Shown: positions 1 to 64,000, counted from the stretch's first letter. The stretch is DNA of 64,000 nt from Squalus acanthias (GCA_030390025.1 CM059432.1:17238001-17302000), one strand, 5' to 3'. Notes: generated from the sequence alone by a model not told the origin. A program made the numbers and translations.

Positions 1-466
1 CAAGGCCTGCTTTTACCAGCATAAGAGTTTAAAAAAGCAAAAAAATTAAAAAATTCACTCAATTTTAAAAGATTTTTAAAAAAAGGTACATTTATTTTTA
101 GCCCCATAAAAACTATTTTTCTCAAAAAATTAAATGTGTTTAAAATATTTAATTTAATGTAATTTTAATTGTGATTTTAAAAAATGTATTTAATGTTTAA
201 CTGTTTTTTAATGTGATCCCCATTTTGACAGATCTATGCAGAGAGACCGGTCAAAAGTGTGCAGGGGGTTTCCCTTCTTTGATTGGTTTCCCATGACCTA
301 CGTGATCCTAGGGACGCTTGCGAACTGCCTGGGATACCTGGGCCTCTATGCGCTCTGACCAGGATCGGAAGTGTCGGGACCTACGGAGCCAGCAGGTAAG
401 TTTGTAGATTTTTCCCGATCGGAGGCATCCGCACGCAGAAAGCCTCCGATCGGAAAATCCGACCCT
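1..466. mobile_element. Non-autonomous DNA transposon (MITE-like), copy A, truncated by window start
   Basis: Reverse-complement homologous to 4476-5210. Ends in GGAAAATCCGACCC followed by TTA, with a subterminal hairpin (ccgatcggaggc...gcctccgatcgg). GGG-type termini with TWA flanks resemble PIF/Harbinger MITEs (inference). Confidence 0.6.
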
Positions 467-1280
467 TAAAAAGTATGCCATGGAGATAGCATCCAAGTAG
501 CACTACAGAAGGTGCCTGCATATCCACGTGGAACATGGTTAACAGGTGACGGCAACAAGCACTCCTCACCTGCACTCAAATACAGAAGATTATTGGTAAT
601 ACAAGTGATTCAAATGCAATATTTAATCCATTCACACAAGCTCTGAAAATAATTTCATTTGCAACTTGGAGAAAGTGGACATTTTCTGAACTAAGCCAAA
701 AAAGATTAGGGGAAACCTAAAAAAAATGCAACCATACCCTTAAGTAATGAGGGAACAGTAATCCTGACATGTGGCCTGTATGTCTCAATGGGTTAATTTA
801 AGTATATTTTGTTTGGGTGGGGGAGCAAAATGGCAAAAGAGATGAGATAAAATGAAGATATCTACAGACTGTACCAGTATAAATTACAAGCAAGTGAACC
901 AAGGAGACACACTGAAGGCCATTAAGGAGGTCAACAAGCTGGACTTTTGTCTCATTTCTTTTGGGGAGGGGAAGGAAAGAAGTTACAAAAGGTTAAAGTA
1001 ATTAATCCATTTGATTTCCATGGAATTTTAAAAACTTGTTGAAAAACATTAGAGTCCCGACTTACCTGCTGCAAAAAGGTCAATCCTTTGTTCTGTTTGT
1101 GACAGTGAGTACAGTAAAACTAATGTTAAAGACTAAGATAACCCATCTTCAGCAGCTATTTTTTTTTTTAAATCACAATAATGGAATGAAGACACCCAGA
1201 GCACAAGTGACAATGATACTTGATGTTATCAAAAATTCAGGGTGGAATCGTCATTTCACAAAGCAAACAAGATATATCGC

Positions 1281-2503
1281 AGGCCTGGAATTTCCTGGGC
1301 ATAACTACAGCGCAAGGACGGTGTTGCGCCTTTTCTTCCAAGCAAATTTACGTGTAACTGATTTACGCCGGTTGTATGGCGAAACATCGCTACGTGTGAA
1401 TTTCCTCGATTGTTTCAGATACATTTGCCAAAACCATCCGCCACTCATTTACATAACTCCACCCCCCTGCAAAAGACCAGCTCAAGGGAGTTTTCTGCAT
1501 TAAAAAGATTTCTCAATACTGTATATGAATAAATTATTTAAAAAATGATTACTATGTGTTACGTGCTGATGGAAGGTTTACCTCTAAAATCTTAAGGCAT
1601 GGCAGGACCCAAGTCACCTGATATTGGCATAACTGGAGGAGTCATTGCATTTCTCGGGTCTGAAGCTTTACAATTTTAAGGAGTCACTTTTATAACTATT
1701 GATACTTTTGTTCAAAAACAACATTTTTACTTCCTTCTATATAAATAAACTGTTATAGAAACTGCAGTGTCTGCCCTAGCGATTCAAATACCTTTTCATG
1801 TTCTCCTCCAGTGCACATCAACTTATCTAAGTCAACATTCAAACTGCAATACATAAATTGGAAGATCCAGAGCATTCTCCATAGACCTGTATTAGTGCAC
1901 CCGTGCAATTTCTAAAGATCGGTGGGCGTGACGCTTCATTTTATCACGTTTTGTAAATAACTAAAGCACAGCTGCAGAGTTGTAGAATTAGAATTGCTCA
2001 CTTCTTCGATATTGTGATTTGCTAAAACAGAGATTGACGCATTGGGTAGCATTGAGTTTGCAAGTATTTATCAAAATGAATAGGTACTGGACCAATTCAG
2101 CAACACAATTTATAATGGTGCTTGTATGAAACCACGTGAGCCAGTTGTAGCTACTATTCAGATCTGGGTTTCAAAAAAATTTGCATTTGGGCTTCCTGGC
2201 CAGGTGAAGAACAATGTTTAACTTATTCCCAAGTTTGATTATTTAAAAAAAAGTTAGCATACAGGTGTACAGTTTTGATCAACTTCATTAGGATAGGACT
2301 AAAATAACCATTAATTCAAGCCTCCGTCCAGCCATTTAGAATACAAGGTATTGCTGAATTTGCGCCCGTTGTACGCCAGTTTACGTTCTGGCGCAGACAA
2401 ACAAGCTCCGCAGGAAATTTGGACATAAATTACTGCAAGATTGGCACAGAAACCAGCGTAAATTTCAATGTCTAGACGGGCACAAGAACGAGGAAATTTG
2501 GGT
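1281..2503. mobile_element. Possible old non-autonomous DNA transposon
   Basis: CpG-rich ends with loosely inverted termini (ggcctggaatttcct... / ...aggaaatttggg) around an AT-rich core. Boundaries uncertain. Confidence 0.3.
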
Positions 2504-2925
2504 ATAGTGTAATTATGTATGTGACACACATGCGCCAGAGTTTCCGCTATCTTTTACGCTGGGTATTTGCTTTACGCACGATTACACGCACCTCTGGGCA
2601 TAACATGAGATTTCACCACAGTCTACTCCTGATGATTCGAAGTATATTGTTCTGCTTAAAATTGTGAATTATTTAATAAATTGAATTAAGTAATACAAGG
2701 TACATAGCAAAGTGGGAAATTAGTGCTTAAACAACTGAATTACCAGAGATTTCATTCAATTAAGCAACTTGAATGAAGAGTAGGCTTTTCATTCAAGACT
2801 ATTCTCTTGATACCAGATTGCCATTATTTGTATATGTACTATTCCAACTTTGAATTTTAATGTGAAGCCAGAATGTCTCAATTTATCCTCCTGCAGGTCA
2901 TGAGATATAACAAGGTCATGAGGGC

Positions 2926-3395
2926 CAACAACAACTTGCATTTATATAGTGCCTTTAATGTAGGAAAACATCCCAAGACTCTTCACAGGCATGTTAACAA
3001 AAATTGACACTGAGCCAATATTGGGACAGGTGACCAAAAGCTTGGTGAAAGAAATAGGTTTAAGGAAAGTCTTAAAAAGGAGAACAAGCTAGAAAGGGAG
3101 GAGAGGTTTATGGTTTGGGGGGAGTGGGGGGTGAATTCCAGAGCTTAGAGCCTAGGCAGCCAGCTGCCAATGGTGGAGCGATTAAAAATCAGGGATGCGC
3201 AAGAGGCCGGAATGGGATGCACGCAGAGATCATGGAACGTTGTAGGGCTGGAGGAGGTTACAGAGATCAGGAGGGGTGAGGCCATGGAGGGATTTGAAAA
3301 CAAGGATGAGAATTTTAAGAGGCGTTGCCACACCGGGAGCCAATGGTCAGCGAGCACTGGGGTGATAGGTGAACGGGACTTGGTGCGAGTGAGAG
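2926..3395 (-). mobile_element. L2 LINE 3' fragment
   Basis: Starts with aacaacaacttgcatttatatag, the reverse complement of the L2 tail at 32640-32665. Body matches the 3' parts of the L2 copies at 31700-32665 and 35435-37580. Confidence 0.75.
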
Positions 3396-4786
3396 TACCT
3401 TCACCTCAGACTGCAGTGGTTTAAAAGGGCAGCTCACTAGCACAGTCTCAAGGACAATAAATGCTGGCCTTGCCAGCGATGCTCACATCCCATGAATGAT
3501 TAAAGAAAAGTTGCTTGCCCTGTTCTCAGGTTCCAGATGCCCTGTAGAGGATGTCCCACTGACAGTAACTTGTCGTGCAAAATCTGATCGAAAGTCTATG
3601 GGCAAGCGCAAGTCTAACGAACAGTGGGCGCCGTTCATTTGCCGCTCACAGAAAAGTCTGGCCCATTAGGTTCCAAAAAATTGACAATGCACCAAGTGTC
3701 AATCAACTCATTAGAAAATGAATCTCATGCCTTCACAACTAATTCCATATACATAAACTTCCATTCTCATTCAGCAACTTCTAATTCCATCTTATGCACT
3801 TTTTATTTCCTTGTTGCAACAAGAGTGCAGTTAAATCTATGAGAAGGTGGTGTCCTGCTGCATTTTAAACTTAACTCTGTCTTCACATGTCTTAAGACAA
3901 GTTGTTAGTTTGGGGTGGGGGGGGGGGGGGCAGCGGGGGACTGTGTCTGCTAGTTTTCTAGGTTGGCAGGTACACTCTTTAATAACAGTCATCTAGTCTT
4001 ATACAATGAACTTCACACACTAATATTTTGGTTACTAAGTAGAAGGACATAGGCTAGTTTAAATTTAAATAGGGTATGTGGTAATTTCTAATTTTGAGAG
4101 AAAATCTATACATAACCATTCAGCCAAGACTTCCATTTACAAGCATTGTCAAAACTGCACTAAACATCAGGAAACTGCATAAAACTTTAAACCATATTTC
4201 AGTAGGCATGAGGGACTCATGGGAGAAATTCAAAGAGCAAAGTAGTACAGAAGTGTCATAGTAAAATTACAGCACATTTGGTAGCTTTATTTTCTTTATG
4301 CTTGCATAATATCTAAATTGAGCTGTAGTTTTGTTGATCTTGAACAGTACAAAACCTTTTTCAACAGTTACAACTGGAAAACATTAAGGCCTAATTTACC
4401 CATGTGACTGTACCATTGCATGTGAAAATCTGACTGTGGGCCAAGCAATCCACAAGCTTACTTCAGCAGTTCTACGAACGTACCTGCTGGCTCCGTAGGT
4501 CCAGAGGCTTGTGATCCTGGGCCTCTCCACTACGATATGCGCAGAGGCCCAGGTATCCCAGGGGCGCAGGCAGTTCGCAAGCGTACCTGGGATCACGTGG
4601 GCCACGGGGAACCAATCAAAGAAGGGAATCCCCCTTCACACTTTTGACAGGTCTGTACGCACAGATCTGTCAAAAGTATGAATGGGGATCACTTAAACAT
4701 AAAATAATTTTTTTTAAATTGACATTAAATTAAATATTTTAAACAAAAATGTAAGTTTTTTTTTTTACAGGGCTAAAAATAAACAC

Positions 4787-5120
4787 ATGGCAGCTGTCGA
4801 TCATTCTGCCATTGCCATTTACACTTCATCTAGAGTCATCTTTTGTTTCTTCACTTGTCCCATTATCATCTCCTTTTGCCCTGCACCATCATCCCTTTTT
4901 TGTCTCTTAATCTCTCCTGCCTTCCAGCCTATCACAGACCTTCCCTTTTGTTCTTTCCTCCCCTCCCCCTTTCCCTGCCCTGACACTTGCTTAAAAACCT
5001 GTTCCATCTCCAACTTTCTCCAGTTCTGACGAAGGGTCATCGACCTGAAACGTTAACTCTGTTTCTCTTTCCACAGATGCTGCCTGACCTGCTGAGTATT
5101 TCCAGCATTTCCTGCTTTTA
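4787..5120 (+). mobile_element. Penelope-like element 3' (pLTR) fragment
   Basis: Matches the 3' non-coding part of the Penelope-like element at 13568-13860, including the hammerhead motif and the gatgctgcctgacctgctgagtatttccagc tail. Confidence 0.8.
5022..5058 (+). ncRNA. Minimal hammerhead ribozyme motif (family A)
   Basis: AGTT-CTGACGA-(ag)GGTC atc GACC(t)-GAAA-CGT-T-AACT: both core boxes, stem II, palindromic ACGU stem III and stem I AGUU/AACU. Confidence 0.7.
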
Positions 5121-5584
5121 ATTACCTTTTTTAAAGTATTTCTAAATTATAAATCAGTGAAATTTTTTAAGTTTTTAATTTTTTAAAACGCTTATGCTGG
5201 TAAAAGCAGGCATAATATGTTTAAAGGTTTTCAGCAGGTGGAAGTTGTGCAGAAAGAGCAACTCCCTGCTCGCGGAGGCCCATCTCCCGGGCATGCGTGC
5301 GATTTGTCAAGAGGATTCTTGACAGATCGCAAGTGCCAGGTTTCAGCGAATGCGCTTTGCATGCCTAAACCAGGCACTTGCGCAGCCCCTATGGGTGCAT
5401 ACATACCTCGTATGCACCTGTGGGGGGTCAGAAAATCCAGCCCACTGTCTTTCAGATTAACTAAGGTGTCCGAGTGTTCAACTGGAGATCCAGTGGCACT
5501 TTCCCCCCCCCCCCCAAAGTGAAGCAGAAAGTTTTTTCCAATGTTCACAACCAATGCCAAAGTAGATTAACTTACTTAGGTCTG

Positions 5585-5720
5585 TGCGACCTTGCAAATT
5601 GGCTGTCACATTTATGTACCAAAACACAAGTGACTACACTTCAAAAAGCAATTCATTTGCTCATTGGTCGTGCTTTGGAACAGCTTGAGGATGTGAAAGG
5701 TGCCATATAAATACATGCCC
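5585..5720 (+). mobile_element. Deu-domain SINE 3' fragment
   Basis: Similar to 49985-50110 (aaattggctg...gtgactacacttcaaaa...gctttgg...aaggtgccatataaat). Confidence 0.55.
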
Positions 5721-5883
5721 AAGTCTTCATTTTAGTCTATTCTCAAAGTATTCAAATTACCCATGTACTTCAAAATCTGCAGCATACAGTGGAAATGTTT
5801 GCATTGCCGAGTATTAGTTCACAACTGTGTGTTTGGAGTGTACGGTGTGAAATTGAACCCAATGTTTTGCGCTATTTTTTGTT

Positions 5884-8765
5884 AGAAACATAGAAAAATA
5901 GGAGCAGGAGTAGGCCATTCGGCCCTTCGAGCCTGCTCTGCTATTCAATATGATCATGGCTAATCCTCTATCTCAATACCATATTCCCGCTCTCTCTCCA
6001 TACCCCTTGACGCCTTTTGCGTCTAGAAATCTATCTATCTCCTTCTTAAATATATTCAGTGACTTGGCCTCCACAGCCTTCTGTGGTAGAGAATTCTACA
6101 GGTTCACCACCCTCAGTGAAGAAATTTCTCATCAGTCCTAAATGTCATACCCTGTATCCTGAGACTGTGACCCCTCATTCTAGACCCCCAGCCAGGGGAA
6201 ACATCCTCCCTGCAGCCAGTCTGTCTAGCCCTGTCAGAATTTTATACCTTTCAATGTAATCCCCTCTCATTCTTCTAAACTCAAGGTGAATACAGGCCTA
6301 GTCGACCCAATCTCTCCTCATATGACAGTCCTGCCATCCCAGGAATCAGTCTGGTGAACCTTCGCTGCATTCCCTCTATGGCAAGTATATCCTTTCTTAG
6401 GTAAGGAGACCAAAACTGCAAATAGTATTCCAGGTGTGGTCTCACCAAGGCCCTGTATAACTGTAGTAAGACATCCTTGCTCTTGTACTCAAATCCTCTA
6501 GCAATGAAGGCCAACATACCATTTGCCTTCCTAACTGCTTGCTGCACCTGCATGTCTGCTTTCAGTGACTGGTATACAAGGATACCCAGGTCCCTTTGTA
6601 CATCAACATTTCCCAATCTATCACCATTTAAATAATACTCTGCCTTTCTGTTTTTCCTACCAAAGTGGCTAACTTCACATTTATCCACGTTATACTGCAT
6701 CTGCCCACTCACTCAACTTGTCTAAATCGCCTTGAAGCCTCTTTGCATCCTCCTCACAACTCCACCTAGTTTTGTACAGTCAGCAAACTTGGAAATATTA
6801 CATTTGGTTCCCTCATCCAAATCATTGATATATATTGTGAATAGCTGTGGCTCAAGCACTAATCACCGCCTGCCACCCCGAAAAAGACCCATTTATTCCT
6901 ACTCTGTTTCCTGTCTGTTAACCAATTTTCAATCCATGCCAGTATATTACCCCCAATCCCATGTGCTTTAATTTTGCACACTAATGTCTTATGTGGGACT
7001 TTATCAAAGGCCTTCTGAAAATCCAAATACACATCCACTGGTTCTCCCTTATCTATTCTACCAGTTACATCCTCAAAAAACTCCAGTAGGTTTGTCAAAC
7101 ATGATTTCCCTTTCATAAATCCATATTGACTTTGTCTAATCCCGTTGATATTTTCTAAGTATCCTTTATAATAGACTCTAGCATTTTCCCTGCTACTGAT
7201 GTTAGGCTAACCGGTCTGTAGTTCCCTGTTTTCTCTCTCCCTCTTTTTTTTTTTAAATAGTGGGGTTACATTTGCCACCCTCCAATCTGCAGGAACTGTT
7301 CCATAATCTATAGAATTTTGGAAGATGACAACCAATGCATCCACTATTTCCATGGCTACCTCTTTTAGTACTCTGGGATGCAGATCATCAGGCCCTTGGA
7401 ATTTATCAGCTTTCAGTCCCATTAATTTCTCCAGCACTATTTTTTTACTAATACTAATTTCCTTTAATTCCTCCTCCTCACTAGACCCGTGGTTCCTTAA
7501 CATTTCTGGGAAGTTATTTGTGTCCTCTACCGTGAAGACAAAACCAAAGTATCTGTTTAATTGCTCGGCCATTTCCTTGTTCCCCATTATAAATTCTCCC
7601 ATTTCTGATTGTAGGGACCTACATTTGTCTTCACTAATCTTTTTCTTTTTACATACTTGTAGAAGCTTTTACAGTCAGCTTTTATGTTCCTTGCAAGTTT
7701 ACTCTCACTCTATTTTTCCCCTCTTAAATCAATCTCTTGGTCCTTTTTTGCTGACTTCTAAACTGCTCCCAGTCCTCAGGCTTGCTACTTTTTCTGGCAA
7801 CTTTATATGACTCCTCTTTGGATCTAATACTATCCTTAATTTCTTTTGTTAGCTTTTCCTTTTGTGTTTTTGCGCCAGAAAGGAATGTATAACTGTTGCA
7901 ATTCATGCATTCGTTCCTTAAATGTTAGCCATTGCCTATCCACTGTCTTGCCTTTTAATGAAGCTCCCCAATCTATCATAGCCAACTCCCTCCTCATACC
8001 TTCGTAGTTTCCTTTGTTTAGATTTAGGACCCTAGTTTTGGATTGGACTTCTTCATTTTCCATCTTAATGAAGAATTCTAACATGTTATGGTCACTCTTC
8101 CCTAAAGGACCCTGCACAACAAGATTATTAATTAACCCCTTCTCATTGCACAATACCCAATCTAGGATAGCCTGTTCTAGTTGGCTCCTCAATGTACTGG
8201 TCTAAAAAACCATCCCATACACACTCCAGGAATTCATCCTCCACAGTATTACTGCTAATTTGGTTTGGCCAGTCTATATGTAGATTAAAGTCACCCATGA
8301 TTACTATAGTACCCTTGTTACATGCATCTCTAATTTCCTGTTTGATACCATCCCCTATATTACCACTACTGTTTGGAGGCCTATATACAACTCCCACCAA
8401 TGTTTTCTGCCCCTTGGTGCTTCTTAGCTCCACCCAGACGGATTCTACATCTTGATTTTCTGAGCCAATATCCTCTCTCACTATTGCTCTGATTTCATCC
8501 TTTACTAACAACGCCACCCCACCTCCTTTTCTTTTTTGCCTGTCCTGCCTAAATATCGAATATCCTTGGATACTCAGCTCCCAGCCTTGGTCACCCTGCA
8601 GCCATGTCTCCATAATTGCAATTATATCGTATCCGTTTTTATCTATTTGTGCTGTTAATTCGTCTACCTTATTACGAATGCTTCGTGCATTCAGATACAG
8701 TGCCTTTAGATTTGTCTTTAACATTTTTAGACATCTTAACTTTTTTTTGTACTATGGCCCTATTT
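5884..8765 (-). mobile_element. CR1 LINE, nearly complete ORF2 (AP endonuclease + RT), frameshifted
   Basis: Minus-strand ORF pieces LYLNARSIRNK, GVVYRPP, MGDFN, GPDDLHPRVLKE, KSCLTNLLEFFE, YLDFQKAFDKVPH, LYRALVRPHLEY. 3' tail ttctatgtttcta at about 5884-5895. Confidence 0.95.
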
Positions 8766-10544
8766 GTCTTACCATTTTTTCTTACCTGGACCCTATTGGT
8801 CAGTGCACTCTTTTGTTCATGAGTTTGTACAATGTGACTATACTTTGGGATTAGATTCAGTGTAGTCCTTTTTTTTTTAAATAAACCTCTAGGCTGTAAA
8901 CATATGGGCCTTTTGCAATAAGAAATACTGCAAAACAAACTCAGCACAACGTTTTAAAACCCAAGTAGATTCTAAGACAGGTATGGTCAGTACTAATTAG
9001 TATTTTTTTTGCCCTGCCACCTTCAAAGATTTGTGAATATGCACCCCAGGTCTCTCTGCTCTTGCACCCCTCTTGTACTCCCTACACCCAAGTCCAGGCC
9101 CTAATACCAACCCCTGGGTGACCCCACTGCATACTTCTCTCCGGTCGGAAAAACATTGTTCACCACTACTCTCTGCCTCCTAAAATATAGCCAATTACTA
9201 AACCCTTTTAGAGCAAGGATGACACTTGAATGCGAATGTAAATGTATGCTTCATGTGTAGATATAATCCACCAATCTAAGATTTGCTGAAATCTGAATTT
9301 CAGTGCCAGTCACACTGATTCTTAGCCATGGGGAAAGCAATTCTAAATGAATATTTCATCTCATTGGTGCCAATGCTGCATGAAAAATGCTTGTTCTGTT
9401 AAGTGTTTTTGCACATATGAAAGTGTTTATTTGTAAAGAAATTAGCTTTTTCTTCTGAAAACCATAACAGGAGGTGGTTTAAAGATTTGAATCTGATAAG
9501 ACCAGTGTTCCAATAATAAAGGATGTGGATCTAAACTCCTCCGACAACTGCTTGGGAATTCTTTTATTAAAAGGAAAACAACAGGAAACATTTCCTCTGA
9601 ATTGCTTCCTACCATTTTTCTCATGTGAAAGAGGTTGGATTTATGGAATTCCCAAAGCGTGTGAATGAATCAAACTGAAAACTTCCACCTTGATAGAATG
9701 CATCATCTTTTTTGTATTTTGTGATTAATTTTTTTTTTTAAATGAAACTGATCACAAATCATTGTGTGGTGTAGGGAAATGTGTTTCCACTCGTGAGAAA
9801 TATCTAATCTGAATTTAGGAAGAGCATCCATTACAATGTTACTGATACCTTAAATACTTCAACTCATTTCCTCTGCGGATATTTAGTGTTTTAAGTCTAG
9901 AAGTGGCTCCATTAGTTGCTGTGGGAGTAGGTGCTTTGGACTTGTTTGAAGGCAGAGTAGTCAGCAATACAATTTTATTTTCTAGCTTGGGCATCTCTGG
10001 ATTAGGTTCCAATATGAGGTGCAGCAGGACTTCCATAAATATGGAAAGATGTACTATGGGTGTGAGTGGGATCCAATAGGGGAAGAGTCAAGGCGTAAAG
10101 ACCTATAAAAAGGGAAAAGATAGCACATTCATTACATGTGGAGGAAGGGAGAGGAAAAAAAGGACAGAAAGCACTTTTGTTTGTCTCTAATCTCAGTAAG
10201 ATTCCTGAATTGTGACAAAATTCAGGTCAGTTCTCAATCAAGGATCATCAAGCTTACTTTACTTAAAATTCTTAACCAATAGCATCAGTACTTGTCTAGA
10301 CTGGATTGACACTATGCAAATTGCCAGAGTATTAGTGCCTACAAAACCAACTAGTTTGTTTCGGGTGTACATTTTCTAATGTAATTTGTTCAAATTCTTC
10401 AATTTCATGCTCCTAGTAAAATACCTGATCAGAAAAGCTCATTTTCTACCAGTACCAGGGCTTAACTACTAAATTAAGCTTTGACCATTATTTAGCCTAA
10501 ATAATTATTTGTAAGTCCAGGAATGCATTTCAGTACAGGGTTAC

Positions 10545-10770
10545 ATACTTTGGAATTCTCTTCCCCAGAGAGCTGTGGAGGCTGGGTCATTGAATATATT
10601 TAAGGTGGAGATAGACAGATTTTTGAATGATACGGGAGTCAAGGGTTATGGGAAGTGGGCAGGAAAGTAGAGTTGAGGCCAAGATCAGATCAGCCATGAT
10701 TTTATTGAATGGCGGAGCAGGCTCGAGGGGCCAAATGACCTACTCCTGCTCCTACGTCTTATGTTCTTAT
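10545..10770 (+). mobile_element. CR1 3' end fragment
   Basis: tggaattctcttccccagagagctgtggaggc...gatcagccatgat...gaatggcggagcaggctcga...tactcctgctcct...ttatgttctta, as in the other CR1 3' ends here. Confidence 0.85.
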
Positions 10771-11394
10771 AAAATGATCCAAGACAATTTCACATTGCGT
10801 GTTAGTCAAGGAACTATTAACATGTAAAAGTTTTAGTTTGCTATCGACAAACAATAGTTGCTCTCCAGAGGTACTCACTGCATGAACATGGCTGCCACAC
10901 TGTATCTAACAGTCAAATTGTTGTATAGTGAAAACAAAATTCAACATTTAAAAGATATTGACTTGCATATTATTATTACACACTGGTGACAATTTGCTGA
11001 CTGATCTGTGTATATCCAACATCAAACACAATATTGATCAAGTGCTATTTGTTTGGTTTTTAAACTGTTGCAATTGGTCTTTGCTTCAGTCCTCGGCAAC
11101 CACAGAGCAAGCTATCACTTTACTCTTATAGCCCATGTCTGGGGCAGGTGGAAGGCTCAGACCGGGGTCCCCGATGAATGAACAGCCAGGTCAAGAATTA
11201 TTGAAATGTTCATTTTAAAAAAAAATATAGCCAAAGCAATCAAGGTATGCCAAACAATTATAGAAATTTTGCTTGGCTTCATCTTATTCCGATCTTCTCA
11301 GGTACTTGTCCCTTGCTGCAAAGTCTCTGAAAACACAGGTCTTTATGACCTTTAGTAGCAGATTACAGTTTTCAAAAAAGCACTTGCAGCATTT

Positions 11395-12210
11395 ACATAG
11401 AATATACAGCACAGGGGGAAAAAAAGCCATGCGGCCCAACTAGTCTGTGCTGGTGTTTATACACTACACGAGTCCCCTCCATTTCATCTGCCTCGGTATA
11501 TCTTCTTTTCCCTTTTCTCTCTGTACTCAGCTAGTTTCCTTTTGAAAGCATCCAAGCTATTTGCCTCAACCAGTTCCTGTGCTAGTGAGTTCCACATTCT
11601 AACCGCTCTCTGAGTAAAGACATTTCTCAATTGGATTTATTAGTAACCATCTTGTATTTATGGCCCCCAGTTTTGAAGTCTCCAACAAGTGGAAGCATTC
11701 TCTTCGCATCTACCCTGTCCAATCCATTCATAATTTTAAAGACCTCTACCAGGTCACCTCTAAGCCTTCTCTTTTCTAAAATAAAAAGCCCCAAACAGTT
11801 CATTCTTTCCAGACAGTTCTGGCACCATCCTTCTAAATATTTTTTGCACTCTCCAGTGCTTCATTGTCCTTTTTAGTATGGACACCAGAACTTTGCATAG
11901 TACTCCCAAGTGCAACCTGACCAGGGTCCTTTACAAGTTTAACATAACTTCACTATTTTTGAATTCTGTACCCCTAGAAATAAATCCCAGTGCTTTGTTA
12001 GCATTTTTAATGGCTTTGCTGACCTGTGATGCTGCTTTTAATGATTTGTTCACCTGTATCCCTAGATCCCTTTGCTCTTCTTCCCCATTCATTTTCCAAG
12101 GTGTAGGTGATGTTTCTATTTTGTCCTACCAAAGTGCACCTCATTTACCAATGTTAAAGTTCATTTGTCACTTAACTGCCCAGTCTGCAAGTTTTCTAAT
12201 GTCTTCTTGG
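11395..12210 (-). mobile_element. Degraded CR1 3' region
   Basis: Starts with an acatagaa tail. Reverse complement gives decayed CR1 RT C-terminal motifs (cf. 5884-6700). Confidence 0.7.
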
Positions 12211-12354
12211 CCTAGTGGTCCAACGGAGAAATAATTTGCTTTCAGAATGATGGAAAACCTACTTTTCTTTCAAGTCATTGTTTACTACCATCCTAAGACT
12301 CATGGAGACTTCCTTGCTGAGATGTCTCCCTGGAGTCTATACACCAATTGGCAA

Positions 12355-13870
12355 CTCATCCTAGCTATGCCTGCCTTTTCGTGGGATATGTGGAACACTC
12401 TTTGTTCCAGTCCTACTCGGGTCCCCTCCCTCACCTCTTTTTCCGGTACATTGATGACTATCAGTGCCGTCTCCTTCTCTCGCCCTAAACTAGAACATTT
12501 CATTCGCTATGCTTCCAATTTTCACCCTTCCCTCACCTTCACATGGTCCATCTCCAACTCTTCCCTTCCTCGACTTCTCCATCTCCATCTCTGGGGATAG
12601 GTTATTGACTAACATTCACTACAAGCCCACTGACTCCCACAGCTACCTGGACTACACTTCCTCCCACCCCGCCTCCTGTAAGGACTCTATTCCATTCTCC
12701 CAGTTTCTCCGTCTCCACCGCATCTGCTCTGACGATGCCACCTTCCATACCAGTGCTTCTGACAGGTCTTCCTTTTTCCTCAACCGAGGATTCCCCTCTA
12801 CTGTGGTGGACACGGCCCTCGACCGTGTCCGTTCTATCTCCCGCACTTCTGCCTTCACCCCTGCCCCTCTCCCGGTACCACGATAGAGTTCCCCTTGTCC
12901 TCATCTTTCACCCCACCAGCCTCCACATTCAACGGATCATCCTCCGCCATTTCCGCCACCTCCAGCGTGATCCCACCACCAAACGCATCTTCCCCTCACC
13001 AACCCTTTCAGCATTCCGCAGGGACCGCTCCCTCCGCGACACCCTAGTCCACTACTCTACCACCCCCAGCACCCCTTCCCCCGGCACCTTCCCGTGCAAG
13101 CGCAGGAGATGCAACACATGCCCTTATACCTCCCCCCTTCCCACTGTCCAGGGCCCCAAACACCCCTTCCAGGTGAAACAGCGATTTACTTGTACTTCCT
13201 GCAATTTAGTATACTGTATTCGCTGCTCACGATGTGGTCTCCTCTACATTGGGGAGACCAAACGCAGATTGGGTGACCGCTTTGCGGAACACCTCCGTTC
13301 AGTCCGTAAGGGGGACCCCGAGCTTCCGGTGGCCTGTCACTTTAATTCTCCGCTCCACTCCCACTCTGACCTCACACTGTTCCACGGAAGCGCAGCATAA
13401 GCTCGAGGAACAGCACCTCATCTTTCGTTTAGGCACCCTACAGCCTTCTGGACTCAACAAAGAGTTCAACAATTTTAGATCATAACCTCGGCCCCCATCA
13501 CATTTATATTTTATTTTTTCATCTACCCTTTTGTTTGGCCCCCCCACTTTTTTTTCCTCCCAGAAGCTGGCAGCTGTCCTTCATTCTGCCAGTGCATTTC
13601 ACACTTCATTTAGCCTCAACCGGTTACATCAACACCTCCTCTTGCCGTGATTATCTCTTAACGTCTCTCAATGTCTCTTAATCTCTCCTTTCGTTCTTTC
13701 ATCCCCTCCCTTTTCCCAGCTTTATCCTTGCTTTAAATCTATTTCATTTCCTGCTTTTTTCCAGTTCTGACGAAAGGTCTTCGACCTGAAACGTTAACTC
13801 GGTTTCTCTCTCCACGGATGCTGCCTGGCCTGCTGAGTTTTTCCAGCGTTTTCTGTTGTTATCTCGGATT
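12355..13870 (+). mobile_element. Penelope-like retroelement, 5'-truncated (RT C-terminal half + GIY-YIG endonuclease + pLTR)
   Basis: PSYACLFVGYVE...FFRYIDD (YIDD at 12447-12458), FLDFSISI...YKPTDSHSYLDYTSSHP, IPFSQFLRLHRICS, CKRRRCNTC, NLVYCIRCSRCGLLYIGETKRRLGDRFAEH, QPSGLN. Frameshifted. Confidence 0.93.
13763..13799 (+). ncRNA. Minimal hammerhead ribozyme motif (family A) in the Penelope pLTR
   Basis: AGTT-CTGACGA(13767-13773)-a-AGGTC ttc GACCT-GAAA(13788-13791)-CGT-T-AACT. Confidence 0.75.
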
Positions 13871-14473
13871 TTTAACCTACGCAATTAATTCCCATTTCCA
13901 ATCTCCAGAGACTTCGCTGCCCTCACTAAACCTCAGTACACACCCACTATTACCTGAAGGGTCGCGATCTATCTTAGACCACTTCCTAGTTTCCCAAACC
14001 TGACCCCATTATCGCAAAGCCCAGACTACAATATTTAAATTTTTGTTAATATTGAATCGAATTGTGCGTATGGGAAATAGAGGCTGTTCAGTTGTGGTAT
14101 TTAATGTGGGTTGTAGCTCCCATTATCTTACCACTTAAGAGCTTCTCATTTCTGTTACTAAAACACTGAACAAGCGCACAACTCAGATTTCGCACGTCAA
14201 TATTCGTTGTCCATTAATCCACACAGCTGCTTGCGGGATTCACAGAAGTTAATTCTTTCAGCTTCATATATGCAACAAACAAAACGCAGGTTTCAAGTGT
14301 AAAATGAATGTTATACTACTTCTAAGGCTTCTAATCAATGAACTTTAGACATTCCAAATTTTTTTGGAATTATAATTTTAAGCCAATTTACATCAAAATT
14401 ATTTACAAAGCTTGAATACAAAATATTACTTGCACTGTAACTACTGAAATATGTGCAACAATTCCATATTTAC

Positions 14474-14662
14474 CTATGAGGGAGCCATTTAAGAATAGTG
14501 CAACCCCAAAGAGAACTCCAACACAAAGAGCCAGGATAAAAGGCCGCCGGCGGCCCCAGGTCAAGGTGCAGCGGTCACTAGCAGAACCTATCAGAGGAGT
14601 GAAGATCAATCCTAGGATTGGGCTCAGGAACCAGGTGAGGCTGTAGTACTGTTCTGGAAGAC
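14474..14662 (-). CDS. SLC45A4: SLC45A4 second coding exon (189 bp, phase 1/1)
   Basis: ttcttgcag acceptor and G|GTAAAT donor. Encodes (G)[62 protein letters not shown](G), containing the SLC45 [12 protein letters not shown] motif. In frame with the upstream exon. Confidence 0.96.
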
Positions 14663-15170
14663 CTGCAAGAACAAATATGAATCTTCAGATAAAGATATCT
14701 TCTGTAAGCAGAAGCAAACTATTCAGATATAGGAATTATATTGCACATAATATTCTCATTACAATTAAAGATTCCATATTTCACATACTGAAGTTATATG
14801 CACAGGGCTCCAAATAAGTGCAAGATTTGAGATTAAAGTCTGGCCTTAATTGACTAATAAACTTCAAAATTTAACTTTAGCTGCTACTTTCTTTATGACA
14901 GGAGATGCTGGCAATGCAAGATGGATACATCGGATTCGGATGGTGGGCAGGAGGGAGGGGAGATGGGGAGAAGGATGACGCTTGGGTTGGAGACCCTCCA
15001 TCAGAACAACACTGTACTGGCGGGGTAATCTGCACCCTTGGTATCAGCTTGTTCATTTCTTCAGACTGCTGGATTCTGTTCTACTTTGACAGCTTCTCCT
15101 GCTTTCATTTTAGATCTGCCTTTATCCCCACTACTTCAGCTATTCACACATTCTGCATCTCAATGTACGG

Positions 15171-15555
15171 TACGGTAGCATAATGGTTATGTTACTGGAC
15201 TAGTATTCCAGAGGCCCGGAGTAATAATCCGGAGACGCGAGTGCAAATCTCACCACGGCTCACCCATCTGGTTCAGTAATGTCCTTTAGGGAAGGAAACC
15301 TGCCGTCCTTACCCGGTCACTCCAGACCCACAGCAATGTGGTTGACTCTGAACTGCCCTCTGAAATGGCCTAGCAAGCCACTCAGTTGTACCAAACCGCT
15401 GCGACAAAGTCAGCACTGTGGGAGTAACTTCACTCCAGGACTGCAGCCGTTCAAGAAGGCGGCTCACCACCACCTTCTCAAGGGCAATTAGGGATGGGCA
15501 ATAAATGCTGGCCGTGCTACCGACGCCCACATCCTGTAAACGAATAAATAAAAAA
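15171..15555 (+). mobile_element. tRNA-headed SINE made of the 5' head and 3' tail of the LINE at 52447-55706
   Basis: A-box-like tagcataatgg and B-box-like gagtgcaaatctc. Body matches 55361-55708 (reverse complement), tail matches 52447-52594 (reverse complement). A-rich end. Confidence 0.85.
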
Positions 15556-16844
15556 TGTCTTTTATTATGCTTCTTCCCATCATTGTGTATCTGCAGCCAT
15601 CTCCTGTTTTCCTTTTAAGCACTCTACTGGTCATTCTACTTCCTGTGTGTTTTCCCCATCCCATTGTTGTGTTTCTAAATACCATTTGTTATTTTTATTC
15701 CAGTTCTGATGAAGGGCCTGAAATGTAACCTAGTCGATCACAGATGTCAACTAAAGTGAACCCAAAAGCTCCCCATAATCAACCCACAATTCAGTCTCCA
15801 TACCAATATAAAAAAATCAAAACTACAGCTGCAGAATTTATCCCCATGACCATTATAGCGATTATAGGTTAAAGTGCTCCAGTGTTGCAATTCATATAGC
15901 AAAACTAAAGTCAATCGTGCTCAAAAAGAAAACTCTCCATGGCTGGAGTCATTCTAGACACAGAGGAAGATGGTGATCACCACAGCATCACTTCAGGAGA
16001 AGAGTCCCTGGCCTAACCATCTTCAGCTGTGTCATTAATGACCTTTTTCTGTAATGGATGGTCCTAACAATACAACCCAAAACCCTATTTGCTTAGGCTT
16101 GGGTCTTTTTTCTGGGATACCTGTGCAGGATATATAAATATATTAATAAATATCAGCCAGTCACCTAACTTAGTTAGCCTACAATTTTACTGCTCTGAAT
16201 TACTAACCATTGCTCATTTGCATCAACATAACCGAAAAAGCCTCGCCATCATTACAGCAATTGTCTACGATCGTTTTTCTTAAGGCCCACTTTGGCATTC
16301 CTGCTTTAGTTGCCCTCTTAATATTTCTCCTTATTTACTCGACAATTAATACTCGATAGTACTATGCTCATTTATTTACTATTTAATTATTTTAACTGCA
16401 TCGTACCGTGAGCGGTTTTTAAAATGGGGATATACTTCCTTGTTTAATGCCAATTTAGAAAAATAAATTTATCACAAGATATGAAATTAATTACATAAAA
16501 TTTATATTCCCCATACTGCCAAAAAAGGTTACTACAACACAGAGGTCAAGAGATCGACATAAATTCTACATCCAATCAAGGCTGAGCATCACTAAATTCA
16601 TAGGCGATCTCCTTTTGACGTGTCCAGATCAGATTATAACTCGAATGATGGGCAAACTAGTCTTGTTTAATCACAGGATAGATCTAAATACAAGATGGAC
16701 TTCTACTTTGTTAAAAAAAAATCTTTATCTTTTACAAAATCAGAAGCAAGCAAGCATGACAAATCAAGTGAAATAAAGAGGGTAGGACCATAAAAGTTGC
16801 AAACATACATGAAAGGGAATGAAAACAAGGTAGTATATTTTTTG

Positions 16845-16996
16845 CAAAAGCAAAATACTGTGGATGCTGGAAATCTGAAATAAAAATAGAAAATGCTGGA
16901 AATACTCAGCAGGTCAGGCAGCATCTGTGGGGAGAGAAACAGAGTTAACATTTCAGGTCGAATGCTGAGTATTTCCAGCATTTTGTGTTTTTATTT
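16845..16996 (-). mobile_element. Short Penelope-derived fold-back insertion with 14-bp TSD
   Basis: pLTR tail in minus orientation plus a short inverted copy. Flanked by tagtatattttttg at 16831-16844 and 16997-17010. Confidence 0.85.
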
Positions 16997-17109
16997 TAGT
17001 ATATTTTTTGAATGACTACTTCCTTCAAATAATCACCAGAGAAGACAAGCAACATAATCTCCTCAAACATAAATGATCTAGGCAAAAAGTAATTCCTTCA
17101 ATATAAATG

Positions 17110-17550
17110 AGATGGATGTCAGAGAGGCTAAAAAGGCTCAAAAGAAAAAATCCCCAGGGACAGATGGCATTTATCGCCAAGTGCTAGGGTGGAGATTTGA
17201 GGTGCATTGGCAGTTATGAGGGAGTCAGTAGACAGGGGTGGTACCAGTAGATTGGAAACAGGATGCGATGTTTATATTCAGAAAGTGAAAAAATAAGACA
17301 GCAATTACAGAAAAATTCTTGTATAAAATGGAATAGATTATCTGTAGCATAACCATCTACTAAATTGCAGTTAACTGATCCAGAATGCGAAGATCCTGCC
17401 TAATCGGCTGACAAGTGACAACCTGAGAGTGGAAATAAATTATAAGTTCCACATGAAAGGCTACTGGGCAAGATCAAAGTTATGGGGGATTCAGGATAAA
17501 TCTTGGAAATGGACAAGAAACTAGCTGGAGGGTAGAAAACAATGGATACT
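17110..17550 (+). mobile_element. Highly degraded CR1 ORF2 fragment
   Basis: KSPGTDGIYRQVL-like and VPHERLLGKIKVMG-like remnants. Confidence 0.6.
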
Positions 17551-17563
17551 TGAAGAGTTATTG

Positions 17564-18845
17564 TGTAAGATTATTTTTTCATGATAACTGTGTGGAATTT
17601 GTAAGATTTTAGGGCTTTAGGTTTTCATTTCTGTTTGGAGCTCGAGCTGAACTTGAAGGAATAAGCCATATAACCTATTCAGAAAAATATACTATCTTTT
17701 GAAAGAATTCTGGCCTTATTAAAACATGACAAACTGGGTTTGGAAATCTAGAAACCCAACTATGAAAAAGCTGTGAAAGCATTCTGGCTATAGAGATAAG
17801 ATAGTTGTTGACACTGAATCAATAACCTTATTGAAACAGAAGGTTAAAGGCTCCGGCAGGCTGAACCTTTCGGAATGAAACAATGGTTCACCCTGGATAA
17901 GGTGTTCTAATTTACACTTCGTATAGAAGCACATAAAAGAAACATCTGCCTTCGTAAAAATGACCAAGTAAAAAACACACCTGCCGTAACACAGTTTTGT
18001 ATAGTAAACTTCGAACACCTAGAGAAGAGACATAATTCTGTAATGCTACCAGCTGAAGTGACTAAGAATTGCAGGGGTCAGCAGAAAAATGACTAGAAAT
18101 AATTAGCTTACATCAGCAGAAAACCTTAAAGGAAATACCACTGGAAAAGGGTATAAATATTGAACTCTCAAATAGGATAACAGACTCGCTTTAAAGAGGC
18201 AAAGCGATTCTCGGCTTCAGAGGCGGCTCTGTAAGTCTCCAACTCTTTGTACCTCGGGGATCAAAGGTATTTGATTTTGGTGGATATCCTGAATAGAACT
18301 TTAAAAACTGTAAAACTGTAGTGAAGTTAAGATTTGAAACTAAGGTTCTCTGATAATAGGATTATAAGCTCTCTCTTTTTTGGAACTGTTAATGTTGCGA
18401 TTGACTCACCAACTGTAAACTGCATGTCGGTTCTTTAGTAAATCTATATATTTTTAGAATTGTCTCACATAAGACTTCTGTATCAAACTCGCAAACTCAA
18501 TCTCTGTTCACTCTTTGGTGAGGAGTTGCAGAATTCTGGGGGAGTTTTCCGGACCCTCATAATATCCGGAACGTTACAGTCCAGCTAAACTTATTAAAAG
18601 TGCTATCTGGAGGTCGGTAACATTTCAGGTTGTTTCTTTCTTTTAGGGAGAGATAGTCCGGACCTTTAGACCCAATTAAGTGTCTTTAGGATTCGGCTAC
18701 TTCAAACTTTAGTTGAAAGTGAACGTCTGAGAAATACGCCTGATCCAGGGTAGCCCTAAAGGGGCTAGGACTAGTAATTATCCCATCAAACTCACGTGAA
18801 TACAAGAGTCAGAAACCTTAGTGAGTTATACAAGTACGTTCTACA
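17564..18845 (+). mobile_element. Candidate solo LTR
   Basis: TGTA...TACA termini, flanks tattg/tatta (4 of 5 match), internal TATA-like gtataaata near 18151, no LINE motifs inside. Confidence 0.35.
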
Positions 18846-20268
18846 TATTAAAGCAGCAGCTATCAAACATTTTTTGGAAATCTTTCATGGTAATTGTACA
18901 CAATAATTTGATGGAAATGGAGCGTTCAAAACAATCAAACAAAATCAAAGGGAAAGTCTAATCTTTTACTACAACAGGAAAGCAGTGGGATTAGTTGAAA
19001 TAGTCTTTCCCACAATGCCATATACAGGATAAGTGACTGTATTGAGCATCAATTCGCTGATTGAAAACAATGTCTGCATAAATCCCATGATGCAGGAAAA
19101 CACTTATTGTGTTTCTCCAGTTCACAGAGAATGACTCAAGCTCAGACTGTCCGACAGCCTACTCATTACAGAAGTAAAGTCTGGCCGTCCACCCTCACAG
19201 CTTGGTCAGAACAATGACATAATTTTCCTTGGCCGCAAGAAAAGTTGCTTTTCCTGTTGGCCCCTAGATAAATGGCAGGTGGATAAGTTCAGTACTACTG
19301 GCCAAGAATGCAGTTAGTAATCTGAACAGGAAACAGATGGATGCACCTGCTAGTGTGATATACAAAGTGGCAGAAGCAGAGGGCATTTATTGGAAGGAAT
19401 TATTTAACTACATTGAACTTATTAGTTTACTTAAACTGCTTTAAATTGAATTTTCTTTCCCTCTCCCAATTTGTTCCTTTTATTTGGGAAAGTCTCAACT
19501 TATTCATCATCTCCATTATTTGATGACCCATTTGTACAGAGATTGCCCAACATATTCAAGTGAAGGAACCCAATATATTCAAGTGAAGGCATAGGACATG
19601 TTTCACACAAGATCCTCTACTGGATTTGCATTAGTTCTTCTGAAAGACTCATCAAAGCAGGCGAAGTAAGTTTTTCAGTTTGACCATTAAATAGTAGATT
19701 CAAATTCTCATTACTTGCCAAAACAAACAAGATGCTGGAAATCAAAAAACAGAAAAAGCTGGAAACACTTAGGATGTCAATCAGCATCTGTGAAGGGAAC
19801 AGATGAGTAACAGCCCAGATTTTCCTCGGGACTTGCATCTTGCTATGGTGTAGGGACCCTTAACCGCTGTAAAAGTTTAAATTAGAGTAAGAGACTTACA
19901 CCATTAATTACGCCACTCCTCCTGGGATGTTGCCACTGCTCTACCATTACACAATGAGAACTTAATATCACGGCACCCCATTAAAATCAATGGCAATCAC
20001 AAATTTCTGGAATAACGCCAGTTTAAGCTGCTGCCACGTGAAACTTAAAAATGGCGCTGGAGGGCCCTTGGTGACTTGGCAGCGGTGAGTGTTGTTGGTC
20101 TGAGTTCTTTCGCTTAGCTCCTAGAGCCTGATCCCTAGCTGAATGTTGCCTTTTGGAGTTGTTAAATCATATAGCAACTTCACTCACTCAGTATATCACA
20201 AAATCGGAATCTAGGAGAGTGTTTAAAAATCAGAATATTTAAAAAAAAATCAGAAACAAATAACTCAA

Positions 20269-20535
20269 CACGGTGGCATAGTGGTTAGCACTGTTGCCTC
20301 ACAGTGCCAGGGACCCAGGTTCAAATCCAGGTGACTGTCTGTGTGGAGTTTGCACAGTCTCCCCGTGTCTGCGTGGGTTTCCTCCGGGTGCTCCGGTTTC
20401 CTCCCACAGTCCAAAGATGTGCAGGTTAGGTTGATTTGGCTATGATAAATTGACCCTTAGTGTTAGGGGGATAGGGTGGGATATGCAGGCTTGATGGGCC
20501 GAAATGGCCTTTATCTGCACTGTGGGGATTCTGTG
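20269..20535 (+). mobile_element. V-SINE (HE1-like shark SINE)
   Basis: tRNA-like head (A box tggcatagtgg, B box ggttcaaatcc), V-domain tgtgtggagtttgcac...gcgtgggtttcctccgggtgctccggtttcctcccacagtccaaaga, CR1-like tail gatgggccgaaatggcct. Confidence 0.88.
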
Positions 20536-20935
20536 AACTCCCTGGTCAGTGTCTCCGGTTCCCTCCTGGCAAATCTATTTCCCAGTAACATCAAGGTGAT
20601 TCCCATGGACAACTGTGGCCGTTATTTTATAGACCACGATGGACTCCATTACAGGTACGAGTTTGAATTATCTGAGACAAGCAAGCTGGTCCTGCCTGAC
20701 CACCTCTTGGAGACGGAGAAGCTGCCGAGAGACTCCGAAAACTTCCAGCTTAGTGAGCTGATAAAATATATTCATCTGAAAGCTGGAAGAAAATGCCCAT
20801 GTTGCTTCCGATTTGTTGCCATTCGATTCGAATTAGAAATGTACGAAAATTATGGAGGAAGTTATCGACCATGAGATCGCCGGCCAAATTATGGTGCATG
20901 TCCCTGATCTCGCTGATGCAGGAAAATCTGGGTAA
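20536..20935 (+). pseudogene. Decayed KCTD-family BTB (T1) domain fragment
   Basis: SLVSVSGSLLANLF...MDNCGRYFIDHDGLHYRY, then LNYLR in the +1 frame, then back to SKLVLPDHLLETEKLPRDSENFQLSELIKYI. Matches the KCTD BTB consensus FIDRDG..FRYILxYLR..L.LP..F.E...L..EA.YFQL..L. Confidence 0.75.
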
Positions 20936-22139
20936 ACATTTTAGGTGTGGACCATCTAACTTATCTGTTCTCTTAAATTCTGGTCAACATTCCAACTGCT
21001 TCCTGTATTTTCCATTTTAATTTTAGTGACTATATACTATGGAAGGTAGAGTTAGGGAATGTCTGTCCTACATCAAGTCTGTGAATGAATGTTACCAGCC
21101 CCAGAAAGTTTTAGCATCTGAATTTCGAGTGAAAATGCAATCTAGTCATTGCACTGTAAAGGAAAGTCACATTAAATTGGTCATTAACCGTGGCCCCAAT
21201 TTCCTGTGCCCGACAGAAAGTGCATAATCCTTTCCTCCACCTCCCTTGCAAAGGATACTCCTCCTTTATTTCACACAAAAGTTCACTGCCCATGGATTAA
21301 TCAGCCTGTAACAGCCAATATGGTCAGGACTGGTGGCCCAGGGATAAGTGTCATAGCTGGAGATGAGCCACACAGGTATTTTAGTAAAGTCAACCATGTG
21401 CTGAGAGGTTCTCTGCAGCCAAAACAACTGACAAAGTTCTTTGAAAGTCTTTTAGAAGTTTCTTCTGATCTGCATTATTGCTGGTATTGACTGGGATCAA
21501 AACCTGTGTTGTATAAGGGTGACTAACAGTCCTAAACACTTCTACACTCTAGGTCACATACTAAAAATTGGTCTTGCACAGTAGCAGACTATTACTGAAC
21601 CCTACGGTTGAGTGGGCTTGTGATTAATACTACACATGTTGAATGAAGCCCAAGGATCCTTTTATCTTTTCCCTAACCATGTAATACGCAACACTGCACT
21701 TTTCATGGAATGCCATAGTGCTGCTGCAAACATTTTCTTCCTTGTTTGACATGCACTTGAGTAAGAACTTGATCTTTAAACCTGGAATTGAGATTCAAAA
21801 TCCTTTTTGGGAGGAGATTGCACACACTTTCATAGCACAGGCTTCACACTTTTGAACGATAAAACACTGCATGGCATCGTATGGGTACTGTCCACAGACT
21901 TCGATCTGTGGCACTTGATAAAATGCCTCAAAGCAATCACTGGCAAACTGCAAGTCTTCTGGAAATTAGAGATCTTAGGTGGGCTGTTTTGCACTAAGTT
22001 TTGGCCAAATGAAAATTCTATAAAAGTTACAAAACTAAACCCAACCTGATCAACAATTTTGAAAGAAATACTAAGCTCAAGAAATCTTTGGTTAATCAAT
22101 TAAACTGTATAAATGCAAACACATTAGTAAAACTGGAGA

Positions 22140-22854
22140 AGTGAGGATTGGGGAGGTGAGAGAGGGGAAAATGTACTGAAAAACTGAGTGGCAAACGGTT
22201 AAACTTGTACTTGCCCAGAGACTTTCTATGGGCTTTTGCACAGCAAGTTGCAGGGAATCTGGGAGCTGTGTGAACAGGGCAAGCAACTGTATCTCCTTAA
22301 CCAATCAGATTGAAGAATTGTTAATGAGCAGCACAGTCGGAACCAAAAAGCATCAGTTAGAATAGTGAATTCAATGTCAAAATCAAGTACAGAAAGCAAA
22401 ATGAGGGAAAGAAAAATTGGATTTTGAGGGAGGGAGAAAAATGCATTTTATTTAAACATTTAAAAAAATCTCCGGCAATAATTAAAAGCTGAAGAAATGA
22501 GATTCCATAAAAATGTAAATTTCAGTGCCAGAGTGGCTGTTTGTCAGTAATTAAGATTTACCACTGCATTAAAAGGGTACTTAACTGGAATGGTTGAGTC
22601 CTGATTTTTTGGGAGGCAAGTTTAGTCTGTATCTATGAGGCAAGTACAGTAACTTCACGCCATTCAATGCATTTAAATGGTGACTCAGACAGTGAAATGC
22701 CATTTTTGGGAAGCTTTTGAAGGAGCAGGGCATCTCTGAAAGCAATTTCTGGATTTCCGTGTTTAATTGCGCATGTGCGGTAACCGGAAGCTGCTGTCCG
22801 ATTTGCACATAAAGAACGGTGAGCCTCAGTAATTTTTACAGGAAAATTGGGCCC
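22140..22854. mobile_element. MITE-like remnant
   Basis: Ends in ggaaaattgggccc, resembling other GGG-type termini here, with an internal gcgcatgtgcg motif. Left end not identified. Confidence 0.4.
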
Positions 22855-23720
22855 ATAGTTTCCCACCTTTCGCTGCGTTATACAGAAAACGGTCTTATAA
22901 CAAAAATGACTCATGATTAATAAAATCCTGAAAATCCCCAAATAAAAAAATGCTTTTCAATATTATCGGCATGCTACCAACACGTTCAGCTTGGTAGATT
23001 CAAAAAGGACACATCAGAAGAAGCATTTCACTGAACTTTTTAAGCTGCTGACCATGCAAAAACTTAAATCCCAAACTTAATGAAGTTTCACCATAATTAT
23101 GCAGGTTAAAAACATGACAAATCTCAACAGATTTAACCAAATATTTTTCAAAACAATAGACATTAATAGTGGATAGCACTGTAGGTTACGAGTATAGAAT
23201 TCAAAGTCATGCAATTTTAATTTGGGTCCTTTTGAGATGACACTTCTAGTGTAGTCACTACTGCTAAGATTCAACAATCTCAAACTCATCACATTGTCTG
23301 CAATCGGGGCTGCACAGCTTTTCGGAATCAGCGTTAGCGTGAAGACACATCAAATACCTGCATAGTCAGTCAGTCTTGCTGCACATTTACACTGTTGGAT
23401 TGCAGGGTTTGAAGAGAGTGGTTGCACATTTACACTTAAACATAGAAATTTAAAACATCCATAAAGGAACATTTTGCAGTAGTGAACCACTTCATTACAG
23501 AAGAGAAAACTAATTAATCCATCAGCAGCAATCCAGTGTAACAGTATCAGAATCTAGGCAGTCATCTAGAACTTGTTAATCAGCCCAACAAAGAATAAAG
23601 ACAAATGGCCATGAGAGGAGTAAATGAATTTGAAACTTTGATTAAAAAATGGATATTGTTACACTGTTAAATGACACCCACCGAAACATTTGGATTGAAC
23701 AGACAAACCAGACAATCACT

Positions 23721-26700
23721 TCATAGAATCATATTACTTTAAAATCTATGCCCCCTAGTTATTGACCTCTCTGCTAAGGGAAATAGGTTCTTCCTATCCA
23801 CTCTGTCTAGGCCCCTCATAATTTTATATACCTCAATTAAGTCTCCCATCAGCCTCCTCTGTTCCAAAAAACCCAACCCCAGCCTATCCAATCTTTCCTC
23901 ACAGCTAAAGTTCTCCAGTCCTGGCAACATCCTCATAAATCTCCTTTACCTTCTCTAGTGCAATCACATCTTTTCTGTATGTGGTGACCAGAACTGTACA
24001 CAGTACTCCAGCTGTGGCCTAACTAGTGTTTCATACAGTTCAAGCATAAACTCCCTGCTCTTGTATTCTAGGCCTTGGCTAATAAAGGAAAGTATTCCGT
24101 ATGCTTTCTTAACCACCTTATCTACCTGTCCTGCTACCTTCAGGGATCTGTGGACATGCACTCCAAGGTCCCTCTGTTCCTCTACACTTCTCAGTATCCT
24201 ACCATTTATTGTGTATTCCCTTGTCTTGTTAGCCCTCCCCAAATGCATTACCTCACTTCTCCAGATTGAATTCCATTTGCCACTTTTCTGCCCAGTTCAT
24301 TGTTATCTTCCTGCAGTCTACAGCTTTCTTCCTCACTATCAACCATATGGCCAATTTTTGTATCATCTGCAAACTTCTTAATCATGCCCCCTACATTGAA
24401 GTCTAAATCACATATATTGAGCCCTGCGAAACACCACTAGAAGGCTTCCTGCCACTGAGCCAATTTTGGATCCAACTTGCCACTTTCCTTTGGATCCCAT
24501 GGGCTTTTACTTTTCTGATCAGCCTGTTATGTGGGACCTTGTCAAAAGCCTTGTTAAAATCCATGTAGACTACATCAAATGCACTACCCTCACCTGAATT
24601 TGGAGGTAACAAGGAGGGCCAATCAAGTTAGTCAGACATGACCTTCCCGTAACAAATCCATGCCGACTGTCCTTGATTAATCCATTACTTTCTAAATGAC
24701 GATTTATACTGTCCCTCAAAGTTTTCCAATAATTTGCCCACCACTGAGGTTCGGCTGACTGGCCTGTAATTACTCGGTTTATCGCTTTCTCCCTTTTTAA
24801 GCAACGGTACTACATTAGCAGTCCTCCAGCACCATACCTGTAGCTAGAGGGATTGGAAAATGATGGGCCGAGCCTCTGCTATTTCCTCCCTTGCTTCGCT
24901 CAACAGCCTGGGATACATTTCATCCAGGTCTAGTGATTTATCTACTTTCAAAGATGCTAAACCTATTAATATTTCTTCTCACTATGTTTATCTCATCTAA
25001 TATCTCACACACCTCAACCAGTGTCTACATCATCCCTCTCTTTTGTGAAGACAGACATGAAGTATTCATCAAGAATCATACCCACATCTTCTGCCTCCAC
25101 ACACAAGTCGACAAATCCCAAGGACCGGATGACCTACATCCTAGGGTTTTGAAAGAGGTGGCCATTGGAATAGTGGACACATTGGTTGTCACCTTCCAAA
25201 ATTCTATAGATTCTGGAACGGTTCCTGCAGATTGGAGGATAGCAAATGTAACCCCGCTATTTAAGAAAGGAGGGAGAGAAAACAGGGAACAACAAACCTG
25301 TTAGCCTCATCAGTAGTTATGAAAATGCTGGAATCTATTATAAAGGATGCAATAACTGGGCACTTAGAAACTAAAGTGAGATTGGGTAGAGTCAACATGG
25401 ATTTATGAAAGGGAAATCCTGTTCGACAAACCTATTGGAGTTCTTGGAGGATGTAACTAGTGGAGTAGACAAAGGGGAACCGGTAGATGTGGTGTATCTG
25501 GATTTTCAGAAGGCCTTCGATAAGGTCCCACACAAGAGGTTGGTGAACAAAATTAGGGCACATGGAATTGGGGGTAATATACTAGCATGGATTGCGAATT
25601 GGTTAACAGACAGAAAACAAAGAGTAGGGATAAACAGGTCTTTTTCAGGATGGCAGGCTGTGACTAGTGGGGTACCACATGATCGGTGCTTGGGCCCTAG
25701 CTATTCACAATCTATATCAATGATTTGGATGAGGGGACTAAATGTAACATTTCCAAATTTGCTGATGATACAAAGCTAGGTTGCAGTGTCAGTTGCGAAG
25801 AGGATGTGAAGAGGCTTCAAGGGGACCTCGACAGGCTCAGTGAGTGGGCGAGAACATGGCAGATGGAATATAATGTGGATAAATGTGAAGTTATCCACAT
25901 TGGTAGAAAAAACAGAAAGGCAGAGTATTTCCTAAATGGTGAAAGATTGGGGAATGCAGATGCTCAAAAGGGACCTGGGTGTCCTTGTACATGAGTCACT
26001 GAAAGTGAATGTGCAGGTGCAGCATGCCATTAGGAAGGCATATGGTATGCTGGCCTTCATTACAAGAGGAATTGAGTACAGGAGTAAAGAAGTCTTACTC
26101 CAATTATATAGGGCCTTGGTGAGACCACACCTGGAGTACTGTGTACCATTTTGGTCTCCTTACCTAAGGAAGGATATACTTGCCATAGAGGGAGTGCAAC
26201 GAAGGTTCACGAGATTGATTCCTGGGATGGCGGGACTGTCGTAGGAGAAGAGATTGAGTAAACTAGGCCTGTATTCTCTTGAATTCAGAAGAATGAGAGA
26301 GGATCTCATTGAAGCATACAAAATTATTACAGGGCTTGATAGGATGGATGCTGGGAGAACGTTTCCCTTAGCTGGGGAGTCTAAAACCAGGGGCCACAGC
26401 CTCAGGATAAAGGGTAGGCCATTCAGGACTGAGATGAGAAGAAATTTCTTCAGAGGGTGGTGAATCTTTGGAATTCTCTACCCCAGAGGGCTGTGGAGGC
26501 TCAGTCATTGGGTATATTCAAAACAGAAGTCGATAGATTTCTGACTGGTAAGGGCATCAAGGGATATGGCGACAGGGCCGGTGAATGGAGTTGAGGCAGA
26601 AGATCAGCCATGATCTCATTGAATGGCGGAGCAGGCTCGAATGGCCTACTCCTGCTCCTATTTCTTATATGTTCTTGTTACCTTTTTGGTGTCTAATAGG

Positions 26701-27200
26701 CCCTAATTTTCTTCAGTTATCCTCTTGCCTTTTATGTATTTATAAAACATCTTGGGTTTTACTTTCCAATATTTTTGTCATACCCCCTCTGCTTTTCTAA
26801 TTTCACCCCTGCAATTTCTATACTCTAGGCTTTCTGTATTAGGAGCGCTCGTAGCTGACAAAAGCTTCCCTTTTTTTCCTTATCCTACCCTGTATGCCCC
26901 TTGACATCCAGGGGGCTCTAGATTTGGGAGCCCCACCGTTTTTCTTTCTGGGAACGTACTTGCTCTGAACCCTCACTATCTCCTCCTTGAATGCCTCCCA
27001 CTGCTCGGACACGGATTTACCTTCAAGCAGCTGTTTCCAGTCCACTTTTGCTAAATCACGTCTCAGCTTAGTAAAATTGGCCTTTTCCCCAATTGAGAAC
27101 TTTTACTCCTGGTCTTTGTCCTTTTCCATAACTACACTAAATCTAACCAAATTATGATCACTATCACCAAAATTCTCTCACTGATACCCCTTTCACCCGT
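23721..27200 (-). mobile_element. CR1 LINE (outer), interrupted by a younger CR1 at 25107-26676
   Basis: Minus-strand pieces LYETLVRPQLEYCVQFWSP, VVYMDFNKAFDKVPH, WEAFKEEIVRVQSKYVP. Sequence is continuous across the insert (cacacaa|gttacc). Confidence 0.9.
25107..26676 (+). mobile_element. CR1 LINE 3' 1.6 kb (inner, opposite orientation)
   Basis: GPDDLHPRVLKE, YLDFQKAFDKVPH, SKFADDTKLG, LYRALVRPHLEY. 3' tail ttcttatatgttctt. Confidence 0.95.
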
Positions 27201-30200
27201 CCAGCTTACTTAACAGTTAACGCAATAGCCAGTTTCCTATATCCAACTGCTCCCCCAGCACCCAAGTTCACAAAGGCACTCTACCCATTTGGGACCCAGC
27301 TCAGACAGCACAGCCCATCTAAAACTAACCTTTCAGAGATTCCCACGTCTCCAACCCGCCCAGCTCATACTGGCACTCTTCTGTAATCTAGTTAAGCTGG
27401 TGCTCTTCTTCGCCTCCCCCACCCAAGTTCATGCTGGCACACTCCCTCTGCATTCCTTTAGTTAATGCTGGCACTGTCCTTCCAACCCCATCCTAAAGGC
27501 TTCCTCCATCAAAGCACTGTTCCCACAATTATCATTTAATTGCCCTTGCTTTTATTAGCATTCATTTGCTCCCCTTCCATTGCCATCCCTCCTACCAGAC
27601 ACTGGCTGCTAAAGCACCAGGTCTCTTCTTTCCCTCTTCATCAACGGCAGCAATTGCAGCCTCTATATGCTGTAGGCTGGAACTATCATTTTCAAGAGTT
27701 TCTCCTTACAGTATAAAGTGGTGCAATCTCCATTAGTGGTGGGAGCAGCAGAGGAGACCCAGCCAATCCAGTTGAAAGTCAAACTTGGGTAGGACTGGGA
27801 TCATTTCCAAGCTCCTAAAATGCTGAAAGTCAGCATATACGTGAAGTGGTTACCAACAGGTTCAATCATGTACTGAACTACATCTCAGGCATTTGATTTA
27901 CAGCATCAAATTGCCCTATTTACATAATACAGAAAACAGAACTCTCTACAATGTGGTTTACATATCTCTAGCCCTGAGCATTTTTCCCACAAAATCAATT
28001 TGTAATAGCTTTCTGCTAGTTTAAGAGCTGAAACCATTTGCTAACATTTTGGGATTTTATGCTAGAGATTGTATTCTGCTAGTGTCACTGACCACTCCAC
28101 AAGTGGCCTTGACCTATGAACTTGAGTGAGTTACTTAATGGTAACTAGCTAAAAACTAAATAGCAAGTCAGTCAAACATAGTACCCTTGCCACTGCATTC
28201 TGGCTTTGTATAACCTTGTCTTTAGTAGGCAGATGAACATATATGACATCCAACCATGGCTCAGTCTTTAAACTAATTTATTTAACAGTAAATGAACAGT
28301 ACTCAGTACAAACAGTATATTTACTGTAGCTTACAAACTTCCTCAAAATGTCAAACAAATATGTTTCTACTGAGCTACTTCTCAACATAATTATTGAAGC
28401 ACTGGCACGCACTTAATGCAAATAAGTCACTGATGCAGCTCAGTTTTGCTGCTGGCCTCAAGCTGATTGACGAGATGGATGGCAGTCCCAGATGTGCTTG
28501 CACAGCCATAAAGCTGTCCAAAAAGAAGCAATAAACAGGCACCGACTTCTTGCGAAGGCAATACCCACAATGTCACCCTAAGCAAGCTGTCAATCAAAAT
28601 TACTCCAGAATATCAATCACCTAGCATTTTTGGAATGGTTTCATTCATCGTTCTGTGCCACTGCATTTGACCTTCCATAATTAATGTTGTCTTATCGTTG
28701 GTGGACACAGCAACAGATTGACATCAATAGCTGTATTAGCATATTAAACTCACTTTTGTTCAACTGGGACTTGCTGAAATTGTACTGATGTAGCCATGGT
28801 CAAATAATGGGATGAATAATTTCATACTAGTAATACAGAAATGGACATGGATAGTATCTATAGATCATAGAATGTAAGATCACAGCAGTTAAACTGTCAG
28901 CTAAATTATGAGGTAATATTACCTGCATTATTTAATTTAACCCTATTTCACTTAACGTTTACCAGGATAGAAGGGGAAAAAAAAGCTTTCCAGCATTGTT
29001 CAACCCTTTTCTATTGTTGAAATGCGATAGGTCAGGGCAATTCTATTTCCATAAACACGTCAACGCAGTCACACTGAACAATACTAGGAACTAGATCCTC
29101 TACTTTTTCCCAGGACAAGGCTGAAGTAGTCCAGGAGGTGGTGTTATGCATTTCTCACGTCTCAGCTGAGAATCAACAGTTTTAAGACTATATTTTGTAG
29201 GTCTACATACACCCAAAACACATTCAGCCATGAGGAAGTTTTGAACAAGCCTATTTACTTTGGCATGTGTGGTTTTAAAATGTTTTGCTTGAAACAGCTT
29301 AACAACAGACCTGTTGTTGTAAATAAGCAAATAGATGATACATTACTTAGTAATGGAAGTAAAAAGTTAATCCAGGTTGTTTTTTTTTTTAAAGTGAAAA
29401 AATGATACATCTAAATACATTTTTGAAATACCAGTTTACCAAATGTTGATACAAATCAGGAGTGGTCCAAGAGCCAAAAGATCACTATTTGAGAGGCTGC
29501 AAATGCTTTTATTTAAAAAAAAATAACTGTCGAGTCACTGACTCACTTGTCAGCACAGTTCTAGAACTAACTAATTCAGTGCAGAGAACACACACACACT
29601 AATGGATATTTAAATTATAAGGTAGCAACATAATCGTGTGTTATCAAAAAGAGATTAGTTACTGGTTAACTATAAAGGTCAGAGCTCTTTTAACCATCAT
29701 TCCGAATTCAAGATGCTACATTTTTTGCAGTATTACTGGGTTAGTTGTTAAGGGAACTTCTCTACTGTATTCATTACAAGATCCTCTTTAGCAACGTCAC
29801 AAAGGCAGCAATTGCAATTCGGCTATTTGACGGAGCAAACCCAACTGCTGCCCCATTTATTTAAATTACATTTGAAAGGTTGTTGCTAATAAAAATACAA
29901 TATTAGAAGTACTCCCAGCCATGCCAATTCTTAAGGGCACTTACTATGAACATTAAGCTTCTGTTACATTTGGATCATACTTCCTGTATAATTACCTACC
30001 AATTTATTGTGGGTTACAATATTATGGAACAAAGATTAAAATCCTACTACACACATTAATAATCATGAGGAGACCAATATATAATCATTGACTGCAAGTT
30101 AGCAATTACCGAAGATATTGGAAGTAAACAAGCTAAATAGTAAGCAACACAGTTTCTCTGCTTGGTGAATTCAGCCGGTGTTTACAGAAATGGAAAAAAA

Positions 30201-30676
30201 GTTCAAAAAATTGGGTATTCATCAAGAACTGTAAATCAAATTTCTATTTAGAAATAAAAATATGCAGAGGAGAGAAGTACAGTTGTGATCTTCTCAATAG
30301 TGGTATTAGACTGGATAGTATGTCCAGATGCAATCCTAAAACCCTGGAGGCATAAGTTACATTAAAATCGGTAGATGAGAGCAATACAGAATATCACCTG
30401 CAAGGTCTTGGGAATTTTATGTTTTCTTATTCAAAATTAGTTTCTAAAAAGTGGTATGCATACTTGCTGTATTAAAGCTGCAGATATTTACTGCATTATT
30501 CTTAAATCAGCTGTCCTATTACATAAAGTGTAAACAGTCAGTGTGTGTAGAAATAGCCTATGTATAAATAACACCAGCCTAGTCCCAATATTTAGGTCCA
30601 TATAGCTGATCTGCTGAATTATAGAAAGACATTTGCAGAGGCATTTTATAGTCTTGCTTAGATTCTTAGCACTCAC

Positions 30677-30908
30677 CTATCTGCAACAATACTGGCGTTA
30701 CCAAGGCAGTTTCCATAGCATAACAGAACTCCCTGCCAAACATCACTGCACCGTGCATCACCCATAATTTGACAGGAATGCGATCGATGGACCCCTCACT
30801 AACAGTTTCATCACCATTCTCCTTGTCTTCCTTCTTTTTCAATTTTGTGGTTAATTCTTGTGCTTGCATAGATTCTGTGTCATCATTCTGTGGAGCCATT
30901 GCTGCCAT
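30677..30908 (-). CDS. SLC45A4: SLC45A4 first coding exon (232 coding bp); MFS transporter of the SLC45 family
   Basis: [19 protein letters not shown]...[44 protein letters not shown](G), characteristic of the SLC45A4 N-terminus. G|GTGAGT donor, phase 1. The second ATG (30897-30899, MAPQN) has better Kozak context and may be the true start. Confidence 0.96.
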
Positions 30909-31225
30909 AAAAAAATAGAATGTGCGCTTTTTTGGGGGAAAAAAGCTTAATTTAAGTCCTTTCCTCTAGTTTTCTGTTTCAGTTGTAGGCTTAGTACTTT
31001 TCTTCCACAATTTCCTTCAAATGTATTCAAAAAACCATGCACCAAAAGAAAGCTATTTGGTAGAAACTTTGGATTATGGCTTGTTTATTGTCTATTAAAA
31101 ATCCATATTAATTGCCATTCAGTTAATACTAGTTTCATTATAGAAGAGGTGTTTTCTTTGCAGTATAGAGATGGGAAGGCGACACAAAGAGCTGGTCCTC
31201 TGTTACTCCCCATCGAGCGACTGTT
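30909..31225 (-). other. SLC45A4: SLC45A4 5' UTR portion of the first coding exon
   Basis: Strong acceptor tttttcttccctttttatgttgcag| at 31250-31226 implies an upstream non-coding exon, which I could not locate. Confidence 0.7.
31085..31213 (-). promoter_or_regulatory. Candidate 42-codon upstream ORF in the SLC45A4 leader
   Basis: ATG at 31213-31211 reads MGSNRGPALCVAFPSLYCKENTSSIMKLVLTEWQLIWIFNRQ*, within the inferred 5' UTR. Confidence 0.5.
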
Positions 31226-31699
31226 CTGCAACATAAAAAGGGAAGAAAAAGTGAATCTCAATGATACAGTACAGGAGGCCATTCAGCCCATCGTGTCTAT
31301 GCTGGAAGATATGTGGATAGGTTTTAAAAGATACCTACATTAAAGTATTATAAAAGCTATTTTAAAGGTAAACTAGAAGCTATAGCAGAACACGATCCCA
31401 AAAGTTGTAACTATAACCAACTGCAATAAAAGGACAGACATCTCAAAATTTGACCTTGGTCGTCGAGAGCAGAGTAAGGCATCAAGAAACTGTGGCGTCC
31501 ATGAGCAAATCAGAGGTTTACGTAGCCTAACGTGCTCCAGTAACCTGTGCAAGTGCTTATTCTACATCTGAAGTTCAGCATATAGGGACCACTCCAAGAC
31601 TATATTTTTTGGGAAAGAGCTCCAGTAGCAGGGAGTATTTTGTAAAGGTTCATTGTAGATACTCAACATGATCGTCATCAAGAGTTACATAGGTTGTCT

Positions 31700-32665
31700 A
31701 CATGCTGCCCCTCGGTGACATCATCTGAAATCAGGTTCCACATGTATGCTGATGACATTCAGCTCTATCTCAACACCACCTCCCTTGACCCCTCCACAGT
31801 CGGATTTGTCCCACTGCCTGTTTGACATCTAGTATCGGATGAGCAGAAATTTCTTTCAACTAAATATTGGGAAGACTGAAGCCTTCCCTGAAGACTGAAT
31901 TGTTTTTGGCCCCTGCCACAAACTCCATTCCCTGACCACTGCTTTCATCCCTGTTCCCTGGCAACTGTCTGAAGCTGAGCCAGACCATTCACAACACTAG
32001 TGTTGTTTGACCCCAAGATGAGCTTCCAACCACATAGCCACTCCATCACCAAAACTGCCCACTTCCACCTCCATAACAATGCCCGACTCTGACCCTAGCT
32101 CAGCTCATCTGCTGCTGAAACCCTCATACATGCCTTTGTTACCTCTAGACTTGAATATTCCAATGGTCTTCTGACTGGGGCGCCATCTTCCAGCTTACAT
32201 AAACTTGCGCTCATCCAAAACTCTGCTACGTGAATAGTAACTCACACCAAGCCTCATTCACCCAGAACCCACGCTTGCTAATCTACACTGGCTCCCGGTC
32301 TGGCAACACCTCAATTTTTAAATCCTCATCCCGTTTTCAAATCCCTCCTTGGCCTCGCCCCTCTCCATCTCTGTAACCTCTCCAGCCCTGCAAGCCTTCG
32401 TGATCTCTTGCGAATCCCTGATTTTAAAATTGCTCCACCATTAGCGGCCATGCTTTCAGCTGCCTTGGCCTCAAGCTCTGGAATTCCCTCCCTAAACCTC
32501 TCCGCCTCTCTACGATGCTCCTTAAAACCTACCTTTTGACCAAGCTTTTGTCCTGGTATCTCTTGTGGCTTGGTGTCAAAATTTTTTGTTGATAACTCTC
32601 TCGTTAAGCATCTTGGGACTTTTTACTACGTTAAAGGTGTTATATAAATGCAAGTAGTTGTTGTA
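31700..32665 (+). mobile_element. L2 LINE 3' fragment
   Basis: FHMYADDIQLYL, LNIGKTE, LIHAFVTSRLEY, LHWLPV remnants. Tail tatataaatgcaagtagttgttg. Confidence 0.88.
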
Positions 32666-32789
32666 GGTTCTGCATCATCTAAGTGATATTGATCCTTTCT
32701 GCACCAAGTATGTACTGTCTGAACATTAAAGGAGGTTTGTTTCCTTTAAATTGGCAACACGTATTATAATTCGAAAACTCAATGAACCG

Positions 32790-34530
32790 GACATACAAGT
32801 TACAACACAAACAAGCCGCTTGGCCCAACCAGTCCATATTAGCATTTACCCTCCACGGAAGAATAGTTTTAAATCGCATTTACCATTCTGATATACCTTT
32901 ATTGTCTTTTCTTTCATGGACCTATCCAAACTAATCTAATAGTTTCTTCCTCAACCACTAACCCTGGAAGTGAATTCCACAGCCTCAACTCTGAAGACGT
33001 TTCTCTTGCTCTCCGTTCCAATTCTTTTACATTTAATATTGTATCTATTGCCCATGTTCTAGACCTCTCAATTACTGGAAACAGGTTGCTTCTGTCTACC
33101 CTGTTCCTTCCTTTCATAATTTTATTCCATATCTCACAACCTGCACTGTTCTAATGAAAATAAAATGCATTGCACAGTGGGTTCCATGGTCACGGTGACA
33201 TGCAGGCTTGTATAGCTCTGCCTCATCTGTCAAAAAAAGTCACCAGCCGCCACTATTAAATAATAAATTATACCTCCTATTTTGGCATCTTCTGCAACAC
33301 AACTCCTCTAGGCCTGTATCCAGATAATTGATATACATTGCGAACAGACATGGCCCCTAAACTGAACTCCGTGGGACACCACTACCGGCCACCATAAAAA
33401 CTGCCCAACTCCCACTGTCTTTTCCCTTCTAACCAATTTTAATTCCCGTTTGCTATCCTCCCCTAATTCCATGCTCCTTAATCTTCTCTACTAATCATTC
33501 ACGTGGTGTCTTGTCAAAAGGTGTTCCTAAAGTCCACATACACTGCATTTTACCCCTCTGTCAAGCACAATTGTCTCTAATCTGTGCCGGTTACTTCTAT
33601 CTAGTTATGTGGTAATTTCATTCTTAAGTTTTGAAAATTTTCCTTACCACAGATGTCAAGCTAACTGACTTGTAATTAACCAGAGTAGCTGCCTCCTTTT
33701 TAAAAATGGGTACTAAAATTGGCCAGTACCCAGACTTCCAGCACATAACTAACTCAATAGAACCCTGAAATACAATTTCTCAGTCCTTTGCAATTTACTT
33801 CCTGATCTCTCTCAGGACCCAGAGACGTATTCTGTTGTGTACTGGTGTTGTGTCTTCCTTTAGCCAATTTAGCTAATATTTTACTTTTATTCATCACAAT
33901 TGCTCATTTTGCATTCAACCTCTTCAGCATTCACCTCTTCAGATATCCTTATCTTCATTGGCTGTGAAGCACTTTGGGATGTCCTGCGGTCATGAAAGGC
34001 ACTATAAAAATACAAGTCTTTCCTTTTTTAGTAAAGACCAATATGAAGTACTTACTAAATACCTTCGTCATTTTTTGTAATCTATTTCATTCCCACAATG
34101 AGTCTATACTACACACCTAAACGTAACAAGGTTCGAGCCATCTCTGCTTTGTTGGCGCTATTGATATTTATTTGATGGCCCTACCCACAGTCCTCAATTT
34201 CTCCACAGGAAGCTACAGCTTCAAATCTGTTGAGAATAGGAGCTCCAAGCACTCCTGTTCTAAACTCATTCTTGCCTTTCCCTACCCCTCGGATAGTCAC
34301 CGGTCTTGCCCCTTCCACTGACTGCTCCCCATCGCTCAGTGGTGTGACTACCCTCACAAACCCTTGCTTGAAAAACTCATGTCTGATCGTCTCCATTTCC
34401 TTCAAGTGAGATTGTAAGCTCAAGCAGAGATGGCGACTTTCCCACAGATGCGTTTGGACAAGTCAACACAAGGTGCTCAGAACTCACATCTAGCAGGAAT
34501 GGCATCACTTTCCCTTCCTGTGGTGCCAAT
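32790..34530 (-). mobile_element. Heavily deleted old CR1 including an ORF1 N-terminal remnant
   Basis: 3' end and RT remnants at 32790-33860. ORF 34181-34423 (ETIRHE...VVTP...ILNRFEAV) resembles the CR1 ORF1 N-terminal region. Confidence 0.6.
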
Positions 34531-35434
34531 ATTGGATTTAGTTAGGTTGTTCTACTTTAAAGTTTCTCACTTGTGTATAATATCAGCTAGTATACTTAGC
34601 ACTTCCTTCCTGCTCTGCACCCAATTCCAACACTCAAATTTTCACTTTAGAAGTCCTTATACCACTCGGGCAGTTACTAACTAAATATATATATATCTAT
34701 CTATCTTTTGGTGACTCACCAATACCAAGCTAGATTTGCTCACAGCTTGTAGTTGAATCCTGATAAATGGAGCATGTTACATAAACTGGCCAGGGGAGAA
34801 TAATTTGGATTCAGGGCTTACTTCTGCAATCATTTTCATTTAGAAAGATATTCTAAATCAAGCAAGCAATCAATCTATACCATGTGCATCTTCCTCATCA
34901 GCTGTGCTGAAATACATTACTGAAATCTATGGTAAATGGAAGTTCAAAGTCAAGACCATCAAAGCCATAATAAGGTTTACAGGATGGGGTTGTGACGTCA
35001 AATGAGGTTTATCACTCAAGCCATTTTGAAGAAATTAGAATTTTTCCGACCATTATGGCACAACTCTGAGAATGACTACCAACCAAGGCAGTGACTGCTG
35101 ACAGTTTCCTCAGCTTACACTGCTAATTTGCAATAAACCAGTTTAGCTGTCGCAGCACTTTCAATATAGCCAAGCTTCACTTCGGTATTTGAGAATTTTC
35201 TACAATCAAGTAATTTTGATCAGGAGTCACATGCAAAAAAAAACCACAAAATGTGTTGCCTGTATACAGTTCCTTCCAAGTGCATAAGCAAATACAAAGA
35301 GGCAATATAAAGAGTCACAGCGGTTTCACAAAGCAAACACTACTTTCCAAATATTATTTTCAGTGTGGCATCATGAAGAAAACCTTCGTATGGCATATTT
35401 CTTTGACTGGGTTTATCTGTTCACATTAAAACAA

Positions 35435-37580
35435 TTACTCTCACTCTGGCCGTTCCCCCTGGTACGGCCCTCATCTTCGCTCCCTTAAGTCCAAGTGACG
35501 CAGACTTGAACGGATATGGCGGACAACGGTTTAGCCATTCACTGCCAGATCTGGCTGGACCACATAAAGCATTATTGGGTCATGCTGTTGTCTGCCAAAA
35601 TTGTTCACTATTCCAGAATCATTCTGGAATGCAAAGATAAACCCCGGCTTCTATTCTCCACTGCTAACCATTTTCTTAAACCCCTCTCCCTGGTCTCCTC
35701 CACCCCCACCTCCGACAAGTATGAGGAGCTCATGGACTTTTGTCTCTAAAATTGAGACCATCCGTTCAGTTGCCTCGGCCACTACCCTTCCTTCCCCTAG
35801 CCCACCGGGCCAAACTTCCTCCAAGGTGCTCCCCCTGCCCTAGCCCTGAACTCACATCTTTCTCCAGTTTCTTGCCGATCTTCCCTCATGACCTCTCCGC
35901 GCTCATCTTGTTCATGAGACCCACTTCCTGCTCCCTCGACCCCATTCCCACCAAATTGCTGACCACCCAACTTCCTTTTCTGGCTCCCACGTTAGCCGAC
36001 ATTGTTAACTGTTCCCTCTCATCAGATACTGTCCTCCTTTCCCTCAAATCTGCCGTCATCATCCCGCTCCTCAAAAAACCAACCCTTGACCCCTCCGTCC
36101 TTGCAAACTGCCGCCCCATCTCCAATCTCCCTTTCCCTTCCAAAGTCCTTGAATGTGTTGTCGCCTCCCAAATCCGTGCCCATCTTTCCCGCAACTCCAT
36201 GTTTGAATCCCTCCAATCAGGTTTCCGCCCCTGCCACAGTACCAAAACAGCTCTCAGTCACAAATGACATCCTTTGTGACTGTGACAAAGGTAAACTATC
36301 CCCCCTTGCCCTTCTTGACTTGTTTGCAGCCTTTGACACTGTTGACTACTCCCATCCTTCAACGCCTCTCCACCGTTGTCCAGCTGGGTGGGACTGCACT
36401 CGCCTGGTTCCATTCTTATCTATCTAATCGCAGCCACAGAATCATCTATCTAATCACAGCCACAGAATCAGACTTCTCTTCCCGCTCCCGCATCATTACC
36501 TCTGGTGTCCCCCAAGGATCTATCCTTGGCCCTCCCATTTCTCATCTACAAGCTGCCCCTTGGCAACATCATCCGAAAACACAGCGTCAGTTTCCACATG
36601 TATGCCGACGACATAGAAACTAGGAGCAGGAGTAGGCCATTCGGCCCGTCGAGCCTGCTCCACCATTCAATACGATCATGGCTGATCATCCAAATCCAGT
36701 ACCCTGTCCCTGCTTTCTCACACAGAATCCCCATCGAGCCTGCACCGACACATATCCCACCCTATCCCTGTAACCCCACGTATTTAATTCCCCTTAACAT
36801 ATCCCATCCTATCCCTGTAACCCCACATATTTAATCCCCCCCTAACACGAAGGGTCAATTTATCATAGCCAAATCAACCTAACCCGCACATTTTTGGACA
36901 CCCAGCTCTACCTCACCACCACTTCTCTCGACCCCTCCACGGTCTCTGTCAGACTGCTTGCCCAACATCCAGTTCTGGGAAGACCGAAGCCATGGTTTTC
37001 AGTCCGCACCACAAACTCCGTTCCCTAGCCACTGACTCCATCCCTCTCCCTAGCATCAGTCTTAGGCTGAACCACACTGTTTGCTGAACCACACTGTTTG
37101 CAAACTTGGTGTCATTTGACCCTGAAATGAGCTTCCAACCACATATCCGCAGCATAACTAAGACCGCCTATTTCCACCTCTGACATCGCCCGTCTCTGCC
37201 CTTGCCTCAGCTAATCCGCTGCTGAACCCCTCATCCATGCCTTTGTTACCTCTAGACTTGACTATTCCAACGTACTCCTGGCTGGCCTCCCACAATCTAC
37301 CCTACGCAAACTTGGTCATCCAAAACTCGGCTGCTCGTGTCCTAACTCGCACCAAGTCCCGTTCACCCATCACCCCTGTGCTCGCTGCCCTACATTGGCT
37401 CCCGGTTAAGCAACACCTTGACTTCAAAATTCTCATCCATGGCCTCACCTTTCCCCCCACCCAAAGCTATCAGCACTCCTAATTCTGCCCTCAAGCATCC
37501 CGGATTATAAAATCACTCAACCATTGGTGGCCATGCCTTCTGGTGCCTAGGCCCTAAGCTCTGGAATTCCCTACCTAAAC
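35435..37580 (+). mobile_element. L2 LINE ORF2 (RT), frameshifted, interrupted at 36614-36896
   Basis: PTSCSLDPIPTKLL, PLLKKPTLDPSVLANCRPISNLPFPSKVLE, LQSGFRPCHST, LLDLFAAFDTVD, GVPQGSILGP, MYADD|TQLYL, IQNSAARVLT, LHWLPVKQ. Confidence 0.95.
36614..36896 (-). mobile_element. Chimeric V-SINE 3' part fused to a CR1 3' end
   Basis: About 36720-36896 matches the V-SINE at 20410-20535 (reverse complement); 36614-36720 matches the CR1 3' end at 59350-59465. gaca flanks both sides. Confidence 0.8.
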
Positions 37581-39724
37581 TGGAGCAGAAAGCTTTTGAA
37601 TTTAAATTTACAATTCAAACTACTGAAATGGACAATTTTCCAAGAAACCTTGGCACACGCTTTTCAAATAAGGGAAAACTGAAACACAAGTAGGATGTTC
37701 TTCTGGGGTTTTGTTTCCATTCAGCCCTCTCTCCTACTGGAACTGCTAGAACATGGAAAATCATGACTATATTTCATAGGTCATATTGTGGAACTGCTTC
37801 TATAAAATGCAATGTGGATGTTGATCCTCCAGAATCCACACTTGGTTACACCGTTGATAGCAAGAGCGCGTTAGTTTTAAATCTTAATGTTTCTACCTGC
37901 AAAGCTTTCCTAATGTCATGGAAGGTCCATATGAACCAATCGTGCAAAAACTATATTGCTGACCAGCTGGAGCAGGATAAGAGCTGAGCCCATGTGGTGT
38001 CCAGCAATATCCCAGGGAAAGCCACCAGTCAGAAGTACGAGCACAACCTCATTTACGTTAGTGCCACAGGAGATGGGGGCCTGCAGCATTGGAATAAAAT
38101 AGCATAATGCTAAACTATTGTGTCATGAAAATTTGGCACAAAGATCTGATAGTTTAGTGAGCAAGCCTATTGCTAGGGTGGTACAAACCAATATGGGATG
38201 TAACGAGTTATCTGATCTCAGAGTGGCAGCACATTGTTATAATTAACCTCTGATCACTATCCAATAACCAAGTAGAAGTTCACTTTTGGTGAGGATCGAG
38301 CGATGCAGACCTCCTGCTAACAGTCTTCTTTAGGTTTACATTTGAAGATTAGCCAATTGGGCAAGCTACCAGAGGTCACTTCAAGTTTAATCCAACTTTA
38401 TGGTAAGCAATATATCCTTAAAGATTTCCATAGGATAAAAAGCAGTCAACTACAAACAAAAACACACAATGTTGGCTATTTGTGGTAAATCAACAGGCCA
38501 AGTTTCAATTAACGCAAAATGGTAATACAACAATCAAACAATAATCAGCTCTATGTTTTACACACTTCTCAATGTAATACTTGTACAGTACATTTGTTTT
38601 ATGATGACCAGTCACAAAAAATGTAACTCTAAAAAAAGCAACAGAAAAACACATCTAAATTTACAGTGACCACACTGGCTTGAGCCTCTTGGCCAAATCA
38701 CATACCTTTCCTCAGCTAAAGATGGATGCTACAGCCTTTAGCAGATCGGATTAAATATTCAAAATTTCAAGTCACAGACTTCAGAACAGCTTGAAAATTT
38801 AAAACGAAGGGGCTGGAAAGCAAAACATCCCACAACATACTCAAGTTTTGCTAAAATACCAGCATTTTCTCAAATATATAAATAAGTATTTATAAATAAC
38901 AGTGCTAGTAGATTGCTGTAGAATGGTCAGCCACCCAAAAGGAGTTTTAGATTACAACCTTGGAGCCTGAACCTAATCCAAAGATGATAGACCAAGAGCT
39001 GTGAATGCACTGGAGCTACAGTATCTAGTTCTTAATATGTTTTCATATACATCATCCCAGGGGTGTGTTTGCAAACACATCAGCAGCATTAGAGGCTTAA
39101 GCGAACCAATTTCTGGGTTCGTAATTAAGACTTAAGAAAAAAATACTAGAAAAGCAATCAGAGATACCTCTACAGTATACACCCAATTATGATTAAATTT
39201 GTATACCAACAGTCTAAAAAACAAAATCACAAAATTCATTCCTGGCCCAACTCATCTTCCTTGCTTCTACATTCAACAATTCTAAATCAGTGTAGTTGGA
39301 CCCATTCATAAAACACTGGCATTTACTGGACAATGTTGAAAAGTTGTCTAGGTACGTCCTACCCACACGAATCATGAATGTAAACATGAATCTAACCCAG
39401 CCAATTAGCCTTCCTTTATAATCAGAAAGTGATTGGAGGAGTTGTAGCACCATCAAGTATCACCAACTCACCGATGATCAGCTTGGGTTCTACCAGAAGC
39501 ACGTGGCTCCAGACCTAATCACAGTCTTCATCCAGACCGGGACACAGGAGCTCAATGCAAATGGCGTGAGAATAGCAGCCCTCAAAAAAGCAAAACCAAC
39601 CTGAAATGTTGGCTAGCTTGTTCTCTTTACAAATGCTGATTAACCTGCTGTGCATTTCCAGCATTTTCCATTTTTGTTTTAGATTTCCAGCATCTGCAGT
39701 ATTTTGCTCCTCAATTGTACATCT

Positions 39725-41140
39725 TTTATTTGTTCAAGATGTGAGACACAGGCAAGGCAACTTTATTGCCCATCCCTAACTGCCCTGAGGTGCTTGTGGG
39801 CCTTCTCCTTGAGCTGCTGTTGTTCTGACAGTGGTCCAAATGATGATTTAAGTAGGGAATTCCAGGATATTGACCCAATGGATGGTATGCAATTTGGAGT
39901 TGATGGCATTCCCATAACATTGCTGCTGTTGTCCTTCTCCGTAGTAGAGGTTGCAGGGGAAGGAGGTACTGCACTGTATCCTGTACATAGTGCAGCTACA
40001 GTGTGCCGATGGTGGATACGGAGTCTAAGTGACAGGGGCACCGATCGACAAACTGATATGCCCTGGATGGTGTCAAGCTTCTGTAGTTTTGTTGTGGCTG
40101 CACCTGTAAGTTAAGTGGTGAGTATTCCATCACATTCTTGATTTGAGTCTTGCAGATGGTGATGTGTCAGGAAGTGAGGCACTTGTTGCAGACCACCAAG
40201 TCTCTACCTCGACCATGTAGCCATGGTGTTGATATGAATGATCCAGTTAAGCTTCTGTTTAAGAGTGGCACCCAAGATGTGATGGTGGTACTGTTGAATG
40301 TCAGGGGGAGATGGGCAGGCAACGTTCCCCAACAAGTCACTTGTTAGCCCAAGCCTGGATGTTATCCCAAGCCTGGATGTTATCCAGGCCTTTCATCATT
40401 GCCCAGTCAAAAGCCAGGAGTCACCAACCTAACACCATGTTGGAAGCACAATCAGCACAGGGAGTGCAGCAGTTCAAGATGGCCCACCAAGACCGTTACA
40501 GGGTAACTAAGGATGGCTGTCAAGGGCTACTTTATCAGGAGCTGCAAATGGAGCTGAAATCATCAATAAACAGCCCTGCTCCTGACTTAATGATGAGAGC
40601 AAAAGTCACTGTTGAAGTAGCTGAAGATGGTTGGTCCAAGGACACTTCCCTGGCAAGGTGGAATAGTTGCCACTTCCTCTATGGATACAGCTGCAACACT
40701 CAAGAAGCTTGACACCATCAAAAACAAATCAGTTCACTTTATTGGCACCTTACCATTGGCTGCTATGTCCAATGACCAGCACACTGTGGCTATGATAATG
40801 TAACATGTACAGGATGCATTGAAGGAAATTACCAAATTTACTTCAACAGCAGCTTCCAGCCCTGCAAAACCTACCACCTAGAAGGACAAAAGCAGCAATA
40901 TCAAGGAAACACCAGCACCAAGTTCCCTCTGAAGCCACACACCATCCTGACTTGGACAGATCTCTGTTCTTTCATCATTGCCCAGTCAAAAGCCAGGAGT
41001 CACCGACCAAACACCATGTTGGAAGCACAATCACCACAGGGACTGCAGCAGTTCAAGATGGCCCACCAAGACCGTTACAGGGTAACTAAGGATGGGCAAT
41101 AAATGAAGCATGGCCAGCAGCACACCAGTCCCAGAACACA
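39725..41140. mobile_element. Old copies of the 52447-55706 LINE family in both orientations
   Basis: 39725-40640 (minus) and about 40690-41140 (plus) align by eye to 52460-53420. Strongly diverged. Confidence 0.65.
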
Positions 41141-42344
41141 ATTTAAAAAAAACAACCATGGCAATAGGGATGTTGTAATTGGCATCAGTTCCTGTATGTT
41201 GGACTAAAATCCATCTTTCAATACCGCCCAGTGATATGTTCTGTAAAATTACATGTATACAGATCCAGGCAGGACAGGCCAAAATGCAGCATGATACACC
41301 TTGTGGTGCCAATTGCTTGGCCAGCAGTGCCAGCTGAAATTTTCTTTTGAATATTTCACTGTCTAATGTATTGCATTGCTCTACTATCCATTGCACTAGG
41401 CATTTGAGTCCATCCATTTTGGTACTCCTCACATTTTTGGCAGACACCAAAAATGCTACAGCTGTAAAGACAGGAAGTGTGTCCAATAACATTTTCCCAT
41501 CATTAACCTACAATTTACTTATGTTTGTTCAAACATGGGTAGACGTATTAAATATCTGCCATCACTTTTTAAAGTGGAAAATCTGAGATCAGCCATTTCT
41601 GCTCGAGCATTTTTAAACAGATGAATGCTTTTTCAGTAATAGTGCTCACCTCACTAATGGTGCTGGATGGGGACAGGGAGGAAAATCAGGTTGGGGTGCA
41701 GCAATTAGTTTGGAAGCGACTGAGTAGCAGATGTTTGAGAACAGCTGGAATTGGTTCCCTGGCACAATTTCCACTCCCACCCAGAATTTGGGGGATGGGG
41801 GGGGGGGGGGGAAAGGGGGAAAAATAACCCATATAAATTAAAATATTTGGGTGTAGGAGTAATTCAGCTGACATGAGGTCTTAATGCAAATTTATTACAT
41901 ACAGTTACAAAAATTGTATCAAGACACACTCAGCATTTTGACTGTGGTCAAGTAGAAAGTACTTGAATCAGCAACTATGAACTCTAGATGCTGCTGCGCG
42001 AAGATTGGACACAGCATACTTAAGGATAATGATTTCAAGCTCAGTCTGTGGGCCCAACCTCCACAGAAAAACTAACAAGCGGCTTAGAACAATTAATGTC
42101 TCATGCAGAATGCGGATCCATCAACAATTGCTATATATGAGCACATGCAAGCCATCTACAATTAAAAACTAGAAATTGATCACAAGGGTAGTCAAGATAC
42201 TTCTGGCATCATGAACCCAGAAAAGATACAGACATCCTTAATTCACCAAGTTACTTTCTGGAGTAGAATTCTTAACTTGGGTTTAACCCAATAAACATTC
42301 ATTAATTAGCACTCTCCTGGCTTAGCAAGTGTCTTATTTAAGTA

Positions 42345-43060
42345 TCATGATGTGGAGATGCCGGTGTTGGACTGGGGTGGACAAAAATGAGAAGTCGCAC
42401 AACACCAGGTTATAGTCCAACAGATTTATTTAAAATTACAAGCTTTCGGAGCACTGCTCCTTCGTCAGGTAAAGATACAATGAGGGAATCTCCAATATTA
42501 CACAGTATATAAACACAAAAAGCAATTTGTCTGCAGAGATACAATCTTTTGGGAGGCATTACATCAAAGACACACCAGAGCACAGCCAAGACAATGAGAT
42601 GGGTCACAGGGGGCCCAACGTGTCAAATCCTGCTGTCTGCAGTTGAGCTTTTAACTTTTTTTTTCCCCCTTTTGTGTTTTTTTGGTTTGGTTTTTTTTGT
42701 GGTTTTTTTTTTAAACTGGAAAGACAGACAACGACAACAGACAGTCTGTCTGTCCAGTTTTAAAAAATAATAAAAAACACAAAAAACACAAAAGGAAAAA
42801 AGGTTAAAAGCTCAACTGCAGACAGCAGGATTTGACACGTTGGACCCCTGTGACCCATCTCATTGTCTTGGCTGTGCTCTGGTGTGTCTTTGATGTAATG
42901 CCTCTCGAAAGATTGTATCCCTGCAGACAAATTGCTTTGTGTTTATATACTGTGTAATATTGGAGATTCCCTCATTGTACCTTTACCTGACGAAGGGGCA
43001 ACAGCTCCAAAAGCTTGTAATTTTAAATAAATCTGTTGGACTATAACCTGTTGTGCGACT
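42345..43060. mobile_element. Fold-back (palindromic) non-autonomous Penelope-like element with 13-bp TSD
   Basis: Arms of about 42390-42729 and 42744-43063 are inverted repeats. tcttatttaagta at 42332-42344 and 43061-43073. Hammerhead motif in each arm. Extra ~45-bp tail only on the left. Confidence 0.88.
42436..42472 (-). ncRNA. Minimal hammerhead ribozyme motif (family B)
   Basis: Minus strand reads TTAC-CTGACGA-a-GGAGC agt GCTCC-GAAA-GCT-T-GTAA. The plus-strand mirror copy at 42983-43020 has GAAA changed to AAAA. Confidence 0.75.
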
Positions 43061-45349
43061 TCTTATTTAAGTAGCCACTGAATGACGTAGGAAGCAAGTC
43101 TACTTCAATTACACTGTGCCTTGCCAGAAAGTAAAACAGAACTTAACCTTCAGTAACCCATTTTCCATTCTACAGATCATATATCTTGCTCAAACATAGT
43201 TCAATCCCTTTACTATCTTATGCCACAACTTAATGACATTAAACCATTGTATATTGGCTAACATTGCAGTAAAACAGCATGCATTAAACTACCTCTTCAA
43301 ATTGCACATTTAAGGAAGTTTCTTTTAGCAAGAACCAGAATGGACCCAAGATACAAGAGTCATTCTCATCTATACAAAGCCTGGCATAAAACAAAACCCA
43401 TGAAGTGGAAATGTAGATCATGTCATTTACACACATTACAGTACAAAATGCTATACTAGTATGAGATGACATCAGAATAAAGTGATACTATTGGAGTAGA
43501 CATATCCGGTTCAGAGAAATCCCTGCTTACTTATAAATCCAAACTAAAGATGTGCAGTCATTGCATATACTGAGTGCATCAAGCCTACCTAGATACATAT
43601 TACACTCCAATTGGCTTATCCACAAAAATAAAGTTGGAAAGGTTACAAACTGCAACTCTCAGTTTTGCTATCACAATTTAGATTACCAGAACGCCTCTTA
43701 AAAACCCTGTTAACGTGCATATCTTTTACTCGCCATACAAGAAATTTACACTAACTGAATCTTCCTTAAATAGACCTGCCAGGTTTTCCCACTTGTGCAC
43801 CCTGCCAGCTTCAATTTGCCTTTCCTTCCCACTCACTTTAAACGGACAGAGGTGGGTGAGGGGGGGGGGGGGAAATAAAAAAAAATCAAAAAAAAAAAAA
43901 AAAAAAAAAAAAAATCGCAGGTGCTGAAGCCAGCAGCTACTCAATATTTTAAACCTTTGTGGTATTTGAGACTGATTTCTTGAAAGTTAACAATTTAAGT
44001 TATGTATGCAGGATTTAGTCAAGAGCTGCAATAAGTTAATTTGTCTTTTCACAGGTGCTGACTGACCCGTTGTGTATTTCTAGCATTTTTTTTTTGCTTT
44101 TACATCAAATTTCTAGTTTTATTTTCTTTATTTGTAAAGATTGAGAAACTATGGCTGAAATAAGTTTGGGGAAAAATAATATGCCTACCAAGCCATATAT
44201 AAACATTAAAGGAGCAGGGGTGAAATAGAAACAGCTAATGACTGTCAAAACTAAATCATATTTTAATCACCAAATACAATACACAAACTTTCTGGGAGAT
44301 AACCGTACCTGAATTGGCAGACCATTAACAAAGTTTTCACTAACAGTAAAATGAACCATCAGGCGGCATACCAGGGCCTAGGCAGCGCCATAGTTAGATA
44401 TTACTTAATATCTTCTAATACCTAGTCTAGAACAGCAAAAAGGGCAGAATCTGGGACCAATTTGACCTCAATATACCATTAATTTTTGAACGAGCAATTT
44501 AGACCCACTGCACGCCGTTTTCAGATCTGTGCCAATTTGGATATACCATCACCATAAAACTAGCAGCCGGTTCATAAACACCTCTCCCGATATGCCCTAC
44601 AAATACACTCTCATTGCCTAATCATAGCAAAAAAGAGGGAGAAAGCAAGGTGTTTTTGGGGTGGAGCAATGAGCTGCCAGAAATAGAAGCATAGAATCAT
44701 GTCAACCCCCTGTGGCAGACCTGGTAATCCAACACTGGAGCCGGACAGTACCAGTGGTATTCCAGGGCACTGTTTGACCAGTGAACCTAGCTCACTAATG
44801 GAAGATGTCCTGTCCCCCCACCCAATTGCTGGGACAGGGGTGAGGGGTGCAGGATTGTCAGCAAGGGTTGAAGGAGCAAGAGGCAGCTGAATGGTGGTCT
44901 CATTCTTGTTGACAAAGAAGTCCATAAGCTCTTTCTACTTGCTGGATTTTAAGGGGAGGAGGGGGGCACAGGAGAGATGTTTAAGGGGTTGGCAGTAGAC
45001 AAAAGAAGTCATTTTGGCATCTGGCTTCTGAAGGGAATTTCTGGTAGCCTGCAACTTCTCACCAAAAGCTTCAAAATGGTACCTTCCTTCCATTTGGATT
45101 ATAGTTTCAGGCATCTGCACCTCGTGCAGAGTTTAAAAGGCAAAAAGAAAGCAGAGATGCTATTCATTGGTTGTACCCATCTTTAGGAACCAACATACTG
45201 CAATTTATTTATACCAGTATATTGTAGTAATATTAATTTTTAGCTTTTGCCTGTTAAGTGACTGCAAGAAGACAAAGTGTAAACACAAGACAGACTTGCT
45301 TTATATTAATATAGATGCAGTGAAGGGCAATGGTCAGTTTAGAAAGTTT

Positions 45350-46440
45350 TTTAAAATATTCGTTCATGGGATGTAGGCATCACTGGCAAGGCCAGCATTT
45401 ATTGCCCATCCCTAGTTGCCCTTGAGAAGGTGGTGGTAGCCGCCTTCTTGAACTGCTGCAGTCCGTGTGGTGAAGGTACTCCCACAGGGAGGGAGTTCCA
45501 GGATTTTGACCCAGCGATGAAGGAACAACGATATACTTCCAAGTCAGGATGGTGTGTAACTTGGAGGTGGTAGTGGTGGTGTTCTCATGCGCCTGCTGCC
45601 CTTGTCCTTCTAGGTGGTAGAGGTCACGGGTTTGGGAGGTGCTGCCGAAGAAGCCTTGGCGAGTTGCTGCAGTGCATCTTGCAGATGGTACACACTGTAG
45701 CCACGGTACGCCGGTGGTGGAGGGAGTGAATGTTCAAGGTGGTGGATGAGGTGTTTCGTCTTGGATGGTGTAGAGCTTCGAGTGTTGTTGGAGCTGCACT
45801 CATCCAGGCAAGTGGAGAGTATTCCATCATAATCCTGACATGTGCCTTGTAGATAGTGGAAAGGCTTTGGGGAAGTCAGGAGGTGAGACACTCGCTGGGT
45901 ATTCTGTAGCCGCTGACCTGCTCTTGTTGCCACAGTATGTGCGTGGCTGGTCCAGTAAAGTTTCTCGTCAATGGTGACCACCCCAGGATATTGATGGTGA
46001 GGGATTCGGCGATGGTAATGCCATTGAATGTCATGAAGCAGTTGTTAGACGCTCGCTTGTTGGAGATAGTCATTGCCTGGCACTTGTGTGGCACGAATGT
46101 TACCTGCCACTTATCAGCCCAAGCCTGAATGTCGTCCAGGTCTTGTTGTATGCGGGCATGGACTGCTTCATTATCCGAGGAGTTGCGAATGGCACTGAAC
46201 ACAGTACAGTCATCAGCGAACATCCCCACTTCTGACCTTATGATGGAGGGAAGGTCATTGATTAAGCAGCTGAAGATGGTTGGGCCTAGGACATTGCCCT
46301 GAGGAACTCCCACCACGATGTCCTGGGGCTGTGATGATTGACCTCCAACCACCTTCCTTTGTGCTAGATATGACTCCAGCCAGTGGAGAGTTCCCCCCCA
46401 CCCCAATTCCCATTGACTTTAGTTTTACTAGGGATCCTTG
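45350..46440 (-). mobile_element. 5'-truncated copy of the 52447-55706 LINE family
   Basis: GVPQGNVLGP...MFADDCTVF...IQAWADKWQVTF; nearly collinear with 52450-53555. Confidence 0.92.
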
Positions 46441-46900
46441 ATTAATTTTTGGAGGAGATAACAAGGAGGGTCGATGAGGGTAGCACGTTTGATGTAGTCT
46501 ACATGGATTTTAGCAAGGCTTTTGACATGCTCCCAAATGGCACACTGGGCAGAAAAGCCCATGGGATCCAAAGGAAAGTGACAAGTTGGATCCAAAATTG
46601 GCCCAGTGGCAGGAAGCAAAGGGTAATGGTTGACGGGTGTTTTTGTGACTGGAACCAGTGGGGTTCTGCAGGGCACCGTACTAGGTCCCTTGCTTTTTGT
46701 GGTAAACATCAATGATTTAGACTTCAATGTAGGGGGCATGATTAAGAAGTATGCAGAGGATACAAAAATTGGCTGTGTGGTTGATAGTGAGGCAGAAAGC
46801 TATAGGCTGCAGGAAGGTATCAATGGACTGGTCAGGTGGGCAGAAAAATGGCAAATGGAATTCAATCCGGAGAAGTGTGAGGTAATGCATTTGGGGTAGG
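46441..46900 (+). mobile_element. CR1 RT fragment
   Basis: VVYMDFSKAFD, GVLQGTVLGPLLF, YAEDTKIG, WQMEFNPEKCEVMHLG. Confidence 0.88.
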
Positions 46901-48191
46901 CGCTATAAAAATACAAGTTGCTGTTGTCGTTTGTTAGGAAGGCCTTGAAGCACCTGACTGATACCATGCAGCTATTTACCTATTTATAAAAATGCTTAAA
47001 ATAGTAAATAAAACCCAACTTGGTTCTTGGCTAGCTGATGAATGCAGTTCCCCTCCCCCCCACGACATCTCACTTCCATTGTTAATTGGCAGCATGCTGG
47101 GAAATGCTGTAAACAGTTTTTCCTAATGACACGCTTTGGTGTGTTGCAAGAGAATTTTCCTATACCTGATGCTGCATAATTGTTAGAGACTTCAATGCAT
47201 TCACATTTAAATACATGACAGAAAATTTAGCACAAAAAAAACATGGAGGTCTTTTACAATGAAGTACAAGAGGTAAACCAAGAAAATAGGGTCAGCAGGA
47301 AATTAGATTAATGAAAAGTAAATTTACAACCTAATTGTGCTACTCTGATAAATGTTTGGAATAATCTACCAATGCAGGAGAGAGAGAAAACAAAGTATTA
47401 TACAATTAGATGCAGCATTCAGATAATCTACTAGAGGGAAGAGCTTCAGAGTCAAATAGCTTATCTTTGCTGCATCTAGATAATGTCAATCAAATTCAGT
47501 TACAAACTCTTATTGCTGCCTTTGATTCTTTGGTATTAGAATCATTTTTATCTTGGGATGGTACACAACTTGCATTTATATAGTTTCTTTAAATATAGGG
47601 AGCATCTCAAGGGTGGGTTGGGGGAAAAAAAATAAAGGAACAGTTACCAAGGCAGGGTGGGGAGTTAGGAGGAGTGACAAAGCTTGGTGGGAGATGAGTT
47701 TTGAGAAGCTTTTTTTGTGAAACAAGCAGGGAGGAATTTTCAGAGAATCGGACTGAAGCAGCTGTCATAAGTGGTGCTACAAAGTGTGGGTGGAATACAT
47801 AAAAGGAGAGATAGAGATCGTTGAATGACTAGAGTATGTATCCGGTGAGGAATTAAGACTAATTTTTTTTTAATTAAGTGTTGTGGGATAGGACGAGAAA
47901 GAAAGTAATTTCTAAACTATATGGAATGCTACCTCACATAGAATGTAGAGCACAGAAATACACCCAACTGGTCCACATCAGTGTTTAGGCTCCACACAAG
48001 CCTCCTCCCATCCCTCTTCATCTAACCCTCAACAGAAATCTCTATTCCTTTCTCCCTCATGTGTTTATCTAGCTTTCCCTTAAATGCATCTACCTTGTGT
48101 AGAAAAAAACCCTATCTAGTACTCCCATCCACGGCCCAGAATCAGCCGTAGCTCGGTGGTAGCACTCTCGCCCGACTCGACACAGAAGGTT

Positions 48192-49719
48192 CTTTAGTTA
48201 AGAGGCCTTCAAGATGATGATTTGGGTGCAGACTGGACATATTCCCACAAGGGGGAAAAGGAAGGGCATCCAAAGTTAGAGCTCCCTGGATAATGAAAGA
48301 TAGAGATTAAAATGAAACAGAAAAAGGAGGCTTATGATAAATACAAAAACAAAGCTGGAAATACTCAGCAGGTCAGGCAGCATCCGTGGAGAGAAAATAT
48401 ACTCTCTCTCTACAGATGCTGCCTGACCTGCTGAGTATTTCCAGCACTTTCTTTTATAATTCAGATTTCCAGCATCTGCAGTATTTTGCCTTTGGTTTAT
48501 GATAAATGTTAGGTCCATAATTCAGTCGAGAACCAAGTTGAATACAGAAAGTACAGGGGAGAACTGATAAAGGAAACAAGAGGGGCAAAGAGTGTATGAG
48601 AATAGATTAGGTAATATAAAAAGGAAACCCAAAAGTCTTTATAAACAGTAAAAGAGTAGTCAAAGGAAGGGTGGGGCCAATTAGGGACCAAAAAGTACAT
48701 TGGAATGCTCTTCACTAAAGATGATGCTGCCAAATCACAGTAGAGAAATTAGGGAGAGAAAAAAAGAGGTACTTAAAATGTAGGCAGTGCTCAAAGTAGA
48801 AAAGTCACCTAGTTCAAATGGGATGGGTGCGGAGGGAAGCAAGGGTGGAAATTGTGGAGGCTCTGGCCACAATCTTCCAATCCTCCTTACATATGGGGAT
48901 GGTGCCAGAGGACTGGAGGATTGCAAATGTTAAACCCCTGTTCAAAAGGGGGAGGGGGATAAACGTGTCAATTGCAGGCCAGTCAGCTCAACAACAGTGG
49001 TGGGGAAACTTTTAGGGACAGTCATCTGGGATGAAATTAATTGGCACTTGGGAAAATATGGATTAATAAATGAAAGCCATTTGTTCAAGGAAAATCGTGC
49101 TCGACTAAGTTCATTGAGTTCTTTGATGAAGTAAGAGAGAGAGTGGAGGAGGGTAATGCGGTTGATGTGTACAAAAGCAAAGAAGTTATGCTAAACCTTT
49201 ATAAGACACTGGTTAGGCCCCAGCTGGAGTAGTGTGGCCATGCTTTAGGAAGGATGTCAAGGCCTTAGAAAGGGTGCAGTGGAAATTTACTAGAATGGTT
49301 ACCAGGGATGAAAGACCTGTTTCATGGAGACACAAGAGAAACTGTGATTGTTCACCTTAGATCAGCGCAGGTTAAGGGGAGGTTTGATAGCTGTCCAAAA
49401 CCTTGAAGGGTTTTGATACAGCAAATAAGGAATAACAGTTTCCAATGGCTGAAGAGTGGACAACCAGAGGACACAGATTTAAGGCAATTGGCAAAAGAAC
49501 CAGAGGCAACACATTTTTTTTTTAATCAAACGGTGATGCTGATCTGGAATGCACTCCCTGAAAGGGTGGTGGAAGCAGATTCAAATAATAACTTTCAAAC
49601 AGGAATTGGATAAATACTTGAAGAAAAATTTGCAGGGCTATGGAACTATTTGGATAGCTTTCAAAAAGCTGGCACGGGTACGATGGGCCGAATGGTCTCC
49701 TTGTGTTGTATCATTCTAT
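48192..49719 (+). mobile_element. Internally deleted old CR1
   Basis: EALATIFQSSL..GMVPEDWRIANVKPLFK and LYKTLVRPQLE remnants. CR1 3' end cgatgggccgaatgg...attctatg. Confidence 0.85.
48343..48496 (+). mobile_element. Short Penelope-derived hairpin insertion with 11-bp TSD
   Basis: gctggaaatactcagcaggtcaggcagcatc...gatgctgcctgacctgctgagtatttccagc inverted repeat plus tail. ttatgataaat at 48332-48342 and 48497-48507. Confidence 0.85.
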
Positions 49720-52319
49720 GGTTGTGGTTTCAAGTCCCACTCCAGAGACATGTGCACAAATTTAGGCAGACTGAGGGAGTGCTGCACTGGCGGAGGTGCC
49801 GTCTTTCGGAAGAGATGTTAAACCAAGCATCCACCTGCCTTCTCAGGTGGATGTAAAAGATCCCATGGCATTATCCGAAGAACAACAGGGGAGCTTTTCC
49901 CTGTGTCCTGGCCAATATTTATCTATCAACCAACATCACAAACAGATTATCTGGTCATTATCACATTGCTGTTTGTGGGACCTTGCTGTGCACAAGTTGG
50001 CTGCCACATTTCCTATATTACAACAGTAACTATACTTCAAAAGTACTTTGTTGACTAAAGCGCTTTGGGACATCCAGAGGTCATGAATGGCGCTATATAA
50101 ATGCAACTCTTTCTTTTATTATTCTAATTATTGCAACCTATAAGTCAACTTTTGCTTTTCTATTGAGACACAGAATTTTTCCATAGTATATACTCCAACA
50201 TTGAGTGCAGATTAAAGAGGTTGCATTCTCACACTGAAAAGGTTTAAAATATTTCACATTCAGCATGTACCTTGGCTTATGACCAATTTCCCAAAGAAAC
50301 ATTGTGTTGAAAAAGTTAAAAAACAGGGGGGGGGGGGGGGGGGGGGGGAGAGAGAGGAGAAATCTTTCACAGTTCTTGTCCCAAATTTGTACAATTACAA
50401 AATCCAGAACTTAAAAGGGCACTACTGACCCCAGATACTTTTCATGCCTATAAAAATGGCAAGTGAAGATTGATAGTTTTTATTTTGGGCACATGGCTCT
50501 TAGAAACACAAAACCAATTCAGGACCATAAAGAACTGCTGCAAGTCATTTTTAATGTGGCCAGAAAGGATAAAACTGAATCTGTTCATTCATCCATTCCA
50601 ATGCTTACAATAGCTTTATACAACTTGTGCAAACAAACTGGCTTTTAAAACTTCTGTAAATAATCCAGCATTATTAATTTTGCCAGTTTTCAGCCATTTC
50701 TAAACATTAAATCTTTTAATCTATGTACAATACTACAGTGACGGGAAACAGAACACCCCATTATGTGGCAACAGTTAGCTCATGAGCTGGCTCAAGGTTT
50801 TGGGACATCTTTATGTTATGTGGAAAACAGTGAACAAACAAGTGAAGTCTGCAGAGACTGGCTTCACTACACTGGCACTACTCCAATCATGCAGGCAGTG
50901 AAACTACTAGTGACGCCCTAGAATAAATGATAAGCAAAGCAAGTGCAGTTGGTGTCCATTATTTGAACTGATTAAACCAAAACTCATTAAATGTCAGTGA
51001 TGTTATGCTTCTAGGAAATTCTCTAGTGTTATTTGAATTAGTGAAAATACAAAGCTCAGAATAAAATTGCAATTTGTAAATTTATGTAGTGTTGGAAGTT
51101 GATACTTCCTAAAAAGCAGAATGTGCACCACAAAAGGTAAGCCACTATGCAAAAAGAGTGCATTAGTTGGTGTACAGGTGTCTCCAGCTGTACTCCAGTA
51201 TACCACCATGCACAGAAGACTTGTGCATCTGTCCCTAGTGGTTGCTCAGAGCACAGGAAAAACAAATTGTTCCAGGGTAACAAAACAAGCCAAATTTCCC
51301 ATTGTCTAATTAATGTTTCGCAGCCCGAGTGCAACAAGTGATTAATTCTGCTATGAGCTGCCAAGGAACAAAGTGCTAGGCAACAACTTCGCCAGTGGCA
51401 GCAGTCGGTAGACAAGAGAAACGCTGCTGCCATTATGCCATACTTTCTTTTTGGATTACTACACAATAATGAGGTGCAGCTGTAACAACTTTTGCTCCTG
51501 GCATAAACATGGAAATCTTGAGCACTACTACTAATACAACAACAACCTTCTGAAGGACTTGCAACTCAAAAATCTCAGTGTTGCAGAGGTAAACTTTAGG
51601 ACTGAATATACCAGAGGTGCGCAAACTGTGACCTGTGGGCCACATGCCACCCTCAATCCTTAACAACCTAGTCCTTGCACTTCAATTTCTTATTCAGTGG
51701 TTTGCTCTATTTGAACTTTATGGTTTTGGCTTTGTTGCTTCATTGGTAGTGGTTAATCCTGAATCAGAACATGAATCAGCAATTTGTTAAAGGCAAATCG
51801 TGTCAGAGTAACCTGATTGAGTTCTTTGAAGTAACAGAGGGGGGTGATGAAGGTAGTGCAGTAGAGATATATCATTACAAGGTATCCAGAATCATGGATA
51901 CAATGCAATCACAACACATCGCAAGAAAAGCCATGATGAATGGTTGGGAGGAGGCAGTTTGAACTTCTGTTAATGTCCAAGAGTTTATAATTTTAAAAAA
52001 AAATTCTTAATTGAGGAACCAGGGTACAGTCATAGTGCAGAAAACAATCAAGGTTGGAGAGAGTAAAAGGTGAGGTAAATTGAGTCAAGTGATGCCAAGC
52101 TTATGTTTTAAAAGCCTGAACAGTCCGAGGGAGAGGACGAGTTTTACAGTTTTGAGGTCTTTAAGAATAAGTGAGTAGGAGACTGTAATGAGTAATATCA
52201 ACACACTGACTTTGTGGAGGAAGAGCATATTTGATGCTTGAAATGAATGAAAAAAAGTTCAGAGGACTACTAACCATAATGAAGATTTTAAAATTCAGTA
52301 TTCATGTTGCTGATCTGTA

Positions 52320-55300
52320 CAAATGGGAAGTGGTGTTCCACAAGGATCAGTGCTGGAACCACTGTTCACTATTTACATAAACAATTTGGACTCCGGAATC
52401 AAAAGTACAATTTCAAAATTTGCAGACGCCACCAAATTAGGGAGTGTTTTTTTTTTAAATTCGTTTATGGGATCAGGGCGTCGCTGGCAATGCCAGCATT
52501 TATGACCCATCCCTAGTTGCCCTTGAGAAGGTGGTGGTGAGCCGCCTTCTTGAACTGCTGCAGTCCATGTGGTGATGGTACTCCCACAGTGCTGTTAGGT
52601 AAGGTAGGGAGTTCCAGGATTTTGACCCAGCGACGATGAAGGATCGGCAATATACTTCTAAGTCAGGATGGTGTGTGACTTGGAGGTGGTGGTGTTCCCA
52701 TGCACCTGCTGCCCTTGTCCTTCTAGGTGGAAGAGGTCGCGGGTTTGGGAGGTGCTGCCGAAGAAGCCTTGGCGAGTTGTTGCAGTGCATCTTGTAGATG
52801 GTACACACTGCAGCCACGGTACGCCGGTGGTGGAGGGAGTGAATGTTTAAGGTGGCAGATGGGGTGCCAATCAAGCAGGCTGCTTTGTCCTGGATGGTGT
52901 CGAGCTTCTAATGTTGTTGGAGCTGCACTCATCCAGGCAAGTGGAGAGTATTCCATCACACTCCTTACTTGTGCCTTGTAGATGGTGGACAGGCTTTGGG
53001 GAGTCAGGAGGTGAGACACTCGCCACAGAATACCTAGCCTCTGACCTGCTCTTGTTGCCACAGTATTTATGGGGCTGGTCCAGTTAAGTTTCTGGTTAAT
53101 GGTGAGTCCCAGGATGTTGATAGTGGGGGATTCGGTGATGGTAATGCCATTGAATGTCAAGGGGAGGTGGTTAGACTCTCGCTTGTTGGAGATAGTCATT
53201 GCCTGGCACTTCTGTGGCACGAATGTTACCTGCCACTTATCAGCCCAAGCCTGAACGTCGTCCAGGTCTTGTTGCATACAGGCATGGACTGCTTAATTAT
53301 CTGTGGAGTTGTAAATGGCGCTGAACACTGCAGTCATCAGCGAACATCCCCATTTCTGACCTTATGTTGGAGGGAAGGTCATTGATGAAGCAGCTGAAGA
53401 TGGTTGGGCCTAGGACACTGCCCTGAGGAACTCCTGCAGCGATGTTCCTGGGGCTGTGATGATTGACCTTCAAACACCACAACCATGTTCCTTTGTGCTA
53501 GGTATGACTCCAGCCAGTTTTCCCCGATTCCCATTGACTTCAGTTTTACTGGGGCTCCTTCATGCCACACTCGGTCAAATGCTGCCTTGATGTCAAGGGC
53601 AGTCACTCTCACCGCACCTCTGGAATTCAGCTCCTTTGTCCATGCTTGGACCAAGGCTGTAATGAGGTCAGGAGCTGAATGGTCTTGGCAGAACCCAAAC
53701 TGGGCATCAGTGAGCAGGTTATTGGTGAGTAAGTGCCACTTGATAGCACTGTCAATGATACCTTCCATCACTTTGCTGACGATTGAGAGTAGACTGATAG
53801 GGCAGTAATTGGCCGGGTTGGATTTGTCCTGCTTTTTGTGGACAGGACATACCTGGGCAGTTTTCCATTGTCGGATAGATGCCAGTGTTGTAGCTGTACT
53901 GGAACAGCTTGGCTAGAGGCGCGGCTAGTTCTGGAGCACAAGTCTTCAGCACGATAGCTGGGATGTTGTCGGGGTCCATAGCCTTTGCTGTATCTAGTGC
54001 ACTCAGCCGTTTCTTGATATCACGTGGAGTGAATCGAATTGGCTGAAGACTGGCTTCCGTGATGGTGGGGACCTCGGGAGTAGGCTGATATGGATCATCC
54101 ACTCGGCACTTCTGGCTGAAGTTGGTTGCAAACGCTTCAGCCTTGTCTTTTGCACTCATGTGCTGGGCTCCACCATCATTGAGGATGGGGATATTCTTGG
54201 AGCCTCCTCCTCCCCCCATTAGTTGTTTAATGGTCCACCACCATTCATGACTGGATGTGGCAGGACTGTAGAGCTTTGATCTGATCTGTTGATTGTGGGA
54301 TTGCTTAGCCCTGTCTCGCATGCTGCTTCTGCTTTTTAGCATGCATGTAGTCCTGTGTTGCAGCTTCCCCAGGTTGGCACTGCATTTTTAGGTACACCTG
54401 GTGCTGCTCCTGGCATGCTCTTCTACACTCATTGTTGAACCAGGGTTGGTCCCTTGGCTTGGTGGCAATGGTAGAGTGAGGGCTATGCCAGGCCATGAAG
54501 TTACAGATTGTGGTGGAATACAATTCTGCTGCTGCTGATGGTCCACAGCGCCTCATGGATGTCCAGTTTTGAGCTGCTAGATCTGTTCTGAATCTATCCC
54601 ATTTAGCACGGTGGTAGTGCCACACGATGGAGGGTGTCCTCAGTGTGAAGACGGGACTTCGTCTCCACAATGACTGTGCGGTGGTCACTGCTGCCAAAGG
54701 ACAGATGCATCTGCGACAGGTAGATTGGCAAGGACGAGGTCAAGTCGGTTTTCCCCTCGTGTTGGTTCTCTCACCACCTGTCGCTGGCCCAGACTGGCAG
54801 CTATGTCCTTCAGGACTCTGCCAGCTCGGTCAGTAGTGGTGCTACTGAGCCACTCTTGGTGATAGACATTGAAGTCCCCCACCCAGAGTACATTCTGTGC
54901 CCTTGCTACTCAGTGCTTCTTCCAAGTAGTGTTAAACATGGAGGAGTACTGATTCATCAGCTGAGGGAGGGCGGTAGGTGGTAATCAGCAGGAGGTTTCC
55001 TTGCCCATGCTTGACCTGAAGCCATGAGACTTCATGGGGTCCAGAGTCAATGTTGAGGACTTCCAGGGCCACTCCTTTGACTGTATACCACTGTGCTACC
55101 ACCCCTGGTGGGTCTGTCCTGCCAGTGGGACAGGACATACCCAGGTATGGTGGAGGAGGAGTTCAGCTGAAAGGTATGATTCTGTGAGTATGACTGTCAG
55201 GCTGTTGCTTGGCTAGTCTGTGGGACAGCTCTCCCAATTTTGACACAAGTCCCCAGATGTTGGTGAGGCGGACTTTTCAGGGTCGACTGGGCTGGGTGTA

Positions 55301-56400
55301 CCTTTGCCGTGTCCGTAGCCGGTGCCGAGTGGTCCGTACGGTTTCATTCTTATTATTTTGTGTCGTAGCGGTTAGTTACAACTGAGTGACTTGCTAGGCC
55401 ATATCAGAGGGCAGTTAAGAGTCAACCACATTGCTGTGGGTCTGGAGTCACATAAGCCAGACCAGGTAAGGACGGCAGATTTCCTTCCCTAAAAAAAGGA
55501 CATTAGTGAACCAGATGGGTTTTTACGACAATCCGATAGTTTCAGTGGTCACCATTACTGATGGTAGCTTTTTATTCCAGATTTATTTAATTAACTAAAT
55601 TTAAATTCCCCAGCTGCCGTGGTGGGATTTGAACTCATCTTTTATTAGTCTGGATTAGTCTAGGCCTCTGGATTACTAGCCTAGTGACATTACCACTACG
55701 CTACCGTAGTTAATACTGAGGAAGACTGCGACAAAATACAAGATGACATTAATAAACTTGCAGAATGGGCGTGCAATTGGCAAATTAATTCCAATATGGA
55801 CAAGTGTGAGGTGGTTCATTTTGGTCGAACAAATAAGGCGGCCACACAGTCCTTGGAAAATAAGAGTGTAAATGGGGTAGAGCAAAGGGATCTAGGGGTA
55901 CAGATACGCAAATCACTAAACAGCGACACAGGTTAATAAGGCCATTAAAAAAAAATAAAGCACTGGGGTTGATTTCTAGAGGAACAGAATCGAAACGCAG
56001 AGAAATTATGTTAAACTTTTATAGAACCTTGGCTGGTCTGCATATTGTAAAAAAGGGTGCGCGCACACGTGATGGCGCGCACACACACAGATGCGCAATG
56101 TACCAAAACTAGGGATCATAAATATAAGATAGTCACTAATAAATCCAATAGGGAATTCAGAATTCAGCAGAAACAAGAGAATGGTTAGAATGTGGAGCTT
56201 GCTATCACAAGTAGCAGTTTCGGCAAATAGCATAGATGCACTTAAAGGGAAACTAGATAAACACGAGGGAGAAAGGAATAAAAGGTTATGCCGATAGGGT
56301 TAGATGAAGAGGGGTGGGAGGAGGCTCGTGTGGACCATAAACACCGATGTGGACCAGTTGGGCCAAATGGCCTGTTTGTGCTGCACATTCTATATAATAG
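52320..56400 (+). mobile_element. CR1 fragment hosting the LINE insertion at 52447-55706
   Basis: [18 protein letters not shown]...[11 protein letters not shown](V) resumes at 55707 as (V)VNTEEDCDKIQDDINKLAEWA. CR1 3' end at about 56330-56400. Confidence 0.88.
52447..55706 (-). mobile_element. Apparently full-length single-ORF LINE (AP endonuclease + RT, distinct from canonical CR1) with tRNA-like 5' head; frameshifted
   Basis: [95 protein letters not shown] box at 55693-55703, B box at 55624-55636, A-rich 3' end at 52447. Confidence 0.92.
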
Positions 56401-58228
56401 ACTTATTCAGAAAATAGAAGCACATGGGATTAAAGGGACCGTGGTACGTAATTGGCCAAAGGATTGGAGACAGTAGTGCTGAATGGCTGCTTTTCTGACT
56501 GTAGAGAAGTATGCAGTGGGGTCCCCAGGGATTGGTATTAGGACCATTGCTTTTCTTCTTGTATATAAAATGACCTGGACTGGAGAGTACAATTTTGAAG
56601 TTGCAGATGATACAAAACTTGGCAACATACTAAATAGTGAGCATGAGTGTAGCAGACTTCAGGAGGACACAAAGACTAGTGAAATGGGCAGTCACAATTT
56701 AATGTGGATAAGTGTGAAGTGACGCACTTGGGAGGAACAACATGGAGAGGCAGTATAATCAAAATAGTACTATTTTAAGGGGGGGGCACAAGAGAAGAGG
56801 GACCTGGGGGGTCCATGTTCACAAATTTTTGAAGAGGTCAGGGCAAGTTAATAAGGCCATTAAGAAAGTGTATGGGCATTGAATACAAAAACAAGGCAGT
56901 CATGTTAAATCTTTACAAATCACTAGTTAGGCCTCAGCTGGAGTATTGGGCCAAAAATTGATCCCGCTGCGCGAGAGTACGCACTGCGTACTCTCGCGTA
57001 TTCTCTCTCCAATTGCCGGTTTTCTGCATGCACTGCGCATGCGCTGAAAACCGGCACTTGGTCTTTGGAAAAGGGGGCGGTTCCTCGGTGCACCGCGTGC
57101 ACACTACAGGCTGCGCGCACGCTGTGCACTTAGTGCTTTGGACGCGCAGGTAAGGACGGAAGATTTTAGAAACGAAAAAAGGAGTAAGACCCACTTTTAA
57201 CAAGGTAAGTAGTGAATTAAGTATTATTTTGAATTTTTTTTAACAGGTATATCTTTTTAGAGACTTTAAAGACAGGTAAGTTTATTTTTATAACTTTTTA
57301 AAAGATTTTAAATTTTTTCAAAAATTTAATTTTTTATTTAAAATGGTTAATTTATTTAACTATACTTATTTTATTAATGATGGTTTTTTTTTAAATTTAA
57401 TTGAGGTTTAGCTGTTATTTTGGGTGTGTGCAAGATTCATAGCTTTCACAGCACGTATGTGAAACTTATGAATGGAAGATGGTGTGCTGCCATTGGCTCT
57501 AACTGAGTCACGTGATCCCACAGCTCGCACGAATTCACTACGCCGGTGGGATACGCAAGCACTGCCCAGCTGATGTCTAGAACATCAAGTTTGTGCGAGC
57601 TGGATCTGAAAAAGCCAACGCGGAGTGAGAGATCGCGCCTGCTCCTTACCCCCGCGGGAACAGAGCGAGATCAATTTCTGGGCCATGATGTACAATTTTG
57701 GCCACCACACTTTAGGAAGCATGTCAAGGCTTTGGAGAGGGTACAGAGGAGGTTTACCAGGATACCACCAGCGAAGAGGGATTTCAGGTATGGGGAGAGA
57801 TGGGAGATGCTGGGATTGTTCTCCTTACATCAGAGAATGTTAAGGGAATACCCAATAGAGGTATTCAAAATAATATGGGGTTTTGATAGAACAAATGGAG
57901 AGAAACTGTTTCCTCTGGCAAGTGGGTCAGTAAACTGTGGTCACAGATTTAAAATAATTGAGTAAAAGAAACTAGGGAGCAAATAAGAATGTTTTTCCCC
58001 CCCCCCACAGAGGGTTGTTAAAATCTGGAACACACGGCTTGAAAGAGTGGTGGAAGCCGATTCCATAGCAACTTTCAAAAGATATTTGCACATGTACTTG
58101 AAGAGGATTAGTTTGCGGGGTTATGGGGGGAAAAAGCTGGGGTGCGGGATTAAATTGGACAGGTCTTTCAAACAGCCAGCACAGGCACGACAGGCTGAAT
58201 GGCCTCCTTCTGTGCTCCAAGATTCTAA
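56400..58228 (+). mobile_element. Old CR1 3' region interrupted by a MITE
   Basis: LIQKIEAHGIKG and VADDTKLG, then LYKSLVRPQLEY | VQFWPPHFRKHVKALERVQRRFTR across the MITE. CR1 3' end at about 58190-58228. Confidence 0.85.
56948..57684. mobile_element. MITE with 21-bp imperfect terminal inverted repeats
   Basis: Left gggccaaaaattgatcccgct versus reverse complement of the right end ggcccagaaattgatctcgct (18 of 21 match). Interrupts a CR1 ORF. AT-rich core, CpG-rich hairpin ends. Confidence 0.82.
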
Positions 58229-58234
58229 TACGAT

Positions 58235-58355
58235 AGCAAAATACTGCAGATGCTGGAAAATTGAAACAGAAAACGCTGGGAAAAACTCAGCAGACCAGGC
58301 AACATCCATGGAGAGAGAAACAGAGTTAACGTTTCAGGTCGAAACCCTTCGTCAG
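58235..58355 (-). mobile_element. Penelope pLTR tail with hammerhead core (family A)
   Basis: Minus strand CTGACGA-a-GGGT ttcg ACCT-GAAA-CGT-T-AACT, then the pLTR tail. Possible 9-bp TSD agattctaa (58220-58228 and 58354-58362). Confidence 0.75.
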
Positions 58356-59349
58356 ATTCTAACCCTTTATAACCTTGAAGACCTCCATCAGGTCACTCCT
58401 TAACCATCTCACCTCTAGCGACAGTCTCAAAATTTCAAGTTCATCATCCCTGGTAAGAATCCAGTGAATCATCCAAGTAGCCACATTCCCTTTATGTTCA
58501 TGTTCAGGCTTTTGTGTGGTATCTTATCAAATGCTTTTCAAAAGTCAATGTAAATGTACTTCATTTCCTTCATCCATCTTCTCAAGGTTAGTCAAGCACT
58601 GCCTGCCTTTCAGAAACCTGCGCTTCCTGGCCCTGATTGGTTCTCATTTGTCAAAGTAGTTAGTAATTTAATTCCTCATTATAGGCACATATTTTACAGC
58701 AAGTTGCGCTTATATACAGCACCTTGAACATAAAGCATTCCAAGTCGCTTACAAATAACTGAAGCAAGAATAAGTAGGCTATAATTTACAACCTTTATGG
58801 GGGGGGGGGGGGGGGGGGGGGGGGAAGAGAGAGAAAGAGACCCCCCCCCCAGATAATTTTTTCTTTCTACTGAATTTTTGAAAATTACACTCAATGTGCA
58901 TCATTACATCTGCAGCTTCACTCAAGATCCTTAGATGTGAACCACCAAATCCAAGTGCTTTTTCTACTTCAAATCGGAACAATTTCTTTAGGACCATATC
59001 TCTGAACAACAACTCCCACTAACTGTTGTACAATTTCAATAACCAACACTTGTGGAAAAAAGGTGCTCATCTAGTATTTCTGCCACTCATTCTTCAGTAC
59101 AAGCTGGTGTCTCATCTCTTCTAAGCTGCCCAACCCCTACCTTGACTATCTTATCAACATGCCTTATAGACAGCCTTTTTATTGCCCTTCGTTTGTTAAT
59201 TTTCTCAGGCTTGTTTAGAATTTTTTTGGGAACTTTCCTATATATTTTTCATTTCTCCCCTGTAAGCATTAAATGTTTCCATTTTTTTTTAAAGTTTCAA
59301 ATTTCAACTAATCTCCCTATTCATCTATGGAATGCCAGCCTTTGATGCA

Positions 59350-61023
59350 TAGAAACATAGAAGATAGGAGCAGGAGTAGGCCATTCGGCCCCTTGAGCCT
59401 GCTCCGCCATTTAATGAGATCATGGCTGATCATCCAAATTCAGAACCCTGTCCCTGCTTTCTCCCCATATCCCTTGATCCCTTTAGCCTTAAGAAATATA
59501 TCTAACTCCTTGAATTGGCCTCAGCTGCCTTCTGCAGTAGAGAATTCCACAGGTTCACCACTCACTGGGTGAAGAAATTGCTCATCAGTCCTAAATGGCT
59601 TACCCCTTATCCTTAGACTGTGACCCCTGGTTCTGGACTCTCCGCCATCGGGAACATCCTTCCTGCATCTAGTCTGTCTAGTCCTGTTAGAATTTTATAA
59701 GTTTCAATGAGATCCCCTCTCATTCTTCTAAACTCTAGCGAATATAAGCCTAATCGACCCAATCTCTCTTCATACGTCATTCCTGCCATCCCAGGTATCA
59801 GTCTGGTGAATCTTCGCTGCGCTCCCTCCATGGCAAGAACATCCTTCCTCAGATAAGGCGACCAAAGCTGCACACAATACTCAAGGTGTGATCTCACCAA
59901 GGCCCTGTACAACTGCAGCAAGACATCCTTGCTCCTGTACTCAAATCCTCTCACTATGAAGGCCAACATACCATTTGCCTTCTTAACCGCCTGCTGCACC
60001 TGCATGCTTACCTTCAGCGACTGGTGCACAAGGACACCCAGGTCTCGTTGCACTTCCCCTTTTCCCAATCTATTGCCATTCAGATAATAATCTGCCTTCC
60101 TGTTTTTGCCACCAAAGTGGATAACCTCGCATTTATCCACATTACACTGCATCTGCCCAATCACCCAACTGTCCAAATCATACTGGAGTTTCTCTGCATC
60201 CTCCTCACAGCACACACACCCACCCAGCTTTGTGTCGTCTGCAAACTTGGAGATATTACATCTAGTTCCCTCGTCTAGATCATTAATATATATTGTGAAT
60301 AACTGGGGTCCTAGCACCGATCCCTGCGGTACCCCACTAGTCACTGCCACTCGGAAAAAGACCAGTTTATTCCAACTCTCTGCTTCCTGTCTGCCAACCA
60401 GTTTTCTATCCAAGTCAGTACCTTACCCCCAATCCCATGTGCTTTAACTTTGCACGCTAATCTCTTATGCGGGACCTTATCAAAAGCCTTCTGAAAGTCC
60501 AAATACACCACATCCACTGGTTCTCCTTTATCTATTCTACCAGTTACATCCTCAAAAAATTCCAGTAGATTAGTCAAGCATGATTTACCTTTTGTAAATC
60601 CATGTTGACTTTAGTTAGTTTTCAGCAACTAGCTGACTGAATCAGTAAGTCATGGGATATTTGCATGTTTTCTTTCTCAAGAGGCATGAAACAGATAGCA
60701 TATAAGGGGAGGCTTGATGCATACATGAGGGAGAAGGGAATATGGGATATGGGCCAGGGTGGAAAGAGGTAATTAGAGTGAGAGGAGGCTTGTGTGGTGA
60801 AGCTACCAGATCGCAAATCACACACGGCATCAAGTCAAAATACACCACATCCACTGGTTCTCCCTTATCTATTCTACCAGTTACATCCTAATTCCAGTAG
60901 ATTAGTCAAGCATGATTTACCTTTTGTAAATCCATGTTGACTTTGTCTGATCCGGTCACTGTTTTCCAAGTGCTCTGCTATTACATCTTTTATAATGGAC
61001 TCTAGCATTTTCCCCACTACCAC
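59350..61023 (-). mobile_element. CR1 LINE 3' 1.7 kb with 19-bp TSD, nested in an older CR1
   Basis: ORF 59613-60413 ([32 protein letters not shown]). aatgccagcctttgatgca at 59331-59349 and 61024-61042. Confidence 0.95.
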
Positions 61024-61531
61024 AATGCCAGCCTTTGATGCACTTGCTTTTCTCCTTACTGGATATACTTGATTTGTACCTTTTTCATCTTGTTTAAATA
61101 TTGCCGATTGCTGATCTACAGTTCTATTTGCCTAATTTCCTTCTATTTAATCTGGCCACAATCCCTTTTCCTAACCTTGCTATTTTCCCGCTCAAAGAAG
61201 TATCCTTGTCTTTGACGGTGTGATTCTTACACTTAACCTAACTTTACTGTGGTCACGGCTTCCAAATGTTGCCCTACTTTAGGTCACCTACCTGCTTAGA
61301 TTCATTACCCAAAATGAGACCAATTAGTATTTCCTTCTTTGTTGGAGTAGAAACATTCAAAGAAACATACAAATTTAACCTCTAATATTTATCAAAACAT
61401 TCTTCAACTTGTTCCCTTAATAGCTCAGCAAGTTTAGCTCATGTAGGGCTGATTTATCTGGTTTGTTACTGGGCATATGACAAGTTATCAGCAGTAAAAC
61501 TGCCACAAACAGCTTAAGTGCCACTGGTTAG

Positions 61532-62031
61532 NNNNNNNNNNNNNNNNNNNNNNNNNNNNNNNNNNNNNNNNNNNNNNNNNNNNNNNNNNNNNNNNNNNNN
61601 NNNNNNNNNNNNNNNNNNNNNNNNNNNNNNNNNNNNNNNNNNNNNNNNNNNNNNNNNNNNNNNNNNNNNNNNNNNNNNNNNNNNNNNNNNNNNNNNNNNN
61701 NNNNNNNNNNNNNNNNNNNNNNNNNNNNNNNNNNNNNNNNNNNNNNNNNNNNNNNNNNNNNNNNNNNNNNNNNNNNNNNNNNNNNNNNNNNNNNNNNNNN
61801 NNNNNNNNNNNNNNNNNNNNNNNNNNNNNNNNNNNNNNNNNNNNNNNNNNNNNNNNNNNNNNNNNNNNNNNNNNNNNNNNNNNNNNNNNNNNNNNNNNNN
61901 NNNNNNNNNNNNNNNNNNNNNNNNNNNNNNNNNNNNNNNNNNNNNNNNNNNNNNNNNNNNNNNNNNNNNNNNNNNNNNNNNNNNNNNNNNNNNNNNNNNN
62001 NNNNNNNNNNNNNNNNNNNNNNNNNNNNNNN
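61532..62031. other. Assembly gap (500 N)
   Basis: Run of N, followed by C-rich low-complexity sequence at 62032-62095. Confidence 1.
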
Positions 62032-62100
62032 CCCCTCCACCCTCCCCCTCCACCCTCTCCCCTCCCCCTCCACCCTCTCCCCTCCCCCTCCTCCCTTTAT

Positions 62101-62320
62101 GTTGGCCAGGATACTAGGAGAAGTGCTGGCATGTCTTTGAATAGTACCATAGGATCACTTCAATAAACAGATATGGCCTCTGCTTAACATCTCATCCAGA
62201 AAAACAAACAGACAGCACCTCTTAAAAATACAGCTCAGGTTTTGTGCTCAATTCCTGGAACGGATTGAACCCACAACCTTCATCCCTCAAAGGCAAGAGC
62301 ATATCAAGTGAACCAAACTG
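62101..62320 (-). mobile_element. Old Deu-domain SINE fragment
   Basis: Reverse complement resembles 49720-49915 (ggttgtgggttcaatcc...gatgagatgttaagc...gatcctatggtactattcaaaga...tcctggccaa). Confidence 0.6.
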
Positions 62321-62988
62321 AGATTTATAATCAGAAGCTCTTTAATTTATGCACACCCCCAAAAACATCGGAGCTGAATTCAAGATCAGCTCCCCACTCC
62401 ACTTATCATTTTAGTGACCACTGACTGAATTCAATTATCGTGCTCTTTCTCTCAATGCCATCATCAAATTATTAAGATTCCAAGGGAGTCCAGAGAGAAG
62501 TTCCAACAGCCCAATAAGTAAATGTCTCCTACAGTGCACTCCTGTTAACTGCAGAATTACTGTCGTACAAAAACGTATTCCTTGTTGAGTGTATACACTC
62601 AAGAGGAGTAAGAGATCCACAGCAACTTCATAGTACAGAAATTGCAGTCATTATTTTAGAAAATGGAGCTTTTAATTCAAAATGATAAGAAAGTTTAAGG
62701 TTAATTTAAGTGTTTATTGTTCCCCATTGTTTTTCCTTATATCCTGGAAATTCTGTGAGCGATGTTATCATATGAACACCTAACACAAATTATTTCAAAC
62801 TGCCTCCAATAAAATAGTGGTGAGAGAAGTTTGATACATTAAGTGTTCATTCGGTAGCAGCACTCATTTCCAGGCTAACAGTTTTTTTTCCTCACGTGCC
62901 TATGTCGAAATTTATTTAACCTTCTCACTTGCAGATTCAGCTGCATTGATACGATATTAATTTTGAAAGAGCTAATCATTGACAAAAT

Positions 62989-63070
62989 GGCCCTGAAGTT
63001 GCAGTCGGTATAATGGCAAACTGTCAGAGTTCAAATCATTCCGCCTTTGAAACTGACCGCAACTTCGGGA
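62989..63070. repeat. Hairpin / MITE terminus remnant
   Basis: ccctgaagttgcagtcgg ... ctgaccgcaacttcggga inverted repeat. Confidence 0.45.
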
Positions 63071-63257
63071 TTGCGAGATCCTTGTGTGGCGCGTACTTCG
63101 GGGCCAGCAGCGGATGCCTTCGCTTCGCTGCTAACCACAAAGTCAATGCCAACATTTTTAACTCCAGGGCAAAGTTTTGACTGCATTGTGGTCAGTGTTA
63201 TTAAAGTCATAATCCTGTTAAATCTGCAGGATCAAACAACTGTTTAAGTAGTGCACT

Positions 63258-64000
63258 GTGCTTAAACAAAAGGGCATTCTGGAGGGGGAGGGTGAACAGC
63301 CAGTTGTCGTGGTGCATATAGGTACCAACGACATAGGTAAAAAACGGGATGAGGTCCTAAAAGCTGAATATAGGGAGTTAGGAGGTAAATTAAAAATTAG
63401 GACCTCAAAGGTAGTAATCCCAGGATTGCTACCAGTGCCACGTGCTAGTCAGAGTAGAAATAGAAGGATATTTCAGATGAATACGTGGCTAGAGGAATGG
63501 TGCAAGGGGGAGGGATTCAAATTCTTGGGACATTGGAACCGGTTCTGGGGGAGGTGGGACGAGTACAAACTGGACGGTTTGCACCTGGGCGGGACCGGGA
63601 CCGATGTCCTAGGGGGAGTGTTTGCTAGTGCTGTTGGGGAGGGTTAAACTAAAATGGCAGGGGGTTGGGAACCTGTGCAGGGAGACAGAGGAAAGGGAAG
63701 CAAGGATAGAAACAAAAGACAGGAAGGAGAAAAGCAAAAGTGGAAGGCAGAGAAATCAAGGGTGTAAATCAAAGAGGGCTACAGTAAATAATAATTCTAA
63801 AAGGACTAAGAGTGTCAAAAAAACAAGCCTGGAGGCTTTGTGTCTTAATGCGAGGAGCATTCGTAATAAGGTGAATGAATTAGCTGCGCAAATAGATGTA
63901 AACGGATATGATATAATTGGGATTATGGAGACATGGCTCCAGGGTGACCAAGGCTGGGAATTCAACATCTAGGGGTATTCAATATTCGGGAAGGACAGGC
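63258..64000 (+). mobile_element. CR1 LINE: ORF1 C-terminal SGNH esterase region and ORF2 start, running out of the window
   Basis: VVVVHIGTNDIGK...DGLHL (SGNH blocks), then LCLNARSIRNK...METWLQGDQGW with a premature stop at 63970-63972. Confidence 0.92.

Follow-up and report, generated by a model that had tools for sequence, protein, structure and literature searches.

The fold-back upstream of SLC45A4

The window, by which we mean the whole 64,000-nucleotide stretch of Squalus acanthias DNA that was analysed, contains the first coding exon of SLC45A4 on the minus strand (ATG at 30908; E = 3e-28 to solved SLC45A4), which is the orientation that a first-pass annotation of this DNA had given the gene. 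Upstream of SLC45A4, 11.4 kb from that ATG, lies a fold-back of ~740 bases (42332-43073). No upstream exon or promoter of SLC45A4 was found in the window, and a CpG-island scan gave no candidate promoter upstream of where the element lies; the sole scan window to pass between 31 kb and 64 kb, 35751-36250, falls within a LINE-like frame. Other features observed in the window were a 135-codon open stretch on the plus strand (20467-20874), which lies in antisense between the first two coding exons of SLC45A4 and has no Pfam match; a 127-nt direct repeat (97% identity, ~580 nt apart) in LINE-like sequence at 40390-41095; and short inverted repeats unrelated to the element at 4628-4689, 28902-28934, and 56970-57061. 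The fold-back comprises the following features.

42332-42344, no strand: left target-site duplication (TSD), 13 nt, A/T at 11 of 13 positions, identical to 43061-43073
42345-42729, minus strand: left arm, a terminal repeat (pLTR) from a high-copy Penelope-like family, truncated at its 5' end and with the 3' end outward
42345-42389, minus strand: Penelope "tail", 45 nt, left arm only, without a counterpart on the right arm
42436-42472, minus strand: minimal type I hammerhead motif, intact, with cleavage predicted after 42440, matching the descriptor given in the available part of PMC4209133
42500-42655, minus strand: inner part of the repeat, lineage-restricted (depth high in organisms A and B but 0-1.9 in E)
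42730-42743, no strand: loop, 14 nt, the head-to-head junction, with short AC-rich repeats
42744-43063, plus strand: right arm, an inverted 5'-truncated copy without the tail, its last 3 nt overlapping the TSD
42983-43020, plus strand: second hammerhead, carrying G12A at 43009 and predicted to be inactive
43061-43073, no strand: right TSD, identical to the left TSD

The near-perfect palindrome described around the loop in the first-pass annotation was borne out by alignment of 42390-42729 (340 nt) with 42744-43063 (320 nt), which gave 305 matches, 14 substitutions, and 8 indels, four of the indels lying in an A-rich tract. The perfect 13-bp TSD was likewise recovered, with TCTTATTTAAGTA occurring at both 42332-42344 and 43061-43073; as a chance control, 0 of 3000 random pairs of 30-nt windows placed 0.5-1 kb apart had a stretch of >9 nt in common. 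A single repeat of this kind brackets both arms, which upholds the proposal that the unit was inserted in one event, and the extra ~45-bp tail was confirmed on the left side only (42345-42389). The first three bases of the right TSD also fit the element (TCT) and, after one mismatch, four more do (ATTT). At the other end of the arms, a tandem-repeat row (42724-42743) covers the loop region and a 6-bp palindrome lies across the arm junction (42737-42749). No ORF was found in the fold-back copy, in agreement with the absence of coding capacity noted earlier; the 14 arm substitutions showed no clear A-to-G bias, and no second fold-back copy was found elsewhere in the 64-kb window.

On the minus strand, the start of the tail (42372-42392) contains a word resembling a branch point, with its A at 42388, as well as a run of pyrimidines and an AG; the tail's other end has an ATG. 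Family copies have their internal 3' end close to this putative branch A, and positions 42388 and 42390 were spared by variants among the matches listed. The spacing is short, and the signals amount to no more than a hint of an intron acceptor in a 5' UTR.

To judge by an orthologous contig of 375 nt (record 9), the corresponding site in organism E is likely empty. The contig matches the flank over 42028-42344 and stops at the last base of the TSD, and its 31 letters past 42344 were not aligned to the element, the reference covering the left flank and left arm.

A high-copy family with two 3' ends and a hammerhead motif

Contigs from 4 of 24 public runs were mapped on 41200-42743 (left flank and left arm), with the A-rich tract and the palindrome centre excluded as repeats; the depths reported here are sums over contigs, not copy numbers. 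The arm belongs to a high-copy family: in run X1, summed depth was ~8 on the unique flank and 1e5 to 4e6 on element bins. Run X5 gave no cover on 41928-42291 (~55 in 100 of the run read), and X6, presumed to be an RNA run, gave next to no depth there on the unique flank, which has no bearing on expression. The outer part of the repeat (tail and hammerhead) was abundant in all three organisms compared (A, B, and E). The inner arm is also family sequence, recurring at high depth in organisms A and B, and is therefore not the unique sequence that the first-pass annotation had set against its own account. The stretch 42500-42655 is likely the 3' UTR/promoter portion of the repeat; a TATA-like tract can be read in its sequence near 42505-42510.

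Loose contig ends accumulated at two places, an outer pile at 42345-42347 (73 in X1; 46, 63, and 61 in X5; 15 in X6; 247 in X14, among the matches listed) and an inner pile at 42388-42390 (70 in X1, 56 in X5, and 259 in X14, likewise among the matches listed). Both piles were present in 3 of 3 DNA-type runs, X6 having the outer pile only, among the matches listed, and beyond both piles the contigs ran into mixed AT-rich flanks (agreement ~0.4). The inner pile in X14 is partly mismatch clipping, the consensus keeping family-like letters for ~9 nt further, and the true inner ends are thus spread over ~42381-42390. A tabulation of sites where many molecules begin or end listed none in the mapped stretch. 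The element's own two outer ends coincide with these two 3' ends of the family: the outer limit of the tail, which adjoins an ATG (42348-42346), is the outer site, and the outer limit of the right arm is the mirror of 42390, the internal site. This coincidence speaks for a palindrome formed at the site in the course of insertion. In addition, position 42492 and its mirror are C in both arms, where A makes up 68,063 of 70,042 (X1) and 31,003 of 31,478 (X5) of summed depth; a base so rare in the family (97-98 in 100 differ) and common to both arms points to one template, with the proviso that this is one unphased position.

Family variants with internal skips (42499 to 42617 and 42434 to 42496) and opposite-strand joints in family contigs (42384/42474 and 42423/42460) were also observed, and would point to deletion subfamilies and other inversions in the family (42434-42617 region). 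Contig joints linking the tail to the poly-G near 41810 were rejected as low-complexity matches.

A hammerhead core had been placed near the outer end of each arm, the minus-strand copy intact and the plus-strand copy with GAAA changed to AAAA, and comparison with the minimal descriptor agreed on both counts. The minus-strand motif has its core from 42468, a bulged A, a 5-bp helix II, GAAA at 42447-42444, a palindromic GC, a CUU triplet, and a 4-bp helix I; the change in the plus-strand copy is G12A at 43009 and falls at a CpG. G12 has a catalytic role in the hammerhead. The element as a whole has decayed since its insertion and is likely inert as a ribozyme. Because a Rfam search of the fold-back returned no hammerhead model at E <= 1 (0 of 13 matches) and the isolated minus-strand motif was no more stable than its shuffles (z = -0.32), the hammerhead call rests on the published minimal descriptor and is a call of motif only. 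The 13 Rfam matches themselves, to microRNA hairpins and each under its own gathering score, were rejected as generic hairpin matches. The homodimer of the isolated hammerhead was predicted to pair via helix II and not as a catalytic dimer, and is uninformative. In X14, the helix I base at 42437 was changed in 1,828,024 of 1,897,441 of depth, and the loose-end consensus behind 42470 (74 contigs, agreement 0.45) starts with a base that compensates this change, the two being unphased; such variants are weakly suggestive of a conserved ribozyme fold. Exact-motif scans gave 0 matches in viral contigs, 0 in prokaryote genomes, and 0 and 1 in metagenome contigs, and the single metagenome match (L001) was rejected as a 23-nt chance match within a bacterial coding region.

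Folded as RNA, the fold-back reached -513.5 kcal/mol (z = -46.7 versus 20 shuffles) with a longest perfect duplex of 60 bp, in keeping with the earlier expectation of a long dsRNA hairpin if the locus is transcribed. The expectation that the transcript might instead cleave itself fared less well. Any transcript, in either direction, has a single hammerhead in sense orientation with the antisense arm transcribed first, and within the folded unit helices I and II of the intact hammerhead had a pairing probability of <2e-9 and the motif a mean pairing of 0.94 to the opposite arm. Because of this order and these probabilities, self-cleavage from the locus is predicted to be absent, the ribozyme being predicted unable to fold inside the hairpin transcript. 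Editing or dicing of the hairpin RNA is possible and, if the locus proves to be transcribed as part of SLC45A4, the hairpin would plausibly serve as a substrate for editing, like other inverted repeats.

Origin of the palindrome

BLAST identified a second Penelope-like, hammerhead-bearing family at 8 loci in the window, of which two are head-to-head with one tail and have TSDs of 14 and 11 nt. These two loci and a related frame are as follows.

16845-16996 (with flanks 16831-17010): head-to-head second-family insertion, tailed left arm of ~118 nt, right arm of ~33 nt, 14-nt TSD
48343-48496 (with flanks 48332-48507): near-symmetric second-family hairpin, 11-nt TSD, near-equal arms, the right one tailed
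12494-13871: disrupted Penelope-like frame that retains a GIY-YIG remnant, then a 3' terminal repeat whose minimal hammerhead lies at 13767

The GIY-YIG remnant, near a second-family copy, was matched at E = 3e-4 with 21.4 bits versus a Pfam cut-off of 22.6. The hairpin at 48332-48507 has no hammerhead because its pivot lies downstream of the motif. Solo copies of the second family end at either of the two sites, with ends near the internal one at 5123, 13871, and 44094, and the internal site is thus used without any fold-back. Since the second family has the same layout, the layout is a habit of the class and not a property of the 42332-43073 unit. One solo copy (58220-58362) has the first base of the hammerhead core as its 5' end and a 9-nt direct repeat near its ends.

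We are confident in classifying the element as a de novo inverted Penelope insertion, and it is likely to be an ordinary one-off Penelope-like insertion and not a new self-copying element. The Penelope-like affinity suggested in the first-pass annotation was supported by the hammerhead motif, the two 3' ends, and the layout, and it is on these that the family's identity rests, because no reverse transcriptase or endonuclease frame was linked to the element's family here.

Less certain is the way in which the second arm arose, a step of the Penelope cycle listed as unresolved in the available parts of the literature on these elements. We lean modestly towards an origin in which two 5'-truncated terminal repeats were laid down in one insertion, the enzyme priming from both cut strands. 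A Penelope-like reverse transcriptase-endonuclease would cleave the two strands of an AT-rich target ~13 nt apart. The RNA would then be primed twice, at its tail end by one of the DNA ends and, ~45 nt further in, at the internal start site by the other, the latter aided by short homology (TCT, then ATTT after a mismatch). Both cDNAs would copy the same 5'-truncated RNA to its end and would then be joined head-to-head. Since both would run to the same RNA 5' end, near-equal arms, a single tail, and the arm-shared base at 42492 would be expected. To our knowledge, Penelope reverse transcriptases are without RNase H, and the RNA would stay available for a second copy. A search by title, with subscription papers outside its coverage, found no publication of the double-priming account beyond PMC11167929.

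An alternative with the same class and one-off origin is a possibility that we rate seriously, if below double priming: a single tail-primed cDNA would turn at the centre and copy itself, and the endonuclease would cut at the tail boundary before joining to the target. The near-equal arms, the 14-nt loop, the 6-bp junction palindrome, and the rare base at 42492 in both arms are all compatible with this course of events, and the near-perfect symmetry and junction palindrome fit self-priming as well as they fit double priming. In the portions available, PMC3846280 reads junction palindromes as self-priming and PMC8557442 ascribes the tail to endonuclease resolution. Set against this, the loop is without a stem able to prime, and at 16845-16996 the arms are unequal (~33 versus ~118 nt) with no priming homology visible at the junction; moreover, solo copies too end at the internal site, and the enzyme of the anole starts there in vitro according to the available part of PMC11167929.

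Two further readings would make the palindrome a standing property of a family, or no biological unit at all. That a non-autonomous fold-back family is copied as a whole 720-nt unit, or that a short non-autonomous family with a fixed 5' end routinely inserts as this exact palindrome, is improbable. The inner arm does recur at high copy number, in organisms A and B only, the inner limits of the two arms almost coincide, and the contig mapping left the palindrome centre uncovered, so the pivot may recur; yet the supposed 5' end of such a unit coincides with a 3'-end hot spot of the family, the layout recurs with other pivots in the second family, there is a single copy in 64 kb and no tandem hammerhead array, and folding of the ribozyme within the unit is predicted to fail. 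An assembly artefact, or two independent adjacent insertions, is very improbable, even though palindromes are hard to assemble, no single contig spans the mapped stretch, and the X1 contig from the unique flank enters the element by 26 nt only, below the bridging threshold of 31 letters. The arms differ by 14 substitutions and 8 indels, one 13-nt TSD surrounds both, and X1, which has other flank alleles (41285, 42113, and 42300), has the same left junction.

As a bolder variant of copying from two start sites, the family RNA might be short (~385-400 nt) and non-autonomous, with a fixed natural 5' end, and be copied twice so as routinely to seed the genome with long perfect hairpins. We consider this doubtful; if true, the family would be a lineage-restricted source of dsRNA with a ribozyme switched off by its own antisense arm. 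The locus itself matters little, being one copy of a very abundant family with a layout already described. It is nevertheless a clean test case: its ends lie on both start sites used by the anole enzyme in vitro, its TSD is intact, and a relative has a site that is likely empty. Genomes of the shark type appear to be rich in such copies, whose tails, pivots, and arm-shared variants could separate double priming from fold-back.

Comparison with known systems

Non-LTR retrozymes, in the available parts of PMC7229834 and bioRxiv 10.64898/2026.07.22.740005, are head-to-tail tandem units with a hammerhead in each and a circular RNA. The fold-back resembles them in being non-coding, in its type I hammerhead and Penelope pLTR derivation, and in a unit size of a few hundred nt, but differs in being head-to-head with one intact motif. 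No head-to-tail hammerhead array was found in 41500-44000, which held 6 short tandem-repeat rows only, and the fold-back is for this reason not a retrozyme; by prediction (helix probabilities <2e-9), its transcript also lacks the foldable, cleaving ribozyme of that class. The earlier view of a retrozyme-like, self-propagating element consequently finds no support, given the missing array and outer ends that are the family's two 3' ends.

Parallels are found among the minimal hammerheads of metazoan Penelope-like elements, for which the part of PMC4209133 that was available describes opposite-strand pairs ~100-700 bp apart; the pair here is ~520 bp apart. The motif agrees with those hammerheads in its bulged base before helix II, G10.1-C11.1 pair, 4-bp helix I, palindromic 15.2-16.2, and lack of helix III, and differs in a helix II of 5 bp versus 7-8 bp and in the loss of G12 from one copy; the available part names no sharks.

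The enzyme of PAc, a Poseidon element of the anole (Anolis carolinensis), acts on both strands, cutting and extending each; it has two start sites, one at either boundary of the tail, favours AT-rich DNA, and is predicted to be a dimer, as described in the available part of PMC11167929. The present element shares with PAc the two tail-bounding start sites and an AT-rich target containing ATT, and its distance of 124 nt from the tail end to the start of the hammerhead core is near the spacing that the same source implies. In PAc an open frame begins within helix II and continues across the tail; there is no such frame here, and an ATG stands at the tail end.

A further likeness is to the complex insertions of EN+ Penelope-like elements. 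Inverted 5'-truncated copies with a one-sided tail are typical of Penelope-like elements in the available parts of PMC8557442, PMC3846280, and PMC8969392, and the element has in common with the EN+ insertions described there its head-to-head 5'-truncated copies, one-ended tail, junction palindrome, terminal-repeat minimal hammerhead, and a TSD within the range of ~8-14 nt. It departs from them in having no ORF between the repeats, in arms that are near-equal and long, and in a tail of 45 nt versus the 30-40 nt quoted. Two alternative 3' ends bound the tail, as in EN+ Penelope elements, and the inverted head-to-head copy with a one-ended tail and an AT-rich TSD has its like at 2 of the 8 second-family loci in the same window.
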